Source: a virus. Taken from it: a stretch of DNA of 46,324 nucleotides. Where the stretch lies: IMG/VR virus record IMGVR_UViG_3300036782_000034, positions 1 through 46,324 of that record. The stretch is one strand, 5' to 3'. Positions within the stretch are counted from its first letter, which is position 1. Every line of letters begins with the position of its first letter. The position numbers and the translations under genes are program-made. Of the stretch, positions 1-46,324 are shown piece after piece. Under the pieces are notes generated by a model that saw only the letters and a list, made by a program, of their open reading frames with translations, was not told the origin of the DNA and did not search any database.

Positions 1-109
1 CTTTGCACTCTTCAAGAAAATCAATAACTTCCTGAACATGCTCCCTTGTTGTCATAATCTCTATCACGTATCCTTCGTCGTTATAAACATTAACCTTACT
101 TCCTGTAAA
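1..109. repeat. Left copy of 109-bp terminal overlap (identical to 46216..46324)
   Basis: Read directly: ctttgcactcttcaagaaaatcaataacttcctgaac...ccttacttcctgtaaa is present at both window ends. Confidence 0.95.
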
Positions 110-160
110 CTCCATTCCACACATTCCGTCTGCACCTAATAGCTTTACGTTACCTTCCAT
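1..160 (-). CDS. Small hypothetical protein, 5' part of a 57-aa ORF that continues across the circular junction (MEGNVKLLGADGMCGMEFTGSKVNVYNDEGYVIEIMTTREHVQEVIDFLEECKGQME)
   Basis: ATG at 160 preceded by GTGAGGTTAAGAGA. The frame runs off the window start and resumes at 46324..46202, where TAG closes it. Confidence 0.5.
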   Translation of the reverse strand, partial: MEGNVKLLGADGMCGMEFTGSKVNVYNDEGYVIEIMTTREHVQEVIDFLEECK

Positions 161-245
161 TCTCTTAACCTCACTTTCTATTCAAATGAACCTTTATATT
201 AATCTTCTTCAAGTTTCATAATGTCTTTATGGATTAATTTGGCGC

Positions 246-274
246 TTACCCCCATGACCATTTCTTGTTATAAT
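246..274 (+). promoter_or_regulatory. Candidate sigma-A promoter with extended -10 (TTACCC-17-TGtTATAAT)
   Basis: TGTTATAAT at 266..274. Weak -35 at 246..251. Lies 37 nt upstream of the 311 ATG. Confidence 0.45.
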
Positions 275-310
275 TTCATGGTCATTTTACTAAAACGGAG
301 GTCTAACACC

Positions 311-457
311 ATGGATAAAGTAGAAATTGAAGAAATGAAAAAACTTGTTGAAATAATAAATTCTCACGACCCTAAATTTACAGATTTTATAAGAGAATCC
401 GATGTCTTCAAAAGAATGGTTGCTACTCTTAATGAACGCGAATTACTCGAAAAATAA
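311..457 (+). CDS. Small hypothetical protein (48 aa), a lone plus-strand gene inside the minus-strand early region
   Basis: Internal ATG of track ORF 221..457 with GGAGG 9 nt upstream. Has its own promoter-like element and terminator. Confidence 0.5.
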   Translation: MDKVEIEEMKKLVEIINSHDPKFTDFIRESDVFKRMVATLNERELLEK

Positions 458-464
458 ACATTTT

Positions 465-504
465 ATAAAACTGAACAGATATTCATAACCTTCTGTTCAG
501 TTTT
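465..504. terminator. Bidirectional intrinsic terminator
   Basis: ctgaacag(471-478)/ctgttcag(493-500) stem. T-run follows on plus and an A-run precedes it (U-run on minus). Sits between converging ORFs 311..457 and 522..734. Confidence 0.7.
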
Positions 505-521
505 ATATTCCTATTAAAGGA

Positions 522-734
522 TTATTTTGTTGAGTCTTTTGGTTTTTCCTTAAACTCTATAAATTTAATTTCTCTATTAGGAATTAATGCATTTTGAAAC
601 TGAATACATCCGGTTTGCCAATCTGACCTTTGATACATTTCGTTGAAAATTGGCCCAAATTCATTTTCAAATTCTTCATCGGGTACATACATATCTCTCT
701 GGCCACCATGAACAAAATGTACTATAACTTTCAT
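522..734 (-). CDS. Hypothetical protein (70 aa)
   Basis: ORF track. Co-oriented with the early operon. Confidence 0.6.
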   Translation of the reverse strand: MKVIVHFVHGGQRDMYVPDEEFENEFGPIFNEMYQRSDWQTGCIQFQNALIPNREIKFIEFKEKPKDSTK

Positions 735-813
735 TTCCTTCTCCCTCTCTGAATAAAACTCAATATTCCGTCAATACTGTAGACAACCCATTTCTTAACC
801 TTTTCCATTACCC

Positions 814-845
814 GAGCAGTTAGCTTTTGTTAGCTGCTCTTTTTA
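814..845 (+). terminator. Plus-strand-oriented hairpin + T-run (copy 1 of a ~32-bp repeat)
   Basis: gagcagttagc-tttt-gttagctgctc followed by ttttt. Pairs fully on plus with two G-U pairs, which are A-C mismatches on minus. Confidence 0.45.
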
Positions 846-1089
846 ATTCGTGCAACTCTTTTTCAAGTTCCTCAATACGTTCATCTCTTATTTGAACATC
901 ATCTTTTAGAAACTCAATTTCTTCTTTAAATTTCATTCTTTCATTACTTAGCTGTCGATACTCATGTATAGATGCTTCACGAGATACTCTTAAAAGTTTT
1001 ATTTCCTCATTCCTCAATTTGATTTGCTCTATAGCATGATCAAAATCATCTTTTAATAATTGATACTTTGTAGAGCCTTTCATATCCAT
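820..1089 (-). CDS. Coiled-coil hypothetical protein (89 aa)
   Basis: ORF track. Heptad-rich, E/K-rich sequence. RBS GGGGGAATGG before the ATG. Confidence 0.6.
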   Translation of the reverse strand: MDMKGSTKYQLLKDDFDHAIEQIKLRNEEIKLLRVSREASIHEYRQLSNERMKFKEEIEFLKDDVQIRDERIEELEKELHELKRAANKS

Positions 1090-1171
1090 TCCCCCTTGAA
1101 TAAATTCCTAAATCTTGTCCATACTATAAATACACTTGAGTTCTGAACTTCCTTCTTAATGCTTTTCTGGA

Positions 1172-1206
1172 GAGCAGTTAGCTTTTGCTAGCTGCTCTTT
1201 TATTTT
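1172..1206 (+). terminator. Plus-strand-oriented hairpin + T-run (copy 2 of the ~32-bp repeat)
   Basis: gagcagttagc-tttt-gctagctgctc followed by ttttatttt. One G-U pair on plus is a mismatch on minus. Confidence 0.45.
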
Positions 1207-1535
1207 AAATCCGGTTCATATTTATGTTTCTTCTGTATAAAGATCTCATGAACCAATTTCACGCAAAAATCCACGACATCCTCATCACTTGTAATATTCG
1301 CACCAATGTTAGCATTCTGAAATTCTTTTATATCCTGTATCATTTTCGTATTCGGTATTTGCTTCTCTAACATTTTTCGAATCACCTTAGATTGACTCTC
1401 TCCATCGTAATCACATAGAAACTCAATATCACTCCATAATTCTGTTGGTAAAGTTAGTGATACCTTTCTTGTTTCACCAATTGCTTTACGCCCTGCTCCT
1501 TCTCTTTTCCCACCACGATTGTTTTGTTCAGTCAT
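1200..1535 (-). CDS. Putative DNA-binding protein (basic N-terminus GGKREGAGRK, ribbon-helix-helix-like)
   Basis: ORF track. The N-terminal GAGRK-type basic motif followed by SLTLPTELW resembles small phage RHH regulators (recognition by eye only). Confidence 0.5.
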   Translation of the reverse strand: MTEQNNRGGKREGAGRKAIGETRKVSLTLPTELWSDIEFLCDYDGESQSKVIRKMLEKQIPNTKMIQDIKEFQNANIGANITSDEDVVDFCVKLVHEIFIQKKHKYEPDLK

Positions 1536-1654
1536 TATATATCTCTCCTTTGAATAAAGTTACTTTATTCAATTGTATTCTTCGTGGTAAATATTATCAA
1601 TTGATTTTAGTAACTTTATTCAAAAAAAGATTTCTACAAAATGAAATTTTTATA

Positions 1655-1852
1655 CTAATTACTGTCATCCCTCATAATCCAATTCAATTTCATAACTACC
1701 TGGTCTAAAATTCCTAATTGCAGATTAACACCCTCACGATATTCTTCACTATGGATTCTCGAAAATCCATTTTGGATCCGTTTTAAACCTGATTTTCTAC
1801 GTTCTAAATCAGTAATAAGTTGTTTAACTTCTTCAGATTTCAAACTGCACAT
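1655..1852 (-). CDS. Hypothetical protein (65 aa)
   Basis: ORF track. Co-oriented. Confidence 0.5.
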   Translation of the reverse strand: MCSLKSEEVKQLITDLERRKSGLKRIQNGFSRIHSEEYREGVNLQLGILDQVVMKLNWIMRDDSN

Positions 1853-1884
1853 CCTTTTCTACTCAAATAGCGTTTTGGTTTAAA

Positions 1885-2190
1885 TTACTTGTCTTTGTAT
1901 TCCATCTCCACAAAATCAGCTAATTCAATTTTCTTCTGCACTTCTTCTTCCAAATAATGAAATACCGCTTCTTCTCCGCCTTGCTCCCTTACATACGAAA
2001 CCCAGTTTTTCTGCGAATCATCTAATTCAAGTTTTAATGTCGCTTTAACAATCATTGTGTTTTCGCTCCGATCCATCGATTTTGTTTGTTTTTTCGAATC
2101 ACCTGTACCGTTGCAAAATAGACAAGGTAATTCGTTACCTTTGAAATCAATTGCATATCCTTCTCCGTTGCATAATGAACATGCATCCAT
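1885..2190 (-). CDS. DnaJ-type zinc-finger protein (CxxCxGxG x2)
   Basis: CSLCNGEGY...CLFCNGTG motifs. Start moved to the ATG at 2190, which has GAGGTG 6 nt upstream. Confidence 0.6.
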   Translation of the reverse strand: MDACSLCNGEGYAIDFKGNELPCLFCNGTGDSKKQTKSMDRSENTMIVKATLKLELDDSQKNWVSYVREQGGEEAVFHYLEEEVQKKIELADFVEMEYKDK

Positions 2191-2235
2191 AAAATTCACC
2201 TCACTTCCGCACAAGATAACGATTTTGTTTTGAAA

Positions 2236-2400
2236 TCAGTTAATGTTTTCACGTTCTTTGTATCCGCAATTTTTACATTCTAAAATTCGAAATGTCACTT
2301 CTGACATTGTTTTCACAGTTATACTGTTCTTAGGTTCGCTCTTCTTGATTTCACGTGATCCACACTCTGTACATTCAATTGCATATCCTGACTTATTCAT
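2236..2400 (-). CDS. Zinc-ribbon small protein, 54 aa (MNKSGYAIECTECGS...ECKNCGYKERENIN)
   Basis: Hand translation. Below the track cutoff. AAGGAG RBS 8 nt upstream. Two CxxC pairs. Displaces the antisense track ORF 2243..2527. Confidence 0.5.
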   Translation of the reverse strand: MNKSGYAIECTECGSREIKKSEPKNSITVKTMSEVTFRILECKNCGYKERENIN

Positions 2401-2427
2401 TTTCTATTCTCCTTTCAAACAACGATT

Positions 2428-2547
2428 TTATTTTGTTTTGTCACATTTACAATCGTGTAGCCACTCATCACACTTTCTACATTCGCATTCACAGTTTTCT
2501 AATTTCTCATCACACTTACTGCAGTAATCTATAACTTCATAGATCAT
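2428..2547 (-). CDS. Cys-rich small protein, 39 aa (MIYEVIDYCSKCDEKLENCECECRKCDEWLHDCKCDKTK)
   Basis: Hand translation. GGAGGA RBS 6 nt upstream. Ten cysteines. Confidence 0.4.
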   Translation of the reverse strand: MIYEVIDYCSKCDEKLENCECECRKCDEWLHDCKCDKTK

Positions 2548-2660
2548 GTTGATTCCTCCAATTCAAATAAGGATTTTGTTTAGTTTTCATTAACCTTTTT
2601 ATCCCCTTCTAATATAGTAATATTATCCAAGTGAATACCCAGGTTGCTCTGGACCAGTTA

Positions 2661-2685
2661 CCTTGTATTCCTTGTATTCCTTGTA
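2661..2685. repeat. Tandem 9-bp repeat ccttgtatt x2.7
   Basis: Read directly at 2661..2685. Confidence 0.8.
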
Positions 2686-2687
2686 CG

Positions 2688-2724
2688 CAGAACCCGCTAG
2701 TTATAACGGGTTCTGTTTACTTTT
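2688..2724 (+). terminator. Plus-strand-oriented hairpin + T-rich tail
   Basis: cagaacccg(2688-2696)/cgggttctg(2707-2715), then tttactttt. No U-run on the minus side. Confidence 0.4.
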
Positions 2725-2737
2725 GTCTATACAATAA

Positions 2738-2914
2738 CTATTTTGTTAAATTTTCAATAGTGAGGTTAATAGCTCCGGCTTGATCTAAACCTACTAATAA
2801 ATTCTCTGCTACTGCCTTTGCCATATGAGTAGCACATGCGATTTCCTTACCATCCACAATAATTTTTAATTCTTCTCCGAAATCTTCAATTTTTACATCC
2901 TTCATATTTTTCAT
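2738..2914 (-). CDS. Hypothetical small protein, 58 aa (MKNMKDVKIEDFGEELKIIVDGKEIACATH...)
   Basis: Hand translation. AGGGGA upstream (the second ATG at 2905 has better spacing). Below the track cutoff. Confidence 0.45.
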   Translation of the reverse strand: MKNMKDVKIEDFGEELKIIVDGKEIACATHMAKAVAENLLVGLDQAGAINLTIENLTK

Positions 2915-2950
2915 TCCCCTTTACGAATAATCTTTTTTGTATTACACATA

Positions 2951-3060
2951 CTACCTCTAAGCCGGTTTCTCCCCGGCCGCACTCTTTCAAAACGGAGCTC
3001 ACTCCTCCGTGTGCCGTGCAAGAACGTAGCAGGTAACTTAATCGGTTGCCTGCCGTTTTT
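2951..3060 (+). ncRNA. GC-rich structured island, candidate small RNA (strand tentative)
   Basis: Visibly GC-rich against AT-rich flanks. Hairpins gccgg/ccggc (2961-2977) and acggag/ctccgt (2992-3010), flanked by gcac/gtgc. Terminator-like gcaggtaac/gttgcctgc (3029-3053, one G-U on plus) followed by ttttt. Confidence 0.3.
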
Positions 3061-3107
3061 GTGTATAATTGTAAAGATTCTTGTACCAAATAACGCTTTT
3101 ATTAAGA

Positions 3108-3392
3108 TTAATAAGGGCTACTTCCTATATAACCTTCGTGTACATTCCATTGCTTGAACCATTCTCTAGCATGTTTTTGAAACACTTCTTCATGTTCTTG
3201 CGGAGTATTAACCATCCACTTATTAGTTTTCACAGTAAAATCATCCATATTATTTGGTAACGGAAAATGCCACGTCATATCGAAGGGATTCTTCCAGTAC
3301 CTTTGACCAATTTTCCAATTATATATTTTGTTATTTAGCAACAGTGCGCTTGCATACACATCATGAGGATAACCATCTACCCAATGAGCCAT
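3108..3392 (-). CDS. Hypothetical protein (94 aa, Trp-rich)
   Basis: ORF track. Start moved to the ATG at 3392 (AAAGGTGA 8 nt upstream). Confidence 0.6.
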   Translation of the reverse strand: MAHWVDGYPHDVYASALLLNNKIYNWKIGQRYWKNPFDMTWHFPLPNNMDDFTVKTNKWMVNTPQEHEEVFQKHAREWFKQWNVHEGYIGSSPY

Positions 3393-3431
3393 TATTCGCA
3401 TCACCTTTCTTAATAAAATTCAAATTTGGTC

Positions 3432-3935
3432 TTACTTTACCCCTGTGCTTCCGAAACCATTTTTGCCCCTCCGACTTTCCGACAGCTCGTCTACCTCAAC
3501 AAAATGAGCTGTTTCCACTGGCGCTATGACGCCTTGAGCAATTCTGTCACCTTTCTGTACAATCCTTGCTTCTTCATTAACAGGGTATTTAGTATCTATT
3601 ACATCCCCGTTCAAACCTGATACAGTAAAGTCATTGAAATCAGAATGCGTAGCTGTATTCTCTACAATGATGCCAATTCCATCACGATATCCACTATCAA
3701 TTGTCCCTAAGATTACTCTAAGTTTTGTTCTTGCCGATATTCCACTGCGAGGACGTATCTGCAATTCATATCCTGGTGGGATTTCAAATGCTAATCCAGT
3801 TGGAACGATTCTTGTTTCTCCAGGTCCTATAATTACATCCTCTGCTGCTACAAGATCAAAACCAGCATCGCCTGGCTTCGCATATTTCGGTAACTCCACA
3901 TCCTTCAATCTCTTAATTTTCACCCGTAAATTCAT
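3432..3935 (-). CDS. dut: dUTP diphosphatase (trimeric dUTPase)
   Basis: Motifs GDAGFDL, RPRSG, GTIDSGYRDGIG and C-terminal RGKNGFGSTG are typical of trimeric dUTPases. Confidence 0.9.
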   Translation of the reverse strand: MNLRVKIKRLKDVELPKYAKPGDAGFDLVAAEDVIIGPGETRIVPTGLAFEIPPGYELQIRPRSGISARTKLRVILGTIDSGYRDGIGIIVENTATHSDFNDFTVSGLNGDVIDTKYPVNEEARIVQKGDRIAQGVIAPVETAHFVEVDELSESRRGKNGFGSTGVK

Positions 3936-3949
3936 TTCCTATCCGCTCC

Positions 3950-4117
3950 TTATAAGTAACTTTTCAATTTCTCTTTCTGTTTCTTCAACACTTCCAAGGA
4001 AAGCTTGGTCTTCCGCTTCTCGTTATCCAATCCAACCAGATGATACTCAAGTTTATGAATCTCGCTTTCTACTACTGTGAGCTCACCTTCCAGCTGTATT
4101 TTGGTTTCTTTCTTCAT
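3950..4117 (-). CDS. Coiled-coil small protein, 55 aa
   Basis: Hand translation (MKKETKIQLEGELTVVESEIHKLEYH...). AGGAGGG RBS 7 nt upstream. Fills the gap between the NrdH-like gene and dut. Confidence 0.45.
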   Translation of the reverse strand: MKKETKIQLEGELTVVESEIHKLEYHLVGLDNEKRKTKLSLEVLKKQKEKLKSYL

Positions 4118-4127
4118 GCAATCCCTC

Positions 4128-4409
4128 CTACAGTCCTAAATGGCCCATGATCTTTCCTATGTTTTCGTCAAAGCCGCGTAAAATATCTACTCTTGTCGTA
4201 CCTTCATAGACATCAAAAGTAGGTAGTGTATTTGATTTTAGAAATTCCGTTAACTCATATTTGTATTTTGAATTTTTATCAACGTTTCTTTCTTTTAACA
4301 CAAGATTTTCTTTGATATGAGCAGGAAGGTTTTCAAGATGAACCTTCGCTCCTTTGCATTTACCACAATTTTCGCCAGTGTACATAATAATCACGATCTT
4401 AGTTGCCAT
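4128..4409 (-). CDS. Glutaredoxin/NrdH-like thiol redoxin
   Basis: 93 aa with N-terminal beta-strand + CGKC (CxxC) active-site pattern and thioredoxin-fold length. Confidence 0.7.
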   Translation of the reverse strand: MATKIVIIMYTGENCGKCKGAKVHLENLPAHIKENLVLKERNVDKNSKYKYELTEFLKSNTLPTFDVYEGTTRVDILRGFDENIGKIMGHLGL

Positions 4410-4478
4410 TCTCTTCAGTCTCCTTTGCTTCTGCTAATAATTGAGTTACTTCGTAAGTACCATGCTCTGTATATTTCA

Positions 4479-4772
4479 TTATTTTTCATCTCCTTTTTGT
4501 GGAATTTTTTCTATAACATTTAGACTCCAGTAAGACGGAATTCTATTGATATCACCTTCACCACTACCGTATTGAATTTCACCTTCTATATAAGTGGCTT
4601 CTACCTTCAAATCGTAATTCAAGTTATGCCCCTCTAAAATTTCAGTTTCTAATTGTTCAACTAAGTCATTATCTATTTCTGTCATAACCCCTAATGTCAT
4701 ATATCCATGAATTTCATAAATAAATGGGTTGCCTACATCATAGGTACTTACTATTACAGTGGTTTTATTCAT
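4479..4772 (-). CDS. Hypothetical protein (97 aa)
   Basis: Track ORF 4479..4838 trimmed to the ATG at 4772, which overlaps the stop of the upstream 45-aa ORF (ATGAATAA). Confidence 0.55.
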   Translation of the reverse strand: MNKTTVIVSTYDVGNPFIYEIHGYMTLGVMTEIDNDLVEQLETEILEGHNLNYDLKVEATYIEGEIQYGSGEGDINRIPSYWSLNVIEKIPQKGDEK

Positions 4773-4902
4773 TCTCCCCATCCCTTTCCAAAAGCCCCGC
4801 CAGTTCTTCAATCGACCCTTCAAATAAGTCGCGCCCATCTGGTAGCTTGTATATGTGATTATCGATTAATTTGTTGATTAAAACGTCTTGCTCTTGCTCC
4901 AT
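4765..4902 (-). CDS. Hypothetical small protein, 45 aa (MEQEQDVLINKLIDNHIYKLPDGRDLFEG...)
   Basis: Hand translation. AGGAGG RBS 4-5 nt upstream of the ATG at 4902. Confidence 0.4.
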   Translation of the reverse strand: MEQEQDVLINKLIDNHIYKLPDGRDLFEGSIEELAGLLERDGENE

Positions 4903-4910
4903 GTTGCCTC

Positions 4911-5318
4911 CTAGCTTATCTGCTGTACTTTCTTACGACTCACCACTGGCTTTGTAGCTGCTTCATAAGGTTTCATTCCTCTAGTAATCCGTCGATAAAA
5001 TGTAACGTCCTTAATTCCGTTCTTTCTTGCTAATTCCAAATACGTTGCGTACCCTACTGGTTTTGTAGCCGCTTCATATAGATCCATACCGTTTTTAACT
5101 CTTTTAAAAAAAGTCGGTTTGCTTATTCCATTTTGTTCAGCGAAAGTTATCATCCCAGCGTAAATTCCGCCTTTCTTCTTTCTTACAGGTACCGTTATAG
5201 CGCGCTCTAACTCCCATCCATACTCATTAACCCGCTGATATACATTTGATTTGCTAATGCCGTTCTTAGCAGCTTTCTCGTAATCCTCATCAGTGATGAA
5301 AGTTTCGTAATAATTCAC
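4911..5318 (-). CDS. Triple-repeat HTH-like DNA-binding protein (paralog A)
   Basis: Three ~35-45-aa internal repeats of A-x-x-NGI-x(4)-[FV]Y-x-R-x(3)-G-x(3)-E-A-A-T-K-P-V. Confidence 0.6.
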   Translation of the reverse strand: MNYYETFITDEDYEKAAKNGISKSNVYQRVNEYGWELERAITVPVRKKKGGIYAGMITFAEQNGISKPTFFKRVKNGMDLYEAATKPVGYATYLELARKNGIKDVTFYRRITRGMKPYEAATKPVVSRKKVQQIS

Positions 5319-5764
5319 AACGCTTCCTCCTTAACTTTTACTGAGCAACGTCTTCCTGTATTGATTGGCGGCGTTGTTGCTGCTTTCTCGTAATCCCATT
5401 TCCGTGTATGAATTCGTGACATGAAAGTTTGATAGCTAATTCCATTTTGTTTAGCGACATTCAACCACTTCTTTTCTGCTTTGTTCTTTTGTCTTACAGG
5501 CTTTGTTGCTGCTTCATAGCACTCCCACCCTAACCATAATCTGCTGTAAAAAGTGCTAATGTTTATACCGTTTTCTGATGCTACTTTGAGCCATTTTGCA
5601 TGTTTCCTTTCGTATTCATGCCTAACTGTACCGATCGGAGCTGTTATTGCTTTCTCTAAATCCCATTCAAAATCATAGACACGACTGTTCAATCTTTCTC
5701 TGTTTACCCCGTTAGCTGCTGCCCTTGCATATTCCTCACTAGTTAACCAGCGATTTAATGCCAT
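5315..5764 (-). CDS. Triple-repeat HTH-like DNA-binding protein (paralog B)
   Basis: Same three-fold repeat as 4911..5318 (AAANGVNRERLNSRV..., ASENGINISTFYSRL..., AKQNGISYQTFMSRI...). 4-nt overlap with paralog A. Confidence 0.6.
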   Translation of the reverse strand: MALNRWLTSEEYARAAANGVNRERLNSRVYDFEWDLEKAITAPIGTVRHEYERKHAKWLKVASENGINISTFYSRLWLGWECYEAATKPVRQKNKAEKKWLNVAKQNGISYQTFMSRIHTRKWDYEKAATTPPINTGRRCSVKVKEEAL

Positions 5765-5776
5765 TACTTCTCCCTC

Positions 5777-6049
5777 CTAATCCAACGCCATGATTTCATC
5801 TCTCGTACGTTCAGAACTAGTTATCCCAATCTTCTGAATGCCTTTACCATGTTCTTTCACTGCCGCGCTCCATGCTTCGCTCTCTGTTTTTACATCGAAC
5901 CAATCAATACGTCGCTTTTCTTCCTTGTCATAGAACTCCACAGCGTATGTCGTTATGACGCTAGGCTTCGCTAGGAATTGCTCTGCCGTGCTCTTTGCTT
6001 TGTAATCGAAAGTACCCAATATGTCGTCAAAACTTAGTTGACCGACCAT
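5777..6049 (-). CDS. Hypothetical protein (90 aa)
   Basis: ORF track. Tight spacing in the operon. Confidence 0.6.
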   Translation of the reverse strand: MVGQLSFDDILGTFDYKAKSTAEQFLAKPSVITTYAVEFYDKEEKRRIDWFDVKTESEAWSAAVKEHGKGIQKIGITSSERTRDEIMALD

Positions 6050-6050
6050 T

Positions 6051-6446
6051 TTATACGCCTCCGCTATTCAAATCTTTCATATCCCTTAGTTGTATCTTCA
6101 AAATGTTTATAATTTCAGTTGTTGAGTTATAAGCGTTTTTCCATCTCATGCATGCTGCTTCTGCTTGCGCTTCTGCTTTTCTATGCTCACTTGCTGCAAA
6201 TTCTGCTTGCATCTCACGTTCTTTCGCAGTTCCATTCGGATTGTAGGTGAAGCATTTTGCAATTGTTTCTTTCCGAATCGCTTCTGACATCTTCCAATCA
6301 CTTAACGCTGCTGCATGCAACTTTCCTGTCAGTGAGAGAATATCACCGTATGTTTTGAGTTTTTGTAGCAAATCACCAGGAAGATCTTCATCTAATCCTG
6401 CTGCTCTTGCATACAATCCCTTTAACTTTTCTTCATCCTTTGTCAT
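6051..6446 (-). CDS. Hypothetical protein (131 aa)
   Basis: ORF track. Confidence 0.6.
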   Translation of the reverse strand: MTKDEEKLKGLYARAAGLDEDLPGDLLQKLKTYGDILSLTGKLHAAALSDWKMSEAIRKETIAKCFTYNPNGTAKEREMQAEFAASEHRKAEAQAEAACMRWKNAYNSTTEIINILKIQLRDMKDLNSGGV

Positions 6447-6458
6447 TTCTCATCATCC

Positions 6459-6671
6459 TTACGCTGCCGCATTAATTCCGCGTCGTATCATATAATCCAC
6501 TAAGTATTCGTTCATTTTGTTTCTGAATCTCTCTTCAAAGAAATAAGTGAGCTTGTCCATGCTATCAGCGAAAGTAACTGCTTTTCTTTCGAATACAAGA
6601 TACTCAATTAATAACCAAGTGCTAACAATTCCGTCTTTCTTCGCTTCCGTATACATATCCATAACCGTCAT
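6459..6671 (-). CDS. Hypothetical protein (70 aa)
   Basis: Track ORF 6459..6761 trimmed to the ATG at 6671 (AAGGAG 9 nt upstream). This removes the overlap with the helicase gene. Confidence 0.55.
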   Translation of the reverse strand: MTVMDMYTEAKKDGIVSTWLLIEYLVFERKAVTFADSMDKLTYFFEERFRNKMNEYLVDYMIRRGINAAA

Positions 6672-6675
6672 AGCG

Positions 6676-7983
6676 TTACACTCCTTTTTCGATGAATAAA
6701 TTCGTTTTCTTAACAAACTGGAATGGTAATGTTCCGACGAATCCGTTACGGTTCTTTGCAATAATTAACTCCACATCATGAATGTCTTCCACTTCTCTTT
6801 GCTCTCTATCAAAGTAAGCAGGACGGTGAGGGAAGATAATCACATCTGCAATCTCTTCTATACTTCCTGACTCCCTGATATCGGACATTGCCGGTGCTTT
6901 ATCTTGTTTACCCTCTACTCCACGATTAAGCTGTGCTACAAGGATGATAGGGACGTTAAATTCCTTCTGCATATCTTTCAGTTGTTTCATGATGTATGTA
7001 AACTTCAAATGGTTGCTATCAAACGATTCATCTATATCTACATGTCCTAAGTGATCTATTGCAAATAAGTGTTTTTTACCTGGATTCTCATTTACAGTTT
7101 TGCGAATCACTGCGCGAATCTCATTGATTCCCTTTTCAGACCTAACATTTATATTTAGTTCTGCAAGCTCTCCGCATGCCTTGTGGTATTTCTCCCAATA
7201 TTCTTGGCGACCATTAAAGAATTTGTTCGGATTGTTCATCGTAGCGACTGGAATCTTTCCTTCTGTCGCAATCCATCTGTCAATGATCTTTGTTTCATCC
7301 ATCTCACATGAGAAGAATGTACCCATATAATCTTTGCTCGCTTTCGCGCCGCGTCGCATCGTTTCTAATACGAAAGCCGTTTTACCAACCGATGGTCTTG
7401 CTGCCACGATAATTAAATCTGAAGGTTGCCATCCATCTAATGCATTGTTGATGCTCGTAAACCCTGTTGGTGTTCCGCTCAAGCCTTGTTCTGGCATTTG
7501 GCTATGTTGTTGCACCCTAATTTGTAACTTCTCTTTAAAAGAAGGCTGTGGCTTTATAGTGGCAATTTGAACATTATTAATCTTTGAAATTAGTTCATTT
7601 AGTTGCTTAGAGCTGTGTACGAACTTCGTTTTATCTTTAAAGTTTTCAACTTCTTGCAAGGCTTCTTCAATCGCTACGAACTCGATCATCTTATCTTGTG
7701 TGAATTTGAAGTTATGACTTAATACTCCTAATCCATAGACGTTACTTAATGTATTTACACCGCCGAACATTGCCATTCTGTTCTCTCCTACTTGAGCTAG
7801 AGAGTTCATATCCGCCGGCTTGTCCTCATTTCGTAATTCCTTCATTACTTTAAACAAGTTTTTATTGTGTGGATTCATGTAATGCTTAGGTCTTAATCGT
7901 GTTTCATCTATTAAACTGTTATCTCGCATCATCATGCCGAGACTATGACATTCGTTTTCGTAATGAACCTGGTACTTATCCAT
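6676..7983 (-). CDS. dnaB: Replicative DNA helicase, DnaB family
   Basis: 435 aa. Contains GTPTGF...LDGWQPSDLIIVAARPSVGKTAF (Walker A) and later RecA-like motifs (LFAIDHLG, ILVAQLNR). Confidence 0.9.
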   Translation of the reverse strand: MDKYQVHYENECHSLGMMMRDNSLIDETRLRPKHYMNPHNKNLFKVMKELRNEDKPADMNSLAQVGENRMAMFGGVNTLSNVYGLGVLSHNFKFTQDKMIEFVAIEEALQEVENFKDKTKFVHSSKQLNELISKINNVQIATIKPQPSFKEKLQIRVQQHSQMPEQGLSGTPTGFTSINNALDGWQPSDLIIVAARPSVGKTAFVLETMRRGAKASKDYMGTFFSCEMDETKIIDRWIATEGKIPVATMNNPNKFFNGRQEYWEKYHKACGELAELNINVRSEKGINEIRAVIRKTVNENPGKKHLFAIDHLGHVDIDESFDSNHLKFTYIMKQLKDMQKEFNVPIILVAQLNRGVEGKQDKAPAMSDIRESGSIEEIADVIIFPHRPAYFDREQREVEDIHDVELIIAKNRNGFVGTLPFQFVKKTNLFIEKGV

Positions 7984-7993
7984 CCGTTACACC

Positions 7994-8749
7994 TCAATCA
8001 AGTAAATTATCAATAGAATAGTTAGCTGTTTGTTGTTGCTTTTGTTCAGGTTTCTTATATTCAAGGTATCTTTCATCATTTAAGAAACCTTCCAACATCT
8101 TGATATACGTAAGCTCTGTATTGTTACGATCACATTCCTTTGCATAGCATGTAATTCCGTACTTAATGTCTTCGTGACTATGCGTTTTATCTAGAGCTTC
8201 TTTATAACGTTGGAATGCTTTCGGTTTGTTTCTTTTCTTTGGATAAATGCTCCATATTTCTTCAAAGTCATCACTGTAAGAATTCTTCTTAGGCTTCTTC
8301 TTCGTGTCTGCTTTAGCAGCACATATATTATTGTTGTTATTCTCTGTAGTAATCTCTGGTAATGGTCGGGTCATGTTGTCACTCTCATCGGGACAAGTTG
8401 TCACTATGGTCGTGCCACTTTGTCCACCGATGTCATTTAACACTTCATAATTTATGGAATACCACTTAGTACGATCTATTGCTAATTTGTTGTAGTTACC
8501 TACAAACAACAAATTTCTATCTTCAAGACTTTTGAATATCCGTTTCAGTGTGCGTTCGCTCCAGAAAGGGAATTGTTCGTTCCATTTAGGAAAACTGTTG
8601 TAAATCCATCTTTTCTCGTCATGAAAGTGACGGGACATTTGTTGCCAATAATGTATTTGTTGCAACACTATCGCTTCATTTAACCCAATTTCCTTCGCTA
8701 AAGAAGGTAGAACCATCAATGGCGGTTCGTGTATTAATAAATTGCTCAT
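7994..8749 (-). CDS. Replication initiation/helicase-loading protein (DnaD / replisome-organizer-like)
   Basis: Lies immediately upstream of dnaB. The N-terminal winged-helix-like segment (LAKEIGLNEAIVLQQIHYWQQ) is typical of phage DnaD-like proteins (by eye). Confidence 0.55.
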   Translation of the reverse strand: MSNLLIHEPPLMVLPSLAKEIGLNEAIVLQQIHYWQQMSRHFHDEKRWIYNSFPKWNEQFPFWSERTLKRIFKSLEDRNLLFVGNYNKLAIDRTKWYSINYEVLNDIGGQSGTTIVTTCPDESDNMTRPLPEITTENNNNNICAAKADTKKKPKKNSYSDDFEEIWSIYPKKRNKPKAFQRYKEALDKTHSHEDIKYGITCYAKECDRNNTELTYIKMLEGFLNDERYLEYKKPEQKQQQTANYSIDNLLD

Positions 8750-8971
8750 TTAGTCCACCTTCTTCATCCAACATTCATAACTCACTAAGTCTTCCATTCC
8801 TGTGAATCGAACCTTGTCTCTTCCTCTAAATTTACCTTCATGATGGAAAGTCTTTTCTGCTCTATATACTTTCTTGATTGGCGTTATATAGTCATAACCT
8901 CTAGCTTCTAAATCACGAACTGCTGTTAACATTTCTTTCATCGATCCACGTCTTACAGGTATCTTAAACAT
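8750..8971 (-). CDS. Hypothetical protein (73 aa)
   Basis: Track ORF trimmed to the ATG overlapping the upstream stop (TGATG). Confidence 0.55.
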   Translation of the reverse strand: MFKIPVRRGSMKEMLTAVRDLEARGYDYITPIKKVYRAEKTFHHEGKFRGRDKVRFTGMEDLVSYECWMKKVD

Positions 8972-9156
8972 CAATCTCCACACCTTTCACATTTGGCTAT
9001 ACCGTCATTTACTTCCAAAATCTTATATCCGGGATAACGCTGTGGTATGCGATTCAGATACCTGCAAGCGTTCCTCATAATTTCCTGTTCATTTATTGTG
9101 CCCTCATAAACCCATGCCGGGAGGACGACACTTGATATAACTTTTTGATTCAGCAT
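8971..9156 (-). CDS. Hypothetical protein (61 aa)
   Basis: ORF track. Confidence 0.55.
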   Translation of the reverse strand: MLNQKVISSVVLPAWVYEGTINEQEIMRNACRYLNRIPQRYPGYKILEVNDGIAKCERCGD

Positions 9157-9170
9157 GGGGTTTCATCTCC

Positions 9171-9797
9171 TTAGTTTGCTTTCTCTAATGCTTCAACTTG
9201 TTCTTTTGGCTCTTCCGTTTCTTTTTCTGCTTGTTTAACCCATTTAGCTAACTTTTTGATTACTTCATCAGCTTGTGCCTTTGTTAACTCTGTAACTTCT
9301 GCAATGCTTAGATGACCTTTTATCGTGTCCTCATCTACTTTTCGAAGAGTAGCGAGCTTTTTGATGTTTAATTTGATCGCTCCGACTTGCTGAGAAGAAA
9401 TAGGATCTTCTTGTATTTCGGGCAAATCTTCACCTGCATAGATGTATAATCCCAATCCATGAAGTGCGATTGCTTTTACTAAGCAACGTTGAATACTTGT
9501 GTTAATATCGAAACTATTCGGCTCCGCAATCGGTTTGTTTTGATTGTTAAGTATCGGATGAATCTGACTCAGTGGTAATCCTTGTACAGTTACTTCAACT
9601 TCTACAAAATAACCACAATCCGTTTTAAGGTAAGGAACGCCATCAAATCGCTTAACTTCCCATGTTGCTGTCGGATCTACTTCACGAAGCTTTTTAACTG
9701 CCCACGCCCATGATAAGTAGCTAAAGCGCCCTTTCTTTTCAACGTGTTCCGAACAATCTATTTGAGCTAATTTAGAAAAGTAATTTACAGTTGTCAT
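9171..9797 (-). CDS. Single-strand annealing protein, Sak/Rad52-like (DUF1071-type)
   Basis: N-terminal pattern ...KKGRFSYLSWAWAVKKLREVDP...W resembles Sak-type recombinases. Position in the replication/recombination module fits. Recognition by eye only. Confidence 0.5.
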   Translation of the reverse strand: MTTVNYFSKLAQIDCSEHVEKKGRFSYLSWAWAVKKLREVDPTATWEVKRFDGVPYLKTDCGYFVEVEVTVQGLPLSQIHPILNNQNKPIAEPNSFDINTSIQRCLVKAIALHGLGLYIYAGEDLPEIQEDPISSQQVGAIKLNIKKLATLRKVDEDTIKGHLSIAEVTELTKAQADEVIKKLAKWVKQAEKETEEPKEQVEALEKAN

Positions 9798-9814
9798 ATG
9801 AATCTTCCTCTCTT

Positions 9815-10000
9815 TTAAAATGGTGATACTTCTGTTTGTTTGCTAGCTTCATAAACTTCCATAAGTGCTTTTAATCCATATTCGTAAGCTAGAACCATTG
9901 ATGATGCATTTGGTTCGTCACTTTGCTTATATCGTTCAACCAAACTCATCAGAATTTGAATTTCAGCTTCTATTTTGTTTTGTAGAGCCATCTTATTCAC
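9815..10000 (-). CDS. Hypothetical protein (61 aa)
   Basis: ORF track. Confidence 0.55.
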   Translation of the reverse strand: MNKMALQNKIEAEIQILMSLVERYKQSDEPNASSMVLAYEYGLKALMEVYEASKQTEVSPF

Positions 10001-10193
10001 CTGCTACTTTCGTAATTGAATGATCAACTACATACTCTTCAACACATTCCGTTGAGTTGTGGATGTAGTCTCCGTCAAAATCCAAGTACTCTTCACCCAA
10101 ATAAATCTCTTGAGAGCACCCTTCGCAATTCCCAATAGAATCATTAGTTGATGAATCGTGATGGTTTCCGATTAACATTCCGTTTTCAGTCAT
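9993..10193 (-). CDS. Hypothetical acidic Cys-containing protein (66 aa)
   Basis: ORF track. Confidence 0.55.
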   Translation of the reverse strand: MTENGMLIGNHHDSSTNDSIGNCEGCSQEIYLGEEYLDFDGDYIHNSTECVEEYVVDHSITKVAGE

Positions 10194-10365
10194 TTTTACG
10201 CCCCTCCATTAAGTTGATAGCTTGTCCTTGTGGTTTATCGAAAACTACCTTTAATGGTTGAAATAACATTGATGACATTTGAAGCATTTCGTTTTGCTCA
10301 TTCGTTAATGCCACTGGGTATAGCACTCCATCCTTGCAATACATTAAAACTACGCCGTCTTTCAT
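10186..10365 (-). CDS. Hypothetical small protein, 59 aa (MKDGVVLMYCKDGVLYPVALTNEQNEMLQ...)
   Basis: Codon-by-codon hand translation. AGGAGG RBS 8 nt upstream. Just below the track cutoff. Confidence 0.45.
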   Translation of the reverse strand: MKDGVVLMYCKDGVLYPVALTNEQNEMLQMSSMLFQPLKVVFDKPQGQAINLMEGRKND

Positions 10366-10466
10366 AATTAACTTCCTCCTTGTTTTTAGGAGAAAAGATT
10401 TGGTATAATGTAAGTAGAAAGATTTACATTTCTTTTCTCCAAACCGTCCTAGGCGTAGGGCGGTTT

Positions 10467-10655
10467 TTATTTTGTTTTTATTCCTTTTCCCCAGCGTTTA
10501 TAGATAGGGATGATTGGCATAAATTCGATGATGTCAGCCTTCCATTCTGGCGGTTCACCTTCAAAACGACTTTCCACTTCATAATGTTCAAATCTACATA
10601 AGTACTTGTTTCCTTCTAAATCCTTGCAATATGTCGGTTCGAAACATGGTGACAT
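10467..10655 (-). CDS. Hypothetical protein (62 aa)
   Basis: ORF track. Confidence 0.5.
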   Translation of the reverse strand: MSPCFEPTYCKDLEGNKYLCRFEHYEVESRFEGEPPEWKADIIEFMPIIPIYKRWGKGIKTK

Positions 10656-10667
10656 CTCAATTCCTCC

Positions 10668-11108
10668 TTAATTCTTTTCCCATCTTCCAATCCGAGTTAA
10701 ATCATTCATAAACTTTTCTTGGTTCATTTCGATAATTGCTTCATGAGTAATGAATATACTCGCTCGCTTCAATACTTTTTCTTTTAACCAAAGCGTTCTA
10801 CCAAAATAGTAGACATAATGGATTCCGTTCTCTTTTTGCTGTAACATGACATTTCCATACCGTTTGAATGTGTTTCGAATTTCTTTCACTAAATCGTCCC
10901 ACTCTTTGTTAGCAAACGATGTTTTCGTGTCGTTATACCAATTGATTTTTTGATAATCAGTATCATCATCTGGATCGCTAGTACAAACTTCTTTCCCGCG
11001 ATTTTCTTGCGTTAAATATTGTTCATACGTAAGTTGTACCTGCTCTTGTATCTCTACATGGTAGAAATAACCTTGTTCTTTTGGTTTTGGGCTATAAAAG
11101 TTACTCAT
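10668..11108 (-). CDS. Hypothetical protein (146 aa)
   Basis: Track ORF 10668..11243 trimmed to the ATG at 11108 (AGGGGA 7 nt upstream). The removed N-terminal extension lies in a hairpin-rich leader. Confidence 0.6.
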   Translation of the reverse strand: MSNFYSPKPKEQGYFYHVEIQEQVQLTYEQYLTQENRGKEVCTSDPDDDTDYQKINWYNDTKTSFANKEWDDLVKEIRNTFKRYGNVMLQQKENGIHYVYYFGRTLWLKEKVLKRASIFITHEAIIEMNQEKFMNDLTRIGRWEKN

Positions 11109-11114
11109 TTCCAT

Positions 11115-11230
11115 TCCCCTTTCTTGATGCCTTCGAGCATCGGAATATCCAGGAACAGTTGCATTGGTGGGGGACACCTGTTTTTTTGTTTTATGTAGTT
11201 CCTGAATATTCCGACAAGCGAAGGCTTGTC
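11115..11230 (-). promoter_or_regulatory. Structured 5' leader with a 16-bp stem
   Basis: Arms 11141-11156 / 11198-11213 pair over 16 bp with one G-U on minus (an A-C mismatch on plus). Flanked by hairpins gatgc/gcatc (11126-11141) and gacaagc-gaag-gcttgtc (11213-11230). Confidence 0.45.
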
Positions 11231-11252
11231 CTATCTTAATCAAATAATGATT

Positions 11253-11390
11253 TCATTCGAAAATAATGTTCATATCGATGTCGCATTCATAACCGCACTC
11301 TATATTAGGGCAATTAATAAATATCATATTTTCACTTGTATCCAACTCTAAGTTTCCAGTGCAATTTGGACATATCAATTCACTTTTCAT
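11253..11390 (-). CDS. Zinc-ribbon small protein, 45 aa (MKSELICPNCTGNLELD...NCPNIECGYECD...)
   Basis: Hand translation. GAGGGAG RBS 5 nt upstream. CPNC...CPNIEC motifs. Confidence 0.45.
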   Translation of the reverse strand: MKSELICPNCTGNLELDTSENMIFINCPNIECGYECDIDMNIIFE

Positions 11391-11427
11391 CTTTCTCCCT
11401 CTTTTCTACAAAATTAAAATTGATTAC

Positions 11428-11565
11428 CTATTTAGCTAGAGTGATAAACTCCTTATGCATTTCCTCAACCTTATCTGCGCTGTTATGTACACCTCTAGCT
11501 CGTAAATCACGTATCATTTTGATGATGTTTGCTTTGTCTTCCTTATCCTTCTGCTGTTTATCCAT
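11428..11565 (-). CDS. Hypothetical small protein, 45 aa (MDKQQKDKEDKANIIKMIRDLRARG...)
   Basis: Hand translation. AAGGGA upstream. The start overlaps the upstream stop (TGATG). Confidence 0.4.
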   Translation of the reverse strand: MDKQQKDKEDKANIIKMIRDLRARGVHNSADKVEEMHKEFITLAK

Positions 11566-11678
11566 CAATTTTCATCCCTTATATACCGTCTATCTATCCA
11601 ATCCATCAGACGAATAAATCCCGCAATCCCAATGAATATAACCAGTATCATGAAATGTGAGAATGTGCTTTCTTCCAT
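11565..11678 (-). CDS. Possible small membrane peptide, 37 aa (MEESTFSHFMILVIFIGIAGFIRLMDW...)
   Basis: Hand translation. One hydrophobic helix. AAGGAG sits 11 nt upstream, which is long spacing. Confidence 0.3.
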   Translation of the reverse strand: MEESTFSHFMILVIFIGIAGFIRLMDWIDRRYIRDEN

Positions 11679-11681
11679 TGT

Positions 11682-11870
11682 TTACACCGCTCCTTCCGAA
11701 TGATCGTGTAATAAATCCAAAGCCATTTCTATTAGTACTTCTAGATGTTCAGTTCTACTTGTAATACAAGGAAACGTCCCTTGTTCATTAGTTATGGTCC
11801 CAGGATAACGATCTCTTCTATCTGTAAACGTAGATTCTAAGATTTCAATCGCTTCTTTTAACTGACTCAT
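11682..11870 (-). CDS. Hypothetical protein (62 aa)
   Basis: ORF track. 4-nt overlap with the antirepressor gene. Confidence 0.55.
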   Translation of the reverse strand: MSQLKEAIEILESTFTDRRDRYPGTITNEQGTFPCITSRTEHLEVLIEMALDLLHDHSEGAV

Positions 11871-12595
11871 GCTGTAGCACTTCCTTTATTAAGCAGCTTG
11901 TCTGCTACACGAACCGCATCTTCTAGTTGATTTGTCATTGATAAGTACTGTGGTCTTGTTAGGTCTTTCAAACCATGTTTCTCTTTATATTTGGTAATTC
12001 GTAATTTCAAGTTAGTCTTGTATGCAGTGTTGAATGCATCTGTGAAAGCTCTCCATGCATTCGGAATGGTCATTTTCTCTTGTTGTGCATGTCGTCTAAT
12101 CATTTTGTTTAAGCGTTGCTGCAAGTCACCGATTGTGTCGATTCTGTCAATGTTATCTAATCGGTGATTCACTGTTGTTACTTGCTGTTCTAGATGAACC
12201 ATTCTTTTTTCACTTTCCATATTTTGTTGAGCTAACATATAGATCAACTCAGCTGGTGACTTCGCTTGTTGTTGGCGGAATCGTTTTTCTACTTCAATAA
12301 AGTATTTTCTGATTGCTCTACCAGCTTCATTGTTTTGTACCATCGCAATTTCTTTCGCTGTATCTATGGTTAGTAAATATTCTGTAGATGGTCTACCGTT
12401 TGTTTTACTCAAAAATGAGTAAAAGTCTTCGTTTTGTGCAAACCCATAATTGTTAATCAATCTAGAAATCCAATCGTTGAATCTTGTGTTAACTAACAAT
12501 TGTTCATGAAGTTCTCTTGCGTTTACTACTTTTTCGTTGTTTTCGTTTTGATAAACCGGAAGTATTTCATTTGCGATTACTTTTAATTGATTCAT
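11867..12595 (-). CDS. Phage antirepressor (AntA/ORF6N-like N-terminal domain)
   Basis: N-terminus LKVI..ILPVYQNENNEKVVNARELHEQL...FNDWI...YGF..NEDF is the typical antirepressor N-domain pattern. Second gene of the cro operon. Confidence 0.7.
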   Translation of the reverse strand: MNQLKVIANEILPVYQNENNEKVVNARELHEQLLVNTRFNDWISRLINNYGFAQNEDFYSFLSKTNGRPSTEYLLTIDTAKEIAMVQNNEAGRAIRKYFIEVEKRFRQQQAKSPAELIYMLAQQNMESEKRMVHLEQQVTTVNHRLDNIDRIDTIGDLQQRLNKMIRRHAQQEKMTIPNAWRAFTDAFNTAYKTNLKLRITKYKEKHGLKDLTRPQYLSMTNQLEDAVRVADKLLNKGSATA

Positions 12596-12615
12596 TTTCT
12601 TTCCTCCTTATTCGT

Positions 12616-12640
12616 TTTTTGAGACGTCTCTTTTTGAGAC
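12616..12640. promoter_or_regulatory. Repeated TTTTTGAGAC boxes around the palindrome gagacgtctc
   Basis: tttttgagac at 12616-12625 and 12631-12640. gagacgtctc is palindromic at 12621-12630. Related boxes occur at 12907-12922 and 12964-12973. Confidence 0.45.
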
Positions 12641-12660
12641 CTGCAAGGTAAAAAAAGAGA

Positions 12661-12858
12661 CTACTTTGTTAATTCATCAATAGTAACTTCATACAAACCA
12701 GCGAGTAAAGACAATCTATGTAAGTTAGGTTCACGCTTTCCTGTTTCTACTTGAGAATACGAGTTCCTGTTCGTGTAACCCATTGTTTCAGCTACTTCAA
12801 CCTGCGTGAAACCTTTAGAAAGTCTTAGCTCCCTAATCTTTTCCGTGTTTAATTTCAT
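12661..12858 (-). CDS. Cro-like XRE-family HTH regulator (65 aa)
   Basis: Classic HTH_3 pattern (LRLSKGFTQVEVAETMGYTNRNSYSQVETGKREP). Divergent from the cI-like gene. Confidence 0.8.
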   Translation of the reverse strand: MKLNTEKIRELRLSKGFTQVEVAETMGYTNRNSYSQVETGKREPNLHRLSLLAGLYEVTIDELTK

Positions 12859-13071
12859 TCGGTATCACCCTTTGTTCGTTTCGTTGATTTGAGTATAACA
12901 TAGGGAGTCTCTTTTTGAGAACCCCTAAATTTAAAAAAATAAAAATTTTTAAAAGTGTTGTCATTTTGAGAACAAATTTGTTAAATTTAAGATATAGGAA
13001 ATGTATTTATATAATTATTTTTAGTGTTAGTAAGTAAAAGTTACTAATAAATATTAAGGGGAATAAAAAGA
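12859..13071. promoter_or_regulatory. Divergent cro / cI-like control region with TTTTGAGA(A/C)C boxes
   Basis: AT-rich 213-bp intergenic region. Boxes gtctctttttgagaac (12907-12922) and ttttgagaac (12964-12973) repeat the 12626-12641 sequence. Confidence 0.6.
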
Positions 13072-13422
13072 ATGGACTACAAATTAATTAGTAGACGTGT
13101 TAAAGAGATAAGGACTGACATACTAAAACTTAGTCAAAGAGAATTCGCTGAAGCGTTAGGAATACAGAGCAGATCTGCTGTTTCTATGTGGGAGAATGAA
13201 GAAAGTACAAAATGCCCATCTAAAAAGATGAGCTTAGAAATCGCGAAGCTTGCTAATGTATCGGTTTCTTATGTATTAGGAGAATCTGACGAAAAGAATC
13301 CTGAATCAGTAGCTAAAGACGACTTAGAACAAGTAATGATAGATATACGTTCTAAAAACCCAGACAAACAAAAAGAACTAATTGAGATGATAAAACAACT
13401 AGTTAAAATATCAGGCGATTGA
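13072..13422 (+). CDS. cI-like XRE-family repressor (116 aa)
   Basis: N-terminal HTH_3 (LKLSQREFAEALGIQSRSAVSMWENEES). Divergent from the cro-like gene. AAGGGGAATAAAAAGA precedes the ATG. Confidence 0.8.
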   Translation: MDYKLISRRVKEIRTDILKLSQREFAEALGIQSRSAVSMWENEESTKCPSKKMSLEIAKLANVSVSYVLGESDEKNPESVAKDDLEQVMIDIRSKNPDKQKELIEMIKQLVKISGD

Positions 13423-13458
13423 TAGCATCAAATGCTACCGATCGCCTCTTTTATTTTT
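13413..13458 (+). terminator. Intrinsic terminator of the cI-like gene
   Basis: 16-nt arms 13413-13428 / 13432-13447 (one G-U, one mismatch) followed by cttttattttt. Confidence 0.6.
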
Positions 13459-13565
13459 AATAGCATCTCATAAGACTCTGCATCCCCATTTTGAGCCGCA
13501 TTAAAGATACCTTGTAAGTTATTTTCAATTTCTACCAATTCTTTCTCGATGTTAGTTTGTTCCAT
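13428..13565 (-). CDS. Small ORF downstream of the peptide gene, 45 aa (MEQTNIEKELVEIENNLQGIFNAAQNGDAESYEMLLKIKEAIGSI). Positional analog of aimX.
   Basis: Codon-by-codon hand translation. GGAGGA RBS 8 nt upstream. Ends 5 nt from the converging cI-like stop. Below the track cutoff. Confidence 0.45.
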   Translation of the reverse strand: MEQTNIEKELVEIENNLQGIFNAAQNGDAESYEMLLKIKEAIGSI

Positions 13566-13596
13566 CCCTAAATCCTCCAATATTCTCATAGTAGTT

Positions 13597-13612
13597 TGTG
13601 AATTAATTCACA
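13597..13612. promoter_or_regulatory. Perfect 16-bp palindrome TGTGAATTAATTCACA, candidate receptor (AimR-like) operator
   Basis: Read directly. Lies between the peptide-gene terminator and the 45-aa ORF, over a region with only weak -35/-10 matches. Confidence 0.5.
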
Positions 13613-13653
13613 TTCATTGAACTTTACTTCGTTTCTGATAAAAAGTTCAATAA

Positions 13654-13701
13654 CCCCAAAAATGAAGAATGACGTCTTCTGCAAGAGAAGACGTCATTCT
13701 T
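13654..13701 (-). terminator. Strong intrinsic terminator after the peptide gene
   Basis: 16-bp perfect stem (13665-13680 / 13686-13701), loop gcaag. On minus it is followed by CAUUUUUGGGG. Confidence 0.75.
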
Positions 13702-13715
13702 ATATATCTATTAAA

Positions 13716-13865
13716 TTAAATTCCTGTCCCAGGATCAGACATAAACATAATTGTATTTTGTGGTTCCTTAGCAACTTGTTTCGGTTGCTCTTTGTTGTCA
13801 GCAGGAGCGAATAAAAAACCGCCAGCTAACGCTACGCTTGTGATTAGCGATAGTACTTTTTTCAT
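13716..13865 (-). CDS. aimP: Secreted pro-peptide of the RRNPP/arbitrium-like system, 49 aa (MKKVLSLITSVALAGGFLFAPADNKEQPKQVAKEPQNTIMFMSDPGTGI)
   Basis: Codon-by-codon hand translation. The ATG lies 6 nt after the receptor stop. N-terminus is MKK + hydrophobic core + small residues (signal-peptide-like), followed by a polar linker and short C-terminal tail. Below the 60-aa track cutoff. Confidence 0.7.
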   Translation of the reverse strand: MKKVLSLITSVALAGGFLFAPADNKEQPKQVAKEPQNTIMFMSDPGTGI

Positions 13866-13871
13866 TTAGCA

Positions 13872-15029
13872 TCACCCAACTAAATTATAGCATTTTTGGG
13901 ACATTATGCCTAGGTTTTTCTTCGCCAAATACGAATAAAAAATATCGGAAGATCGCTCGAATAAATCCAAAGCATCGCTTAATATTTGTGGGTCATTCCC
14001 CTTCGCTATTCCTAGATAAGTTAAGCCAAAAGCACCTAGCTTCCCTTTAGTTTTCAATACCTCTTCTAAAATACTTATTGCTTTTTTTGCATTGCCTTTT
14101 TGTATTTCTAAATAAGCCTTTTCGACTTCATCCTTAGGTTCGATATTGTTCAGATCTACCTTCCAATGTATCTTCAAGAAGTCGACCGTATTCAATATCA
14201 TATTTTTCCGCTTCATCATTTGATTACCAGGACCATTCACTATAATGCTAGCGGCAGAGTTTAAATAACCTAACGATTTGTGATAATCCGTAAAAATATA
14301 CGATTCTCCTAGTACACCATACGCTGTTGCTTTAAAGATAGGGAATAACATGTCTGAGTTATCATCATTGATTATTCCATGGCATATACTTCTTAGTTTT
14401 TGGATTTCATTACATGTTAACAATCCATAAATAGTAGCTTCTTGTATTTTAAATTTTAAAAAGGCCTTAGCATAATCGTCTTCTAACTCTTCGACCTTCT
14501 CATGTAATTCTTCAGAAAGTCGAATCATCGACTTATAGTTTTTCTGGTCATACCTAATATGAAGAAGAACTATACCCTTGAGAATCTCAAATTCAACATT
14601 TTTTGACTTAATACCCTCTACTTTTTCTTTATAAACTTTTAATAAGCTATCTCCAGATAAATCACCTTTGTATCGCAAATATATTAATCTGCATACCGTT
14701 TCCCAATCATGTTTAATTGTTGATTCATTTAACAGCTCCGCTACAGTGTCTAATTCCCCGTGTGCTAGTAAATAATATACGGCTACCTTTTTATTACCCT
14801 GTCTCTTCAAGACGCTAGAATATTCGCGACAAAAACTCCTTCTCGCATTAATATCATCGGGATAAACTTCCTTTAAAATCACTCCGTATTTGTTAAAAAC
14901 GAGTTGATGTTTTCCTTTTAAGAATCTTGATAATGTCGCTCCATCAATATCTATCCTCTTCACGAGTTGGGTTCTATTGATATTCTTACTATTCATATCA
15001 TCAGATATTTTACTTAACACTTTTTGCAT
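13872..15029 (-). CDS. aimR: RRNPP-family peptide receptor/transcription regulator, AimR-like (385 aa, N-terminal HTH + TPR-like helical repeats)
   Basis: Start set at the ATG at 15029 (AAGGGGAG 7 nt upstream; the track start is a TTG). HTH-like INRTQLVKRIDIDGATLSRFLKG, then about 300 aa of helical repeat sequence. Size, architecture and the immediately downstream pro-peptide ORF match AimR-AimP organisation. Confidence 0.7.
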   Translation of the reverse strand: MQKVLSKISDDMNSKNINRTQLVKRIDIDGATLSRFLKGKHQLVFNKYGVILKEVYPDDINARRSFCREYSSVLKRQGNKKVAVYYLLAHGELDTVAELLNESTIKHDWETVCRLIYLRYKGDLSGDSLLKVYKEKVEGIKSKNVEFEILKGIVLLHIRYDQKNYKSMIRLSEELHEKVEELEDDYAKAFLKFKIQEATIYGLLTCNEIQKLRSICHGIINDDNSDMLFPIFKATAYGVLGESYIFTDYHKSLGYLNSAASIIVNGPGNQMMKRKNMILNTVDFLKIHWKVDLNNIEPKDEVEKAYLEIQKGNAKKAISILEEVLKTKGKLGAFGLTYLGIAKGNDPQILSDALDLFERSSDIFYSYLAKKNLGIMSQKCYNLVG

Positions 15030-15118
15030 AACTTTGCTCCCCTTTTTTCGGAACAAAAGACACGTTATACCCAAATTTTAACTTTTACAGGAAAACGCGT
15101 CACTACATTCAAGAGATG

Positions 15119-15127
15119 TGTTATAAT
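15119..15127 (+). promoter_or_regulatory. Extended -10 promoter element TGtTATAAT, divergent from the receptor gene
   Basis: tgttataat at 15119..15127. The same 9-mer occurs at 266..274. Confidence 0.45.
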
Positions 15128-15134
15128 TTTATGT

Positions 15135-15226
15135 AAGACTTGCAGTAAGTGTTTTCCCTACGGCATTAGGGAAAGCGGTACTATGGTGTTCGTTGCACCT
15201 TAGTACACGCTGTGAGTCTTTTTTAC
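15135..15226 (+). ncRNA. Candidate ~90-nt structured small RNA (three-helix junction ending in a U-tract)
   Basis: Outer helix 15135-15145 / 15210-15220 (two G-U pairs on plus only). Inner hairpins 15153-15159/15168-15174 and 15178-15188/15196-15206. Followed by tttttt. Starts about 8 nt after the -10. Confidence 0.4.
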
Positions 15227-15352
15227 GTCCGTTTTTAGTTATTATCATTTTAACACAAATTTCCCAAAATTCAGTCGTAGAGTTATCAGACTATTATTGA
15301 GAAAGTTGAGAAACCGCTGTGTAACAACGTTTCTCGAATTAAAATAATTTGA

Positions 15353-15368
15353 ATATGCAATTATGCAT
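15353..15368. promoter_or_regulatory. Operator-like inverted repeat ATATGCA-at-TATGCAT (TATGCA motif family)
   Basis: Read directly. Related palindromes at 15388..15397 and 16174..16191. Confidence 0.4.
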
Positions 15369-15387
15369 TTAGACGTTTGAAGAACCC

Positions 15388-15397
15388 ATATGCATAT
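15388..15397. promoter_or_regulatory. 10-bp palindrome ATATGCATAT (TATGCA motif family)
   Basis: Read directly. Confidence 0.4.
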
Positions 15398-15524
15398 TTT
15401 ACCACTAATTCAACCAAAAGAGAACATAGGTTCTTATATTTATTTTAGTTGAGATTAGAAATATATCAAAATCTTATAAATGACAATACATCTATCATTT
15501 GTAGTATATCGATATTTCTATAAC

Positions 15525-15530
15525 TATAAT
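15525..15530 (+). promoter_or_regulatory. -10 hexamer TATAAT placed 6 nt before the ATG of the second XRE gene (possible leaderless mRNA)
   Basis: tataat at 15525-15530, then gtcact, then the ATG at 15537. No Shine-Dalgarno is present. Confidence 0.35.
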
Positions 15531-15536
15531 GTCACT

Positions 15537-15881
15537 ATGAAAACTTTAGGTGAAACTTTAAAAAAACTTAGAAAAAGTCGTTCGTTAAGACAAGCTGATT
15601 TAGCTCATGAACTAAATCTCAGCAGAAGCCAGATCAACAATTATGAAAATGGTTTTTCTGAACCTGACCTAACGACAATGTTTCGTCTCGCCTCCTATTT
15701 CAATGTAACGTTAGACGTACTTACTGGACGTACTGACGTTATTGATGATGATAAGTTACATAATACTCTCTTAGGTGTTCAAAAGACGTATGGGGCGTTA
15801 TCTGAAAGCCAAAGAGAAAACTTTTGCAAACAACTTGATCATTATGTGAGATTCCTAGGCGAGAATAACGAAGTGCTGTGA
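15537..15881 (+). CDS. Second XRE-family HTH regulator (114 aa)
   Basis: HTH_3 pattern LRKSRSLRQADLAHELNLSRSQINNYENGFSEPD begins right after Met20 of track ORF 15480..15881. The upstream 19 codons look non-coding. Confidence 0.75.
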   Translation: MKTLGETLKKLRKSRSLRQADLAHELNLSRSQINNYENGFSEPDLTTMFRLASYFNVTLDVLTGRTDVIDDDKLHNTLLGVQKTYGALSESQRENFCKQLDHYVRFLGENNEVL

Positions 15882-15975
15882 TTCGGATGTTGTGCCTCTG
15901 TTGCTTTCATCATAAAAGAAAACTTTTCCAATATCTAGAGGTAAAATTTGACATAATTTTACCAATCTTACCATC

Positions 15976-15998
15976 GAGAGCAAACGCTCTCTTTTTTT
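15976..15998 (+). terminator. Intrinsic terminator after the second XRE gene
   Basis: gagagc-aaac-gctctc followed by T7. Confidence 0.7.
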
Positions 15999-16026
15999 GT
16001 ATATAGGGGGAACTATATACAAAAAA
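15993..16026. repeat. 13-bp perfect inverted repeat ttttttgtatata / tatatacaaaaaa
   Basis: Read directly. Loop gggggaac. Shares the T-run with the preceding terminator. Confidence 0.7.
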
Positions 16027-16135
16027 CACTGCAACCATAACGCTCAAGGCTTGTGCATTTGATTATATTTTATAACCAGCTATTCTGACGGAATAGAGGT
16101 AAAATGTTCTTGTTAAACCATAAAATAGTTGAAAA

Positions 16136-16164
16136 TTGACCGTTTTTGTTTAATTTAATGTAAT
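16136..16164 (+). promoter_or_regulatory. Sigma-A-type promoter TTGACC-17-TGTAAT
   Basis: ttgacc at 16136-16141, 17-nt spacer, tgtaat at 16159-16164. Confidence 0.55.
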
Positions 16165-16170
16165 CCTATT

Positions 16171-16373
16171 AAAATATGCAATATTGCATATCCATTAACT
16201 GTAATACGACCCTTATTTTGCTGATAACATGTTAGTTACAGATATGCTACGATACGCAAGTATGAACCGCTATTGCTAACGTTTAGTGGTCCATCATTCA
16301 CATGCTAGGAGCATAGTTTCCTAGATTGCGGTTTCATTCCGCAGCCCTTAACTATTCGTTGAGGGCTTTTTTT
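16171..16373 (+). promoter_or_regulatory. ~200-nt structured leader or short transcript ending in a terminator, 90 nt upstream of the 16464 ORF
   Basis: Hairpins accgcta/tagtggt (16266-16289), ctagga/tcctag (16305-16324) and tgcgg/ccgca (16327-16343). Terminator stem 16343-16352/16358-16367 (one G-U) followed by T7. Confidence 0.4.
16174..16191. promoter_or_regulatory. Perfect 18-bp palindrome ATATGCAATATTGCATAT at about +4 to +21 of the 16136 promoter (operator)
   Basis: Read directly. Same TATGCA half-site as at 15353 and 15388. Confidence 0.55.
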
Positions 16374-16463
16374 ATTTTCATTCGACAAAATACGACAAAA
16401 TAGTTGTAATTGAATTTGTTATGCTTGGGTTGAAATCTTACATTCTGGAGGAGACAAATAAAA

Positions 16464-17552
16464 ATGGGGAATAAAAACAAAGAGAAAAAACCTAGCGAGT
16501 CGCAACTTGCCCAACAAGCGATAGCGAATAAATATCAAACTTCACCTATTATCGTAGAAGCTAAGTTTAGTTCAACTGATCGTGGCTATGCCGCTGTAGA
16601 TAAAGATCACATTCAACTTTTCAAGTTCAATAAAGGGACACAAGACGTTTCTAGCGTCGGTACATACAACTTTGATGAATATGACACTGTTACTATTGAT
16701 AAATTCGCTGTTAAAGCTGTTATGGAGTTTAAAGGGATGAATAAAACGTTCGTATTTATGCCAATTCAACAAACAAACGATATTGAACGTTTAATCAAAA
16801 CGAACACTTCTATTCAAATCGATAAAGTAGAACGTAAATTACATAACAAAATATTAGGGTTCCGATCAAATACAAAGTGGAAAATGATTGTAGCAAGTGC
16901 TGTATATCTATTTATTGTAGTTGCTGCTGTTAGCGGGTTTATAGATAAGAAAGAAGAAAAGGTTGCCAGTTCACAAGTTTCTCAAACTAACAATGAACCA
17001 GCAAAAAAATCATCAGCATTAGATCATGCACCAAAAGAAACAGCCAGTAAGCCTAAAGATACAGCTCTAAAAATGGATGATGGCCGTAATGTAAACATGG
17101 AGATTTACAACAAATACAACGTGAAATATCCGTCTCTCGATCCAACTACAAAGGATAAGGATTCAATGGAACATTTTGAAAAGATGGCTGAGAAGTATAG
17201 CATGTCTGTACCAGAATACATTTCAAAAGAAAAAGAAATCGTTGCTGCTAATGTTCAAAAAGAAAAAGAGGCAAAACAAAAAGCTGATGAGGATAACAAG
17301 CAGCGTGTCGGAGCTAGTAAACCAACTATCTCAAAAGACGAGTTTGACAGAATCGAAAATGGTATGACATACGATCAAGTAAAAGAAATTATCGATAGTG
17401 ATGGCGAGGTTATGTCTGAATCTGGAGATAAAGGAACTGAATACTACACAATCATGTACATGTGGAAAGGTGAAGGCTCACCAGGAGCTAATGCTAATTT
17501 CATGTTCCAAGGTGGTAAGCTGAACAATAAAGCCCAGTTCGGATTGAAATAA
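16464..17552 (+). CDS. Single-pass membrane protein: cytoplasmic N-domain, TM helix (WKMIVASAVYLFIVVAAVSGFI), extracellular K/E-rich linker and a C-terminal small beta-rich domain (DUF3862-like)
   Basis: GGAGGAG RBS 10 nt upstream. One clear TM segment. The C-terminal pattern ISKDEFDRIENGMTYDQVKEIIDSDGEV...YMWKGEG resembles DUF3862 lipoprotein domains (by eye). Confidence 0.7.
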   Translation: MGNKNKEKKPSESQLAQQAIANKYQTSPIIVEAKFSSTDRGYAAVDKDHIQLFKFNKGTQDVSSVGTYNFDEYDTVTIDKFAVKAVMEFKGMNKTFVFMPIQQTNDIERLIKTNTSIQIDKVERKLHNKILGFRSNTKWKMIVASAVYLFIVVAAVSGFIDKKEEKVASSQVSQTNNEPAKKSSALDHAPKETASKPKDTALKMDDGRNVNMEIYNKYNVKYPSLDPTTKDKDSMEHFEKMAEKYSMSVPEYISKEKEIVAANVQKEKEAKQKADEDNKQRVGASKPTISKDEFDRIENGMTYDQVKEIIDSDGEVMSESGDKGTEYYTIMYMWKGEGSPGANANFMFQGGKLNNKAQFGLK

Positions 17553-17555
17553 AAA

Positions 17556-17584
17556 AGGCACTCATTCGAGTGTCTTCTCTTTTT
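17556..17584 (+). terminator. Intrinsic terminator after 16464..17552
   Basis: aggcactc-attc-gagtgtct stem (one G-U) followed by a T-rich tail. Confidence 0.6.
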
Positions 17585-17719
17585 GTCTTCTTTAAAAATT
17601 TCACGTACTATATCTGATTGATAAAACCAAATTCAGATATAAGGCTATGCTAACAGTCCCCCACTATAATAAAAACCCCCTAAATAGGAGGTTCATAAGT
17701 AAATAGTTAAACATCGCAT

Positions 17720-17755
17720 ATAACTATTGCTTTAAAGAGACAGTCATTTAATTTT
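17720..17755. repeat. Direct repeat copy 1 (ataactattgctttaaagagacagtcatttaatttt)
   Basis: Matches 17780..17815 with a few mismatches, offset exactly 60 bp. Lies just downstream of the rep stop. Confidence 0.7.
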
Positions 17756-17779
17756 TTATCTACCGTACTGATTAGACAA

Positions 17780-17815
17780 ATAACCAATGCTTTAAAAGGA
17801 CAGTCATTTAATTTT
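17780..17815. repeat. Direct repeat copy 2 (ataaccaatgctttaaaaggacagtcatttaatttt)
   Basis: See copy 1. Overlaps the rep stop codon. Confidence 0.7.
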
Positions 17816-19130
17816 ATATTTGTTTTTTTAATTGGCTAACCCTAGCAGGTGTTATACCCATTATTTTAGCTATCTCTTTACCTTTTAATCTTGGATTATT
17901 TTCTACTATCTCTTTTAACTGTTTAATTTTTTCATCTTTTTCATTAGTTTTAGACGTTTGATGTTCTTCCCAACTGACTGATCCACGTGCTTTTCGTTTT
18001 CTTAATTTATCTCTACGTTTAATTTCTTCAGAATCAATCAACGTATCCATAATTTCAAGCTCTGTTTCTGTCAGTTTAATGTCTAACTTCTTAAAAATCG
18101 TCTCTGTTTTCATTGGTTTTATTAAACCGTAGGGTAATCCTTGTTTACTGAAGTTGTTAGCCGAAAACGCATCGAAAAACGCAATTGCATCTTTGTACGC
18201 ATCTTTTGCCGTCCGTTCTATTTCTTTTCGTTTTTGTGGTTCTTTGAACTTATTGTTTAATTGAAACGTCATTTCTAACGTCGCTGTTTGATTTTTAACG
18301 ATTAAAGCAGTGGTGAAGGCATAAATGTATGTCATGTCGTGTCTGTGCTCTATTTCGCCGTTTCTGAGCATTACAATCTTCTCTAGATCTGATTTTCTTT
18401 TTGTATTCAAACTATAAAGGTTCATTACACCTTTTTGAGACGGTAATGTTGAAATTGACCCCTTTTTACGTGTCGCTGTGCGTTTTGGTTGTCTCTTTTT
18501 TTCTAAAGGTGGCACATAGTCATACAATTCCTGTAATTCGTGCTCGCGCCTTGTCCAAATTTCAAGACCTATTTGCTTTCCGGTTTTGCTATGAGTTGTA
18601 TATGGCATGCGCAAAACCCTTGAAAGGTCACTACATGATCCGTCGGCTCCTAATGGCATTAACATTTTTATAAAATGATTCGTTATGTATTGAGATAAAA
18701 ACGCCATTTGTGGAGCAGCTCCGCCTTGTACAGTGTAAATCAGTTGCATTCCTCTTCCGTACATGACAAGGTTTGGACATGGTAACAGTCCTTCAGCAAT
18801 ACAATCTTGCAAATTCTGAATCACGTATTCTTTTGAGATATCCAACTTGTAAAAATCTAAATCTACTCCAATGTTTCTTATTTGCTTTAAATCCGTCGCT
18901 TTCCTACTTCCGAATGTGAAACTATTCAGAGACAGATAAAAGTCCTTATTTGAGGGATTAGACATATTTGAAAGAGTTTTAACGTCGTTCGTGCCTATCC
19001 ATAATTGTTTTTTATCGTTGCCGCTTAAATCTAAAACAGCTATATATCCACTTTTTTTATGTTCTGATAGATAGCATTCATGCCAATCATCAATAAACGT
19101 TTCCTGCGACTTCCGTATCGCTAAAGACAT
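17814..19130 (-). CDS. Plasmid-type replication initiator, archaeo-eukaryotic-primase (Prim-Pol)-like N-domain with a C-terminal HTH
   Basis: 438 aa. IGVDLDF (DxD), GRGMQLIY and LRMPYTTHSKTGK resemble AEP motifs I-III. C-terminal KGKEIAKIMGITPARVSQLKK is HTH-like. AGGAGG RBS. Confidence 0.6.
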   Translation of the reverse strand: MSLAIRKSQETFIDDWHECYLSEHKKSGYIAVLDLSGNDKKQLWIGTNDVKTLSNMSNPSNKDFYLSLNSFTFGSRKATDLKQIRNIGVDLDFYKLDISKEYVIQNLQDCIAEGLLPCPNLVMYGRGMQLIYTVQGGAAPQMAFLSQYITNHFIKMLMPLGADGSCSDLSRVLRMPYTTHSKTGKQIGLEIWTRREHELQELYDYVPPLEKKRQPKRTATRKKGSISTLPSQKGVMNLYSLNTKRKSDLEKIVMLRNGEIEHRHDMTYIYAFTTALIVKNQTATLEMTFQLNNKFKEPQKRKEIERTAKDAYKDAIAFFDAFSANNFSKQGLPYGLIKPMKTETIFKKLDIKLTETELEIMDTLIDSEEIKRRDKLRKRKARGSVSWEEHQTSKTNEKDEKIKQLKEIVENNPRLKGKEIAKIMGITPARVSQLKKQI

Positions 19131-19192
19131 AAGAAAATAGCCTCCTTATTCAAATAAAAGGAAGCTACACAAGACACTTTTTTTACTTTACC

Positions 19193-19226
19193 TGTCTGTC
19201 TCTTTTTGTTATTATAAAGACAGACA
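19193..19226 (-). promoter_or_regulatory. Candidate rep promoter: minus-strand TATAAT (19211-19216) bracketed by the 9-bp inverted repeat TGTCTGTCT / AGACAGACA
   Basis: Read directly. The -10 lies about 80 nt upstream of the rep ATG. The -35 match is weak. Confidence 0.45.
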
Positions 19227-19292
19227 TTAAGTTTGTTCTGTGTAGCGCATGCTAATAGAACAACATTATTACCTTGTGTAACTATTATAGAA

Positions 19293-19355
19293 GGATCCAT
19301 TCTCAAACTTTGGTCGGAGCGAGAATGGGTCCTTTCGTCTTTTATTCCGTTTTTT
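19293..19355 (+). other. 12-bp hairpin (one G-U on plus) followed by a T-rich tract
   Basis: ggatccattctc (19293-19304) / gagaatgggtcc (19321-19332), then tttcgtcttttattccgtttttt. Confidence 0.4.
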
Positions 19356-19400
19356 CTACAATTATTGTAACGCAAGATTACTAGAGATACAAGGACAGAC

Positions 19401-19426
19401 GACAAGCGATAGGCTTGTCTTTTTTT
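19401..19426 (+). terminator. Hairpin gacaagc-gatag-gcttgtc + T7
   Basis: Read directly. The same stem sequence (gacaagc...gcttgtc) recurs at 11213..11230. Confidence 0.5.
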
Positions 19427-19482
19427 ATGTCTTTATGCAGGAGAAGGCTTGTTACTACAGAATTAATTATCATTACGTTAGA

Positions 19483-19511
19483 TTGACAAAACTGTAATGA
19501 TATGTTTTTAT
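19483..19511 (+). promoter_or_regulatory. Candidate parA promoter TTGACA-17-TTTTAT
   Basis: ttgaca at 19483-19488. The -10 is weak. Confidence 0.4.
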
Positions 19512-19533
19512 TTTGTTATTGATTAAATAACGA

Positions 19534-19570
19534 AACGTTAACGTTCCGTTAACATGAAAACAACGTTAAC
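19534..19570. repeat. Centromere-like cluster of CGTTAAC boxes, including the 12-bp palindrome AACGTTAACGTT
   Basis: GTTAAC at 19537, 19548 and 19565. Palindrome at 19534-19545. Immediately upstream of parA. Confidence 0.55.
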
Positions 19571-19598
19571 ATAACATTAAAATAATGGAGGTGTCTTT

Positions 19599-20393
19599 AT
19601 GGCCTACAAATTAGCGTTTGTGCAGAACAAAGGTGGCGTTTTGAAGACTTCTATGGCTGTAAATACAGCTGGATTGTTCGCTAAACAAGGGGAAAAAGTA
19701 TTGATTGTTGATGCTGACGAACAAGGAAACGTGTTACTATCATTTGGTAAAAATCCGGATGAATACAAACTAACATTGTATGATGTTCTTGTTGATTATG
19801 TATCACCAAAAGCAGCAATCATTAATGTTTATGAAAATATTGATGTGCTGCCGTCTAATACCGATATGGGTTTTTTAGATTTTGACATTTTACCCCATCA
19901 AGATAAGTATATTAATCCATTCCTTTTATTAAAGGTCGCTCTAATGTCTATCGAAGAACATTATGATGTTATTATTTTTGATAGTCCGCCTAGTTCCGGA
20001 TTAATTCAAAGTAACGTTATTTGCTGTACGGACAATATCATTATTCCTTTCCAACCAGAAAGATATAATGTTAGATCTTTAATTAAGTTGATCGATGTAC
20101 TTAAAGGTTTCCGCGAACAAAACAATCCCGATCTGAAAATTGTAGGTGTAGCATCTACACTTGTACAAAAAAACACGGTTTTACATCAAAGTGTTATGCA
20201 AGATGCAAAAGAATTTTGTGAATCAGAAGATGTACACTATTTCGATACGTTTATACCTAAGACTATTCAATTTGCTAATGCAATCGCTAATGAAGAATTG
20301 CCGTTAACTTTAGCAAAGAAAAATAATGAATTTGCCTTGTATTATAAAAATCTATTTAAGGAGATGAATGAGCGTGAGTCGCAAAATGTCTAA
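19599..20393 (+). CDS. parA: ParA-family partition ATPase (deviant Walker A)
   Basis: NKGGVLKTS (KGGxxKT), DADEQGN and IIFDSPPS motifs. GGAGG RBS. Confidence 0.9.
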   Translation: MAYKLAFVQNKGGVLKTSMAVNTAGLFAKQGEKVLIVDADEQGNVLLSFGKNPDEYKLTLYDVLVDYVSPKAAIINVYENIDVLPSNTDMGFLDFDILPHQDKYINPFLLLKVALMSIEEHYDVIIFDSPPSSGLIQSNVICCTDNIIIPFQPERYNVRSLIKLIDVLKGFREQNNPDLKIVGVASTLVQKNTVLHQSVMQDAKEFCESEDVHYFDTFIPKTIQFANAIANEELPLTLAKKNNEFALYYKNLFKEMNERESQNV

Positions 20394-20769
20394 TCTTTTT
20401 CCAGGAAGCGCAACAAGAACTGTTGAAGACATTAATGAATCAGACATAAAACATCAAGATAACATTAACGAAACGTTAGAAGAAAAAAACACTAATGTTA
20501 ACAATAACGTTATCGAAACATTAACAGAACAGAAACAAGATGATAATAAAACAGAAACAAAACAAACTGTTAATGATGTTATAGAGAATGACGACGTGTT
20601 AGGATTTCTGAACACGAATAAGAAAAAGACTTTAGTCGGTTTTCATTTAGAAGATGACATTAACAAAGTAATTAAAAAAGTGTTAGGAAAGAACCCAGGC
20701 AAGGGTGCGCAGTCAGAACTGGCAAATAGAATATTCCGCGACTTCTTTGAAAAAAGAGGTTTGTTATAA
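20368..20769 (+). CDS. Putative small centromere-binding partition protein (acidic N-terminus, RHH-like C-terminus)
   Basis: Overlaps the parA 3' end. C-terminal KKKTLVGFHLEDDINKVIKKVL...ELANRIFRDFFEKRG looks like a strand-helix-helix. The exact start is uncertain (ATG 20368, GTG 20374 or ATG 20386). Confidence 0.5.
   Translation: MSVSRKMSNLFPGSATRTVEDINESDIKHQDNINETLEEKNTNVNNNVIETLTEQKQDDNKTETKQTVNDVIENDDVLGFLNTNKKKTLVGFHLEDDINKVIKKVLGKNPGKGAQSELANRIFRDFFEKRGLL
20493..20519. repeat. 27-bp repeat taatgttaacaataacgttatcgaaac inside the partner gene
   Basis: Matches 20827..20852 apart from one deleted base. Confidence 0.75.
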
Positions 20770-20794
20770 AGCTCTGTATTTACAGGGCTTTTTC
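20770..20794 (+). terminator. Terminator of the par operon
   Basis: agctctgt / acagggct stem (one G-U) followed by ttttt. Confidence 0.6.
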
Positions 20795-20826
20795 TATGTA
20801 ATTCAATAATTAACGTTATATTAATA

Positions 20827-20852
20827 TTAATGTTAACAAAACGTTATCGAAA
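20827..20852. repeat. Second copy of the par-associated repeat (taatgttaacaaaacgttatcgaaac)
   Basis: See 20493..20519. Located downstream of the par operon. Confidence 0.75.
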
Positions 20853-20909
20853 CGATTTTGTAACATTAAGAACACAATATAATAATGAATCCATGCATTT
20901 GGACAAATA

Positions 20910-20941
20910 AAAAAAAGCCGCCCAATTAAGGTGGTTTTTTT
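20910..20941 (+). terminator. A-run / hairpin / T-run terminator (gccgcc...ggtggt)
   Basis: aaaaaaaagccgcccaattaaggtggttttttt. The G-U pair favours plus. The first 15 nt recur at 21826. Confidence 0.5.
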
Positions 20942-20962
20942 GATAAGTTTTTTAATTCATCC

Positions 20963-21016
20963 TTGTAATGCGATAACGCATATGATATATTATAAGCAAC
21001 AAATGCGTTATCGCAT
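20963..21016 (+). promoter_or_regulatory. Promoter TTGTAA-17-TATATT with two copies of the 14-bp operator ATGCGATAACGCAT / ATGCGTTATCGCAT
   Basis: Operator 1 (20968-20981) fills the spacer. Operator 2 (21003-21016) lies just downstream of the -10. The two are exact reverse complements, spaced 35 bp centre to centre. Confidence 0.55.
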
Positions 21017-21037
21017 AATTAAGAGGAGGAAGTAGCG

Positions 21038-21466
21038 ATGAATGTTATGAAAAAAGCTTGGGCAATTTCTCGTAAAGGTCAAAAACAATTTGGTGGTAAA
21101 GTTAAAGAATATTTTGCTCAAGCTTTGAAAATGGCATGGAGCATCGCGAAAAAAGGGATGAATAATTTCACTTCTGTCTTTAACGCAATAGAAAAGGATG
21201 CAAAGAAACAGGCCCAAGAGTTTTTTAAAGGGTATATACAATTGATGAAATCTCGTGGAGTAGACATCAGCAACTTAAAAGATACGTCAGCAACAATGTG
21301 TGCACCTAACAATCTAGAAGTAAGCACTTATGTATTATGCGAACAATGTTCTTGGGTTGATGGTGTTGCAACATACCGTATGGGAATCTTCATTAAAGAT
21401 AATAATGGCAGTAAATTAATCAACCGAGAGGAAATTAACTTTAAGGAGTCAGATTATATATGTTAG
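21038..21466 (+). CDS. Hypothetical protein (142 aa; N-terminal KAWAISRKGQKQFGGKVKEYFAQALKMAWSIAKKG helix pair)
   Basis: AGAGGAGGAAG RBS. First gene of a two-gene cassette. Confidence 0.6.
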   Translation: MNVMKKAWAISRKGQKQFGGKVKEYFAQALKMAWSIAKKGMNNFTSVFNAIEKDAKKQAQEFFKGYIQLMKSRGVDISNLKDTSATMCAPNNLEVSTYVLCEQCSWVDGVATYRMGIFIKDNNGSKLINREEINFKESDYIC

Positions 21467-21822
21467 ATCGTATCATAGGTGTGGAGGAAGCAGCAGAGAT
21501 TCTAGGACTTTCTCCTGGTACTGTAAAAAACAAATGTGCTGCCGGAGAGTTGCCAGCTAAGAAGATAGGCAAGACATGGGTTCTTGATAAAAAAATATTG
21601 GAGGATTTAAAAATGAGTACATGGGAACGAGAAGGATATAAAGTGGTAGAAGTAGAGCATGATTTCGATTTACACGCTTTTGATGTAATCAAAGGGGAAG
21701 AGGTGGTTGCTACAATTACACCTAACACGATTGAGGATATGAACCAGATTATTGAAGACTTAAACGACGGTGAAGATGTAAACGGTTGGGAAGACGGTAT
21801 GGGGAATACAATTTCAATATAA
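21460..21822 (+). CDS. HTH (excisionase/MerR-type HTH_17-like) DNA-binding protein with an acidic C-domain (120 aa)
   Basis: N-terminus IIGVEEAAEILGLSPGTVKNKCAAGELPAKKIGKTWVL matches the HTH_17 pattern. 7-nt overlap with the upstream gene. Confidence 0.6.
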   Translation: MLDRIIGVEEAAEILGLSPGTVKNKCAAGELPAKKIGKTWVLDKKILEDLKMSTWEREGYKVVEVEHDFDLHAFDVIKGEEVVATITPNTIEDMNQIIEDLNDGEDVNGWEDGMGNTISI

Positions 21823-21825
21823 ACT

Positions 21826-21860
21826 AAAAAAAGCCGCCCAAAAGGACGGCTCTTATTTTT
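21826..21860. terminator. Bidirectional terminator between the cassette and the lysis genes
   Basis: aaaaaaagccgcccaaaaggacggctcttattttt. Confidence 0.65.
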
Positions 21861-21862
21861 AC

Positions 21863-22681
21863 TTAGATTTCAACTTTCCACATTCCATAACCAGGGAATC
21901 TCTCTTTTAACTTATTTAGTGTTTCGTTGCACCATGATTCATCATTGAAATCACCTACAACCAAACGATACGCATTCTTTTCTAATCGTATATCCCATAC
22001 ACCATAAACTTCTAAATACTCTTTGATTTCACGTTTAGAATCACCTGCCCAAGTTAGTTCGTCAAAGTCACCGATATGAATCTGATAATTTGTTGCTTTC
22101 TGAGTAGTTCCGATATACCAATTTAACGTTTTCACACCTTGCAAATAGTTCAAATCACATTTCCCGATACCAGGTACATTACCTGTTTCAGTATATTGCC
22201 AAATATCACATGCGTATTTAGGTTTATTACCACCGTATCGTGGAATCCATAGGAAATCAGCTTTCAATCCACTTAAACCATAATTTTCGTACATGTGATG
22301 ACTTAGATATAATCCGATTTTCCAACCTTTTGATTTACAACGATCAATAAAAGCTTGAGATGCTGCAGCAAGGTTATTAGCTCCACAGGATTGTAATGTA
22401 TCATCTTCCACATCAAGAACAAGGAACTTAGCATTCGGGCTTGTACGAGACATAAAATCATCAGCTTCCACAACTGCATCATTAACAGAAACATAGCATC
22501 CATAAGCATATGCTGCATGAGGTACACCGCATTCTTCTAATTTTGCTACATAACGTTGATACCATTCATCTACTTTCTTTGAACCGTATTGAACACGACA
22601 AATTGCTAAATCAAGTTGCGGTGCTGCTACATCCCAATTAATATTACCGTTCCATTTTGAAATATCTACAATGTGTCCCAT
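21863..22681 (-). CDS. Endolysin: GH25 muramidase N-domain + C-terminal cell-wall-binding domain
   Basis: VDISKWNGNINWD...RVQYGS...LVLDVEDD...IWQYTETG follow the GH25 motif order. Last gene of the late operon. Confidence 0.8.
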   Translation of the reverse strand: MGHIVDISKWNGNINWDVAAPQLDLAICRVQYGSKKVDEWYQRYVAKLEECGVPHAAYAYGCYVSVNDAVVEADDFMSRTSPNAKFLVLDVEDDTLQSCGANNLAAASQAFIDRCKSKGWKIGLYLSHHMYENYGLSGLKADFLWIPRYGGNKPKYACDIWQYTETGNVPGIGKCDLNYLQGVKTLNWYIGTTQKATNYQIHIGDFDELTWAGDSKREIKEYLEVYGVWDIRLEKNAYRLVVGDFNDESWCNETLNKLKERFPGYGMWKVEI

Positions 22682-22697
22682 TATTCAACATCTCCTT

Positions 22698-22928
22698 TTA
22701 ATGTAAATTGTGTTTTTCTAATACATCTTTTTGTTGTAATCCTTTGTTACTTAAATAGTTGTTTTTCCAAGCCATATACAGAGTGAAAGCTCCACTAATG
22801 ACAGCCACTAAATCGTTTGTGATTTTGTCATCAATCGTTTGGTATCCCACAAGATTTAAGACACTATTAATCACAGCAATTACTAATACGACATAGCGAC
22901 TAATTGAAGCTGTATCTAGATTTTTCAT
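22698..22928 (-). CDS. Holin (phi LC3-type, 76 aa)
   Basis: Start moved to the ATG at 22928. Two hydrophobic helices and a C-terminal WKNNYLSNKGLQQKD tail. Adjacent to the endolysin. Confidence 0.65.
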   Translation of the reverse strand: MKNLDTASISRYVVLVIAVINSVLNLVGYQTIDDKITNDLVAVISGAFTLYMAWKNNYLSNKGLQQKDVLEKHNLH

Positions 22929-22969
22929 ATTCTCAATTCCTTTCAAATAAAAAAGCGACCGGTATACGA

Positions 22970-23209
22970 TCACTTTCCACCGAATTTAAATAGCGCCGTA
23001 ATCGCTCCTACAATCACGGCACCTATAACTGTTGTCCCAAGCCAAAATACTAGCTTATCTAATCTGTCTACACGCATATGCGCGCTTTTTGCTGATTGTT
23101 GGGCTTCAATTGCAACTTCTTTTACATTGCCTAATGTATCTAGTTTCGTTTCTACTCTTGTTAGTCCAACAAGTAGTTCTTTCATATCATCGTGTTTTAA
23201 TTCAGCCAT
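22970..23209 (-). CDS. XhlA-like lysis-associated membrane protein
   Basis: 79 aa. N-terminal coiled coil plus a single C-terminal TM (LVFWLGTTVIGAVIVGAITALF). Position upstream of the holin. Confidence 0.6.
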   Translation of the reverse strand: MAELKHDDMKELLVGLTRVETKLDTLGNVKEVAIEAQQSAKSAHMRVDRLDKLVFWLGTTVIGAVIVGAITALFKFGGK

Positions 23210-23289
23210 ACTTTCACTCCTTTTCTAAAAATAAAAAAGCATGCTATAAGCACGCTTGGGTTTGTTATAAAAGCCGTATTTTGTTTAGT

Positions 23290-26200
23290 TTAAAAATGTT
23301 TCTTAATCGACTTGTAAATACCTTCACCATAAATGTACTTACCGCTATTGTTATTCATATGAGTATAGTCAGAACTCCAATTCGTTGTAGTACCTTCCAC
23401 CTTGATAACTGCACCATTTATAGGTGGATTAACAAAAGTGATTTTTGTTGGTTTTGTAGCATATCCGTAGGTAAGGTCACTATTGTAGTAATATCCATAA
23501 CCGCCTGTGATAAAAACTTCTTTACCAACTTCTATCTGTTTCCCATCAACTGTGACTCTTACATTCCTTAATAAAGGACTAAGGTTACTATCAATAAGGT
23601 ATGTTTTAACACCTGTTGAAGTAATTGTATACGTTTTATCTCTCTTATTTGTATCTAAATAACGAGATGTCTCGGTATATAAATCAATAAAGTTCCAACC
23701 ATTACTATTGACTACATTTTTAATTACTTCGCGATACCCTAAAAGTTGACGATGGTTCATATTCGGAACGCCCATCCCGATTAGATGAATAGGTATTTTA
23801 GGGTTGTATGCTTGCACTTTAGAAATAACAGACATAAGGTTCGTTTTATATTGGTTTATACTTTTAATCATTACCTTAGAATTATCAGGCAAATAATTTA
23901 AATTTAAAGGTGTTGTGAATTTAACTGTTTTCGTGGAAACATCATAAGAATCTACCAACCTTACTTGGCAATATCTCTCGTCATTCGTCCACTTATTAAC
24001 AATTAATATATCTCCTTTTGAAATAGTTCCTACCGTTACTTCATCCGCTAATTTAACCATATACTTTGTAACTCGACTTGTATCAACCCATCGATCAGAC
24101 ACGTTAAAGTTTCCGTTCCCTGCATCCGTAACACTTCCGTACCAGTAATAACTGTTACTTGTTAACTCATCTGCTGTTATTGCTTTACTTTGAGTTACTG
24201 GATATGAGGATGTATTCCAATCGTCATTCGTACCTAACAAAAACGTGATAATGTCAGGTTCATATTCCATGAATTTTCGATAGGAAGTTAATCCTGCATC
24301 TTTGTCGAATAGCTTGTATGTGTATCCTCCAATACCTGCGTTCATGTATTCAAATCGATAGTCTGTAGCGAAGTTGAAAATGAAGTATGGCGTTCCACTT
24401 TCACCAGGGACAAGACCTCTTATCTTGATTTCAATTTGTCTCGTTTCAACAGAATCAAATTTATATGAGATAAAACTTTCTGAATCAACGTATCTAAAAT
24501 CAAGTCCGCTTGATAGAGTACTAGGATTAGCTGGATCGAATGAAGTAGAACCATCGCCATAAGTACTTTCTAGCCCATCAGAAAATAGAGCCCCATTTTC
24601 TCCGATATGTGATCGAGTATATGAGATACTTTCCCCATACTTCTGCGTGACCGATATGTTAACCCCATTAACGGGAGCTGTTTTGAACCATAAAATGTGA
24701 TGGATTTCATCGTCGCCATCCATATTTACAACGTTTTGTTTAATGACAAGGAAATCCGAACCGGATGGGATTGATCCACCATATCCTTGAGTATTTAATC
24801 CGCCAACTTTTGTTACTCCATCCACAGTTACCGTATGCCCATAAGTAAAAGCTCGTCCTAAATCAAACTTAACTTTCGTGCCTTCTCCAGTGAATGTTTT
24901 TGTTTCAGTTCCACTTGGTCTTCTATTTTTATTGTCAATTGTATCAAATAAGACACCATTGAGATAAACATCTAAAATTGTATTACCTATACCTCTTTCG
25001 ACTGCCTGACAAATATGAATTTCACTTGATCTCATGTTAAATTTAACACTCGAATTTGCACCAGTAATTTTAGTAGCTTTTTCATTATAAAACTTCTTGT
25101 TAGGAATGGATGATTTTGTACCACTATAAGTCACATCCGCATTATCAGATAGAAGAGTTTGGCCTTGATTCCCACGAATTAACTGATCTAGTACTTTTAC
25201 ATAACCATCCGCTAAGTATCCATCTCCCCAAGTTACACTATCACCAACAAAAACATTTCTAATCGGTTTAGGCATACCTGCTGCAGAAGTACCCGTATGC
25301 ACATTGATTTTTTCTTGTAACGCTGGGTCTAAAGCACTTTCTATGATAGATTCCGGTATGATATTTTGACCATTAAGATATCCATCTACTAGGACATGAC
25401 TTTCATCATTTATCCATGAATCAGACCAACCTAAAAAGATTTTTTGTGATAATAACGGCGTTTTTAATATGATGTATATCGCTAAATAATCATCCAATTG
25501 ATCTATGATATCATCAATTTCGCTAGAAATTTCTAAAATACATGTTTGATTTCCTGTGTTTTTCGTAAGGATATTACTAGGGAGGAAATTCCATGATCCA
25601 CCTTTATTTTTGCTTAAAAATTGATATTCTATAGCGTGCGATGCATCGTAAGGTAAATACAATTCGATCTTAAAGTTAATCGCCGGTAACTTAAACCCGC
25701 TTTGTTTTATAGAACGTAATTTTCGAATCAAATCATTTAACTCGAATTTTAAAAATGGCATTGATGCGGAAGAAACGCATTCAAACTCATACCAGTAAGG
25801 GGTCTTAGCCGCATTGTTAACAGCTAATCTTTTTATGCCATTATGCTTAAACGCCCCACTGTTTTCGAACCCTATTTCATTAATAAGAGGTTTGTTTTGC
25901 ACAATGTTTTTCGCTTCTTTACACCAATTATAACGACCAGAAAGACTATTGATTAAAGTTTCCATTTGTTGCATTTGATTTTGGAGCAAAGTTTTATCGA
26001 AAACATTAGAGTTTGTATTGCCGAACCAAGAAGATACATATGATATTTTGATAATATCTCCTATATTTCCACCTTGAAGATATATATATACTGAAGCTAT
26101 TTCTTTAGAGTTATCAAATGGTTGTTCGAATACTTCAGCACGTTCTAATCCATCTGTCTTCATATCATACATTTTTACAGTTTGATAAGTTCCGTCTTTA

Positions 26201-26715
26201 TAACTCAATCTTAATCCACATTGAATTTTAGTAGATCCGAATTTACTAATCTTATAATTAATTGCGAAGGATGCCTTATTGTACCGTCTAGCATATTTAG
26301 GAATCTTTATACCTTGTTTCGCTTGCGCGGGATAATCTGTATTTAATAGTTGCTTATAATTAGAAGTGTTTTTCACTGTTAAAACCAGTAATTTCTCTCC
26401 ATATTCTAATTCCTGATTATTGATAAATATCTCATCTATATTTAACTTTGAACCAATTGTTGCGACCTTTTCCCACATGGAATTCGAACCAATTACAGTT
26501 CCACCAAGCGTATTAGACTGATAATCAACATCTTTCCCTAATTTTTCTACAGTTACTGACTCTGGCGCGATTTTTTCCGTTGTTACACTACCAGGTGCAT
26601 TTAAGTCGTTTATATTAACTTCAAGCAAATCCCAGTTTTCGTTCTGTTCTGCTTTAAAATCACGTCCAAATCCATTGTTGCCTATTCTATTGAAACGCAC
26701 CAAATTCATCACCAT
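23290..26715 (-). CDS. Tail fibre / receptor-binding protein with SGNH (GDSL) hydrolase motifs
   Basis: 1141 aa, last tail gene. FVGDSVTWGDGY (block I), LLGTNDDW (block III) and SSDYTHMN (block V DxxH) are present but widely spaced. Confidence 0.7.
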   Translation of the reverse strand: MVMNLVRFNRIGNNGFGRDFKAEQNENWDLLEVNINDLNAPGSVTTEKIAPESVTVEKLGKDVDYQSNTLGGTVIGSNSMWEKVATIGSKLNIDEIFINNQELEYGEKLLVLTVKNTSNYKQLLNTDYPAQAKQGIKIPKYARRYNKASFAINYKISKFGSTKIQCGLRLSYKDGTYQTVKMYDMKTDGLERAEVFEQPFDNSKEIASVYIYLQGGNIGDIIKISYVSSWFGNTNSNVFDKTLLQNQMQQMETLINSLSGRYNWCKEAKNIVQNKPLINEIGFENSGAFKHNGIKRLAVNNAAKTPYWYEFECVSSASMPFLKFELNDLIRKLRSIKQSGFKLPAINFKIELYLPYDASHAIEYQFLSKNKGGSWNFLPSNILTKNTGNQTCILEISSEIDDIIDQLDDYLAIYIILKTPLLSQKIFLGWSDSWINDESHVLVDGYLNGQNIIPESIIESALDPALQEKINVHTGTSAAGMPKPIRNVFVGDSVTWGDGYLADGYVKVLDQLIRGNQGQTLLSDNADVTYSGTKSSIPNKKFYNEKATKITGANSSVKFNMRSSEIHICQAVERGIGNTILDVYLNGVLFDTIDNKNRRPSGTETKTFTGEGTKVKFDLGRAFTYGHTVTVDGVTKVGGLNTQGYGGSIPSGSDFLVIKQNVVNMDGDDEIHHILWFKTAPVNGVNISVTQKYGESISYTRSHIGENGALFSDGLESTYGDGSTSFDPANPSTLSSGLDFRYVDSESFISYKFDSVETRQIEIKIRGLVPGESGTPYFIFNFATDYRFEYMNAGIGGYTYKLFDKDAGLTSYRKFMEYEPDIITFLLGTNDDWNTSSYPVTQSKAITADELTSNSYYWYGSVTDAGNGNFNVSDRWVDTSRVTKYMVKLADEVTVGTISKGDILIVNKWTNDERYCQVRLVDSYDVSTKTVKFTTPLNLNYLPDNSKVMIKSINQYKTNLMSVISKVQAYNPKIPIHLIGMGVPNMNHRQLLGYREVIKNVVNSNGWNFIDLYTETSRYLDTNKRDKTYTITSTGVKTYLIDSNLSPLLRNVRVTVDGKQIEVGKEVFITGGYGYYYNSDLTYGYATKPTKITFVNPPINGAVIKVEGTTTNWSSDYTHMNNNSGKYIYGEGIYKSIKKHF

Positions 26716-26771
26716 CTTTTCTTACTATTTATTGGAATGTAAAAAGAGAGCTGAAAAGCTCTCTCGTTTGT

Positions 26772-27098
26772 TTATTGGTATGGAATAACTTGAACTTGTT
26801 CCTTTGTGCCGCCGATCGTTACGTTAATTGCATTTAATACATCTTGTTGCAAGGATAAAACGTCACCCGATTCTAACGGGATCAGTACATCCAAAATTTT
26901 TGTCTCTCCAGCTCCAACTTTAAGGTTCTTCATTACATCTAAAGTGTTTACTGTTACTGTAAGTTTAGCTTCTTTAACTTCATCTGTATTAGTTAAAATC
27001 ATCTTTGTTGCTGTAACTCTTGTTCCTTGTTTTGTATCATATACAGGAATCGGTGCTGTTTTTGGTACACCCATATAAATTTTTGTTGATTCAACCAT
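26772..27098 (-). CDS. Small tail/baseplate-associated hypothetical protein (108 aa)
   Basis: ORF track. AGGAGG RBS. Lies between Tal and the fibre. Confidence 0.55.
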   Translation of the reverse strand: MVESTKIYMGVPKTAPIPVYDTKQGTRVTATKMILTNTDEVKEAKLTVTVNTLDVMKNLKVGAGETKILDVLIPLESGDVLSLQQDVLNAINVTIGGTKEQVQVIPYQ

Positions 27099-27146
27099 AA
27101 TAATTCCTCCTAATTTATATAAAATTCGCTTTTTAATACTTTTAAT

Positions 27147-28766
27147 CTATCTATCTAGCCACATGCGGATTTTACGGCAGTAGGCTCTCTTTCCTTCGAC
27201 AGTAGGACGCATGCGGATATATACGCTTCGCTCTTCTCCTGTCGGTACTCCTAAATCTATTTCAAGAAGCTTTCCGTAAACTGCAATTTGGTCATTCGGA
27301 TTAGTGTTATTCGATACATTTCTAGCTAATACGGTATTCCCATCACCGTCCAAAATCACGACTTCGGAAGCTGTTCCTTCTTCTGCTAATTGTCCCATTA
27401 GCACGTTTAAATAACGTGACTTGTGTTCAAATGTGTAGTATTGGCAATTATAAAGCCTGTCCGCCTTATCCATTACCCACCACCAACTAGCTCTATCTAC
27501 CTCTGTATATGGTGGTTCGTGACCATTGATATCAAACCCATGCTGAAGGACACCGCCAATGATAATGGCGTAACCGTCCTCTCGTTCAACGCGAATAAGA
27601 CCTCGATGACAATCAAAGCCTCCTGCACCAATATGGACGTATCTGTTTTTATCTTCTGGATCTATATACCAAACGCCAGTGTTATCGGCAAATGTTTCTG
27701 TGTTCATGTATAGGCGTTTTAAAGCAAGGTTTAAATTCCCACCATCATCTAATAGTTGCTGCACCTGTTTTTGCGTTTGCTGAAATTGAGCTTGTATCGC
27801 ACTCATCGTTTTCAGTTCTTTAAATGTACTCAATTCAATAATGGGACTCTTCGTTTTGTCCGTCGGATCATCTTCTATTTCAATGACACGAATCTTTACT
27901 TTTACATCAGCTTCTTCGTAAAGCATATATACATAATCACCAACATCGAATTTATGAAGTGGTGATAATCCGTTATCAAGTAAAGTGGCGATAGTAGCTT
28001 TGAATCTAGTATCCGGAACATCACTGATATCTTTTTTACACCTCTCTAAAAGGGTGTCGGTTGAATTATAACGCTCATCACGTATAGGTTTCTGTACAAG
28101 TCGTCCGAATATCTTCTCCATAGGTGATACGTATTCAATCATAATTTCTTGCTCATCTTTCTTACCATAGCCGCGAATTACAGTATAAAAACTAGACATA
28201 TCGGTATCTTCATCGAAAGTTTTTAAATTATGTCCATAACGAAACTGAGCGTCTGTTTCTGTACCGATTTGATTCTTGAACGTAACTGTCTTTGTTTTAT
28301 TATCGATTTTAAATTCTGCGTCATAACGATTCAAAGCTTTCTGCAATAAATCAGTGCGTGTTTCATCTCCGAAGTTTTCGAATCGTGTAGCAGCAAATGC
28401 ACCTTGACTGATCCATTTCCAACCTGTTCCTTGAAAGATAAAATCCATGCACTGTGTAAAGTTTGTATAACCATTTCGCAAATCGTATTGCCAATTATTC
28501 GCTAAGTCATCAAAGAAAATATGTTTTGCTACAATCGACTTCCCAAAATGCCCACGCTTGCTGATACCAATAACAATATACTCATCACCATATTTATCAG
28601 TAATTTTGGCTCGTTTATCTACTAAATTATAAACGTGTTGATTATTTTTAGAATTCAAAAGATAAAAGGAAATAGAATGATCACCATTCACTCTTCTTTT
28701 TCGTTTGACATCTTTAAAATCCGCTAGCATTTCCTCTTGTCCATTTATCCCTTTAACTACTAACAT
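27147..28766 (-). CDS. Tail-associated lysin-like protein / tail tip (Tal, prophage tail endopeptidase family)
   Basis: 539 aa, immediately after Dit. The order TMP-Dit-Tal is conserved in siphoviruses of Gram-positives. Confidence 0.65.
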   Translation of the reverse strand: MLVVKGINGQEEMLADFKDVKRKRRVNGDHSISFYLLNSKNNQHVYNLVDKRAKITDKYGDEYIVIGISKRGHFGKSIVAKHIFFDDLANNWQYDLRNGYTNFTQCMDFIFQGTGWKWISQGAFAATRFENFGDETRTDLLQKALNRYDAEFKIDNKTKTVTFKNQIGTETDAQFRYGHNLKTFDEDTDMSSFYTVIRGYGKKDEQEIMIEYVSPMEKIFGRLVQKPIRDERYNSTDTLLERCKKDISDVPDTRFKATIATLLDNGLSPLHKFDVGDYVYMLYEEADVKVKIRVIEIEDDPTDKTKSPIIELSTFKELKTMSAIQAQFQQTQKQVQQLLDDGGNLNLALKRLYMNTETFADNTGVWYIDPEDKNRYVHIGAGGFDCHRGLIRVEREDGYAIIIGGVLQHGFDINGHEPPYTEVDRASWWWVMDKADRLYNCQYYTFEHKSRYLNVLMGQLAEEGTASEVVILDGDGNTVLARNVSNNTNPNDQIAVYGKLLEIDLGVPTGEERSVYIRMRPTVEGKRAYCRKIRMWLDR

Positions 28767-28776
28767 TTTTCTTCAC

Positions 28777-29616
28777 CTACAAATAATAAAATCTAAAGTC
28801 AAATTCAATTTTAAAATCTCCTGTTGCACCAGTTAACACAAAGTCGTTCCAGCCTGATTTTAATGTAATCAATCCCCAATTTGTTTTCCCGAAAATACTT
28901 CCCACCACATTCCGATATGATTTAACACCATCTAGAGTAATAATATCGTGCGCTGTTGTTGTGATACCTGCGTAATTCCAAAGGTCACCTGTAGTAACGT
29001 TTTTTATAGATAGATTATTAGACATACCTGTATATTTTATTTTCAAAGGCATAGACTTCGGATCGACAGTAATATCACCGGCGTTGAAGATACGGAAAGA
29101 TGTAGCATTATGCGTATACTTTGTATCTTCTGCTATTAAACCTTGTCCGATTTGCCATAGCCCAGAGTCAAACGTCATTGGATCAATAGTTCTACCAATA
29201 GATTCTGCAAATGGTCGATAAGCTACAAAGGAAATAGGAAACTCTCCTAATTCATACGCAATTCTTGCAATTGAAAAAGGAGAGTCGCATTTTACTTCAT
29301 ATCTCTTTCCTGGTTGTACATCGCGCACAATATAAAAGCTTTCTTTCGAGTCGAATAATCGGTATACTTCATCTTTTAATAAGTCATAGTCATAATGATC
29401 AACGGCTTCTATTGTTATTTCAGCAGCCATTTTTCTTTCTTTCCTTCTCGTTTCGCCGTCTAAAAGACCATCTCTACCAGGCATATCAATCGGATCGTGG
29501 TCTAATACGATACCGCCATCTTTGAAAGAATTAACAAACAACCCTAGTTTAAAGAGGTCGTATGTTTTCCCATCCTTTCGAATGATTTTAAAATTGTGTA
29601 TAGAACGAGGAAACAT
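28777..29616 (-). CDS. Distal tail protein (Dit)
   Basis: 279 aa. The start overlaps the TMP stop. Position and size fit. Confidence 0.65.
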   Translation of the reverse strand: MFPRSIHNFKIIRKDGKTYDLFKLGLFVNSFKDGGIVLDHDPIDMPGRDGLLDGETRRKERKMAAEITIEAVDHYDYDLLKDEVYRLFDSKESFYIVRDVQPGKRYEVKCDSPFSIARIAYELGEFPISFVAYRPFAESIGRTIDPMTFDSGLWQIGQGLIAEDTKYTHNATSFRIFNAGDITVDPKSMPLKIKYTGMSNNLSIKNVTTGDLWNYAGITTTAHDIITLDGVKSYRNVVGSIFGKTNWGLITLKSGWNDFVLTGATGDFKIEFDFRFYYL

Positions 29617-32570
29617 TACGACATCCCTCCAAATCCGAATTTTGCATTCATAATGTATTGTTGAGCCATCATACTATCGATGTGATCAAATTGTTTTCTC
29701 GCCATTTCTTCACTGTCAAAGTTAATAACTATTTCAATAGGAGTACCATTCGTTCCAGTACTTGCCGTTTGTTGCTGTAATGGCATTGATTTTAAAATAC
29801 CATCAGCAATCGCATCGAAGGTTTGTTTACGTAACGGAAGGACCGTTTCATCGTATCCTCGTGCATCGCCCACGCCTACAAGTGTAGGATTACCAGGCTT
29901 AATTAAAGCCCCGTTTGCTGCCCATTTGACATCGAAAGATGGTAGCCCTTCACTTGCCCAGTTAACTGGGTTTAATGAACCATTTACACTAATCTTAGGG
30001 ACGGGAATGTGAATGCCGCTAAACATATTAGCTACTCCATTTTTAATTTTATCAATCCAACCCATAATCCCACTCCAAGCTTCTTTAATCGGATTGATAA
30101 GCTTGTCTTTAATTTTCATGGCAGCTTCACCTATATCAACTGCCATACGAACTACAGAAGCGATTGGTTCCTTGATAAATGTCTGGAAATATCCAACGAC
30201 TGTAGACCACATACTACTAATCGTAGAACCGAATGAAGATGCAAGACCTTTAACAGCACTGAAAATCTGTTTAACGAATGAGAATTGGATTAATCCCCAA
30301 ATAAGCTGAATTGCACCATTAAAGATCTGCTTTATTCCTTCCCACATTCCAGAAAAATCACCAGTCAAAACCGATGCGAAAAATTTGATAATACCCATAA
30401 TGAGATTTACGGCACCCTGGATAATATCTTTAATAGCAGACCAAGCCGATTGCACAATTGACATCACGACTGGCATCACAAAAGCTATAATAGATTGAAT
30501 GATTGAAAATGCATTTTGCACTGCTTGCACAATTTGTTGACCGTTTTCTTTCCAAAATGAAGCTATTTGAGAGATTATTCCGTTAACGAATGACATTACA
30601 TCTGTAAGTAGCGGCATTAAGTAAGGCGCTATTGTGTCAAACACACCTTTAATGAAGTCCCAAGCGGCACCAATTATCCCCATAATTACAGGTGCGGCTG
30701 CTGAAATTAAAGACTGCACATTTTCTATAAAATTACTTAATTGAGCATGCACATCCTGAACGAACATGATAATATTCGCTTTTTGTTCTGGAGAAAAACC
30801 TAACTTATCTAAGAAATTACTAGCAGCCCCCCAATCACCAGATACGAGGGCTTTCATAGTTTCTACACCATATTGCACTGCTGCTGTAGTTTCTTGTATA
30901 AACTGAATAGCATTAGCAGAGAAACCTAGTTTAGTAAGGATGTCATATCCCTCAACTAAAGCATTTCTGTCACCAGTTGCAGCAATCCAGAACTGCTCAA
31001 TCGCAGCGCCGACTTCTTGAATAATGCCAATAGCATTACGGAGCGGTTCGAACACTTTATTCATGGCTTCTTGTCGTTGTCGGGTTTGTTCAATACCTTG
31101 TTGAAGTTTCTGGTATTCTACTTCAGACTCATCGAGAACTTTATTCGCTTCTTCCTGAGTCATTTTCCCTTCTTCGACTTTCATTTTTAACTCTTCTTTT
31201 TTCTGAGCTAACATACCATCAGCATTCATCATATCTTCAGCGTGTTTTTTGGCTTTTTCTAACTTTTCATTGTACTCTTCTTGCGTTATCTTCCCTTTTT
31301 GGAGATTCATATCAAGAACAGCTTTAGATTGAGCTAACTGTTGATCAGACTGTTGCATTAACTTCGCAGCTTCAACAGCACGTCCAGATGGATCTAACCA
31401 GTCAGTAAGAGATTTAACAGCGCTATTCGTTCCGTTTGTCATTGCAACAAGTGCAGGTTCGACGTGTGAGAAAACAACAAGTCCTAAATTTTCTAAACGC
31501 GATTTAACGCCATCAACTGCACCAGATAAGTTATTCGCCATTGTTTCAGCCATAACTTTTGCAGAGCCTTCGGAAGACTCAAGGGAACTTACCATGTCAT
31601 CAAATGCAGGTTTACCACCCTTGATAACCTGAATCCAACCTGCGTATGCTTCTTCACCAAAGATCGCTTTAGCAGCAGCTATTTGTTGAGATTCGGATAA
31701 CTTCCCGAAACCATCATGTAATTGCCCGATGATTTCATTCATTGGCTTCATATTGCCTTGCGTATCAGTTACAGATACGTTCAATGCTGATAACGATTTA
31801 GCTGCTTCTTTTGGTGGTGCTGCTAAACGAGATAAACCAGCTCTCAATGCAGTTCCGGCCATTGATGCCTTGATACCGTTGTTGGCGAATGTTTGTGCGA
31901 TTGCAGCTGTTTCTTCAATGCTAAGACCGAATGTAGCAGCTACAGGAGCAGCGTATTTCATGGTCTCGCCAAGCTGTTCGACGTTTAAATTGGCAGTTGC
32001 TTGGGCCAATGCAAATACGTCAGCAGCTCGGCCTGCTTCTGAAGCTTTCATACCGAATGGAGTCATCGTATCGGTTACAATATCTGAAGCTTTTGCAAGG
32101 TCTAACGCACCAGCAGTCGCTAAATCAAGTAGTGGTTTAGATGCTGCAATCATTTGGTTGGAATCCCATCCCGCAAGAGCCATATATTCATAGGCTTGGG
32201 CTACGTTTGTAGCGCTCCAACGTGTTTCAGCGCCTAATTTACGTGCATTCGCTCCAAGTTCAGCCATTTGTAAAGCATTAGACCCTGAAAGGGCTTCTAC
32301 TTTTGACATCTGTTGAGTGTATTCGGAACCAACTTTAACTACACCAGCAATCGCAGCGCCTACACCAACTGCAACACCAACTAGTCCACCCATAGCTATA
32401 GCAGCACCACCAACAGAAGAACCTAAACCTGCTGCCGCTTGTCCAACTTGACCAAATCCACGACCTAAGATACCTGTGGTTCTTTTCCCGCTTCTTTCTG
32501 CGTTAGTCAATCCTCTTTGTAACTGATCATCTTTTAAGAAGATCGACCCAAACATCTTAAATAATTCCAT
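29616..32570 (-). CDS. Tape measure protein
   Basis: 984 aa. G/A-rich N-terminal region, long coiled-coil middle, hydrophobic repeats. Follows the chaperone genes. Confidence 0.9.
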   Translation of the reverse strand: MELFKMFGSIFLKDDQLQRGLTNAERSGKRTTGILGRGFGQVGQAAAGLGSSVGGAAIAMGGLVGVAVGVGAAIAGVVKVGSEYTQQMSKVEALSGSNALQMAELGANARKLGAETRWSATNVAQAYEYMALAGWDSNQMIAASKPLLDLATAGALDLAKASDIVTDTMTPFGMKASEAGRAADVFALAQATANLNVEQLGETMKYAAPVAATFGLSIEETAAIAQTFANNGIKASMAGTALRAGLSRLAAPPKEAAKSLSALNVSVTDTQGNMKPMNEIIGQLHDGFGKLSESQQIAAAKAIFGEEAYAGWIQVIKGGKPAFDDMVSSLESSEGSAKVMAETMANNLSGAVDGVKSRLENLGLVVFSHVEPALVAMTNGTNSAVKSLTDWLDPSGRAVEAAKLMQQSDQQLAQSKAVLDMNLQKGKITQEEYNEKLEKAKKHAEDMMNADGMLAQKKEELKMKVEEGKMTQEEANKVLDESEVEYQKLQQGIEQTRQRQEAMNKVFEPLRNAIGIIQEVGAAIEQFWIAATGDRNALVEGYDILTKLGFSANAIQFIQETTAAVQYGVETMKALVSGDWGAASNFLDKLGFSPEQKANIIMFVQDVHAQLSNFIENVQSLISAAAPVIMGIIGAAWDFIKGVFDTIAPYLMPLLTDVMSFVNGIISQIASFWKENGQQIVQAVQNAFSIIQSIIAFVMPVVMSIVQSAWSAIKDIIQGAVNLIMGIIKFFASVLTGDFSGMWEGIKQIFNGAIQLIWGLIQFSFVKQIFSAVKGLASSFGSTISSMWSTVVGYFQTFIKEPIASVVRMAVDIGEAAMKIKDKLINPIKEAWSGIMGWIDKIKNGVANMFSGIHIPVPKISVNGSLNPVNWASEGLPSFDVKWAANGALIKPGNPTLVGVGDARGYDETVLPLRKQTFDAIADGILKSMPLQQQTASTGTNGTPIEIVINFDSEEMARKQFDHIDSMMAQQYIMNAKFGFGGMS

Positions 32571-32846
32571 TTATTCACCCGCCTTTCCGCGGATTTTAGC
32601 AACACGAGCAAACACTTCTTCTTTTGTTAATTTTTGTTTTGGTGTTTGTTCGATAGAATTGTTATATTGTTGTACTTGTTCTTGCGTTGGGTTCTCACGT
32701 TTATGTTTAAATTGAGGGAATGTTTCTTCGCAATATGGCTGTAAAGCACACCATTCTTCCCATAACATACGATCCATTTCTTTTTTCTTTGCGGTGAGAT
32801 ACAGGTTGATAACTATCTCCGCATCCAAACCCTTTATGTACTCCAT
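32571..32846 (-). CDS. Tail assembly chaperone, T-like distal ORF
   Basis: ORF track. Its frame is open upstream to 32916 and is -1 relative to 32882..33316. Confidence 0.6.
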   Translation of the reverse strand: MEYIKGLDAEIVINLYLTAKKKEMDRMLWEEWCALQPYCEETFPQFKHKRENPTQEQVQQYNNSIEQTPKQKLTKEEVFARVAKIRGKAGE

Positions 32847-32881
32847 GCTTGGATAGCGAGAAGCTAGCGTATCGATAAAAT

Positions 32882-33316
32882 CTATTTCATCAATTTCACC
32901 GCATTGGAAAAAAGCTTAACCAGTCCAACTTCTGAGTCTTTGATTGTAATGAATAATCGAACTAACTCTTCTAAATTTAAAGTTCGGATTGTTTCCCAAC
33001 CTGGAGATGCTTTTTTGCCACCTTCAGCTTCATGAACTAAAATTCCAGCTACAAATTCGAAGAATTCCTGTTCAGCTTCTTCTAGTCCAAAGATAAACTT
33101 CATGATAATGTCGTAACCGAAAGTCTCCTGTGCAGCTAATACATCTTCCTGTGTTGCGCCATCTTTATTCCGGACACCCATCATCAAATCTTTTAGTAAA
33201 TTAATATCAATCTTGAATTTTGATTTCTTTAAAATACGGACAACAGAGAATAAATCCCCACCATTAATTTGTCTTACTGCGTATTCTTTTTCTTGAATTG
33301 TTATTGCCACACTCAT
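32882..33316 (-). CDS. Tail assembly chaperone (G-like)
   Basis: 144 aa, between the major tail protein and the tape measure. Confidence 0.7.
   Translation of the reverse strand: MSVAITIQEKEYAVRQINGGDLFSVVRILKKSKFKIDINLLKDLMMGVRNKDGATQEDVLAAQETFGYDIIMKFIFGLEEAEQEFFEFVAGILVHEAEGGKKASPGWETIRTLNLEELVRLFITIKDSEVGLVKLFSNAVKLMK
32907..32915 (-). promoter_or_regulatory. Candidate -1 programmed frameshift site (minus-strand GCTTTTTTC)
   Basis: The T6 run (plus-strand A6 at 32908-32913) sits 8 codons before the G stop. The -1 frame reads through to the 32846 ORF without stops. Confidence 0.55.
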
Positions 33317-33365
33317 TCCTCCTTAAAATAAAAAGAGCAGGGATTGTCCCCTACTCTTTAATCGT

Positions 33366-33956
33366 TTAACCTAATAATTTTGCTGCTTCTGCTGCTTTTA
33401 AAATGCGCTTCTTCCATGGTACTTTTCGAATGTTTTCTGGATCGCGATGTCCTGTGAATGTTATCTCTGGAACAACTTCACTTTCATTTTCAAATGACAA
33501 TTCTAAAGAGCCATCAGATAGTGCGTTATATACGATTATTTCAACAATATCGCCGCCTAATGTTTCACCAACCCACGCTACGTTTTTAAGGTAGCTTTCT
33601 TTAGTAAGGCGTTCTGTAGCTTCGATCACATCGTATTTAATCGTTTTTCCATCTTTCGTAACAGTTTCTTCTGAAACTTTTAATCCAGCGATGAAATTCT
33701 TGATTTTTTCTTTATCAAGGAATTCTAGTGTTTTAAAGCTTATTTGTGTTTTTGATTTAGTGATACGTTTCATACCCATAGTGTCACCAGGAGAACCATC
33801 ATAATCAATTTCCTTGAACTCTGGTTCGTACTTGAATGAACCACCACCTTGCGTTGCTCCTACTTTAAGCTCATCTTTCTCTTCTCCATAATTGAAGTAA
33901 AACGCACCCCAATCTCCGAAGAGAATATTTTCTGGTTTTGGTTGTGGAGCTGCCAT
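33366..33956 (-). CDS. Major tail protein
   Basis: 196 aa. Position directly upstream of the chaperones. Confidence 0.7.
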   Translation of the reverse strand: MAAPQPKPENILFGDWGAFYFNYGEEKDELKVGATQGGGSFKYEPEFKEIDYDGSPGDTMGMKRITKSKTQISFKTLEFLDKEKIKNFIAGLKVSEETVTKDGKTIKYDVIEATERLTKESYLKNVAWVGETLGGDIVEIIVYNALSDGSLELSFENESEVVPEITFTGHRDPENIRKVPWKKRILKAAEAAKLLG

Positions 33957-33970
33957 TCAATCAATCCTTT

Positions 33971-34333
33971 CTATTGTTTAAAATAAGTTCGTAAAATGAA
34001 ACGCACTTCTTTGCGTCTGATATTCAGGTCGGGATCAGGTACTTTCTGACTCGAAAGATAAGAAATAGCAGCACCAAATTCAGCGCTGCTTAATCTCTTT
34101 CTATGAAGATTGTTTTCTAAGTCCGTAATTAGTTGGTCAATCTTCGCTATATGAGCAGAAGTGCCATAAATATCAATTGTAAGCATGATATTCTTTCTTC
34201 CCCATGGTTCTTTATCATCGTTAACTGTATATACCAAATACGGCATAACAGCTTTAGTAGTTGCATTTTCGTAGTAAGATTCTTTATGAATCTGTTTTAA
34301 TTCACTGTGTAATATATTTATAAAGTCATTCAT
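33971..34333 (-). CDS. Tail terminator / tail completion-like protein
   Basis: 120 aa. Position between the HK97 gp10-like gene and the major tail gene. Confidence 0.5.
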   Translation of the reverse strand: MNDFINILHSELKQIHKESYYENATTKAVMPYLVYTVNDDKEPWGRKNIMLTIDIYGTSAHIAKIDQLITDLENNLHRKRLSSAEFGAAISYLSSQKVPDPDLNIRRKEVRFILRTYFKQ

Positions 34334-34342
34334 GGTATCTAC

Positions 34343-34750
34343 CTACCTCATTAATGACGAATAGGTTCGTGTCGCCGCTTGTATAATTTGCGGTTTGTTA
34401 TTTTCTGCTGCTGGTCTAAGGAAAGGCTGTGCGTGTTGCCCTTGTGTTTTGACCATCTTCCCTGTTTTTGGGTCGCGGTACATCCAAGGCGTTTTTCGCC
34501 CGTCGCCATCAACAGCATAAATACCAGTTCCTTTTTCAACATAAATACCATAATCAGAAGATGTACCAATAACAGCCTTTTCTTGTTCTGCTTTAGAACT
34601 GATGCTGTTTCTCAGATTACTAGTATCTACCGGAGCTAATAGTCTAGCCTTAGAACTAACAAACTGACCAATTGCAGTATGTGCAGCTTTCTTAGCTGCT
34701 AAATGTCGTACCATTACTGCAGCTCTATTCGATTGGAATTTCATGCTCAT
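34343..34750 (-). CDS. HK97 gp10-family head-tail joining protein
   Basis: Pattern ...ARLLAPVDTSNLRNSI...YGIYVEKGTG... is typical of gp10-family proteins. Confidence 0.65.
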   Translation of the reverse strand: MSMKFQSNRAAVMVRHLAAKKAAHTAIGQFVSSKARLLAPVDTSNLRNSISSKAEQEKAVIGTSSDYGIYVEKGTGIYAVDGDGRKTPWMYRDPKTGKMVKTQGQHAQPFLRPAAENNKPQIIQAATRTYSSLMR

Positions 34751-35072
34751 ATGGCAACATCTCCAATTCTATTTGAAAGAATCTACCTGCATTCATTGGA
34801 TCACCAGGATAAGTAACGCTGTATATCTTATTATCGATAACTAATCTGTCTTGAATAGTCACGTCAAATGGTAGGCAGTAAAAGAAATGTGTGCTTTTCT
34901 CTTCTACTTTCTTATTACGAGCATCCTTTTCACCTTGGATAGCATCCAACGCACCTTTTACAGTGTTGATTTCTTTCCATTTTTCTGTTGGATATGGGCC
35001 ATCATCATCAGAATCATAAGTACGAAGTACCGCTGCATCCTTGCCGAACTTACGGATCATAGATTGAATCAT
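34725..35072 (-). CDS. Head closure / head-tail adaptor protein
   Basis: 115 aa. Position and size fit. C-terminal ...YSVTYPGDPMNAGRFFQIELE is typical of head-closure proteins. Confidence 0.6.
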   Translation of the reverse strand: MIQSMIRKFGKDAAVLRTYDSDDDGPYPTEKWKEINTVKGALDAIQGEKDARNKKVEEKSTHFFYCLPFDVTIQDRLVIDNKIYSVTYPGDPMNAGRFFQIELEMLPYEHEIPIE

Positions 35073-35377
35073 AAGACACGCAACCTCACTTTCAGCCCTT
35101 TCGTAACACTCGCCGGATAATCTCCAACATCATCATAAGTAACAGAGTAATTACCTAATGACTCGCTTTTCTTCCCTTCTCTTTCCTGCTCCTTATACTC
35201 ATAAACAACCATCTTTGCGATGATACCAGGATAAGCAGGAGGGAATTCAGGAATGGTTCTATTTGTGTATTCCGAAACCATCAACATTGTATCTTCAATA
35301 CTTATTAATAAGTTTTCATCACTTATATTAGACACTTGCAGTTTCACACGTTTTAAAATTTCCGCTTTCATGTCCAT
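35069..35377 (-). CDS. gp6-like head-tail connector protein
   Basis: 102 aa. N-terminal ...VSNISDENLLISIEDTMLMVSEYTNR pattern. Confidence 0.6.
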   Translation of the reverse strand: MDMKAEILKRVKLQVSNISDENLLISIEDTMLMVSEYTNRTIPEFPPAYPGIIAKMVVYEYKEQEREGKKSESLGNYSVTYDDVGDYPASVTKGLKVRLRVL

Positions 35378-35539
35378 TTACTCACTCGGCTTCGCAGGTG
35401 TTTGTCTTTTCTTCTTAACCGTTTCCCGTTTCGGTTCGTCTACTTCTTCATATGCAGGGTCATTCTTACAATGTTTTATCTGATCAGCATCCGTTACTTC
35501 CCATGTGACATCTGTGTTTGTATTTAAAAACCAAGGCAT
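35378..35539 (-). CDS. Hypothetical small protein, 53 aa (MPWFLNTNTDVTWEVTDADQIKHCKNDPAYEE...)
   Basis: Hand translation. AAGGAGAG RBS. Its TAA abuts the next ATG (TAAATG). Below the track cutoff. Confidence 0.45.
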   Translation of the reverse strand: MPWFLNTNTDVTWEVTDADQIKHCKNDPAYEEVDEPKRETVKKKRQTPAKPSE

Positions 35540-35573
35540 GCTATCTCTCCTTTCAAAAGAAAAGAGGAAAGGC

Positions 35574-36416
35574 TTAAGCCCCTCCTCCTGGTTTTTGTTC
35601 AGTTGGTGCGATTGTAGCTGTAAGTACTGCTAATGACTCTTGACGGAGCATATCGCCGCCATAAACCATAAGTCCACGAATACCATCCGCAAATGAAGTT
35701 TGAAGACGTTGTGCTTCTGTTTCGTCTAACTGTTTCCCGTACCCAATAGCAGATTTATGCAATCCCATGATTTTGTATTTACCACCTGTTCCATGCACTT
35801 CTTCGGATACAACGATTTGTGAACCGTTGATAATCTGCCCTTCAACAATGCCGCTTTCTAACACAATAGGTTGCTTAGTGAAGCGATCATCTTTAGATAA
35901 TAGACCTAGAACTTGAGAGTTAATAATTGTGAAACGTTCAGTTTTAGGAACTTTTTTAATATTTAAAATCGTATTTAAATCAACGATATAGTCATACGCA
36001 TTTTTGGGCGTCAATTCTATTGGAGCAGCGTCACTACCAATTAGATGTTCTTTAAGTGCTCCTGTATACTTCCCTAAAATGAAAGTATCTACCGTTTCCT
36101 GAAGCACTGATCCTGCTTCTTGCGTATGTGGGTCAATTAAGTCTCCTGCTGCTTGTACTGCATCTACATCATCTACTTTGAACGCAAAGTACTTCTTCTG
36201 ATCCATATTAATTTCTACTTTAGAAGGGTTTGTATCATCCCATTCAACTTTACCTTCATAGTCTTTTACATTTACAGCACCAACACGGTTAAAGATAATT
36301 TTGTTACCTTCAATCTTTGTTGGCTTTGTTGTAATTAAATCAGCGATAGAACGCTTGTGGAAGTTCGCCATTAAACGCGCTTCCCAAATTGTTGGAATAA
36401 AAGTTGCTACTGACAT
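35574..36416 (-). CDS. Major capsid protein
   Basis: 280 aa, directly after the scaffold gene. AGGAGG RBS. Confidence 0.8.
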   Translation of the reverse strand: MSVATFIPTIWEARLMANFHKRSIADLITTKPTKIEGNKIIFNRVGAVNVKDYEGKVEWDDTNPSKVEINMDQKKYFAFKVDDVDAVQAAGDLIDPHTQEAGSVLQETVDTFILGKYTGALKEHLIGSDAAPIELTPKNAYDYIVDLNTILNIKKVPKTERFTIINSQVLGLLSKDDRFTKQPIVLESGIVEGQIINGSQIVVSEEVHGTGGKYKIMGLHKSAIGYGKQLDETEAQRLQTSFADGIRGLMVYGGDMLRQESLAVLTATIAPTEQKPGGGA

Positions 36417-36430
36417 ATATTATTTCCTCC

Positions 36431-37135
36431 TTAGTTTGTCCATGTTTTCATATCTTTTTGAATTTGATCCCAGTTTGCGTTAATTTCAGACTGGTTCATT
36501 GTTGATACTTGTTGACGTGTAAATACAGCGCCTGTTCCGCTACCTGCATAGATATCACGACCAGCAGCTTTAAATTTCTCTGCTACTTTTGCTTCTAATG
36601 AAGTTGTATATAATTCATTAAGCTTTGCTACACGTTTATTCGTGTCATCAGCATCATTACCAATCACAAACTCTACAAATTTAAGGTCTAATCCAGCTTC
36701 AGATAACGCTTCTGTTGCAGCCCACTGCATTTCTTTTTGATGTAACACCTTTTCGCGTTCATCTGCTTGTTTTTGTAATTCTTGCATGTCATATTCCGCT
36801 TTTTCTTGAGCGGTCATAGAAGCAGTTTTATAGTTTTGTAGTTCTTTCTGTGTCGCACTGAGTTGTTTTGTATACTTTGTACGCACTTTGTCTTCTGCTG
36901 ATTGAACCATTTTCTCGATAAATGCTTTTGTTGCTTCATCTAACTGCGGTTCAGTTGGTTCTCCTCCAGGATTTACTCCTGCTGGTGGATCTACTGGATC
37001 TACCGGCGGCTCAACTACAACAGGATCTTCAGCAAAGAATTGAATGTTTGCTAAACGTAAGCGATATGGTAATTTTGTTACTTCTTTCTCTTTAAAAAAC
37101 TGTAAATCTGCTTGTTTTTGTACTTGTTTCATCAT
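36431..37135 (-). CDS. Scaffolding protein
   Basis: 234 aa, acidic and coiled-coil rich, upstream of the capsid gene. Confidence 0.7.
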   Translation of the reverse strand: MMKQVQKQADLQFFKEKEVTKLPYRLRLANIQFFAEDPVVVEPPVDPVDPPAGVNPGGEPTEPQLDEATKAFIEKMVQSAEDKVRTKYTKQLSATQKELQNYKTASMTAQEKAEYDMQELQKQADEREKVLHQKEMQWAATEALSEAGLDLKFVEFVIGNDADDTNKRVAKLNELYTTSLEAKVAEKFKAAGRDIYAGSGTGAVFTRQQVSTMNQSEINANWDQIQKDMKTWTN

Positions 37136-37207
37136 TATTCCTCCTTTGAGTTCCTATGAATACGCCCTGTTAAGTTCGTAATCTATAAGCCCTCAAGTGT
37201 TTTGTTT

Positions 37208-38134
37208 TTATTCAAGAGAGTTTTGCCACTCTTCATAACTAACTGCGGTAATAACTTCATTTCTGCCTGTTGTTGGGTTCCTAGCCCTTCTTTCAATGAA
37301 TGGACTAACATCAGCTACCTCAGTAATAAACGTACAGCGACAACGAACAACCTCTTTAGCAGGTAAGTTGCTATCGTGCGGATACTCACATTTATGGCCA
37401 CCAACACTAAACAGCCCATCGAATGGTACTTTCTGATGATCTGCTGCTTGGTGAGAAGGTCGTGTTCTCTTATCTAATGTAGAAATCCAAATCTTCTCCA
37501 TTTGAACGCCTTGTTCTACTGCTTGTGATGCACTATCATAAGTACCTAAGTTTTGTACTCTGGCACTTTCTGTCCATGCAACAGCCATCGCTTTCTTCGC
37601 ATCACCATCTAATGAACCTTTGATTCGATTGGCCATGACTGCATATCCTTCGCCTTTTCTAAGACCGATAGATAACTCTTTGCGTATTTGGCTTACTATT
37701 TGTACTCGATGTGTGCTTAACCTTTGATTGAGTGTCATTTTATCAATTGGCATTTGCACCGCTCTTTTAATGACGTTTGGGTCAATCAACCCATATGCAA
37801 GTGATATCCCTACCTCTTGCTCAATAAGATAACTCGTATAATAAAAAGACTCCCCATATTGAGTGGAGAGCTTTTCGTCGAGAGTTTTCTTCTTCTCGTA
37901 TGTTATTTCGTTGATTACTTGCAGCAGTTCACTTTGCATGTTCTTATATCGATTAAATCGACGCATTTCCTGCATACTTAACTGCTCATTTACCGCATAT
38001 TTGGCATAATAAAAAGCCAGTATTCCTCTGACTTCTTCTAAAGCATCTTTATACAGGTAAAGGATCGCTTTCTCCAGTTCGTCCTCTATCTTTTGTAGGT
38101 GTTTTTGTTTCTTGTCCCATTCCATTAGAATCAC
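37208..38134 (-). CDS. Head morphogenesis protein, SPP1 gp7 / Mu F family
   Basis: LDKRTRPSHQAADHQKV and VVRCRCTF motifs. Follows the portal gene. Confidence 0.8.
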   Translation of the reverse strand: MILMEWDKKQKHLQKIEDELEKAILYLYKDALEEVRGILAFYYAKYAVNEQLSMQEMRRFNRYKNMQSELLQVINEITYEKKKTLDEKLSTQYGESFYYTSYLIEQEVGISLAYGLIDPNVIKRAVQMPIDKMTLNQRLSTHRVQIVSQIRKELSIGLRKGEGYAVMANRIKGSLDGDAKKAMAVAWTESARVQNLGTYDSASQAVEQGVQMEKIWISTLDKRTRPSHQAADHQKVPFDGLFSVGGHKCEYPHDSNLPAKEVVRCRCTFITEVADVSPFIERRARNPTTGRNEVITAVSYEEWQNSLE

Positions 38135-39482
38135 CTACCTTATTCACAGTGTCGAGATTAATGGAATCAGCTTCTTCTTCCTGCATCTTCTGTATTTCCG
38201 CTTTAGGATCATGAATAGCAGAGAATAAAGATAAACGTGTTTCTTCACTCATTAAACCTTGTAGTTTCCCTTGTACATCAGCTTCATCGGCTAAGTTAAC
38301 CGGAATGTTTCGTGTGAATTGAAACGTCATACAAAGGTAGTCTAGCTCGTCTTTGTTTGAGCGTAAGTTCCAAGCGTCAAACAATAACTTAAATTGTTGT
38401 CGCAATGACTTAGTAAACTTCATTTCTAGCGTTCCTGATTTCGTTTCTAAAGCTAATAGCTTATAACGAATAGCAACACCAGTAAGATTACCACCAAATG
38501 ATTCATCGGAAAGGTTAACATGCTTTGTAAAACGACATATATTCTTTTCTAATCTGTCGAGATGGTGTTCCAAGATGTCGTCATCAAGACTTTTAGTTAG
38601 AAATGATGCAGTTGCTCCTTCTGGAAGTTCTATGGCACCAGACTTTATTAAATCCTTCGTAGTCTCTTCATCTATTTCAACGCCTGTAAATACCATATAA
38701 GCTAGACGGAACTGCTCAATTTCACTGTTCACATCAGAAAACGCTCTGTCGTACCCTTCTATAAGTGCAATAGATTTATCAACATCACCCTGCAACTCTT
38801 CATTGTTAGGGAAACCGATAAGCGGTACACCTTTGTATAAGTTAGGGATGCGTTTTGTTTCTTGTAACTTATCTAAATCTTCACCAGTGTATTCAATTAT
38901 GTTTGTTTCATTGTAAAATTCTACTTTGTATCCATCTTTAAAATCATCACCATCAATTACTTTGATTGGATAGCAACGAATAGCGTACGTAGGCTCCGCA
39001 ACGCTTGAATTAGTAAGGAAGATAGCTTCATAAGGTTTGATATTCATAACCTTTTCAATGCCTTCTTTATCGTGATACAGCAGTCTCGCTCCATATCCAC
39101 ACACAGAAGCAAACTTCCCTGTTTCCGCATCAGCATCTTCAGTATGATTTGCTTTTAAAAAGTCCTGGATACGTTTTAATACTTCCTCATCGTCATGATC
39201 TAAGCTATATGAAATAGGTAATCCAAACATATACCCAATCTTCGTATCAATAATTTCAGAGAAGAAGTCATTGTTTAACTTGTTGTTAACTTTATCCTTA
39301 TTACCGTCACCTTTAAACTCACGAGTAAAGATAGGCACACCTTTTTCACTTGCTTTATAGCGTTCGTACCTGTTAATCATGCGTTGTTTTAATGGTTCAA
39401 ACTCATCGATAATCTTTTTAAGTAGTTTAGGTGTAGGTTCTCCATTATTTTCATCTAGCAGTGGAATATAGTGTTCAAACAT
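38049..39482 (-). CDS. Portal protein (SPP1 gp6-like)
   Basis: 477 aa, immediately after terL. Has an 86-nt overlap with the next ORF as drawn in the track. Confidence 0.85.
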   Translation of the reverse strand: MFEHYIPLLDENNGEPTPKLLKKIIDEFEPLKQRMINRYERYKASEKGVPIFTREFKGDGNKDKVNNKLNNDFFSEIIDTKIGYMFGLPISYSLDHDDEEVLKRIQDFLKANHTEDADAETGKFASVCGYGARLLYHDKEGIEKVMNIKPYEAIFLTNSSVAEPTYAIRCYPIKVIDGDDFKDGYKVEFYNETNIIEYTGEDLDKLQETKRIPNLYKGVPLIGFPNNEELQGDVDKSIALIEGYDRAFSDVNSEIEQFRLAYMVFTGVEIDEETTKDLIKSGAIELPEGATASFLTKSLDDDILEHHLDRLEKNICRFTKHVNLSDESFGGNLTGVAIRYKLLALETKSGTLEMKFTKSLRQQFKLLFDAWNLRSNKDELDYLCMTFQFTRNIPVNLADEADVQGKLQGLMSEETRLSLFSAIHDPKAEIQKMQEEEADSINLDTVNKVGDSNGMGQETKTPTKDRGRTGESDPLPV

Positions 39483-39494
39483 CGTCTCACCTCC

Positions 39495-40724
39495 TTAATA
39501 GATTGACTTAACAGCTCTCGCTTTTCTATTTTCACTTTTCTCTGTGTAAATCGCATAACGTACAGCATCCAAAACATCGTCCCATTCCTTCACTGGTTCG
39601 CCTGTTTTCTCATTCCATACATACATGAACACTTCTTTCTTAAAGCGTTCTACACACTCAGATACAGCTTTAAAACTATCTGTCTTGATGTATTTAGCGA
39701 CCATTTCAATGCCAGATAAGACGGATTTATCGGCGTTTCTTGCTCGTAAACCTTCTCGTTTGAATCGTTTTATATGTTCAGGCCTTGCAGTATCGCAATA
39801 AAAAAAGATGTTGCCATAACGTTCTTTCACGTCTTTAGCTACACCTACCCAGTAATCTATTTCTTCATGTTGTCTTGCGTGTTCTTCTAATAAATATAGA
39901 TTTTCTTTATCGTCTTCACCAATAACAATGATGGACCCGAAATGCTCATAACCCCAATCGACACCAGCAAAGTATTTCGTAAATTTGATATCTTTTAAAT
40001 TAGTTTCTTCTATATAATGTACATTTTTATTGAAGTCTTTATATACAACTCCATCAGCGCTACACCATAAGCCTTTTATATTGCGATCGTAAAACATCCC
40101 ATCAGGAGTAGAAGCCTTAATACGTTCTCTATATCTTTCATTCAAGAATGTATTATCATCTAATTCATATTGAAATGCTTTTATCGTTACATTGTCATCT
40201 TTATCGATGTAATCTGTTTTCAGCCAATGCTCTGGATGGTCTGGGTTCGTATCAACTAATACTCTTGCACCATCTCCGCTACAACGAGACTTAATTTCAT
40301 CGAATACAACCTTATTAGCAAGAGAACCTTCATTCACATAAGCTCCATAAGCAGTCATACCGCGAATGGTATCTAAATGGCTTATCTTAGAATGACCAGT
40401 GCAGCATACAAGGACTCCAAACAATTTGAATCGATTGTATTTATCCATATGAAAATCAATACCGTATTTGTTTGTGAGCTCAATGAGCACATTCTTTGCT
40501 AATGTACCTAAAGATGCACCAGCAAGGATATACTGCGGTAAATCCACACCTTCATTATCAGCAATACGTCTTACTCGTCTTAACTCAGCAAGGAATAGAT
40601 CATTATTTAAGATTGTTTTACCAGTACGTTTCGCACCATGTTGTATTAACATGAAGTAATCATTGTTATAAACGTAATTCAATACTTGTTGTTGTTTCTC
40701 GTTATACAGTTCGTTCATACTCAT
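39495..40724 (-). CDS. terL: Terminase large subunit (PBSX/Terminase_3-like)
   Basis: Walker A HGAKRTGKT, followed by nuclease-domain acidic motifs. 4-nt overlap with terS. Confidence 0.9.
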   Translation of the reverse strand: MSMNELYNEKQQQVLNYVYNNDYFMLIQHGAKRTGKTILNNDLFLAELRRVRRIADNEGVDLPQYILAGASLGTLAKNVLIELTNKYGIDFHMDKYNRFKLFGVLVCCTGHSKISHLDTIRGMTAYGAYVNEGSLANKVVFDEIKSRCSGDGARVLVDTNPDHPEHWLKTDYIDKDDNVTIKAFQYELDDNTFLNERYRERIKASTPDGMFYDRNIKGLWCSADGVVYKDFNKNVHYIEETNLKDIKFTKYFAGVDWGYEHFGSIIVIGEDDKENLYLLEEHARQHEEIDYWVGVAKDVKERYGNIFFYCDTARPEHIKRFKREGLRARNADKSVLSGIEMVAKYIKTDSFKAVSECVERFKKEVFMYVWNEKTGEPVKEWDDVLDAVRYAIYTEKSENRKARAVKSIY

Positions 40725-41557
40725 TTCTTAAACGCACCTTCTAACTTATCCAAGTATTGGCCAATCTTATCTTCAGCAGGATTTTCATCCTTTAATTCAT
40801 TTCTAATCTTATCTATTTGAGCGTTCATCAGATTCAATTTAGCGCGTCTTTCATCATCTATATTAGCTAACTTATCAAAGTCTCTAATAAGAGAAGACAA
40901 CGTGCTCATTGCTCTTGATTGAGCGTTTAAGAATGTAGCGTGTTTGTCCCAAGCAAATTGAATTTCCCATTCTTCTTCAGAAGAACTTCCAGAGTCAGAA
41001 TAACTTTCTTTAGTTTTCTTCAATTCTTTAGTCATATCATCTTGGTCTTTAACAAACATCAATCGTTGAGCTCTAATAATAGCCGTGTACTGAATCGTTA
41101 TGTTTTCCCATAACATATCAATTGGATTCTTCTCCATGATCTCAGCAGCTAAATCAGCAACATCCTCAGGGAAGTGTTTGCGGAAGAAACCGTGAGTAAC
41201 AGCATTATCATTTCCTTTTGGTGGACCATGCCCAACAGCATTCTTATTCCCATACTTAGGATTTTTGTTACCAGAATTACCTATTGCGTTTTGATTTCCT
41301 TTCAATGAAGCGGATAACTTTTGCGAAGTACTACGTTTCTTTTTCGCAGTACTACAATCGTTTTCATTTGCAGTACTACAATCAGAACCATTCAATTTAG
41401 CTACCCATTTGTCTCTAGATTTCCATGAGGAAATTGTTTTCTCTTGCTCTTGAAGAATCTCGGCTATCTTCCGATTTGTGATATCTCCATTATGTTCTTT
41501 ATAAATCTCAAATGCTTTATCTCTATTCGGGCTCCTTGCTTTAGCCACGACCACCAC
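40721..41557 (-). CDS. terS: Terminase small subunit
   Basis: N-terminal HTH-like NRKIAEILQEQEKTISSWKSRDKW and a repeated GN(K/Q/D)NA(V/I)GH/THG motif, as in PBSX-type small terminases. GTG start. Confidence 0.75.
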   Translation of the reverse strand: MVVVAKARSPNRDKAFEIYKEHNGDITNRKIAEILQEQEKTISSWKSRDKWVAKLNGSDCSTANENDCSTAKKKRSTSQKLSASLKGNQNAIGNSGNKNPKYGNKNAVGHGPPKGNDNAVTHGFFRKHFPEDVADLAAEIMEKNPIDMLWENITIQYTAIIRAQRLMFVKDQDDMTKELKKTKESYSDSGSSSEEEWEIQFAWDKHATFLNAQSRAMSTLSSLIRDFDKLANIDDERRAKLNLMNAQIDKIRNELKDENPAEDKIGQYLDKLEGAFKK

Positions 41558-41585
41558 CTCACGATAGACTCTATTAGTTTTTTAT

Positions 41586-41801
41586 TTAAGCTTTTAAAAA
41601 CTCATCAATTACTTTATCTAATACACTAATAAACGCCTCTCGCGTTTGCTTTGGCGTCATGTCATCGTTCATTTCGTTGTGCATTGATATAGCTCTTTCT
41701 AACTTCTGAGCATCAATGCGTTGTTTTACTAATTCCACACCAATAACATTATTTATTAAATTGCCGATAACAACCATTTGTTCTTGTTTAGTTAGTTTCA
41801 T
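41586..41801 (-). CDS. Hypothetical protein (71 aa)
   Basis: ORF track. Confidence 0.55.
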   Translation of the reverse strand: MKLTKQEQMVVIGNLINNVIGVELVKQRIDAQKLERAISMHNEMNDDMTPKQTREAFISVLDKVIDEFLKA

Positions 41802-42154
41802 TTATCTCTCACTCCCTTGATATCATTCGCTGATATCTTAATAGCATCTGTTGTATGCTCAACTATAGATTCCGCTGTTACTAACCCATCTAATGAAATC
41901 CTAACTGTAGAATCCATTCCGACTGATTCACTTTCATTAATCTTTTTTATTATTTCAGATTGTTTAACTACTTGTTTAATATCGGTTACGCCCACTTTAT
42001 CGGATAACTCACGTTCTAAATCGCCAATATGTTTCTTTAATGAATTTACAGTTTCATTCAATGTGATAATCTGTCCTCGCATGACCATTTGCTCCGAATA
42101 CATTTGTTGTACTGAGACCTCAAGTCTATGATTTATAACATCTATATTCTCCAT
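41798..42154 (-). CDS. Hypothetical coiled-coil protein (118 aa)
   Basis: ORF track. Confidence 0.55.
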   Translation of the reverse strand: MENIDVINHRLEVSVQQMYSEQMVMRGQIITLNETVNSLKKHIGDLERELSDKVGVTDIKQVVKQSEIIKKINESESVGMDSTVRISLDGLVTAESIVEHTTDAIKISANDIKGVRDK

Positions 42155-42192
42155 CCTTCATCCTCCTCTAAAATAAAAAAGCAGCGGATTCG

Positions 42193-42441
42193 CTACTGTA
42201 ATTGTTCAACTATCTCATTAAATAACTGTTTCCCTTTTTCTGTATATCTTTTCAATCCACCATCAGCAAAGTATTCACCTTCGTTACTAATCACTTCAAT
42301 CAATACATCTCCTTTTTCCCAAACCTGCAAAGAGAATGCAACACATGATTCAAATTCTTTTAACGCTTCTTCTCTGTCTGTGGTAGCTAACATAATATCC
42401 GTATCAGCATTGTCCCACATCACAACTGTATAGATCAGCAC
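42193..42441 (-). CDS. Hypothetical protein (82 aa)
   Basis: ORF track. GTG start with GAGGTG 5 nt upstream. Confidence 0.55.
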   Translation of the reverse strand: MLIYTVVMWDNADTDIMLATTDREEALKEFESCVAFSLQVWEKGDVLIEVISNEGEYFADGGLKRYTEKGKQLFNEIVEQLQ

Positions 42442-42491
42442 GAAATCACCTCAAAAGAATCTTATTTTTAAAAATCCATAACGAAAACTAA

Positions 42492-42703
42492 TTTATGCAG
42501 GGAAATTAATAATTCATACATAACGTTTTCTATTTAGTTTACATAACCATTCTTATACTCAGTTGTTTAAAGTTGATATCATGGGAAATCGTTGATACCA
42601 CTCGCTTTCCGTTACATATCATTCCATATATTTATGCATGATTTTATGCACGCCCTATTTTAGCGGGTTTTCAGCACCTAATCACCGTTATTTCCTGCAT
42701 AAA
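42492..42703. repeat. Four TTTATGCA / TGCATAAA boxes in a 300-bp ORF-free region upstream of the late genes
   Basis: tttatgca at 42492, 42631 and 42643 (the last two 12 bp apart). Inverted tgcataaa at 42696. Confidence 0.6.
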
Positions 42704-42740
42704 CTTCACTTTGTTAACTTTCTCTATTTTTGTGCAGTTT

Positions 42741-42968
42741 CTATTTAACTTCGATATCACAATTTTCATTTGTCGCTACTTCCCAATCATCTTCCAATAT
42801 TCCGCTGATTGTAAACAAGATGTCTTTTGTGTCTAATAAATCAATTACTTCACCAGTTTTAGCGTGTATTTCAATCTTCCCGCATTTATATACCCAATAT
42901 CCGCGCCATGCTTTTCTCTTAATTGGTGTACCTGCAATAAACGTCGCAAATAAATTTTTAAAATTCAC
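42741..42968 (-). CDS. DUF2829-like small protein (75 aa), same family as the Thoeris anti-defence protein Tad2
   Basis: Start set at the GTG at 42968 (GAGGAGGAAG RBS). MNFKNLFATFIAGTPIKRKAWRGYW...ILEDDWEV matches the DUF2829 pattern (N-terminal MNF..a...G..i.Rk.W, C-terminal L.eDWe) by eye. Confidence 0.55.
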   Translation of the reverse strand: MNFKNLFATFIAGTPIKRKAWRGYWVYKCGKIEIHAKTGEVIDLLDTKDILFTISGILEDDWEVATNENCDIEVK

Positions 42969-43206
42969 CCTTACTTCCTCCTCTATTTTCGTTCGTTGTG
43001 TTCGTTTGTTTTGTAACATATCGATAATACATGCGAAGGATGATTACCCATATTAGAATCCCGAAGAAGTCTACCCAATTCATCCCCATATAAGCCAACC
43101 TGTTCCTAATCCGATTAAGACTGGGACAGCTAAAACAATAACAAGCACCGCTAACCATTCTTTATCACTTGCCACTTCCTCACCCCTTATCTTTCCTTAA
43201 CAACAA

Positions 43207-43446
43207 TCAATCCCAAAATCTTTCTGCTGCTTTCTTACCTAAATAAGCGAATAAGCCTTTCACAACAATAGCTAATACCCATACTATCGAACTAATCGTA
43301 AACACTGTCATATAACTAACATCCAATTTAAAGATGAAACTAACAATCCACGCCAAACCTAGCCAAGTAGCTGACCACATTCCAAATGAAATAATAAGCA
43401 ATCCTAATACAGCAAAAGTAAATACTGCTCCTAATCCTTTCAACAT
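43207..43446 (-). CDS. Small integral membrane protein (79 aa, 2-3 TM helices)
   Basis: ORF track. AAGGAGGAG RBS. Strongly hydrophobic. Confidence 0.55.
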   Translation of the reverse strand: MLKGLGAVFTFAVLGLLIISFGMWSATWLGLAWIVSFIFKLDVSYMTVFTISSIVWVLAIVVKGLFAYLGKKAAERFWD

Positions 43447-43520
43447 TTTCTCATCTCCTCCTTAACAACAAACAAGACGCCACCCAGATCACGGCAGCGC
43501 CTACGAGAATTGCTATTGGT

Positions 43521-43799
43521 TTAATTATTAAAAGTAGATAAATAGCTTTGAATTTTAGCAAATGAATCGCCATAAGTAAATCCAGTAATACGAATACCTT
43601 TAGCGAATTTGTGGTTTAAATTCTCGTCATACGTTTTCTTATAATACTCTAGCTTATCAGCGATATTAGCTCGACTATTAATAATAACCTCCGCATCATT
43701 GAATCCTTCCATTTCGATTAACACACCTATGTAATCCGTATTATTAGTGATAGCAAAGTTAAAGCAAATCTCCATTTGTTCAAATGTACAATCCATCAT
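43521..43799 (-). CDS. Hypothetical protein (92 aa)
   Basis: ORF track. TAGGAGGATGA RBS region. Confidence 0.55.
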   Translation of the reverse strand: MMDCTFEQMEICFNFAITNNTDYIGVLIEMEGFNDAEVIINSRANIADKLEYYKKTYDENLNHKFAKGIRITGFTYGDSFAKIQSYLSTFNN

Positions 43800-43833
43800 T
43801 CATCCTCCTAATCAAATGTCCATTTTGTTCAAT

Positions 43834-43858
43834 AAAAAAAGAACACTATAAAGTGTCC
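43834..43858 (-). terminator. Strong minus-strand intrinsic terminator closing the ORF-free region
   Basis: Minus strand reads GGACACU-UUAU-AGUGUUC followed by U7. The G-U pair is an A-C mismatch on plus. Confidence 0.7.
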
Positions 43859-44713
43859 TAAGCTTCTGAGTATAAGGTATACGACAATGCCTTGCCCGTT
43901 CTAATGGTGCAACATAAAAGAGCTTTATAGCGGAATATATATAGCTCTCGGAAAAGGAATAAGTTGGTTGGCATTGACTCGATATTGTATGTTTGGGAAT
44001 TCCTTATGTGCAATAAAGAAGAGACCTATAAGGTACTCGTCCGATACGATTATAAAGAATGAATACATCGTGTTCAGTTTATTAGTATATGCTTGTCTCA
44101 TTCAAATTTTTACTGGTTTAATGTGTAATTTCTATATAACAAAGAAAATTATTCTTTCTAGACCCGGAACTAACATACATATTGGCTAATTCCTGGTTTA
44201 CAAAAAACAAAAATCCATCACCGAAGTGACAGCTTTCAAGGGGATGGGAGAAAAGAGAGAAAACAAATGGCAAAGTTTCTCTTAGATCAAGGCTGAGTAC
44301 TCTCAACCTTCTCCAAATCACCGCATCAACATCATATGGCTACACGCCTTGCGTTCGGTTAATTCGGTGACTGGGAGAAGACTAAGAATCTTCTCGTTTA
44401 TACTCCGTAGAGTCGGCTACTTAATGTCATTTTCACCAATTTCTTTTACACAATGTGATTATATCTAGAGGGAATGTGTTTATTCCGTCCCCCTTGTTTG
44501 AACCAATACACAAGACTGAGGGGAATGTTCAGCTGCATTGGCTCAAACAAAGAGCGGAAGCTCTCTGCTCGTTTAGACCTATATTTTTTAGAACGCTATA
44601 GTTCATCCAATCGAACGAACCATCACCACATTTGTAAAACGACCCATCTCGAAATCAAGACCTTGAAAGTAGTTTCCGCTACCTCTCAGTAATAATAGTG
44701 TATCACCTAAATA
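43859..44713 (-). ncRNA. Candidate large structured non-coding RNA or structured leader (~0.5-0.85 kb)
   Basis: No ORF with an RBS. Visibly higher GC in about 44210-44700. Minus-strand-specific helices at 44544-44571 (12 bp, 3 G-U), 44215-44232 (cUUCGg tetraloop), 44291-44308 and 44375-44395. Ends at the 43834-43858 terminator. Confidence 0.45.
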
Positions 44714-45169
44714 TCAAGAACAGTGTGTCATCGTTGTGGCATGATTGTGGCTTCTTTTCATTTTGCTGCTCACTCTTCTAATATGGTCATAGCTATAACC
44801 TAACTCACTAGCAACCTGTTTTAAATTGAATCCCATTACATCTCGCAAATAAATAATCTGTTGTTCTAGCCCCTTCTTCTTACTCATAACAAACTGCGCT
44901 TCCCCCATTAATACTTTCTTATCAACAATACGTTGTTTTAATCGTTCTGACTTCTCCATAATACGATCATGACGACCTGCTATTTCATCTAATGCCAATG
45001 GAATTTGTCCACCTGTTACACGGTCTTTGCTGTAGTCTGTTACTCCATTAAACTTAGGTGCATTCATATGCATATTTTTAATCAGGTATTTATGTTCTAA
45101 CTTCAGGTCCTTTAATTCAATCTCCATTAATTCAATTTCTTCTCCTAAGTTTTGATAAATGTTTGTCAT
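44714..45169 (-). CDS. Late-gene transcriptional regulator, sigma-70 region-4-like HTH (ArpU/RinA/DUF1492 type)
   Basis: C-terminal EQQIIYLRDVMGFNLKQVASELGYSYDHIRRVSSKM resembles sigma region 4. Size and position upstream of the packaging genes fit. Confidence 0.6.
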   Translation of the reverse strand: MTNIYQNLGEEIELMEIELKDLKLEHKYLIKNMHMNAPKFNGVTDYSKDRVTGGQIPLALDEIAGRHDRIMEKSERLKQRIVDKKVLMGEAQFVMSKKKGLEQQIIYLRDVMGFNLKQVASELGYSYDHIRRVSSKMKRSHNHATTMTHCS

Positions 45170-45201
45170 GGTAAATCCCCCTATTTCGAATTTGTCTTTT
45201 T

Positions 45202-45262
45202 AACATCACATAAGGTACGTGAAATTTTACTATCTCATTGTTGAATAAGGGAACATCACATA
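45202..45262. repeat. Two copies of the 11-bp direct repeat AACATCACATA, 50 bp apart, upstream of the late regulator gene
   Basis: Copies at 45202-45212 and 45252-45262, read directly. Confidence 0.6.
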
Positions 45263-45305
45263 GTAAGTAGCCCCCACCATCTACTTTGCATTGTTCCGTT
45301 ATCCA

Positions 45306-45527
45306 TTAAGCTGTTTCTCTTTTACTTATAGCTGCTATCTTCTTGTCTTCATCATGAATTCTCCAGCCATCGTTAAAGTGATCAACTAACTCCTGATACT
45401 TAAATACATCGAATATCGTAACGTACTGACAATCTCCAAATCCTGGTTCTTTTCGAAACAACATATATTCTCGTGTACCTTCGTATCTTCTAATGACACT
45501 CACCCCTTTATGATCTTGTCCATTCAC
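45306..45527 (-). CDS. Hypothetical protein (73 aa)
   Basis: ORF track. Confidence 0.55.
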   Translation of the reverse strand: MNGQDHKGVSVIRRYEGTREYMLFRKEPGFGDCQYVTIFDVFKYQELVDHFNDGWRIHDEDKKIAAISKRETA

Positions 45528-45930
45528 CTAACTTCTTGTCCCATATCACAACGATTAACTCTTGTTGGTGCTGGTATTCCCATAACTTCTTTCTTATCGG
45601 AAATCCTTCATTGATAGCCTTCTTATGGCCCTTTACGTCAACCGTCTCCACACGTCCATCTGAGTACGTTACTTTAAAATCAGGTGTAAACTTCATAGCT
45701 GACTTTTTCGACTTACCTGACTTCGTTATGCTGCTCTTAATCTCAAAAGATGGTATAAGGGTGAAAGAGGGATGACAATCTATATGACTGACATCATCCC
45801 TGCTTTTTAAGTACTTGTAATAGTTCATTTCTGATTGTGAATCGAAATTAATTCCGTCATAAGTTACTTTCTTCTGCTTAATTCGCGGTTTGTTCTTTTT
45901 CTTAGTTGTAGCTTTTCTCTTTTTAATCAA
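45508..45930 (-). CDS. DUF1064-like protein (PD-(D/E)xK-type nuclease fold, putative resolvase)
   Basis: Pattern KKVTYDGINFDSQSEMNYYKYL...FTPDFKVTY..G..ETVDVKG matches DUF1064 by eye. Confidence 0.5.
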   Translation of the reverse strand: MIKKRKATTKKKNKPRIKQKKVTYDGINFDSQSEMNYYKYLKSRDDVSHIDCHPSFTLIPSFEIKSSITKSGKSKKSAMKFTPDFKVTYSDGRVETVDVKGHKKAINEGFPIRKKLWEYQHQQELIVVIWDKKLGEWTRS

Positions 45931-46184
45931 TTAACACACCATCTTTTATGTTTAATGTGTTGTCTTTTGAATGAAGCGGTACGCTTATACTTCCTTATCG
46001 TTCTTTCACATTTAATTACAAATTCTTTAATCTGATCCCATACCTTTAGGAATAACTCCTTAAATCGAACCATTTCCGGGCTATCCATGATTTCCTGTAC
46101 CATTTCCCTTTGCTTGTCCTTATCAGGTTCATTTACCGCTGCTGCTATTCGTTTTTTTAGGTCCTGCACTTTCAAATCATCCAT
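45927..46184 (-). CDS. Hypothetical protein (85 aa)
   Basis: Track ORF trimmed to the ATG at 46184 (GCGAGGTTAAGAGA upstream). The track start at 46223 is a GTG inside the upstream ORF. Confidence 0.55.
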   Translation of the reverse strand: MDDLKVQDLKKRIAAAVNEPDKDKQREMVQEIMDSPEMVRFKELFLKVWDQIKEFVIKCERTIRKYKRTASFKRQHIKHKRWCVN

Positions 46185-46201
46185 TCTCTTAACCTCGCTT
46201 T

Positions 46202-46324
46202 CTATTCCATTTGTCCTTTGCACTCTTCAAGAAAATCAATAACTTCCTGAACATGCTCCCTTGTTGTCATAATCTCTATCACGTATCCTTCGTCGTTATA
46301 AACATTAACCTTACTTCCTGTAAA
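46202..46324 (-). CDS. 3' part of the 57-aa junction-spanning ORF (same gene as 1..160)
   Basis: The frame from 160 continues through 1 (=46216) to the TAG at 46202-46204. Confidence 0.5.
   Translation of the reverse strand, partial: FTGSKVNVYNDEGYVIEIMTTREHVQEVIDFLEECKGQME
46216..46324. repeat. Right copy of 109-bp terminal overlap (identical to 1..109)
   Basis: Same string as 1..109. Consistent with a circular or circularly permuted assembly. Confidence 0.95.

Follow-up and report, generated by a model that had tools for sequence, protein, structure and literature searches.

The window, a stretch of 46,324 nucleotides, very probably carries a complete predicted extended arbitrium lysis-lysogeny module (aimR-aimP-aimX / aimC / aimL) from a Bacillus cereus-group phage-plasmid, the phage-plasmid assignment being based on the presence of a replication protein, ParA and early-operon genes. 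The five-gene architecture, with aimR-aimP-aimX, a converging aimC and a divergent cro-like aimL, is already known and is found in ~75% of the ~9300 catalogued AimR loci (Kabel et al., bioRxiv 10.1101/2025.11.23.689978). The module is a genuine and ordinary member of this class, and only the peptide code and some details of the regulatory DNA are new here; overall, a different communication cassette (AimR/AimP) is plugged into a switch in common with the Waukesha92 and PfNC7401 types. Its features are:

12661..12858, minus strand: aimL, cro-like HTH protein of 65 aa, first gene of the early lytic operon (Pfam HTH_3, 6.7e-14)
12859..13071, unstranded: divergent control region between aimC and aimL; its repeated TCTTTTTGAGAAC-type motifs are candidate operators for AimC/AimL (direct repeats)
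13072..13422, plus strand: aimC, HTH repressor of 116 aa with a helical C-terminal domain and without autocleavage domain (Pfam HTH_3, Waukesha92 identity)
13428..13565, minus strand: aimX, small ORF of 45 aa, predicted AimC antirepressor (PHROG 7267, RBS GGAGGA at 13573..13578)
13597..13612, unstranded: compact palindrome TGTGAA-TTAA-TTCACA, putative second operator or hairpin (uniqueness, conservation, Rex-box match)
13616..13651, unstranded: wide inverted repeat ATTGAAC-N22-GTTCAAT, leading candidate for AimR binding (uniqueness, position, clade-tracking boxes)
13656..13701, minus strand: intrinsic terminator between aimP and aimX (16-bp stem plus T5, fold energy, conservation)
13716..13865, minus strand: aimP, predicted secreted pro-peptide of 49 aa with C-terminus ...IMFMSDPGTGI (PHROG 2682, position, signal by inspection)
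13872..15029, minus strand: aimR, HTH plus TPR arbitrium peptide receptor of 385 aa (family HMMs, AF2 model, Foldseek)
13884..13892, minus strand: candidate aimP promoter, extended -10 TGcTATAAT inside the aimR 3' end (promoter scan 10/12 with TG)

An earlier note on this DNA had placed an arbitrium-type AimR/AimP/aimX module beside a cI/cro-like switch. When the sequence was re-read, its ORFs, terminator, palindrome and spacings were all found where it had put them, and the core proposal draws support from family HMMs with curated cutoffs, from the fold search, from synteny with over 30 related loci and from published experiments with a phage whose AimC/AimL cassette is closely related. The order aimR, aimP, terminator, small ORF, converging HTH and divergent small HTH is displayed by all related loci (32/32), and also by Waukesha92, PfNC7401, B83 and BMBtp14.

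The 385-aa protein is AimR. It matches the NCBIfam equivalog NF038310 (lysogeny_AimR) along its full length at 306.8 bits, where the cutoff is 70, as well as Pfam PF22871 (AimR) with E = 2.7e-35 and PHROG 1728 at 1.9e-95, and its nearest relatives (91-94% identity) carry the NCBI name AimR family receptor. When its AF2 model (pLDDT 81, pTM 0.72) was compared with the PDB by Foldseek, the best 16 matches were all AimR structures (Katmira33, phi3T, SPbeta and ATCC13952 phage), with TM values of 0.56-0.77, while Rap and PlcR structures reached at most 0.44; the AimR-like receptor suggested earlier is thus confirmed by both profile and fold. The protein is only 15-18% identical to AimRs of known structure, and in sequence searches against the solved AimRs of the PDB neither it nor its family profile finds any of them. 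The aimR ATG has GGGGAG ahead; the ORF listing offers a longer TTG-start version, and homologues are 385 aa long. Several residues of the recognition helix are invariant across the family.

The aimP gene starts 6 nt past the aimR stop, is found at the same position in 32/32 related loci, and its product matches PHROG 2682 (1.5e-18). The N-terminus consists of MKK, a 16-residue hydrophobic core and APA|D, with a Kyte-Doolittle 9-aa window peaking at 2.2. Judged by inspection only, this agrees with the signal-peptide-like N-terminus reported before and would be a Sec-type signal with an APA|D site; AimP is not a lipoprotein, since it contains no Cys. Among loci at 57-99% identity the tail [DG]PGTG[IV] is kept and the four residues before it vary, and in a ~40% clade AimP ends in DPGTGSG. 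The signalling code in the nearer relatives would reside in these four residues (MFMS in the window). With a conserved tail and the specificity residues immediately ahead of it, the predicted active peptide is probably longer than the canonical hexamer. The claim that the peptide code is unlike the GA/GG of the SPbeta group was right, and the lack of a canonical XXXXG[G/A] ending counts against the extended-arbitrium reading; according to the B83 paper, related DPG-type clade 7 peptides likewise lack it.

Ahead of aimP, TGnTATAAT is kept in every clade bearing the compact palindrome, even at loci that have it outside the aimR reading frame, and was not seen in B83/BMBtp14 in the cross-clade comparison; in phi3T, the aimP-aimX transcript begins at the aimP promoter. 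The terminator after aimP shows a 16-bp stem (13665..13701) with a 5-nt loop followed by CATTTTT, an RNA fold of -23 kcal/mol (z = -8.5 vs shuffles) and conservation with compensatory changes (GACGTC to GACATC/GATGTC). By analogy, it is the equivalent of the TT overridden by AimR in phi3T/SPbeta.

Between terminator and palindrome lies the wide inverted repeat, absent from the earlier note, which can also be written with longer arms as ATTGAACTTT-N16-AAAGTTCAAT (13616..13651) and occurs once in the window vs 0.01 expected. It begins 13 nt past the terminator stem and spans 36 bp, compared with 16 nt and 37 bp for the SPbeta operator ATCACT-N25-AGTGAT, and its boxes change with AimR clade among the related loci. 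On these positional grounds, it, and not the 16-bp palindrome, is the best candidate for the equivalent of the SPbeta/phi3T AimR antitermination site. In solved AimR dimers the recognition helices are 75-90 Å apart and the bound boxes 25 bp apart, and in published work the spacing from terminator to AimR binding site is critical. The earlier note, in which AimR drives aimX, needs amending on this point: the current literature has AimR antiterminating the aimP transcript, not acting as a simple activator. Counted against the extended-arbitrium reading are the unusually long and perfectly complementary arms of the wide repeat (10-14 bp); these, together with a mirrored 4-nt insertion in both arms in one clade, give it a look closer to a hairpin than to two protein half-sites, and it folds at -11.8 kcal/mol (z = -3.4).

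On the output side, AimX matches PHROG 7267 (4.9e-18, aligned 1-45 of 45) and belongs to the AimX family of Waukesha92 (31% identity), with the ...AIGS[INF] tail in common. A start further upstream (ATG at 13589) would make the product 53 aa long, and homologues begin at the RBS-proximal ATG. Across loci the type of small ORF co-varies with that of the converging repressor, AimC, and not with AimR. The downstream small ORF proposed earlier as part of the module stands, and the literature adds that it works as a protein, an antirepressor directed against the cI-like AimC: antirepressor function, by blocking AimC oligomerisation, was shown for a Waukesha92-like phage-plasmid, Wbeta, BMBtp14, phi106 and phiW23 (Kabel et al., bioRxiv 10.1101/2025.11.23.689978). 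In the Pfam scan, HTH_3 is the only above-cutoff match of AimC, which is 81% identical overall to its Waukesha92 counterpart (96% in the N-terminal DNA-binding domain, 54% in the C-terminal domain); the latter domain and AimX have diverged together from Waukesha92. AimL is 94% identical to that of Waukesha92 and 98.5% to that of PfNC7401, and the genes after it are Ant-like, Sak, DnaD-like and DnaB. The direct repeat family D1 of the control region (12910..12922 and 12961..12973, with further copies at 12616..12641) bears no relation to the TGTGAA palindrome. Type-A AimX can be aligned along its whole length to the type-B AimC C-terminal domain (z about 6); similarity between cognate AimX and AimC C-terminal domain was not significant, and hhalign of AimX against the C-terminal domain of AimC gave P = 0.0017 and a probability of 15%. 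The homology expected of a SinI/SinR-like mimic is weak, which also counts against the extended-arbitrium reading.

Two other readings concern what the module does. That receptor and peptide form a generic RRNPP pair of the Rap-Phr, NprR-NprX or PlcR-PapR type that the phage has as cargo, with no control over lysis-lysogeny, is extremely improbable: an HTH/TPR receptor with an adjacent secreted peptide is indeed the generic RRNPP layout, and Rap-Phr can be phage-borne, but the AimR-specific models are far over their cutoffs with no Rap, NprR or PlcR match, AimR structures all rank ahead of Rap and PlcR in the fold search, and the module is placed between the repressor/cro pair and a leader common to experimentally studied arbitrium phages. 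An output mainly through antisense RNA, in which transcription of aimX would continue into the converging aimC and bring repressor expression down, the 45-aa ORF being incidental, is very unlikely. It draws on the aimX stop lying 5 nt from that of the 116-aa HTH gene, with the next terminator-like hairpin on that strand inside aimC (13214..13233), and on the model that Stokar-Avihail et al. 2019, as later work cites them, put forward for loci of this kind. On the contrary, the small ORF is kept with a strong RBS in every locus despite at least six sequence types and falls in a PHROG protein family; moreover, an aimX start-to-stop change and recoded alleles place function in the protein and not in antisense RNA in phi106 and phiW23, and in trans the AimX proteins from Waukesha92, from Wbeta and from BMBtp14 lift repression by AimC.

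The compact palindrome invites two further explanations. Strictly conserved in the aimX leader, it lies outside what the extended-arbitrium model explains, which is a point against that model. It is exact (TGTGAATTAATTCACA, 13597..13612) and single in the window (0.01 matches expected by chance), occurs once in each related locus and has near-invariant arms over AimR clades and AimX/AimC types, with a spacer of 3 or 4 nt. The earlier note singled it out for a receptor-binding test; it is probably not the AimR site. If it were, AimR would activate an independent aimX promoter in the conventional way and the wide repeat would be a mere RNA/DNA hairpin; PlcR, an RRNPP regulator, does bind a 16-bp palindrome, and such a reading would also fit the uniqueness just described, the -10-like TAYWAT hexamer found 3 nt past the palindrome in most loci, the family-invariant residues of the AimR recognition helix and the hairpin-like arms, indel and folding energy of the wide repeat. 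It is nevertheless rather unlikely, as the arms stay near-invariant across AimRs at 27-40% identity with differing recognition helices (RF, KF, NF, SI, KN) while the wide repeat varies with AimR clade, and the palindrome sits at ~-31 to -16 of the putative promoter, a repressor and not an activator position; besides, the helix and box spacings of solved AimR dimers do not suit a compact operator, and the SPbeta operator position beside the terminator is held by the wide repeat. As a further input, added to arbitrium and not in its place, the palindrome might be an operator of the host redox repressor Rex, making aimX read-through or expression also dependent on NADH/NAD+. Flanks included, it agrees with the Rex box TTGTGAAW4TTCACAA at 17/18 positions (aTGTGAATTAATTCACAA) with an A/T spacer, a functional Rex is present in B. 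cereus, independence from AimR clade and AimC type is expected of a host factor, and the slot is that of a LexA box in phi106-type systems. This input is judged unlikely, considering that the spacer is only 3 nt long in about half of the related loci, Waukesha92 and PfNC7401 among them, that Rex of S. aureus binds much less well when the spacer length is altered, and that several 4-nt spacers hold G/C (TCGA, GCGA), lowering Rex affinity.

In the preferred extended-arbitrium reading, aimP would be transcribed from the extended -10 promoter in the aimR end, and its product would be a Sec-secreted pro-peptide, processed outside the cell and then re-imported, as established for SPbeta-group systems. 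By analogy with phi3T/SPbeta, the transcript would end at the terminator unless peptide-free AimR is bound just downstream, most likely at the wide inverted repeat, acting there as antiterminator. Read-through would yield the 45-aa AimX, expected to bind the AimC C-terminal oligomerisation domain and take AimC off the aimL promoter, as shown for homologous cassettes including the Waukesha92 type, turning on the early lytic operon from aimL to DnaB. Accumulated peptide would fill the AimR TPR pocket, so that AimX would be off, AimC would hold and lysogeny would be entered or kept. SOS input is probably added ~400 nt upstream of aimR, where a promoter carries a LexA-type box, as the conservation of this box suggests.

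Compared with known systems, the closest are Waukesha92 and PfNC7401, with the same gene order aimR-aimP-terminator-aimX, converging aimC and divergent aimL (Kabel et al., bioRxiv 10.1101/2025.11.23.689978), AimC and AimL at 81% and 94-98% identity, a common AimX family, a TGTGAA-N3/4-TTCACA palindrome with aimX RBS leader, a LexA-boxed promoter with structured leader upstream of aimR, and a phage-plasmid backbone. On the contrary, their AimRs are only 27-30% identical, peptide tails differ (SDPGTGI here vs SEPGGGGW in Waukesha92 and VGPGGGMG in PfNC7401), and wide-repeat boxes are ATTGAAC here vs TTCGAAG in Waukesha92. SPbeta/phi3T share the AimR fold (TM 0.56-0.77), the secreted AimP directly downstream, a terminator with two inverted boxes, ~22-25 bp apart, coming within 13-16 nt after it and, here by analogy, the antitermination logic (Erez 2017; Gallego del Sol 2019; Zamora-Caballero 2024). 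They differ in AimR sequence (15-18% identity, a link missed by plain sequence search vs PDB), in a mature peptide that is the C-terminal XXXXGA hexamer, whereas here a conserved tail follows the variable residues, in AimX (a MazE-like inhibitor of host MazF in phi3T, possibly an RNA in SPbeta) and in the master repressor YopR, with no aimC/aimL pair.

The clade-1 systems phi106 and phiW23 of the B. subtilis group have five genes, a small AimX antirepressor, a short AimC without autocleavage domain and, in the stretch from AimR site to aimX, a second operator. That operator is a LexA box, while here the slot holds the TGTGAA palindrome and a LexA-type box lies ~400 nt upstream of aimR; their peptides are hexamers (DPPVGM, EIIVGA). 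B83/BMBtp14 (clade 7) and RBClin15 (clade 9) resemble the present peptide in a Met/hydrophobic-rich segment followed by [DEG]PG-G/T-G-x (YYMADPGGSVG, MMVDPGGGGW), and share the phage-plasmid lifestyle and a LexA-type box upstream of aimR, but their AimRs are 24-27% identical, AimC (142-144 aa) and AimX are of other families, and the TGTGAA palindrome is lacking. Neutralisation of an XRE-type HTH repressor by a small helical protein via a C-terminal oligomerisation domain recalls SinI/SinR of Bacillus, an analogy also drawn by Kabel et al. (bioRxiv 10.1101/2025.11.23.689978); the Pfam scan gave no SinI match, and the C-terminal domain of AimC, which has been solved, is described as a new fold.

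Upstream of aimR, the following features were located:

15032..15058: RBS-sequestering hairpin of the leader
15032..15404, minus strand: conserved ~370-nt aimR leader (alignment across AimR clades)
15059..15101: terminator-like hairpin of the leader
15135..15220: three-way-junction RNA of the leader
15247..15255: second extended -10 of the leader
15355..15368: leader palindrome ATGCATAATTGCAT
15396..15404, minus strand: leader extended -10 TGgTAAAAT
15422..15433, unstranded: LexA-type box GAACCTATGTTC upstream of aimR (exact GAACN4GTTC, conservation)

The Bacillus LexA consensus is CGAAC-N4-GTTCG, and the box is one of only 2 exact GAACN4GTTC sites in the 46 kb. An exact box is present in 25/33 unique related loci, distant clades included, at 340-445 nt upstream of aimR in every case but one; 8 loci have no exact box, and among those of them re-examined, 4 carry one with a single mismatch. 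The box is always followed by a conserved extended -10 directed at aimR. An Rfam search of the leader gave no family match. Its minimum free energy in the window is -55.2 kcal/mol (z = -3.44), the same three-helix junction and RBS hairpin emerge from independent folding in most of 19 homologous leaders, and helix P2 shows covariation.

The 385-residue protein encoded at the head of the module is established as a member of the AimR family by sequence profile and by modelled fold, since curated profiles and fold search both agree. The genes of the module, in which aimR denotes the peptide receptor, aimP the secreted pro-peptide, aimX a small putative antirepressor ORF, aimC a short HTH repressor and aimL a cro-like HTH gene, are disposed as follows:

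13872..15029, minus strand: aimR, 385 aa
13716..13865, minus strand: aimP, 49 aa, starting 6 nt past the aimR stop
13428..13565, minus strand: aimX, 45 aa, with a GGAGGA RBS, PHROG 7267
13072..13422, plus strand: aimC, 116-aa HTH protein, converging on aimX, the two stops lying 5 nt apart
12661..12858, minus strand: aimL, 65-aa HTH_3 protein, divergent from aimC

The protein matches the NCBIfam model NF038310 ("AimR family lysis-lysogeny pheromone receptor") with 306.8 bits (cutoff 70), covering it end to end (positions 1-365 of 365), as well as Pfam PF22871 (E = 2.7e-35, 122.4 bits against a cutoff of 26.7) and PHROG 1728 (E = 1.9e-95). NCBI already applies the name AimR to proteins of B. thuringiensis, B. 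toyonensis, B. cereus, B. mycoides and B. paranthracis that share 91-94% identity with it. Neither phmmer with the single protein nor hmmsearch with the family profile retrieved an AimR among PDB sequences, so that a fold search was needed. The AlphaFold2 model, built from 19 homologues (pLDDT 81.4, pTM 0.72, with low confidence in the C-terminal 25 residues), displays an N-terminal HTH followed by a TPR-like superhelix, that is, the AimR fold. Upon Foldseek comparison with the PDB, ranks 1 to 16 were all occupied by AimR chains aligned over their full length (E = 1e-6 to 1.6e-4, TM 0.56-0.77), from Katmira33, phi3T, SPbeta and an ATCC13952 phage, while Rap and PlcR came next among RRNPP proteins with TM values of at most 0.44. 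The AimR/RRNPP identity proposed in the earlier note is thus borne out by both profile and structure. Among isolated phages the nearest AimR is 30% identical, and megablast of the locus against them returned a 130-nt match only.

Related loci were collected from genomes and IMG/VR (32 in number), together with those of phages Waukesha92, PfNC7401, B83 and BMBtp14. All of them share one gene order, namely aimR, aimP, terminator, small ORF, converging short HTH gene and divergent small HTH gene, a layout described as "extended arbitrium" and reported for ~75% of the AimR loci catalogued, roughly 9300 in all (Kabel et al., bioRxiv 10.1101/2025.11.23.689978). AimX, with 45 aa, lies within the 29-80 aa range of extended arbitrium, on the same strand as aimP and 3' of it. 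AimC shows HTH_3 as its sole Pfam match above cutoff, has a length inside the 80-140 aa of short single-HTH repressors, and contains no S24 peptidase (autocleavage) domain according to Pfam. The ORFs, hairpin, palindrome and 5-nt gap listed in the earlier note are all present where it had placed them, and its reading of an arbitrium module beside a repressor/cro-like switch is essentially right, in agreement with the AimR profiles, the fold and the common gene order. The system is a member of a well-populated and recently dissected class; as one more arbitrium system it adds little, thousands having been catalogued and the mechanism having been worked out in close relatives.

The N-terminus of AimP (MKK, a 16-residue hydrophobic core and APA|D) has by inspection the features of a typical Sec signal, consistent with the secretion-signal-like character initially ascribed to this ORF. 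The protein falls in PHROG 2682, and a short co-oriented ORF with a secretion signal is found directly 3' of aimR in every related locus. Its C-terminus, SDPGTGI, does not conform to the hexapeptide pattern XXXXG[G/A] of the SPbeta group, so the prediction of a peptide code unlike the SPbeta GA/GG one also holds. The last five to six residues, [DG]PGTG[IV], are conserved in loci whose AimRs are 57-99% identical, and in a clade with AimR of ~40% identity AimP ends in DPGTGSG. Variation concentrates in the four residues just upstream of this tail, MFMS in the window and LYAE, MLMY, MYMS, MKMS, FSNV, YSEM or LKMS in other loci (YKMV in the 40% clade), and this segment differs even where AimRs are more than 90% identical. 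A hexamer DPGTGI cannot tell these systems apart; therefore, the active peptide is probably longer than a hexamer or C-terminally trimmed, and the conserved tail together with the variable segment implies that the mature signal departs from the canonical hexamer. Nine AimR clades were reportedly defined by Stokar-Avihail in 2019. The AimP tail fits the DPG-type clades known from phages of the B. cereus group rather than the SPbeta motif, resembling the pro-peptides of B83 (clade 7, ...YYMADPGGSVG) and RBClin15 (clade 9, ...MMVDPGGGGW).

Four elements around aimP and in front of aimX were considered regarding the control of the small ORF:

13884..13892, minus strand: candidate aimP extended -10, TGcTATAAT, conserved in all palindrome-bearing clades
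13656..13701, minus strand: aimP-aimX terminator, a 16-bp-stem hairpin followed by a T-run
13616..13651: wide inverted repeat ATTGAAC-N22-GTTCAAT, also given as ATTGAACTTT-N16-AAAGTTCAAT, between the terminator and the palindrome
13597..13612: compact palindrome TGTGAATTAATTCACA, perfect, in a single copy in the window where 0.01 would be expected by chance

In phi3T and SPbeta, AimR is described as an antiterminator; the transcript begins at the aimP promoter and halts at the terminator, read-through occurring only with AimR bound a short way beyond the terminator, at a distance from it that is critical (PMC10769878). AimR there recognises two 6-bp boxes in inverted orientation, separated by 25 bp, a distance matching the 75-90 Å separation of the AimR HTH helices (PMC6458997). 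As far as sequence anatomy goes, the window reproduces this order of aimP promoter, terminator and long-spacer inverted boxes. The extended -10 is kept upstream of aimP even in loci that place it outside the aimR coding frame, and the terminator folds as RNA with -23 kcal/mol (z = -8.5 relative to shuffles). The wide inverted repeat, which had escaped the earlier note, spans 36 bp with its first base 13 nt past the terminator stem, to be compared with 37 bp and 16 nt for the SPbeta operator ATCACT-N25-AGTGAT. Moreover, its boxes differ from one AimR clade to the next, and the recognition helix changes along with them; the boxes read ATTGAAC in the window, TTCGAAG in Waukesha92, AAGTTT in B83, TTTAGT in BMBtp14 and ATTGGTA... 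in the 40% clade. Because of this SPbeta-like anatomy and of boxes that track the AimR clade, the wide inverted repeat is, with fairly good probability, the site of AimR. By analogy, AimR is predicted to bind here and to be released by the peptide, which would in this way promote lysogeny. Alternatively, the repeat may be a structural hairpin, as its arms are long (10-14 bp) and perfectly complementary, fold as RNA with -11.8 kcal/mol, and in one clade carry a mirrored 4-nt insertion in both of them.

The compact palindrome had been put forward as the receptor site; it is indeed exact, and that role now more likely belongs to the wide inverted repeat, which occupies the position of the SPbeta operator. 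The motif TGTGAA-N3/4-TTCACA occurs exactly once per related locus, and its arms are near-invariant over AimRs of 27-100% identity and over all AimX/AimC cassette types; the B83 and BMBtp14 loci lack the motif. When viral contigs were scanned for it, matches were mostly unrelated, a common context being shared only by AimR-encoding loci. An operator for AimC or AimL was rejected, the palindrome being unique in the window with near-matches at chance level, and the aimC-aimL region having repeats of another, TCTTTTTGAGAAC type. The palindrome fills the slot that in phi106-type systems holds a LexA box; no such box was detected upstream of aimX in the window, the sole near-match there (13619..13630, one mismatch) being part of the wide inverted repeat. 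Binding by Rex is suggested by the agreement of aTGTGAATTAATTCACAA with the Rex operator consensus TTGTGAA-W4-TTCACAA at 17 of 18 positions. Nonetheless, the fixed A/T-rich spacer of 4 nt is not retained in the orthologous sites, since about half of the related loci have 3 nt, a change in length that Rex should not tolerate, and some of the 4-nt spacers contain G/C. Recognition of the palindrome by AimR is judged unlikely and by Rex somewhat more doubtful still, the balance of probability going to another factor or to a role at the RNA level. A compact palindrome, TTGTAATGCATTACAA, is also annotated in the SPbeta GenBank record (SPBc2, locus L156, 273..288), ~115 nt past the AimR operator and before yopM; it is possibly the counterpart of the one in the window.

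AimX of extended systems is reported as an antirepressor that binds the C-terminal oligomerisation domain of AimC and thereby derepresses the cro-like gene aimL at its promoter, as shown by genetics and biochemistry in phi106, phiW23, Wbeta, BMBtp14 and a Waukesha92-like phage-plasmid, with the antisense-RNA effect proposed earlier being negligible (bioRxiv 10.1101/2025.11.23.689978). From these homologous cassettes, AimX of the window is predicted to bind AimC and relieve repression at the aimL promoter; aimL is the first gene of an operon that continues with Ant-like, Sak, DnaD-like and DnaB genes. Across the 32 loci, each of at least six AimX types pairs with one AimC type and not with AimR, and in one locus (L015) the HTH domain has been swapped whereas the C-terminal domain and AimX are retained, although physical linkage could also explain this co-variation. 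A direct resemblance was observed between a type-A AimX and a type-B AimC C-terminal domain, which align over their full length with z = 5.7-6.4, this being a cross-type pair. Cognate AimX and AimC C-terminal domains, compared to see whether AimX is a copy of its cognate domain, gave z values of -0.8 to 1.5, not significant. Since the profile-profile signal is also weak (hhalign, P = 0.0017, probability 15%), SinI/SinR-like mimicry by descent is unproven; a PDB profile search with AimX retrieved neither SinI/SinR nor any other relevant protein.

Two further observations concern this region. An Ant-like anti-repressor gene (11867..12595, minus strand, PHROG 373/5817) lies immediately 3' of aimL in the early operon and is a second, conventional anti-repressor beside AimX. 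Besides, inside aimC (13214..13233) the aimX strand has a terminator-like hairpin that would end the aimX read-through transcript ~200 nt into the aimC antisense.

Comparison with Waukesha92 reveals a distant AimR/AimP cassette (27% identity, with another peptide tail) combined with an AimC/AimL switch that is closely related, AimC and AimL being 81% and 94% identical to their counterparts, respectively. Within AimC, identity reaches 96% in the N-terminal DNA-binding domain and 54% in the C-terminal one, with 31% for AimX. The junctions of the cassette lie in non-coding sequence that is conserved, namely the block of the aimR leader on one side and that of the palindrome with the aimX RBS on the other, and between them the aimR-aimP cassette carries its own clade-specific wide inverted repeat. 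That both flanking blocks are common to AimR clades of just 27-40% identity suggests that communication cassettes are exchanged by homologous recombination, the window thus offering a clean natural "module swap" in which a distant aimR-aimP pair is attached to a Waukesha92-type switch.

The region upstream of aimR displayed additional elements:

15422..15433: LexA/Cheo-type box GAACCTATGTTC, an exact GAAC-N4-GTTC ~400 nt upstream of aimR
15396..15404, minus strand: extended -10 TGgTAAAAT beside the LexA-type box, directed at aimR
15355..15368: 14-bp palindrome ATGCATAATTGCAT, just 3' of the LexA-boxed promoter and conserved in most related leaders
15135..15220, minus strand: three-way-junction RNA in the aimR leader, as a predicted fold
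15059..15101, minus strand: terminator-like hairpin in the aimR leader
15032..15058, minus strand: RBS-sequestering hairpin pairing UUUUGUUCC with the RBS (GGAGCAAAG)

For LexA of Bacillus the consensus reads CGAAC-N4-GTTCG, and exact GAAC-N4-GTTC occurs just twice in the 46-kb window, one of the copies being this box. Of 33 unique loci, 25 have it in exact form, 340-445 nt 5' of aimR in all but one, and four of the re-examined loci lacking it have a version with one mismatch; it is also found in the distant AimR clades of Waukesha92, PfNC7401, B83 and BMBtp14. In every case the box is trailed 6-20 nt on by a conserved extended -10 (TGTGGTAAAAT) directed at aimR. The route by which DNA damage enters extended systems without a LexA site at aimX is described as unknown (bioRxiv 10.1101/2025.11.23.689978), a simple candidate for it being that LexA controls the transcription of aimR. 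An SOS input via aimR transcription is possible, and the box would offer a concrete answer to the question left by that preprint.

The aimR leader, of ~370 nt, is much better conserved than the neighbouring aimR coding sequence and holds a second extended -10. In the window its minimum free energy is -55.2 kcal/mol (z = -3.4), and the same junction and RBS hairpin were obtained when most of 19 homologous leaders were folded separately, with compensatory changes in helix P2. RNAalifold on MAFFT alignments recovered helix P2 alone, P1 and P3 being misaligned, so that folding each sequence was more informative. Rfam, searched with the gathering cutoffs and with permissive ones, yielded no credible family, whether for the aimX leader or for the aimR leader. 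The aimR leader RNA is put forward as a lead only, that of a conserved structured element. Divergent from aimR, an RstR/XRE-like HTH gene (15480, or ATG 15537, to 15881, plus strand) occupies a place where the four loci checked also have one, namely Waukesha92 (gp38), PfNC7401 ("prorepressor"), B83 (gp37) and BMBtp14. It lies outside the published five-gene extended module, and palindrome ATGCATAATTGCAT may be an operator for its product.

Three regulatory elements are thus delimited but unassigned, namely the compact palindrome, the LexA-type box and the aimR leader with its RNA structure, and one tentative, rather improbable reading would join them, for this phage group, into a gate with three inputs in place of a pure peptide sensor. 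Peptide density would enter by way of the wide inverted repeat, where AimR would antiterminate; the palindrome of the aimX leader would be a second, clade-independent operator bound by a factor that is neither AimR nor AimC, possibly Rex sensing NADH/NAD+; and aimR expression would be set by the LexA-boxed promoter and by the leader with its three-way junction and its terminator-like and RBS hairpins. If true, phage density, DNA damage and the metabolic or redox state of the host would be integrated at one small antirepressor gene.

The surroundings of the module include genes for a replication protein, ParA, Ant-like, Sak, DnaD-like and DnaB proteins, and an endolysin, the first two lying as follows:

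17814..19130, minus strand: replication protein, PHROG 9432
19599..20393, plus strand: ParA-like partition protein

Because of these replication, ParA and early-operon genes, the module looks to be placed on an extrachromosomal phage-plasmid. No integrase was detected among the flanking ORFs scanned, and close homologues are carried on contigs of roughly 52-58 kb, consistent with a phage-plasmid. A protein of 362 aa (16464..17552, plus strand, PHROG 37750), encoded between the XRE and plasmid replication genes, contains a C-terminal BLIP-like region and may be a moron expressed during lysogeny.

Follow-up and report, generated by a model that had tools for sequence, protein, structure and literature searches.

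The 45-codon open reading frame beside a phage repressor gene is the aimX of a Bacillus cereus-group extended arbitrium module, with a probable AimR operator next to a separate conserved palindrome

The window analyzed here, the whole stretch of 46,324 nucleotides of the viral record IMGVR_UViG_3300036782_000034, contains a 45-codon open reading frame (ORF) that is the aimX gene of the "extended arbitrium" module, the peptide-communication system for the lysis-lysogeny decision, of a temperate phage of the Bacillus cereus group. By analogy with characterized systems, a joint reading is quite likely in which the peptide receptor AimR acts as an antiterminator on a long-spaced inverted repeat (IR-1), the AimX protein blocks the adjoining repressor AimC, and the 16-bp palindrome ahead of aimX is a separate element. 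In this way, a protein of 45 aa so far listed as "hypothetical" is named as the phage's effector in the choice between lysis and lysogeny, and the value of this assignment lies mostly in correct annotation. What goes beyond the literature found is comparative evidence for an AimR site in B. cereus-group phages that lies directly past the aimP terminator and varies with the receptor, together with a second leader element that many relatives have in common. The features concerned are the following.

11867..12595, following aimL: AntA-type antirepressor gene (Pfam AntA, 9e-25)
12661..12858, minus strand: aimL, encoding a 65-aa cro-like HTH protein and heading the early lytic operon (Pfam HTH_3, 6.7e-14)
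12859..13071, no strand assigned: divergent control region between aimC and aimL with repeated TCTC-TTTTT-GAGA-like motifs
13072..13422, plus strand: aimC, encoding a repressor of 116 aa that has one HTH, a helical domain at its C-terminus (residues about 80-116), and no autocleavage domain
13214..13233, minus strand (that of aimX): terminator-like hairpin within aimC
13413..13459, plus strand: hairpin common to aimX and aimC, the aimC terminator, holding both stop codons
13428..13565, minus strand: aimX, 45 aa, predicted helical hairpin, PHROG 7267
13573..13578, minus strand: aimX ribosome-binding site GGAGGA, 7 nt ahead of the ATG
13592..13613, minus strand: leader element TGTGAA-N4-TTCACAAACTA, consisting of the palindrome 13597..13612 and a conserved 3' flank, 3 nt downstream of IR-1
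13616..13651, minus strand: IR-1, long-spaced inverted repeat ATTGAACTTT-N16-AAAGTTCAAT of 36 bp, candidate AimR operator
13654..13701, minus strand: intrinsic terminator of aimP, 16-bp stem 13701..13665 followed by CATTTTTGGGG
13716..13865, minus strand: aimP, encoding the 49-aa pre-peptide MKKVLSLITSVALAGG...MFMSDPGTGI, starting 6 nt past aimR
13872..15029, minus strand: aimR, arbitrium peptide receptor of 385 aa (ATG at 15029) with an N-terminal HTH and an AimR/TPR domain
15480..15881: gene for a divergent HTH protein

According to the ORF list and Pfam matches, the order on the minus strand is aimR, aimP, terminator, IR-1, palindrome and aimX, with aimC convergent to aimX and followed by the divergent aimL. 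All five genes of an extended arbitrium system are present, and their order and orientation are the same as described by Kabel et al.; the AimR-AimP-AimX-AimC-AimL system has been examined in phi106, phiW23, Wbeta, BMBtp14, and a Waukesha92-like phage (bioRxiv 10.1101/2025.11.23.689978). This architecture recurs in Waukesha92, PfNC7401, BMBtp14, B83, IEBH, Athena, phBC6A51, and others. The aimR product matches Pfam PF22871 (AimR) at 2.7e-35 with an additional weak HTH_26 match, and is 22-30% identical to AimR homologues in 28 B. cereus-group phage records. The aimP product matches PHROG 2682 at 2.9e-17 and has a hydrophobic N-terminus and the C-terminus DPGTGI; the mature signal presumably comprises the C-terminal 6-10 residues, from DPGTGI up to MFMSDPGTGI. 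For comparison, AimP of phBC6A51 ends in DPGTIG, and the literature gives the C-terminal 10-mer MMSEPGGGGW as the Waukesha92-like peptide. AimC, whose sole Pfam match is HTH_3 at 6.1e-10, is 81-100% identical across many B. cereus-group viral contigs and belongs, with its 116 aa, single HTH, and lack of a cleavage domain, to the 80-140 aa class of extended arbitrium repressors. The repeated motifs between aimC and aimL are presumed AimC operators by analogy with electrophoretic mobility shift assays (EMSA) on phi106 and BMBtp14 (bioRxiv 10.1101/2025.11.23.689978).

The minus-strand ORF 13428..13565 encodes MEQTNIEKELVEIENNLQGIFNAAQNGDAESYEMLLKIKEAIGSI and is, judged by sequence comparison, a genuine conserved gene. 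It belongs to the AimX family as a divergent member, and the ORF that Waukesha92 has in the same position is its homologue. Its length lies within the 29-80 aa reported for AimX proteins, and its 3' end abuts aimC as in the described systems. The good ribosome-binding site reported in the earlier note was found again as GGAGGA at 13578..13573, and the block TTGGAGGATTTAGGGATGGA at this site is invariant among the window, PfNC7401, and Waukesha92. Gene callers place the start of aimX wrongly, so that its product comes out at 53 aa for this contig and at 60 aa for Waukesha92. The 53-aa version chosen by the gene caller of the source starts from an ATG at 13589 that has no ribosome-binding site, and the lengths of the PHROG profile and of relatives (44-50 aa) speak against this start. 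In 48 distinct sequences the aimX frame is open at 44-50 aa and the other frames are closed, with a pN/pS of about 0.31 and an excess of third-position changes. The profile phrog_7267 matches the 45-aa ORF over its full length (positions 1-45 of 45) at 4.9e-18. An HMM built only from Waukesha-type sequences retrieves aimX at an E-value of 6e-8, the runner-up among 197 small ORFs of the window scoring 0.26. In a pairwise BLASTP comparison (9e-09) of the C-terminal half with the Waukesha92 ORF, 43% of the 28 aligned residues are identical and 82% are positives, the overall identity of the two proteins being only 31-33%. AlphaFold2 predicts a helical hairpin with helices at residues 2-25 and 29-41 (pLDDT 93.4). 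A sequence search of the PDB returned nothing for AimX and just a weak HTH match for AimC. Compared with Waukesha92, aimC is about 85% identical at the DNA level, whereas the N-terminal half of AimX and the C-terminal domain of AimC belong to a different subtype; AimR is only 27% identical and has another recognition helix and another operator-like repeat, and the peptide is …DPGTGI instead of …EPGGGGW.

The five-gene context, the homology to the Waukesha92 ORF, and the published AimX antirepressors together bear out the proposal of the earlier note that this locus is the equivalent of aimX. By analogy with these systems, AimX is most likely a small protein that switches off the adjoining repressor AimC. 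AimX proteins have been described in 2025 as AimC antirepressors (Kabel et al., bioRxiv 10.1101/2025.11.23.689978). In that preprint, repression of PaimL by AimC is relieved by AimX in phi106, Wbeta, BMBtp14, and Waukesha92-like phages, and AimX raises the PFU of a Waukesha92-like phage 100-fold. AimX-AimC heterodimers stop AimC oligomerization and DNA binding, and start-to-stop and recoded aimX alleles of phi106 and phiW23 demonstrated that the protein acts and that antisense RNA contributes little (bioRxiv 10.1101/2025.11.23.689978). The same authors liken AimX-AimC to SinI-SinR of Bacillus subtilis, in which SinI is a small helical antirepressor that stops repressor oligomerization (bioRxiv 10.1101/2025.11.23.689978). 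The window likewise encodes a small helical-hairpin protein beside an HTH repressor with a C-terminal helical oligomerization domain, but evidence for an origin of AimX from this domain, comparable to the relation between SinI and SinR, is lacking; an hhalign comparison of AimX with this domain gave a probability of 6.5% over 31 aligned columns with the turns in register. Across relatives, the AimX subtype tracks the subtype of the AimC C-terminus even when the AimC HTH and AimR differ, a pattern to which linkage may contribute because the partners adjoin.

Upstream of aimX, between the aimP terminator and the palindrome, lies IR-1, which the earlier note had passed over. It can equivalently be described as two 6-bp boxes, ATTGAA and TTCAAT, on either side of a 24-bp spacer that has 29% G+C, and its score was reached by none of 300 shuffles. 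Across about 14 types, the arms of IR-1 co-vary with the HTH of AimR, which adjacency on the DNA may partly explain. An identical recognition helix is accompanied by identical arms, for instance in relative L004, with an overall AimR identity of only 65%, and in relative L071, with an AimC identity of just 66%; related helices go with related arms (TTCG-type, GGAA-type), and the arms otherwise differ. For about five AimR types, the repeat has so many imperfections that it does not reach significance by itself. This comparative pattern makes IR-1, and not the 16-bp palindrome, the probable AimR operator. The solved SPbeta AimR operator has a 6-N25-6 layout, with a measured spacer range of 23-28 bp (Gallego del Sol 2019, PMC6458997). 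SPbeta and phi3T have the same order of aimP, terminator, short gap, two inverted boxes with about 24-25 bp of AT-rich spacer between them, and aimX, and they likewise lack a detectable promoter between aimP and aimX. The box sequences are different (ATCACT/AGTGAT or ATGTTC/GAACAT), the complementary arms of the window reach 10 bp, and the window has an extra conserved palindrome past the operator. The aimX genes themselves also differ, as that of phi3T encodes a MazE-like antitoxin, that of SPbeta an RNA, and that of the window a predicted AimC antirepressor.

The aimP transcript of phi3T and SPbeta is subject to antitermination by AimR, and the distance between terminator and binding site matters (Zamora-Caballero 2024, PMC10769878). 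The terminator scan placed the aimP stem of 16 pairs at 13701..13665 with the tail CATTTTTGGG, and the RNA fold of the aimX leader including this terminator reaches -43.9 kcal/mol (z -5.2). IR-1 starts 13 nt past the stem, the corresponding gap in SPbeta being 14 nt; terminator-to-IR-1 distances taken from automated minimum-energy folds are unreliable. Both the geometry of IR-1 and the 13-nt gap fit antitermination by AimR rather than promoter activation. Antitermination by AimR has been shown for SPbeta-like phages only, and the comparison suggests that it may be general and not a peculiarity of SPbeta.

For this phage, the steps of the switch, including AimX-AimC binding, AimR-DNA binding, and the structure of the transcript, are inferred by analogy. 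Without peptide, AimR would bind its operator, proposed to be IR-1 (13616..13651) and not the 16-bp palindrome, and, as in phi3T and SPbeta, would let transcription of aimR/aimP pass the aimP terminator. The 45-aa AimX would then be translated and bind AimC at its C-terminal oligomerization domain; AimC would fail to oligomerize and leave the operators between aimC and aimL, so that the early operon headed by aimL would fire and the lytic course be taken. With peptide, AimR would come off the DNA, transcription would end at the terminator, and no AimX would be made; AimC would then repress, leading to lysogeny.

The palindrome TGTGAATTAATTCACA at 13597..13612 was confirmed as the perfect palindrome past the peptide-gene terminator that the earlier note had described. 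Perfect 16-bp palindromes are not rare in this DNA (2 in the window against 1.04 expected in shuffles), so the weight of this one comes from its conservation in relatives. Among 45 unique leaders belonging to the AimC family, 30 carry the pattern TGTGAA-N3/4-TTCACAAAYTA (N3 in 23, N4 in 7), and the leader element also occurs beside AimR homologues ahead of at least seven unrelated small-ORF families. In other clades, the palindrome found at this position is another one, GTAAT-N2-ATTAC. Most likely, the leader element serves a second input through a DNA-binding protein, probably one of the host. That a host rather than a phage factor is involved is indicated by the single copy of the palindrome in a probably whole phage genome; it occurs once in the window even with 3 mismatches allowed, and a second copy was found neither in the aimC-aimL region nor in the rest of the window.

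Phage-encoded binders were considered and rejected. Neither AimC nor the divergent HTH protein (15480..15881) fits, as near-identical versions of the one or the other go with different palindrome types (L069 versus L070; L006 versus the window). AimL is made improbable by the constancy of the palindrome ahead of unrelated aimX families. The 16-bp palindrome TTGTAATGCATTACAA upstream of yopM in SPbeta was also rejected as an analogue, since it is an SPBRE, a type of site that occurs in multiple copies and serves the master repressor MrpR, and the element of the window is single copy.

That the palindrome is the operator of a host regulator, which as a roadblock or core-promoter repressor gates aimX independently of the peptide, with Rex fitting the copy in the window, is a tentative possibility. 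The sequence TTGTGAATTAATTCACAT at 13596..13613 matches the Rex consensus TTGTGAAnnnnTTCACAA (PMC4162614, PMC2883068) at 13 of 14 specified positions, with one mismatch. Conservation of the element does not depend on which AimR, AimC, AimX, or divergent HTH gene is present, and its position corresponds to that of the phi106 LexA box, likewise between the AimR-controlled region and the aimX ribosome-binding site. A LexA (Cheo) core GAAC-N4-GTTC was not found at 13401..13760, where the nearest candidate is mismatched and lies inside IR-1; a perfect core is present elsewhere in the window (15422..15435). In addition, the preprint calls the second input of most extended systems unsettled (Kabel et al.). 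Against Rex stands the spacing, as Rex operators (TTGTGAA-N4-TTCACAA) have a 4-nt spacer and 23 of the 30 homologous leaders have 3 nt. Furthermore, some lineages (L026; phage 0105phi7-2) have kept only the right half and its flank, to which a symmetric dimer site is ill-suited. In a B. cereus rex mutant, five proteins of the phBC6A51 prophage rise; this prophage has an extended arbitrium module but lacks such a palindrome, which therefore does not explain the effect. Among other regulators, half-site likenesses to ResD, Fnr, Fur-family, ArgR, and DnaA-box sites exist, but none fits both spacing and conservation pattern. If true, gating by a host regulator would combine population density and the physiological state of the host at one leader, as in phi106 with LexA, and would address the question of the 2025 preprint for a second input where aimX has no LexA box. 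Most B. cereus-group extended arbitrium systems carry the element between the AimR operator and the aimX ribosome-binding site. For arbitrium prophages of B. cereus, B. thuringiensis, and B. anthracis, knowledge of the AimR site and the leader element would help to predict inducibility and cross-talk.

Action of the palindrome in RNA, as a 6-bp hairpin in the read-through aimX leader with an effect on the stability, processing, or translation of the mRNA, is less likely than input through a DNA-binding protein and is regarded as rather doubtful. A constant stem with an N3 or N4 loop would be natural for a hairpin, which is also predicted in the minimum-energy fold of the leader, and two one-sided changes in relatives (TGTGAG, TTCGCA) retain G-U pairing on the sense strand. 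A palindrome of different sequence at the same place in the GTAAT-N2-ATTAC clades would also suit this explanation. The hairpin is weak, however (-4.5 kcal/mol, z -2.0), and 13 of 200 shuffles fold as well; leaders of the TGTGAA type conserve the sequence of the stem and show no co-variation in it, and the right half and 3' flank survive loss of the left half. An Rfam search returned no credible family.

Downstream, the coding regions of aimX and aimC converge without overlap, and their stop codons (13428..13430 and 13420..13422) are separated by 5 nt and both lie inside the hairpin 13413..13447, as expected from the earlier description of an ORF running head-on into the repressor gene with its 3' end in the hairpin. 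On the plus strand, this hairpin has -21 kcal/mol (z -5.7) and is followed by the U-rich CUCUUUUAUUUUUA; on the minus strand its fold is as good (-21.8 kcal/mol) but is followed by the poorer tail UGAUAUUUU. Hence, it is the better terminator on the plus strand, as had been claimed, but not exclusively a plus-strand terminator. The poor -35/-10 matches around the palindrome noted before agree with the promoter search, which called no sigma-70-like promoter on the minus strand at 13566..13700. A sigma-70 promoter formed by the TA..A stretch after the palindrome was rejected as well, as the sixth position is mostly A and not T in relatives; this conserved stretch could be a weak -10.

The earlier note had taken the palindrome as a receptor site from which AimR activates transcription. 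Such a model, in which peptide-free AimR on the palindrome activates a weak promoter and antisense or convergent transcription lowers aimC expression, is improbable. It would agree with the position of the palindrome between aimP and the ORF, with the absence of a good promoter, and with the weaker junction hairpin on the minus strand, which makes read-through into aimC plausible. A 16-bp box of the same layout is used by PlcR, which is also an RRNPP regulator. Cis-antisense control is, moreover, a published pre-2025 hypothesis for such an architecture; in that model (Stokar-Avihail et al. 2019, as cited in later work), aimX is likewise convergent with the repressor gene, whereas the coding regions in the window are 5 nt apart, and later genetics in related systems attribute the function to the protein. 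AimR as the binder is disfavored by the constancy of the palindrome ahead of aimX, which holds for more than ten different DNA-binding domains of AimR whose recognition helices are unrelated; the adjoining operator-like IR-1, in contrast, tracks the receptor. The half-sites of the palindrome are 2-4 bp apart, in contrast to the 6-bp boxes about 25 bp apart (SPbeta-type range about 23-28 bp) of known AimR operators. An AimR-activated promoter is further disfavored by the antiterminator function of AimR in phi3T and SPbeta, with which the window shares the terminator-to-operator layout. Of the two routes to lysis proposed earlier, the small protein is supported by the published antirepressors, and antisense or convergent interference as a main mechanism is not upheld, because the stop and recoded aimX alleles of phi106 and phiW23 behave as for a protein and not an RNA.

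It is scarcely credible that the ORF is untranslated and the locus works solely as a non-coding aimX RNA, the form in which aimX was first described and in which that of SPbeta is still thought to act (Kabel et al.), in view of the strong, invariant ribosome-binding site and start context, the frame kept under purifying selection with third-position excess in 48 variants, the full-length match to a PHROG protein family, the confident fold prediction, and the protein-level genetics published for the same family of systems.

With AimX acting as a protein, convergent transcription into aimC is probably a by-product. Antisense read-through is possible given the weak minus-strand terminator at the junction, and the terminator scan detected a further terminator-like hairpin within aimC (13214..13233; -11.5 kcal/mol, z -3.1), at which an aimX transcript that has read through could stop, about 200 nt into aimC. 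Convergent transcription may have a cis effect in this clade alongside the action of the protein.

The DNA around aimX carries an arbitrium locus, with these features in the region of convergence:

13428..13565, minus strand: the aimX ORF (45 aa), with GGAGGA upstream, read from the sequence
13072..13422, plus strand: an HTH gene (aimC, 116 aa) converging on the aimX ORF
12661..12858, minus strand: aimL, encoding a small single-HTH protein, next after the convergent gene and divergent from it
13701..13665, minus strand: the strong aimP terminator (16 pairs; terminator scan and fold)
13413..13447, folding on both strands: a hairpin at the aimX/aimC junction, holding both stop codons

An AimR homologue (Pfam AimR, 2.7e-35) is encoded upstream of aimX on the same strand, and is followed after 6 nt by aimP, a 49-aa pre-peptide gene with the C-terminus DPGTGI. 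The products of the convergent and the divergent gene are both small, single-HTH proteins (Pfam). This five-gene layout is also found in the B. cereus-group phages Waukesha92, PfNC7401, BMBtp14, B83, IEBH, Athena, LY4, and phBC6A51, and recurs in 71 loci retrieved via the convergent HTH protein. This corresponds to the "extended arbitrium" module of AimR, AimP, AimX, AimC, and AimL, which Kabel et al. defined in November 2025 (bioRxiv 10.1101/2025.11.23.689978). Related phages measure 45.6-48 kb, and the window, with 46324 bp from a JGI sample, probably represents the genome of a phage or phage-plasmid, complete or nearly so. The palindrome, the ORF with its ribosome-binding site (RBS), and the convergent HTH gene agree exactly with their description in the earlier note. 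The stop codons of aimX and aimC are 5 nt apart within the junction hairpin, which had been described as a good terminator on the plus strand only; a good U-rich tail is indeed confined to that strand, but both strands fold equally well (-21 vs -21.8 kcal/mol).

In related loci, an ORF whose end has a constant position with respect to aimC occurs in 48 different nucleotide versions, all of 44-50 codons, with a median pN/pS of about 0.31 and the remaining two frames closed. Differences within the 45-codon group fall mainly on third codon positions (5175 vs 3350 and 2730 at the others). The product matches PHROG 7267 ("unknown function") at 4.9e-18 over all 45 profile positions, which settles the start as 13565 and not that of the 53-aa version called in the source database. 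With a profile built from Waukesha92-type sequences only, aimX scored E 6e-8 among 197 small ORFs of the window (runner-up 0.26), and in a pairwise comparison with Waukesha92, identity over the last 28 residues is 43% and similarity 82%. An AlphaFold2 model (pLDDT 93) predicts a helical hairpin of helices 2-25 and 29-41 with the turn at an invariant G-D. By these sequence criteria, ORF 13428..13565 is a real gene, correctly recognized as aimX in the earlier note, and a divergent new member of a known, already tested family. Its database relatives are all labelled "hypothetical protein". GenBank lists the homologues of Waukesha92 (Waukesha92_35, L002 4327..4509) and PfNC7401 (L001 3830..4012) with 60 aa, counted from a GTG within the palindrome; the RBS and ATG, both conserved, point to 45 aa instead.

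The function of AimX in the window is presumed from published experiments in relatives. AimX overexpression raised the Waukesha92-like titre 100-fold, and start-to-stop and recoded aimX alleles of phi106 and phiW23 make more than a minor RNA effect unlikely (bioRxiv 10.1101/2025.11.23.689978). Thus, of the two modes of action left side by side before, the small protein is favored and antisense interference is disfavored by these alleles. Within the present locus set, AimX subtypes track AimC C-terminal subtypes, and the AimC HTH and AimR assort independently; the window and locus L010, for example, have a common AimX and AimC tail with different AimC HTH and AimR. This tracking is consistent with contact of AimX at the C-terminal domain of AimC, with the caveat that the 3' ends of the two genes are physically adjacent. 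Homology of AimX to the AimC tail, as of SinI to SinR, was not detectable (hhalign 6.5%). On the aimX strand, aimC contains a terminator-like hairpin with AUUUUGU after it (13214..13233, minus; -11.5 kcal/mol, z -3.1), at which any aimX transcript reading through would end, with an antisense overlap of about 200 nt.

While aimX itself belongs to a known family, the parts meriting experiment are the comparative assignment of the AimR operator and an orphan element in the leader. Alignment of the leaders revealed two inverted repeats, not one:

13597..13612, minus strand: the palindrome TGTGAATTAATTCACA, read from the sequence
13616..13651, minus strand: IR-1, ATTGAACTTT-N16-AAAGTTCAAT (equivalently 6-bp boxes 24 bp apart), overlooked in the earlier note

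The palindrome is present as a single copy in the window. Two perfect 16-bp palindromes occur in the window vs about one expected, so that significance must come from conservation. Among 45 distinct leaders, chosen independently of the palindrome, 30 contain TGTGA(A)-N3/4-(T)TCACA with AAYTA after it (spacer N3 in 23, N4 in 7); of the others, one has the right half only, six have GTAAT-N2-ATTAC in its place, and eight lack both motifs. When viral contigs were scanned for the exact pattern, at least 119 stretches matched. Of the matches listed, about 70 also hold an AimR homologue, and in these the element precedes at least seven unrelated small-ORF families; listed matches without AimR occur in about the number expected by chance (rough estimate). 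In related loci, the palindrome type follows none of AimC, AimR, and the HTH gene divergent from aimR. The palindrome is tentatively regarded as a candidate add-on control element, probably with a host partner, a reading with slightly less than an even chance. Action at the RNA level as a hairpin would account for the freedom in loop length (N3/N4), but is unlikely since the hairpin is weak, the stem shows no co-variation, and the right half persists alone in some lineages. The window's N4 palindrome matches 13/14 specified positions of the consensus for the host Rex box, but N3 predominates in relatives, which speaks against a conserved partnership with Rex. The prophage phBC6A51, whose proteins rise in a B. 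cereus rex mutant, provides no link to Rex, as it is without the element. Least probable is the receptor site proposed earlier, because the palindrome is identical before more than ten AimR types, whereas the arms of IR-1 vary with AimR and its helix, making IR-1 most likely the receptor operator.

The score of IR-1 was reached by 0/300 shuffles. Its position is constant across all clades, and its arms differ between them, following the helix-turn-helix of AimR. Identical AimR helices go with identical arms, even with no more than 65% identity in the remaining AimR (L004) or with another AimC/AimX subtype (L071; L010 vs L053). Related helices go with related arms (...STLS.ILN... with GTTCG; ...HTT.N... 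with GGAA) and unrelated helices with unrelated arms; in about five AimR types IR-1 is too imperfect for significance alone. In the solved SPbeta operator, a spacer of 25 bp separates two 6-bp boxes and may range from 23 to 28 bp; the layout in phi3T is the same (PMC6458997). This comparison of sequences makes IR-1 a good candidate for the AimR operator, and quite probably the right one, the main caveat being its linkage to aimR. At locus 3500..6205 of IMGVR_UViG_2684623201_000011, window-type IR-1 arms accompany a degenerate palindrome, TATGATTTTTTCGCA; the sole long AimR-like ORF is unrelated and about 1.4 kb further off, with ORFs of 220 and 113 aa between. This appears to be an arbitrium locus that has decayed or been rearranged.

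In phi3T and SPbeta, aimX has no promoter and lies on a single aimP-aimX transcript; AimR bound just past the terminator blocks termination, and an altered distance between terminator and site abolishes the effect (Zamora-Caballero et al., PMC10769878). No sigma-70-like promoter was called on the minus strand between the aimP terminator and the aimX ORF of the window. The gap from the terminator to IR-1 is 13 nt, vs 14 nt from the annotated stem-loop end to the operator in SPbeta, and is filled in both by a T-run and then (A/G)GG, a pattern also visible in the listed B. cereus-group leaders. In several clades (BMBtp14, B83, phBC6A51), the aimX RBS comes within 10-25 nt of IR-1, too close for a promoter to fit between them. 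Antitermination is therefore somewhat favored for aimX of the window, and the receptor-activated promoter of the earlier note is probably wrong. With antitermination, absence of a transcription start in 13566..13650 would, contrary to that note, leave aimX function unrefuted.

Two further features lie beyond aimR:

15422..15435: a perfect LexA (Cheo-box) core, GAAC-N4-GTTC, in AGAACATAGGTTCT, read from the sequence
15480..15881, plus strand: an XRE-type HTH gene (133 aa), divergent from aimR

The LexA core, upstream of the HTH gene by about 45 nt and of aimR by about 390 nt, is found at the equivalent position in 34/57 distinct related loci, and could be how DNA damage acts on extended arbitrium systems without a LexA box at aimX. 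The HTH gene is a second repressor-like gene besides aimC. It is kept beside aimR in most related loci, where relatives are labelled "prorepressor", "immunity repressor", or "prophage repressor", and its true start may be the internal MKTLGETLKK. The PlcR box consensus is TATGNAN4TNCATA. TATGCAATATTGCATA at 16175..16190, the window's only other perfect 16-bp palindrome, is a perfect match, and TATGCAATTATGCATT at 15354..15369 matches in 15/16 positions. Both sites are intergenic, around the HTH gene and upstream of a 362-aa ORF (16464..17552), and may connect the phage with the PlcR quorum-sensing regulon of its host. A relaxed pattern of 15 nt, TATGNANNNNTNCAT, has three matches (two sites) vs 0.75 expected, a number that 8/100 shuffles reach. 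Repeated GTCTC-TTTTT-GAGAC-like motifs in and beside the aimC-aimL intergenic region (12620..12645, 12905..12925, and 12955..12975) are candidate AimC/AimL operators.

Follow-up and report, generated by a model that had tools for sequence, protein, structure and literature searches.

The probable aimP gene of an extended arbitrium module in a Waukesha92-like phage of the Bacillus cereus group

A short reading frame behind aimR

The minus strand of the IMG/VR virus record IMGVR_UViG_3300036782_000034, whose complete 46,324-nucleotide stretch is referred to below as the window, carries at positions 13716..13865 a reading frame of 49 codons. A previous sequence-only reading had interpreted this frame as an unannotated, secreted pro-peptide of the Phr, PapR, NprX or AimP type. 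The locus raises the question of whether so short a frame is a gene and, if it is, to which of these types its product belongs. The analysis described below makes us highly confident that it is the aimP of an arbitrium system, and that the virus is a temperate, Waukesha92-like siphovirus or phage-plasmid from the Bacillus cereus group; nothing encountered contradicts the aimP assignment.

Translation of 13716..13865 (-) yields MKKVLSLITSVALAGGFLFAPADNKEQPKQVAKEPQNTIMFMSDPGTGI followed by TAA, which reproduces exactly the product reported earlier. An in-frame TAA at 13866-13868, immediately 5' of the ATG at 13865, makes this ATG the sole possible start. It lies 6 nt past the aimR stop codon on the same strand, and in all 35 AimR loci compared the equivalent frame is found either 6 nt after that stop or overlapping it. 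The conservation behind receptor homologs, which had been named as a check, is thus observed. Kabel et al. (2025) recognize aimP as a short ORF that follows aimR on the same strand within 250 bp, as is the case here, and an adjacent aimP was found for 99% of ~9300 AimR homologs (10.1101/2025.11.23.689978). The product also matches phrog_2682 in a profile search (E 1.5e-18). The term 'unannotated' holds for the ORF track available to the sequence-only reading but not for public records: the identical 49-aa protein is already present in IMG and a one-residue variant is stored as WP_187770571.1, both labeled 'hypothetical protein'.

The length of the frame has no significance by itself, the window (36% GC) containing 163 ATG ORFs of 30-80 aa by chance. 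A short ORF of this kind could be incidental and yield no functional product, the region acting solely as the 5' leader of aimX with its promoter, terminator and operator; the DNA surrounding the aimP start is moreover conserved as a regulatory element. This explanation is nevertheless highly improbable in view of the related loci: all 35 keep the sense frame open, its length varying by whole codons only (48-52 aa), whereas the other five frames are broken in many of them. The single ORF of the track in this area, 13617..13814 (+), ranges from 29 to 77 aa and is broken in many loci, in agreement with its earlier description as an antisense shadow. The overall pN/pS of 0.36, with pS ~0.5, is indicative of purifying selection, and the individual segments display values of 0.34 (signal), 0.19 (linker), 0.93 (pre-tail) and 0.20 (tail). 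A conserved Shine-Dalgarno sequence is found at proper spacing before the ATG, and the signal-peptide architecture survives the replacement of the leader sequence, as seen in locus L007 and in the L023 group. On these comparative grounds, conservation, selection and context place aimP far beyond chance, and it is for this reason considered a real gene.

Codons 1-22 (13800..13865, minus strand) specify a predicted signal peptide of canonical Sec layout according to a hydropathy profile and a crude signal filter. The leader opens with MKK, continues with 19 uncharged residues and presents A-P-A at positions -3 to -1, with a predicted cleavage at A22|D23. Only three of the 163 small ORFs pass the filter for n, h and c regions; aimP is one of them, the other two being a multi-TM protein and an antisense ORF. 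A lipoprotein was ruled out, because the product has no Cys and hence no lipobox. In L007, the leader differs while the tail MSDPGTGI is identical and the receptor is 93% identical.

The receptor and the switch module

The identity of the peptide was established through its receptor. The gene at 13872..15029 (-) encodes a 385-aa protein with an N-terminal HTH and a TPR-like helical domain, which scores 122.4 bits against Pfam PF22871 AimR (cutoff 26.7) and 306.8 bits against the NCBIfam equivalog NF038310 lysogeny_AimR (cutoff 70). Comparison with PDB sequences returned only noise, and the structural matches were obtained by fold: an AF2 model (pLDDT 79.8, pTM 0.72) submitted to Foldseek against the PDB retrieved AimR structures for all 16 of the best matches, with TM values of 0.58-0.75, before dropping to ~0.3. 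The receptor is therefore unambiguously AimR on the basis of Pfam, the NCBIfam equivalog and the fold, and it is already named so by the NCBI pipeline. No second AimR was found in the window. Within the phage collection searched, no AimR from a sequenced phage exceeds 30% identity to this protein.

The four-part layout is common to the pro-peptides of the Rap-Phr, PlcR-PapR and NprR-NprX systems of the RRNPP type. In the PlcR-PapR and Rap-Phr pairs of Bacillus, as predicted here, a cytoplasmic TPR receptor is encoded beside a small gene for a secreted pro-peptide, the C-terminal fragment of which returns into the cell. A member of the Phr/Rap, PapR/PlcR or NprX/NprR systems could accordingly be envisaged in place of AimP; the UniRef entry of a close homolog, P0021, even bears the name 'Phr family secreted Rap phosphatase inhibitor', and the weak hits of the receptor in the fold comparison do include PlcR and Rap structures. 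The receptor itself makes such an assignment barely credible. It exceeds the cutoff of the AimR equivalog model more than fourfold, and its TM of ~0.7 on AimR compares with 0.39-0.43 on Rap and PlcR. Rap-Phr was rejected, the receptor having an HTH, no Rap family match and TM values of 0.39-0.41 on Rap structures; Rap proteins are not known to have an HTH. PlcR-PapR and NprR-NprX were discarded likewise, with a TM of 0.43 and E > 0.01 for PlcR and a curated model in favor of AimR; the receptor measures 385 aa vs ~285 aa for PlcR. The target differs as well, PlcR-PapR and Rap-Phr acting on host virulence or sporulation whereas the present locus lies in a phage lysis-lysogeny switch together with aimX, aimC and aimL. 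The secreted pro-peptide proposed by the sequence-only reading is thus supported and, since the receptor is AimR, narrowed from the four types to AimP.

The DNA on either side of aimP displays the expected regulatory anatomy. A candidate promoter and Shine-Dalgarno sequence are located inside the 3' end of aimR (13871..13912, minus strand). The promoter scan identified TAGGCA-17-TGcTATAAT, with an extended -10 element, at 13912..13884, and the candidate Shine-Dalgarno GGGTGAT occupies 13877..13871. The arrangement TGnTATAAT-N7-GGGTGATGCTAA-ATG is kept as DNA even where the AimR clades are down to 28-30% identity, and the aimR frame running through it differs between clades (KCYNLVG* vs GIIYMGDAK*). 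This DNA-level conservation suggests that aimP has its own promoter here; the aimP promoter of phi3T was shown experimentally (PMC10769878). An intrinsic terminator separates aimP from aimX (13665..13701, minus strand), with a perfect 16-bp stem, a 5-nt loop and a T-run. Its RNA fold reaches -23 kcal/mol (z = -5.7; none of 200 shuffles is equally stable), and no AimR clade has lost the hairpin, whose stem sequences differ between clades by compensating changes. In phi3T and SPbeta, it is on this terminator that AimR antitermination acts (PMC10769878).

A perfect 10-nt inverted repeat, ATTGAACTTT-N16-AAAGTTCAAT, begins ~13 nt past the terminator stem and spans 36 bp (13616..13651). It occurs only once in the window (0.01 occurrences expected by chance), and its core ATTGAAC..GTTCAAT persists in the clade whose AimR proteins are at least 60% identical but is absent from the 28-30% clades. 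Known AimR operators consist of 6-bp inverted repeats 25 bp apart, spanning 37 bp and situated beyond both aimP and the terminator that follows it (PMC6458997, PMC10769878). The repeat at 13616..13651 is accordingly proposed as a candidate AimR operator. Shortly before the ribosome-binding site of aimX lies the palindrome TGTGAATTAATTCACA (13597..13612), also unique in the window, whose pattern TGTGAA-N3/4-TTCACA recurs in every AimR clade, those of Waukesha92 and PfNC7401 included. This all-clade palindrome is only 3 nt away from the repeat, so that two operator candidates have to be considered; the recognition helix of AimR has a conserved scaffold and variable likely contact residues across clades, which does not discriminate between them. 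The palindrome (TGTGAA-N4-TTCACA) appears to resemble the PlcR box, TATGNAN4TNCATA. An Rfam scan of 12000-16500 returned nothing above noise, and hence no known sRNA or riboswitch in that interval.

The genes that follow complete the module. The mechanical ORF of aimX, 13428..13589 (-), measures 53 aa, with an upstream ATG that is in frame in some loci only; GGAGGA precedes the second ATG, from which a small antirepressor candidate of 45 aa is encoded (13428..13565, minus strand). Residues 9-53 match phrog_7267 over profile positions 1-45 of 45 (E 7.8e-18), and the product shares 39% identity (E 3e-11) with Waukesha92 gp35, which occupies the aimX position; the Waukesha92 AimX has been tested as an antirepressor. 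It is shorter than 75 aa, the size criterion of Kabel et al. (2025), and its gene follows aimP in the same orientation. ORFs resembling aimX are sometimes misnamed in public records. On the opposite strand, aimC (13072..13422, plus strand) encodes a 116-aa XRE-type HTH repressor (Pfam HTH_3) 81% identical to Waukesha92 gp34; the Waukesha92 AimC represses P_aimL in reporter assays. Back on the aimR strand, aimL (12661..12858) encodes a 65-aa cro-like HTH protein (Pfam HTH_3) 94% identical to Waukesha92 gp33, and further downstream an Ant-type antirepressor gene (11867..12595, minus strand) matches phrog_373. An opposite-strand aimC with a single HTH followed by a cro-like aimL on the aimR strand belongs to the arrangement by which Kabel et al. 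(2025) define extended arbitrium. Judged by its sequence features, the locus is a complete module of this published kind, comprising a candidate P_aimP, aimP, the terminator, an inverted-repeat operator candidate, aimX, aimC and aimL.

The mature signal

The earlier reading had anticipated that conservation would concentrate in the last residues of the peptide and co-vary with the receptor, and both expectations are confirmed. The invariant core DPGTGI (13719..13736, minus strand) has a pN/pS of 0.20 at a pS of 0.52, vs 0.93 in the six residues that precede it. DPGTGI is unchanged wherever AimR has 65-100% identity to its counterpart in the window, and the tails DPGTGI, GPGTGV, GPGGGMG and DPGGGMG sort by AimR clade. 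Receptor identity correlates with the tail (Mantel r 0.97) far better than with the leader (0.52). Part of this correlation is expected because aimR and aimP adjoin, and the informative part is the contrast between tail and leader. The DPG motif, on the other hand, is less distinctive than first thought, [D/E/G]PG being the hallmark of the arbitrium peptides of the B. cereus group. The peptides EIKPGG and MMSEPGGGGW are known from this group (PMC11945551), and that of phage B83 ends in ..MADPGGSVG (PMC6669507); the aimP tail shares the [DE]PG core with MMSEPGGGGW and ..ADPGGSVG, and PG with EIKPGG. The string DPGTGI itself gave no match in a full-text search of the literature collection consulted.

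Selection on the tail, sorting by clade and alignment on [DE]PG with MMSEPGGGGW, the reported mature peptide of Waukesha92-like phages, designate codons 41-49 (13719..13745, minus strand) as the predicted mature signal region. The mature signal is likely about FMSDPGTGI, with a length of 8-10 residues and an N-terminal boundary placed by analogy with Waukesha92. The active signal could instead be the bare hexapeptide DPGTGI, common to the phages with AimR 65-100% identical, the upstream residues being a disposable pro-region. Among receptors 91-99% identical, four pre-tails (FMS, YMS, KMS and YAE) coexist with a single fixed receptor difference, N224S, so the variable residues may be unrecognized and the active peptide possibly as short as DPGTGI. 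The receptor of L007 groups with the YAE set although its own pre-tail is KMS; the pre-tail pN/pS of 0.93 fits a relaxed constraint, and SPbeta, phi3T and Wbeta all signal with 6-mers. Against a hexapeptide, the structurally closest characterized relative, of the Waukesha92-like kind (same phage type, same [DE]PG core), uses a 10-mer that starts four residues before P, and the EIKPGG of Wbeta has three residues ahead of PG. Furthermore, the chemical pattern of the pre-tail, a hydrophobic or aromatic residue followed by a small or acidic one, is kept across at least 20 variants. A hexapeptide is on balance somewhat unlikely.

It is rather doubtful, though conceivable, that the fast-evolving residues before DPGTGI (FMS, YMS, KMS, YAE, LMY and others) serve, as part of the mature signal, to set nearly identical phages apart. 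This would parallel clade 2, where variable positions 2-3 precede a conserved RGA. Dialect-linked receptor residues showed no clustering at receptor identities of at least 91%, a range in which the data are too few to decide specificity. If the signal did include these residues, nearly identical B. cereus-group phage-plasmids (AimR 91-99% identical) would each use a 'dialect' that is private in part, though anchored on the same C-terminus; at the opposite extreme, a single bare DPGTGI heard by receptors as divergent as 65% would result in broad cross-talk between phages.

Relation to known arbitrium systems

The closest known counterpart is the B. thuringiensis phage Waukesha92, of the same phage type, whose structural genes are ~85% identical to those of the window at the nucleotide level and whose extended arbitrium has been described (Stokar-Avihail 2019, as cited in PMC11945551; Kabel et al. 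2025 preprint). The five genes are laid out identically, with an aimC of 116 aa and an aimL of 65 aa in both; each AimP is 48-49 aa long with a predicted Sec leader and a C-terminal tail containing [DE]PG, and a terminator and an inverted repeat lie between aimP and aimX in both. The differences reside in the tail (FMSDPGTGI vs MMSEPGGGGW), in the post-terminator repeat, which occupies the same place (ATTGAAC..GTTCAAT vs TTCGAAGTT..AACTTCGAA), and in the gap between aimR and aimP (6 nt vs 46 nt). AimR is only 27% identical and AimX 39%, compared to 81% for AimC and 94% for AimL. The sensor module (aimR, aimP and candidate operator) has thus been exchanged, and the switch module retained.

In PfNC7401/PfIS075 (Cecivirus) and their IMG/VR relatives, the aimP leader and the aimR-aimP junction are nearly identical to those of the window (89% nucleotide identity over 13768-13897) and the aimC-aimL region is 85-98% identical per 60-nt block. 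Their AimR is 28-30% identical, their tails read ..GPGGGMG or ..DPGGGMG, and their terminator stem and post-terminator sequence are unlike those of the window. A megablast search against phages matched the locus over 130 nt only, corresponding to the conserved junction and leader.

The resemblance to phi3T/SPbeta (clade 2; Erez 2017) is one of organization. The AimR fold is shared (TM 0.58-0.75), the order aimR, aimP promoter, aimP, terminator, inverted repeat and aimX is the same if the candidate promoter and repeat of the window are counted (PMC6458997, PMC10769878), the long-spacer repeat spans 36 bp vs 37 bp, and the mature signal, predicted in the present case, resides at the C-terminus of a secreted pro-peptide. 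A clade 2 arbitrium of the SPbeta type was nonetheless rejected: the tail is DPGTGI and not RGA/xGA (xxxRGA in phi3T/SPbeta), AimR is ~16% identical, and the downstream effector is an AimX/AimC/AimL antirepressor switch vs MazEF/sro (yop). The hosts differ as well, B. cereus group vs B. subtilis.

From these parallels, the following mechanism may be proposed for the aimP system of the window. Transcription of aimP would initiate at its own extended -10 promoter in the aimR 3' end, as its DNA-level conservation suggests, with translation led by GGGTGAT. The 49-aa pre-pro-peptide, whose leader features are seen in the sequence, would be exported by Sec and presumably cut after A-P-A22. The resulting 27-aa pro-peptide may then be trimmed by extracellular proteases to a C-terminal oligopeptide containing DPGTGI, of the approximate form FMSDPGTGI by analogy with the Waukesha92-like MMSEPGGGGW. 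Re-import through the host oligopeptide permease and binding to the TPR pocket of AimR would ensue, as established for the family. Peptide-free AimR would bind the inverted repeat past the aimP terminator and bring about read-through into aimX; the anatomy is observed here and the mechanism borrowed from phi3T/SPbeta. If Waukesha92 is a valid guide (AimC 81%, AimL 94%), AimX would inactivate the AimC repressor and thereby de-repress aimL and the lytic genes. Build-up of the peptide would switch AimR off, transcription would stop at the terminator, AimX would be lost and AimC would repress, lysogeny being chosen or maintained.

No new kind of system emerges from the aimP assignment; arbitrium systems being well known, the find is correct but ordinary. 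In annotation terms, the ORF should read aimP and 12661..15029 an extended arbitrium lysis-lysogeny module. The locus also adds an uncharacterized peptide type (…DPGTGI) and an AimR lineage that shares no more than 30% identity with its counterparts from sequenced phages in the collection searched. Finally, the pairing of this sensor module with an AimC and an AimL nearly identical to those of the tractable Waukesha92 provides a convenient natural module swap, which is suited to testing the co-evolution of receptor, peptide and operator specificity, as well as the length of the mature peptide, in B. cereus-group systems.

Reading frame, conservation and specificity of aimP

Minus-strand translation of 13716..13865 yields MKKVLSLITSVALAGGFLFAPADNKEQPKQVAKEPQNTIMFMSDPGTGI followed by TAA, reproducing exactly the 49 residues of the sequence-only reading, and the ATG start is unambiguous because an in-frame TAA lies directly upstream. 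As the window (36% GC) contains 163 ATG-initiated ORFs of 30-80 aa, a length of 49 codons means little by itself. A crude signal filter (basic N-terminus, uncharged hydrophobic core of at least 12 residues, small-x-small site) was passed by the candidate and only two other of these ORFs, a multi-TM protein and an antisense ORF. A 79-aa ORF at 43207-43446 (-) with several hydrophobic segments is among those passing and may encode a holin or other small membrane protein.

Thirty-five loci whose AimR is 27-100% identical to that of the window were gathered from GTDB genomes, IMG/VR and phage PfNC7401. Each carries an ORF of 48-52 aa with a predicted Sec-type leader, intact in frame and starting 6 nt past the aimR stop or overlapping it. 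The expected conservation downstream of receptor homologs was thus found in 35/35 loci, and the plus-strand ORF 13617..13814, which ranges over 29-77 aa and is often interrupted in related loci, is a shadow ORF as had been proposed. The aimP ORF is a real gene with the anatomy of a secreted pro-peptide.

The peptide C-terminus groups by AimR clade, being ..DPGTGI with receptors 65-100% identical to that of the window, ..GPGTGV (or ..GPGTGI) at 60-65%, ..VGPGGGMG at about 30% and ..VDPGGGMG at about 28%. Pairwise Nei-Gojobori counts within the PGTG clade (16 distinct nucleotide sequences) gave pN/pS values, descriptive since sequence pairs are not independent, of 0.34 for the signal peptide (codons 1-22), 0.19 for the linker (codons 23-37) and 0.36 for the whole ORF. 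Conservation at the C-terminal end, anticipated from the sequence, is apparent in a value of 0.20 for DPGTGI (codons 44-49, synonymous divergence about 0.5) against 0.93 for the pre-tail directly before it (codons 38-43). The co-variation with the receptor predicted at the same time was recovered as a Mantel r of 0.97 between receptor identity and identity of the last ten residues; the leader reached only 0.52, although its codons physically separate aimR from the tail. At one locus (L007, IMGVR_UViG_2912838376_000001, 4165-4323) a receptor 93% identical to that of the window accompanies the tail MSDPGTGI and a signal peptide, MKKVLALVTTLALAGALYVSPAK.., of the kind that accompanies receptors of the 28%-identity clade, a mismatch indicating that leader and tail are exchanged independently.

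For the B. cereus group, a 2025 review citing a 2019 survey lists the signals EIKPGG (Wbeta) and MMSEPGGGGW (Waukesha92-like) (PMC11945551). The C-terminal end of the AimP of Waukesha92, a B. thuringiensis phage, is ..KVAMMSEPGGGGW, in agreement with the latter. Alignment on [DE]PG would give FMSDPGTGI (9 aa, +/- one residue) in the window, and this longer form is the reading we moderately favor. That the bare hexapeptide DPGTGI alone is active appears rather doubtful; two observations nevertheless point to it, namely that four pre-tail variants occur among receptors of 91-99% identity distinguished by only one fixed receptor difference, and that the L007 receptor clusters with the YAE set despite a KMS pre-tail. 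The Waukesha92 AimP, gp36 (L035:3196-3342), also contains an internal near-repeat of the mature region, ..YTMSEPKVAMMSEPGGGGW, recalling the tandemly duplicated pheromone pro-peptides of other RRNPPA systems.

The AimR receptor and class assignment

The neighboring gene (aimR, 13872..15029, minus strand, 385 aa) ends 6 nt upstream of the aimP ATG and encodes an authentic AimR. It matches the Pfam AimR family at 122 bits (cutoff 26.7) and the NCBI AimR equivalog NF038310 at 306.8 bits (cutoff 70), and its close homologs are already named 'AimR family lysis-lysogeny pheromone receptor' by NCBI. Its AlphaFold model, built with 28 homologs, is all-helical and confident (pLDDT 79.8, pTM 0.72), and its 16 best PDB fold matches are all AimR crystal structures (SPbeta, phi3T, Katmira33, ATCC13952), matched over the full length with TM scores of 0.58-0.75. 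Beyond these the scores drop to about 0.3. A plain sequence search of the PDB returned no match, placing the lineage remote from the characterized clade 2 (SPbeta/phi3T-type) receptors; identity is 27% to Waukesha92 AimR and at most 30% to any AimR in the phage collection searched.

A Rap-Phr or PlcR-PapR pair was rejected, PlcR and Rap reaching fold scores of only about 0.4, and a clade 2 system was ruled out on three counts, namely a different peptide motif, the distance in sequence and a different set of genes downstream. An aimP beside this receptor is to be expected, as adjacent aimP genes were reported for 99% of about 9300 AimR homologs (10.1101/2025.11.23.689978). By every testable criterion, the ORF is the arbitrium AimP of an extended arbitrium module.

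Twenty-four clusters of the peptide family were found in the database survey, all from the B. cereus group and all labeled 'hypothetical protein', most of them carried by contigs or plasmids about 50 kb in size; the corresponding PHROGs entry, phrog_2682, is of unknown function. A close homologue ending in ..YAEDPGTGI (P0021) is misnamed 'Phr family secreted Rap phosphatase inhibitor' in UniRef. No study of the ..DPGTGI peptide and its receptor lineage was found in the full texts searched.

The switch module and its regulatory elements

The locus reproduces the five-gene module aimR, aimP, aimX, aimC and aimL, in which aimX is a small antirepressor, aimC a repressor on the opposite strand and aimL cro-like (10.1101/2025.11.23.689978). 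Here aimX (13428..13565, phrog_7267) encodes 45 aa from a Shine-Dalgarno-preceded ATG, 39% identical to Waukesha92; aimC (13072..13422, opposite strand to aimR) encodes 116 aa, 81% identical; and the cro-like aimL (12661..12858) encodes 65 aa, 94% identical. The mechanical aimX ORF begins at ATG 13589. Only some loci have this ATG in frame with the conserved one at 13565, and it overlaps a possible -10 element (TATGAG/TATGAA/TATAAA); the true AimX length is probably 45 aa. On plasmid pBC07-3, a 36-aa ORF in the aimX position (NZ_CP072772.1, L036:1396-1506) is misnamed 'DNA polymerase III subunit delta''. Divergent from aimR lies the gene of a 133-aa XRE-type HTH protein (15480-15881, plus strand), whose PfNC7401 counterpart is annotated 'prorepressor'; it adds a third HTH regulator at the flank of the module.

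A candidate aimP promoter, TGcTATAAT (13892..13884, minus strand), precedes the Shine-Dalgarno sequence GGGTGAT. The arrangement TGnTATAAT-N7-GGGTGATGCTAA-ATG is kept at the DNA level even where aimR of other clades uses another frame (KCYNLVG* versus GIIYMGDAK*), which argues for regulatory rather than coding constraint. An intrinsic terminator between aimP and aimX (13665-13701; 16-bp stem, -23 kcal/mol, z = -5.7) is present in every AimR clade, with differing stem sequences and compensating changes. About 13 nt past it lies a candidate AimR site, the perfect inverted repeat ATTGAACTTT-N16-AAAGTTCAAT (13616-13651, 36-bp span), unique within the window; all loci of the window's AimR clade retain its core, which the 28-30% clades lack, and in Waukesha92 the equivalent position is occupied by a different repeat. 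The neighboring palindrome TGTGAATTAATTCACA (TGTGAA-N4-TTCACA, 13597-13612) occurs nowhere else in the window and lies immediately ahead of the ribosome-binding site of aimX. Unlike the clade-specific repeat, it recurs as TGTGAA-N3/4-TTCACA in every AimR clade examined, Waukesha92 and PfNC7401 included. It resembles the PlcR box, TATGNAN4TNCATA.

In phi3T and SPbeta, AimR binds inverted repeats of 6 bp that are separated by 25 bp and span 37 bp and, when bound, acts as antiterminator of the transcript begun at the aimP promoter (PMC6458997; PMC10769878). The order promoter-aimP-terminator-AimR site-aimX, shown experimentally there, is the same in the window, with promoter and AimR site as candidates. 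In Waukesha92, experiments showed that AimC represses P_aimL and that AimX is the antirepressor (10.1101/2025.11.23.689978). The identity of AimR, a conserved aimP whose tail tracks the receptor and the surrounding circuit support a standard arbitrium cycle. By homology, the pro-peptide would be exported by Sec, trimmed extracellularly and imported by Opp; the imported peptide would inactivate AimR, antitermination and then AimX would be lost, and the ensuing AimC repression would lead to lysogeny.

Exchange of the sensor module

The structural genes are about 85% identical to those of Waukesha92, phiS58 and TP21T, and aimC and aimL are similarly close to Waukesha92, in contrast to the 27% of AimR. 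Compared with Waukesha92 (L035), PfNC7401 (L001) and pBC07-3 (L036), the region 12600-15100 shows a module swap. In 60-nt blocks, identity between window and PfNC7401 is 0.42-0.68 in the aimR body, 0.82-0.95 over the aimR 3' end and aimP leader, 0.53-0.65 across the peptide tail, terminator and candidate operator region, and 0.85-0.98 in aimC-aimL. Although the AimR of the window shares just 30% identity with that of PfNC7401 and the tails of the two peptides are not the same, nucleotide identity over 13768-13897 (aimR 3' end and aimP leader) reaches 89%, which together with the frame-independent motif delineates a conserved cassette of putative promoter, Shine-Dalgarno sequence and leader between the receptor body and the tail of the peptide. 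Matches to plasmids, at about 87%, are confined to ~13560..15100, a stretch holding aimR, aimP and the intergenic elements as far as the start of aimX. Block identities and the extent of the plasmid matches indicate that the parts carrying specificity (receptor body, tail of the peptide, terminator and candidate operator) move as one unit, a sensor module. This module is exchanged between phages sharing the switch module, despite the highly conserved junction-and-leader cassette in its middle. The aimP tail varies in step with a genuine AimR, both lying within a complete switch module, and receptor body and peptide tail are two co-evolving specificity parts.

What the first reader, a model, noticed from the sequence alone, without database searches (positions are those of the whole stretch)
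43834..44713. ~0.85-kb ORF-free, minus-strand-specific structured region between the late regulator and the late genes: candidate large non-coding RNA
Seen in sequence:
- 855 bp lie between the stop of the sigma-r4-like regulator gene (44714) and the next gene. They contain only three short ORFs (43968..44189, 44118..44321, 44474..44692). None has an RBS and all have implausible composition.
- GC content is visibly higher than the flanks over about 44210..44700.
- Several helices pair completely only when read on the minus strand, because their G-U pairs become A-C mismatches on plus:
  - 44544..44571: 12 bp, CGAGCAGAGAGC-UUCC-GCUCUUUGUUUG, with 3 G-U pairs;
  - 44215..44232: CUGUCAC-UUCG-GUGAUGG, a cUUCGg tetraloop;
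  - 44291..44308: GGUUGAG-AGUA-CUCAGCC.
- A perfect 7-bp hairpin lies at 44375..44395.
- Two near-repeats, ACATTCCC(C)TC(A/T)AG, occur on the minus strand (about 44513..44527 and 44467..44480).
- The region ends in a strong minus-strand terminator (43834..43858, U7) placed just before the next gene.

Established knowledge: large ornate RNAs such as ROOL and GOLLD are known to be phage or prophage associated. Cis-acting antitermination RNAs are known in phage late control.

Inference: this is either a large structured ncRNA or a structured leader/antitermination element co-transcribed with the late regulator. I cannot assign it to a known family by eye.
Basis: partly seen in the sequence, partly recalled or inferred. 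Interest (0 to 1): 0.8.

Follow-up and report, generated by a model that had tools for sequence, protein, structure and literature searches.

The report
Phage structured RNA with RsaE-like tail
About half of the flagged gap is a real, previously uncatalogued structured non-coding RNA shared by over a hundred Bacillus cereus-group phages, and it ends in the same C-rich sequence that the host regulatory RNA RsaE/RoxS uses to silence genes; the rest of the gap is a mix of separate elements.

Summary
The ORF-free gap is real (914 nt, 44713..43800), but it is not one 0.85-kb RNA.

The core, about 44645/44574..44201 on the minus strand, is a genuine structured ncRNA. Homologues occur in about 117 IMG/VR contigs, 8 sequenced Bacillus cereus-group phages and 17 B. 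cereus-group genomes. They always sit after the late-regulator gene and upstream of an invariant 33-nt element. Helices H2 and H3 are 99.4% paired, with 9 pairs changed on both sides (0 of 500 shuffles reach this). Hairpin loops accept 40-150-nt inserts, and there is no codon periodicity. A covariance model scores 119.5 bits on the minus strand and 14.5 on the plus strand.

The RNA ends at its own terminator (44232..44201), not at 43834.

No Rfam 15 family matches the window. However, the 3' module (hairpin, single-stranded UUCUCCCAUCCCCUU, terminator) has the RsaE/RoxS layout and its exact 15-nt seed. Variant modules in related phages hit RsaE full-length at 45-56 bits (gathering score 79).

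The window copy is a short form: about 81% of relatives carry an extra 5' part of about 420 nt.

My best guess is a phage RsaE-like base-pairing regulator fused to a large scaffold. The function is unproven.

The parts
44714..45169 (-). Regulator gene directly upstream (151 aa, sigma region-4-like helix-turn-helix). No promoter-like or terminator-like site was found between it and the RNA, so the RNA is probably co-transcribed as its 3' UTR.
   Evidence: ORF. Sigma70_r4 at 22.8 bits, below the cut-off of 24.1; phrog_36 transcriptional regulator; no minus-strand promoter-like or terminator-like site in 44575..44713.
44201..44645 (-). The structured non-coding RNA as a whole (short form). The widely conserved core is 44574..44201. 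A 5' extension to about 44645 is shared with fewer relatives.
   Evidence: Homology map and coverage. Fold z = -4.75 on minus against -2.41 on plus. Covariance model R1: 119.5 bits on minus against 14.5 on plus.
44601..44633 (-). 5' G-rich segment (GUGGUGAUGG) followed by a small hairpin (UUC-GAUU-GGA). It is homologous to AAUGGGG(A/G)UGG plus the hairpin NNCA-UGAU-UGNN in relatives.
   Evidence: the hairpin covaries (UUCA/UGAA, CUCA/UGAG, UUUA/UAAA, UCCA/UGGA). (coordinates).
44548..44567 (-). H1 hairpin, CAGAGAGC-UUCC-GCUCUUUG.
   Evidence: the variant CAAAGAGU/ACUCUUUG turns the closing C-G pair into U-A and a G-U into A-U..
44496..44548 (-). H2, a 14-bp basal helix. The apical hairpin GCUGA/UCAGU displays the unpaired C-rich loop ACAUUCCCC (44528..44520).
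   Evidence: 14 pairs, 99.9% paired, 5 pairs changed on both sides; the apical stems covary (GCGGAA/UUCCGU, GUGGAG/CUCCAU, GACAG/CUGUC), and the variants shown carry an unpaired C-rich stretch.
44467..44494 (-). H3 hairpin, AGGGGGA-CGGAAUAAACACAU-UCCCUCU, with a conserved GGAA-containing loop.
   Evidence: 7 pairs, 4 with changes on both sides (AAGGCGU/ACGUCUU, GGCAC/GUGUC and others).
44413..44439 (-). H4 hairpin with GAA opposite AGUA, which resembles a loop-E/S-turn motif. It lies in the variable region after the conserved GAUAUAA (44465..44459).
   Evidence: the same GAA...AGUA arrangement recurs in relatives around different apical sequences. The motif assignment is made by eye and was not tested. 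(coordinates).
44402..44413 (-). H5 hairpin, ACUC-UACG-GAGU.
   Evidence: the pair at alignment columns 3-12 is C-G in 49 sequences and G-C in 8.
44375..44395 (-). H6 hairpin, GAGAAGA-UUCUUAG-UCUUCUC. In other phages its loop accepts structured inserts of 40-150 nt. Its 3' strand can alternatively pair with GGAGAAG (44314..44308).
   Evidence: inserts; both pairings are about 99% satisfied but invariant, so the data cannot choose between them.
44313..44374 (-). H7, CCAGUCACCG...CGGUGAUUUGG, enclosing a variable internal domain. In the window this domain carries a 9-nt duplication, ACCGAAUUA-ACCGAAC (44368..44353).
   Evidence: 98.6% paired, with one-sided changes only (U-G, C-G and U-A at columns 45-115)..
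44291..44308 (-). H8 hairpin, GGUUGAG-AGUA-CUCAGCC.
   Evidence: replaced by GGAUAAGAA/UUUUUAUCC, GAGUA/UACUC or GGUUGAGA/UCUCAAUC in relatives.
44256..44282 (-). H9 hairpin of the 3' module, alpha variant: AGAGAAAC-UUUGCCAUUUG-UUUUCUCU. At this position other phages carry hairpins with a CCCC loop (beta and gamma variants, the latter RsaE-like).
   Evidence: alpha 65, beta 25, gamma 10, other 11 of 111 distinct modules. (RsaE hits in relatives with the gamma variant).
44238..44252 (-). Single-stranded C-rich tail UUCUCCCAUCCCCUU, identical to 15 consecutive positions of the Rfam RsaE/RoxS consensus. This is the proposed seed.
   Evidence: RsaE consensus line. (coordinates); exact 15-mer in 61 of 111 distinct modules, some C-rich motif in 100 of 111.
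44201..44232 (-). Intrinsic terminator of the RNA, CUGUCAC-UUCG-GUGAUGG followed by AUUUUUGUUUUUUG.
   Evidence: different phages carry unrelated terminators here (77 type 1, 12 type 2, 22 other). DUF3800-VIII in PfNC7401.
44162..44197 (-). Spacer inverted repeat or hairpin (ACCAGGAAUUAGCC...GUUAGUUCCGGGU), shared with about 20 relatives. It is not part of the RNA core, and whether it acts as RNA or as a DNA operator is undecided.
44116..44148 (-). Invariant 33-nt element, UUUUCUUUGUUAUAUAGAAAUUACACAUUAAAC. It looks like a U-tract followed by an extended -10-like TGTTATATA, and I propose it is the late promoter region. This is an inference.
   Evidence: 100% identical in about 80 loci; present downstream on the same strand in 103 of 105 loci, 95-861 nt after the motif; single copy in the window.
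43833..44107 (-). A ~275-nt insertion relative to IEBH, LY4, phage 250 and CUBc25. It has its own promoter-like site (TGAACA-16-TATAAT, 44076..44049) and its own terminator (43859..43834). It is a separate element, possibly a second small RNA.
   Evidence: relatives join 44108 directly to 43830. (promoter-like and terminator-like sites); shared at 95% with L044, L075 and L119; fold z = -2.9.
43794..43811 (-). Ribosome-binding site and start of the first downstream gene (92 aa, phrog_3915).

Best explanation
What it is. The core of the flagged gap (about 44645/44574..44201, minus strand) is one copy, in short form, of an uncatalogued family of modular structured RNAs. Temperate siphophages and plasmid-prophages of the Bacillus cereus group carry it.

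How it is made. The RNA lies at the end of the early/regulatory transcription unit. In this window no promoter or terminator separates it from the sigma-r4-like regulator gene, so it is probably the 3' UTR of that mRNA (inferred). It ends at its own intrinsic terminator, just upstream of an invariant promoter-like 33-nt element that precedes the packaging and late genes.

How it is built. It folds into about nine hairpins. Two C-rich stretches stay unpaired: ACAUUCCCC in the H2 apical loop, and UUCUCCCAUCCCCUU between hairpin H9 and the terminator. The 3' module (hairpin, single-stranded C-rich tail, terminator) is a diverged relative of the host sRNA RsaE/RoxS.

How it probably works (inferred). 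The exposed C-rich motifs pair with G-rich Shine-Dalgarno regions of mRNAs, as RsaE/RoxS does for TCA-cycle, redox and amino-acid catabolism genes. A phage-made mimic would thereby reprogramme host metabolism around the switch to late gene expression. The large 5' structured domain would act as a scaffold, a stability element or a processing platform.

Shown: the RNA is real, its strand, its boundaries, its family, its modular build, and its similarity to RsaE. Inferred: co-transcription, trans-acting base-pairing, and the targets.
For: A real RNA family:
- About 117 of 126 pattern hits in IMG/VR are homologues. Eight sequenced phages match. Seventeen B. cereus-group genomes match, all of those checked by covariance model scoring 67-163 bits, while 12 hits outside the group that were expected to be chance give no model match.
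- H2 and H3: 21 pairs, 99.4% canonical, 9 pairs and 78 cells changed on both sides, 0 of 500 shuffles reach this, and slid controls give 23-47% paired.
- The H1, H2-apical, H5 and H8 stems are replaced by different but complementary sequences.
- Loops accept structured inserts of 40-150 nt.
- Not coding.
- Strand: G-U pairs, fold z-scores, and model scores of 119.5 against 14.5 bits.

A discrete RNA rather than a switch:
- The terminator is always present, but it is exchanged for unrelated hairpins while the core stays unchanged. In PfNC7401 it is replaced by DUF3800-VIII.

The RsaE link:
- The 15-nt tail is identical to the RsaE consensus.
- The order hairpin, C-rich tail, terminator is the same.
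- Relatives with the gamma 3' variant match RF01820 over model positions 1-112 at 45-56 bits, E = 2e-6 to 7e-5.
- A C-rich motif is kept in 100 of 111 distinct 3' modules, and the H2 apical variants shown each display an unpaired C-rich stretch although their stems differ.
- RsaE is described as acting through direct interactions with G-rich target motifs, on TCA, folate and arginine catabolism mRNAs (abstracts of PMC6158497 and PMC4409812, seen).
Against: - The window's own 3' module gives no RsaE hit even at E <= 10. Its H9 loop lacks the CCCC motif, so the link to RsaE rests on the 15-mer, the layout, and positional homology with variants in other phages.
- No transcript, target or phenotype data exist.
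- No convincing target for the seed was found inside the phage (at chance level), and the host genome could not be searched.
- The strict position and orientation upstream of the 33-nt element (103 of 105 loci) would fit a cis-acting role at least as well as a trans-acting one.
- RsaE function needs only about 100 nt, so this model does not explain the large conserved 5' domain, nor the even better conserved ~420-nt 5' part that 81% of relatives carry and the window lacks.
- In the unconstrained minimum-free-energy fold of the window copy, the tail pairs with the G-rich 5' strand of H3.
Confidence: 0.42

Rival explanations
1. A cis-acting leader or insulator of the late operon. The RNA would be part of the transcript that runs from the regulator gene (or, in long-form phages, from a promoter with phage-specific direct repeats) towards the late genes. 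Its structure would control read-through of its own and downstream terminators, by processive antitermination as with HK022 put or B. subtilis EAR, or in a lambda pR'-6S/Q-like arrangement. Alternatively it would simply insulate late genes from early transcription.
For: - It keeps a fixed position and orientation between the late-regulator gene and the invariant 33-nt element and late genes in 103 of 105 loci, whatever the regulator type: ArpU, sigma-like factor, or the r4-like protein.
- In long-form relatives the conserved block starts right after 11-nt-phased direct repeats that differ between phages, as expected for binding sites of the adjacent regulator.
- Competing segments GAGAAG / CUUCUCC / GGAGAAG / UUUCUCC allow alternative pairings.
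- RinA/ArpU-type activators are reported to act on a promoter upstream of terS (abstracts of PMC3152322 and PMC3753634).
Against: - The terminator is exchanged for unrelated hairpins without matching change in the core, so no conserved antiterminator pairing exists.
- In several phages, independently promoted genes (TGnTATAAT, ribosome-binding site, ATG) or an annotated ORF lie between the RNA terminator and the 33-nt element. The spacing ranges from 95 to 861 nt.
- The apparent conserved terminator inside the late operon (43475..43502) turned out to lie within a small membrane-peptide ORF. No conserved downstream terminator that would need antitermination is therefore established, although the window-specific insert carries a terminator-like site (43859..43834) between the 33-nt element and the first late gene.
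- No Rfam antitermination family reaches E <= 10.
Confidence: 0.25
2. A large ornate RNA with a protein-binding, scaffolding or other biochemical role that does not depend on base-pairing, comparable in spirit to ROOL, GOLLD, raiA or the DUF3800-associated RNAs. On this view the C-rich stretches serve tertiary or quaternary contacts, and the resemblance to RsaE is incidental or reflects a captured terminator module.
For: - Long forms reach about 850 nt.
- Several stretches are invariant in sequence, including GAUAUAA, ACGGAGUAUAAACGAGAAG and GAUGCGGUGGCUUGGAGAAGG.
- An S-turn-like motif is present, and one relative carries T-loop-like inserts.
- The design is modular, with swappable peripheral hairpins.
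- Several motifs in the 224-motif survey are highly conserved, are followed by terminators and have unknown function (PMC5737381). In PfNC7401 the 3' end is itself a DUF3800-VIII member.
Against: - There is no similarity to any Rfam large-RNA model.
- No tRNA genes are associated.
- The tested long-range contacts (H1 loop with H3 loop; 5' G-rich segment with the 3' C-rich tail) show no covariation.
- The short form in the window lacks the best-conserved 5' part.
Confidence: 0.2
3. Not an RNA gene at all: a DNA-level element (packaging site, origin, or regulator-binding region) or a decayed protein-coding gene.
For: The location near the packaging module. Very high nucleotide conservation of some blocks, such as the 33-nt element and the 5' part in relatives.
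Against: - Compensatory changes that include G-U pairs, which are valid on one strand only.
- Strongly strand-asymmetric model scores.
- A terminator conserved in function but not in sequence.
- No codon periodicity and no conserved ORF.
- The region is not at the ends of linear phage records.
Confidence: 0.04

Closest known systems
RsaE / RoxS sRNA of Bacillales (Rfam RF01820)
   Same: - The 3' module has the same order of parts: hairpin, single-stranded C-rich region, intrinsic terminator.
- The window's UUCUCCCAUCCCCUU is identical to 15 consecutive consensus positions.
- In related phages the module aligns to the whole model (positions 1-112) at 45-56 bits, including the ACCCCUU-type hairpin loop.
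   Different: - All scores fall below the gathering score of 79, and the window copy gives no hit at all.
- The window's hairpin loop has no C-run.
- The module is not a stand-alone ~110-nt gene. It is the 3' end of a 375-850-nt structured RNA, is phage-borne, and has no recognisable promoter of its own.
ROOL and GOLLD large ornate RNAs of (pro)phages
   Same: A large, highly structured, prophage-borne non-coding RNA of unknown biochemical function with variable peripheral domains.
   Different: No similarity to their covariance models. A different host clade (B. cereus group). No adjacent tRNA genes. The window copy is only about 0.4 kb.
[quoted passage not shown]
   Same: In PfNC7401 (L003 3337..3399) a DUF3800-VIII match at 60.4 bits (gathering score 40.2) occupies exactly the terminator position of this RNA family. 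A fragment of the locus type is therefore already catalogued. The class is likewise of unknown function and ends in a terminator.
   Different: The window has a plain hairpin terminator and no DUF3800-VIII match. The conserved core (H1 to H9) is not part of that Rfam family.
Cis-acting antitermination RNAs (HK022 put, B. subtilis EAR) and the lambda pR'-6S/tR' arrangement
   Same: A structured RNA placed between a late regulator and the late genes and ending at a terminator.
   Different: No sequence or structure match. The terminator module is freely exchanged. Independent genes can intervene between the RNA and the late genes. The 33-nt promoter-like element lies downstream of the RNA, not upstream.

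Membership tests
RsaE/RoxS (RF01820) | Covariance-model score at or above the Rfam gathering score (79 bits) | tested here: not met
   Window: no RsaE match even at E <= 10. Relatives with the gamma 3' variant: 45-56 bits over the full model length, E = 2e-6 to 7e-5. That is significant but below the threshold.
RsaE/RoxS (RF01820) | Single-stranded UCCC/CCCC motif between the 5' hairpin and the terminator | tested here: met
   UUCUCCCAUCCCCUU at 44252..44238 is identical to the consensus. No conserved partner was found for it.
RsaE/RoxS (RF01820) | 5' hairpin whose apical loop carries a C-rich motif (ACCCCUU) | tested here: not met
   The window's H9 loop is UUUGCCAUUUG. Beta and gamma variants in other phages do carry UUCCCCU or AUCCCCUU loops.
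RsaE/RoxS (RF01820) | Stand-alone sRNA of about 100 nt with its own regulated promoter | tested here: not met
   The module is contiguous with at least 280 nt of conserved upstream structure. No minus-strand promoter-like site lies between 44714 and 44233.
RsaE/RoxS (RF01820) | Represses targets by pairing with G-rich ribosome-binding regions | not testable with these tools
   The host genome was not available. Within the phage, matches are only at chance level.
ROOL / GOLLD | Match to the family covariance model | tested here: not met
   No hits at the gathering threshold or at E <= 10, in the window and in five relatives.
ROOL / GOLLD | Frequent adjacency to tRNA genes in prophages | tested here: not met
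   ARAGORN finds no tRNA in the window or in four relatives.
DUF3800-VIII RNA (RF03075) | Match to the family covariance model | tested here: not met
   Not found in the window. Found in relative L003 at 60.4 bits, in the terminator position.
Riboswitch or attenuator-type leader | A terminator whose 5' strand can alternatively pair with a conserved upstream segment, co-varying with it | tested here: not met
   The terminator hairpin is exchanged for unrelated sequences (77, 12 and 22 of 111 distinct modules) while the core stays unchanged.
Processive antitermination RNA (put, EAR) | Lies inside the regulated transcript, upstream of terminators that must be read through | tested here: inconclusive
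   It lies upstream of the late genes on the same strand. However, the 33-nt promoter-like element lies between them, and the supposed conserved downstream terminator lies within a small ORF.
New B. cereus-group phage RNA family (defined here) | Domain III (H5-H8) matches covariance model R1 | tested here: met
   Window 44284..44414, minus strand, 119.5 bits. The window sequence was part of the seed alignment. Independent members that were not in the seed score 60.8-163 bits, including BMBtp3 at 60.8 bits and CUBc25 at 62.4 bits.
New B. cereus-group phage RNA family (defined here) | Full-length architecture including the ~420-nt 5' part | tested here: not met
   The window lacks it. It is present in 85 of 105 members that have enough upstream sequence.

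The most novel reading that the evidence does not exclude
Temperate phages of the B. cereus group encode a chimeric 0.4-0.9-kb RNA whose 3' end is a captured and diversified copy of the host's central-metabolism riboregulator RsaE/RoxS. The phage would use it, timed with its late regulator, to take over the host RsaE/RoxS regulon. The large, highly conserved 5' domains would add a new function, such as sensing, scaffolding or controlled processing, that no known sRNA has.
Probability: 0.3. Interest if true: 0.8.

Novelty: new variant of a known kind. Interest (0 to 1): 0.62.

Why it matters
If the model is right, this would be a clear case of a phage carrying a mimic of a conserved host regulatory RNA. 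It would also be a widespread, sizeable structured RNA family that current catalogues miss. Rfam 15 holds only a terminator-region fragment of one variant, as DUF3800-VIII.

The finding gives a concrete, testable handle on how B. cereus, B. thuringiensis and B. anthracis-group prophages and plasmid-prophages might rewire host metabolism at the early-to-late switch.

The family's modular architecture, with swappable hairpins, terminators and C-rich loops, offers a natural series of variants for studying how sRNAs evolve.

Even if the RsaE link proves incidental, the family is a good candidate for structural and functional work on large phage RNAs.

Tried and rejected
1. Known RNA families. Rfam 15 was run at the gathering threshold on the whole window, and at E <= 10 on 43400..45300 and on 44150..44350. 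Only meaningless weak hits appeared. The 5' part found in relatives also has no hit.
2. Protein coding. No conserved ORF, no 3-periodicity, and indels that are not multiples of three.
3. Long-range closing helix between the 5' GGGGAUGG and the 3' CCAUCCCC. Both sides are nearly invariant, the few variants (for example L013, L026, L050 and the window) break pairing rather than compensate, and many members lack the 5' segment. Not supported.
4. Kissing interaction between the H1 loop (UUCC) and the H3 loop (GGAA). It is compatible (99.4% paired) but no better than shuffles. Inconclusive.
5. H6 against the alternative long H7 helix. Both are about 99% satisfied and invariant. Cannot be decided.
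6. tRNA-like content. None in the window, nor in L100, whose H2 insert shows two T-arm-like hairpins.
7. Phage-borne targets of the C-rich seed. Matches are at chance level.
8. A conserved 'terminator' at 43475..43502, considered as evidence for antitermination. It lies inside a conserved small hydrophobic-peptide ORF.
9. Further copies of the 33-nt element in the window. None.
10. Literature. Searches covered phage 0105phi7-2, the phIS3501 prophage paper (found through an ArpU search), the bcr repeats, DUF3800 motifs, and RsaE/RoxS in phages. No description of this RNA was found.
Full report
**Setting.** The window is a temperate siphophage or plasmid-prophage of the Bacillus cereus group.
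- DNA around the finding matches phages IEBH, vB_BceS_LY4, 250, PfNC7401, PfIS075, 0105phi7-2, CUBc25 and BMBtp3.
- Genes in this part run on the minus strand. In order they are: a DUF1064/resolvase-like gene, a 151-aa regulator with a weak sigma region-4 signature (44714..45169), the gap, several small genes, and the small terminase subunit at 40721..41557.

**Observation.**
- The ORF-free interval is 914 nt (44713..43800).
- GC is raised to 0.40-0.425 over 44200..44700.
- A 391-nt stretch folds with z = -4.75 on the minus strand and -2.41 on the plus strand.

**The gap is composite.** Mapping the window onto relatives splits it into six pieces:
- (a) 44713..44575 is a flank shared with only 6-11 loci. 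Its distal part (44633..44601) is still homologous to a G-rich segment plus small hairpin found in most relatives.
- (b) 44574..44201 is a block conserved in 70-110 loci.
- (c) 44197..44162 is a spacer inverted repeat found in about 20 loci.
- (d) 44148..44116 is a 33-nt element that is 100% identical in about 80 loci.
- (e) 43833..44107 is an insertion. IEBH, LY4, phage 250 and CUBc25 lack it and join the 33-nt element almost directly to the ribosome-binding site of the next gene. Only L044, L075 and L119 share it at 95%.
- (f) The ribosome-binding site and start codon of the next gene.

The 'strong terminator' at 43834..43859 belongs to (e). That insertion also carries a good promoter-like site (TGAACA-16-TATAAT, 44076..44049).

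**Block (b) is a structured RNA read from the minus strand.**
- On an unconstrained MAFFT alignment of 58 distinct sequences, helices H2 (14 bp) and H3 (7 bp) are 99.4% canonical. Nine pairs and 78 cells change on both sides. No shuffle in 500 reaches these values, and sliding the partner columns drops pairing to 23-47%.
- Two positions are G-U in 47 and 50 sequences. About 10% of all cells are G-U, which would be A-C mismatches on the other strand.
- Other stems are replaced by different complementary sequences:
  - H1: CAGAGAGC/GCUCUUUG against CAAAGAGU/ACUCUUUG.
  - H2 apical stem: GCGGAA/UUCCGU, GUGGAG/CUCCAU, GCUGA/UCAGU, GACAG/CUGUC.
  - H5: C-G to G-C in 8 sequences.
  - H8: GGUUGAG/CUCAGCC, GGAUAAGAA/UUUUUAUCC, GAGUA/UACUC.
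- The H6 and H2 loops and the region after GAUAUAA accept structured inserts of tens to about 150 nt.
- Nothing suggests coding: variability by codon position is flat, core length ranges over 358-611 nt in all residues modulo 3, and the longest stop-free stretch has a median of 49 aa.
- Covariance model R1, built on domain III, finds a single copy in the window. It scores 119.5 bits on the minus strand and 14.5 on the plus strand.
- R1 also recovers divergent members that BLAST missed, in BMBtp3 (60.8 bits, after its sigma-like factor gene) and in L114.
- In species-representative genomes the motif occurs in 17 contigs of the B. cereus group (B. cereus, thuringiensis, mycoides, luti, dicomae, hominis, pacificus, tropicus and unnamed Bacillus species), many of them contigs of about 50-54 kb. 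The other 12 hits are in unrelated taxa, about the number expected by chance; 11 give no model match, and the twelfth, a low-coverage 865-nt Chryseobacterium contig, does match (75.9 bits) and is probably contamination.

**Ends of the RNA.**
- The 3' end is the hairpin CUGUCAC-UUCG-GUGAUGG followed by a U-run (44232..44201).
- Across the family this position always holds a terminator, but of unrelated sequence: 77 of type 1, 12 of type 2 and 22 other, among 111 distinct modules. In PfNC7401 it is a bona fide DUF3800-VIII RNA at 60.4 bits.
- The core does not change with the terminator. This argues for a constitutive terminator on a discrete RNA rather than a riboswitch-like platform.
- At the 5' end the window has no promoter-like or terminator-like site between the regulator's stop codon and the RNA. 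Co-transcription as a 3' UTR is therefore the simplest reading, though it is an inference.

**Short and long forms.**
- In IEBH the conserved ORF-free block is about 850 nt (L001 2300..3150).
- Of 105 members with enough upstream sequence, 85 carry an additional 5' part. It begins at a sharply conserved ACAAGCCCUUUGACAACCGCAUAUCGAAGAGG... and is even better conserved than the rest (median 96.7% identity to IEBH).
- That part is preceded by 11-nt-phased direct repeats that differ between phages: CGGATAA, CGACAAAA, GCAGAGAAA, GCGAACAAAA.
- The window, like 19% of members, lacks this part. Five other loci share its arrangement, with the r4-like regulator gene abutting the RNA.

**Relation to RsaE/RoxS.**
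- The 3' module consists of hairpin H9, a single-stranded UUCUCCCAUCCCCUU, and the terminator. The 15-mer equals the Rfam RsaE consensus.
- H9 comes in exchangeable versions:
  - alpha (the window, 65 of 111 modules), with the loop UUUGCCAUUUG;
  - beta (25 of 111), with a UUCCCCU loop;
  - gamma (10 of 111), which is overtly RsaE-like.
- Gamma copies match RF01820 end to end at 45-56 bits, E = 2e-6 to 7e-5. That is significant but below the gathering score of 79.
- The window's alpha copy gives no RsaE hit.
- A second unpaired C-rich stretch appears in each H2 apical variant examined, although the stems under it differ.
- RsaE/RoxS is described as a conserved Firmicute sRNA that lowers TCA-cycle, folate and arginine-catabolism mRNAs through direct interactions involving G-rich target motifs (abstracts of PMC6158497 and PMC4409812).

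**Mechanism.**
- I favour a phage-made base-pairing regulator that presents RsaE-type C-rich seeds on a large structured scaffold, expressed with the late regulator.
- This accounts for three things: the invariant seed, the conserved layout of hairpin, seed and terminator, and the repeated display of unpaired C-runs.
- It does not explain why about 300-750 nt of conserved structure precede the module.
- It also does not explain why the RNA is always immediately upstream of the 33-nt element on the same strand (103 of 105 loci). For that reason a cis role (leader, insulator or antitermination) remains a serious rival.
- Arguments against the cis model:
  - the terminators are exchangeable;
  - in several phages independently promoted genes are inserted between the RNA and the 33-nt element, with spacing of 95-861 nt;
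  - the apparent conserved terminator inside the late operon lies within a small membrane-peptide ORF.
- A third possibility is an ornate RNA with a function that does not rely on base-pairing. The two tertiary contacts I tested gave no covariation.

**Novelty.**
- No Rfam 15 family covers the core. Only the DUF3800-VIII variant of the terminator region is catalogued.
- Full-text searches found no description of this RNA or of a phage-borne RsaE-like RNA. Absence from the searchable library is not proof that it has never been described.
- I classify it as a new variant of a known kind: an sRNA-like module related to RsaE, fused to a new large structured domain, in phages.

**Verdict.** The finding is real and worth following. 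Its extent and anatomy need correcting, and its function remains inferred.

Noticed in passing
window 44116..44148 (minus): A 33-nt element, TTTTCTTTGTTATATAGAAATTACACATTAAAC, is 100% identical in about 80 otherwise mosaic phages, including Waukeshavirus BMBtp3. It always lies downstream of the RNA on the same strand and occurs once in the window. It looks like a U-tract plus an extended -10-like TGTTATATA and may be the late promoter. In some phages the equivalent spot after the RNA terminator is a perfect TGTTATAAT.
   Followed up: partly
window 43833..44107 (minus): A ~275-nt insertion sits between the 33-nt element and the first late gene's ribosome-binding site. It has its own promoter-like site (TGAACA-16-TATAAT, 44076..44049) and terminator (43859..43834), and it is flanked by similar ATTTGAAT / TATTGAAC sequences. 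Only L044, L075 and L119 share it (95%), and L092 shares part of it. No ORF with a ribosome-binding site is present, and the fold z-score is -2.9. It may be a second small RNA or a small mobile insertion. As placed, its terminator lies between the putative late promoter and the late genes.
   Followed up: partly
window 43451..43573, conserved core 43459..43529 (minus): A 71-nt block is 91-95% identical in about 95 loci although the flanking genes differ. It looked like a GC-rich terminator hairpin, but in relatives it starts with ATG and encodes a hydrophobic peptide of about 26-30 aa (MIKPIAIIVGAAVIWVASCLLLRKDK...). In the window the ATG is ATA, and the peptide is read in frame from an upstream ATG as a 40-aa ORF.
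   Followed up: partly
window 45170..45305 (minus), repeats at 45262..45252 and 45212..45202: The intergenic region upstream of the regulator gene is conserved in about 85 loci even where the regulator gene itself is of a different family. It contains two direct copies of TATGTGATGTT spaced 50 nt apart, probably an operator/promoter region.
   Followed up: no
L001 (IEBH) 2236..2530, and the equivalent in 85 of 105 relatives: The long-form 5' part is absent from the window. It starts at ACAAGCCCTTTGACAACCGCATATCGAAGAGG and has a median identity of 96.7%. It contains an 18-bp hairpin followed by TTTCTAATTT. It is preceded by phage-specific 11-nt-phased direct repeats, and by a GGGGGA...ATG that opens short ORFs in different frames in different phages. 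It has no Rfam hit. It could be a separate RNA gene or the 5' domain of one ~850-nt RNA.
   Followed up: partly
L003 (PfNC7401) 3337..3399; also L105: A DUF3800-VIII RNA (RF03075, 60.4 bits against a gathering score of 40.2) replaces the simple terminator hairpin at the 3' end of this RNA family. This Rfam motif is therefore, at least here, the terminator module of a much larger RNA.
   Followed up: partly
L100 (IMGVR_UViG_3300030497_000372), H2 apical region: One relative carries an insert of about 70 nt in the H2 loop with two tRNA T-arm-like hairpins (GGTTCAATTCC, GGTTCGATTCC). The H2 stem is fully re-paired (GAGGUAACAG/CUGUUACCUC). ARAGORN calls no tRNA.
   Followed up: partly
window 44162..44197 (minus): An imperfect 12-bp inverted repeat (ACCAGGAATTAG...GTTAGTTCCGGG) lies between the RNA terminator and the 33-nt element. 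About 20 relatives share it, with changes on both arms (CTAGGGA/TTCCTAG). It could be an RNA hairpin or a DNA operator about 45 bp upstream of the -10-like site.
   Followed up: no
window 44353..44368 (minus): A 9-nt tandem duplication (ACCGAATTA-ACCGAAC) lies inside the H7 internal region. Among the sequences aligned, only L119 shares it.
   Followed up: no
L154 (NZ_JBJLWK010000024.1, labelled Chryseobacterium proteolyticum, 865 nt, coverage 0.97): A tiny low-coverage contig in a Bacteroidota assembly carries a good copy of the RNA (75.9 bits with model R1). It is most likely contamination from a B. cereus-group phage.
   Followed up: no
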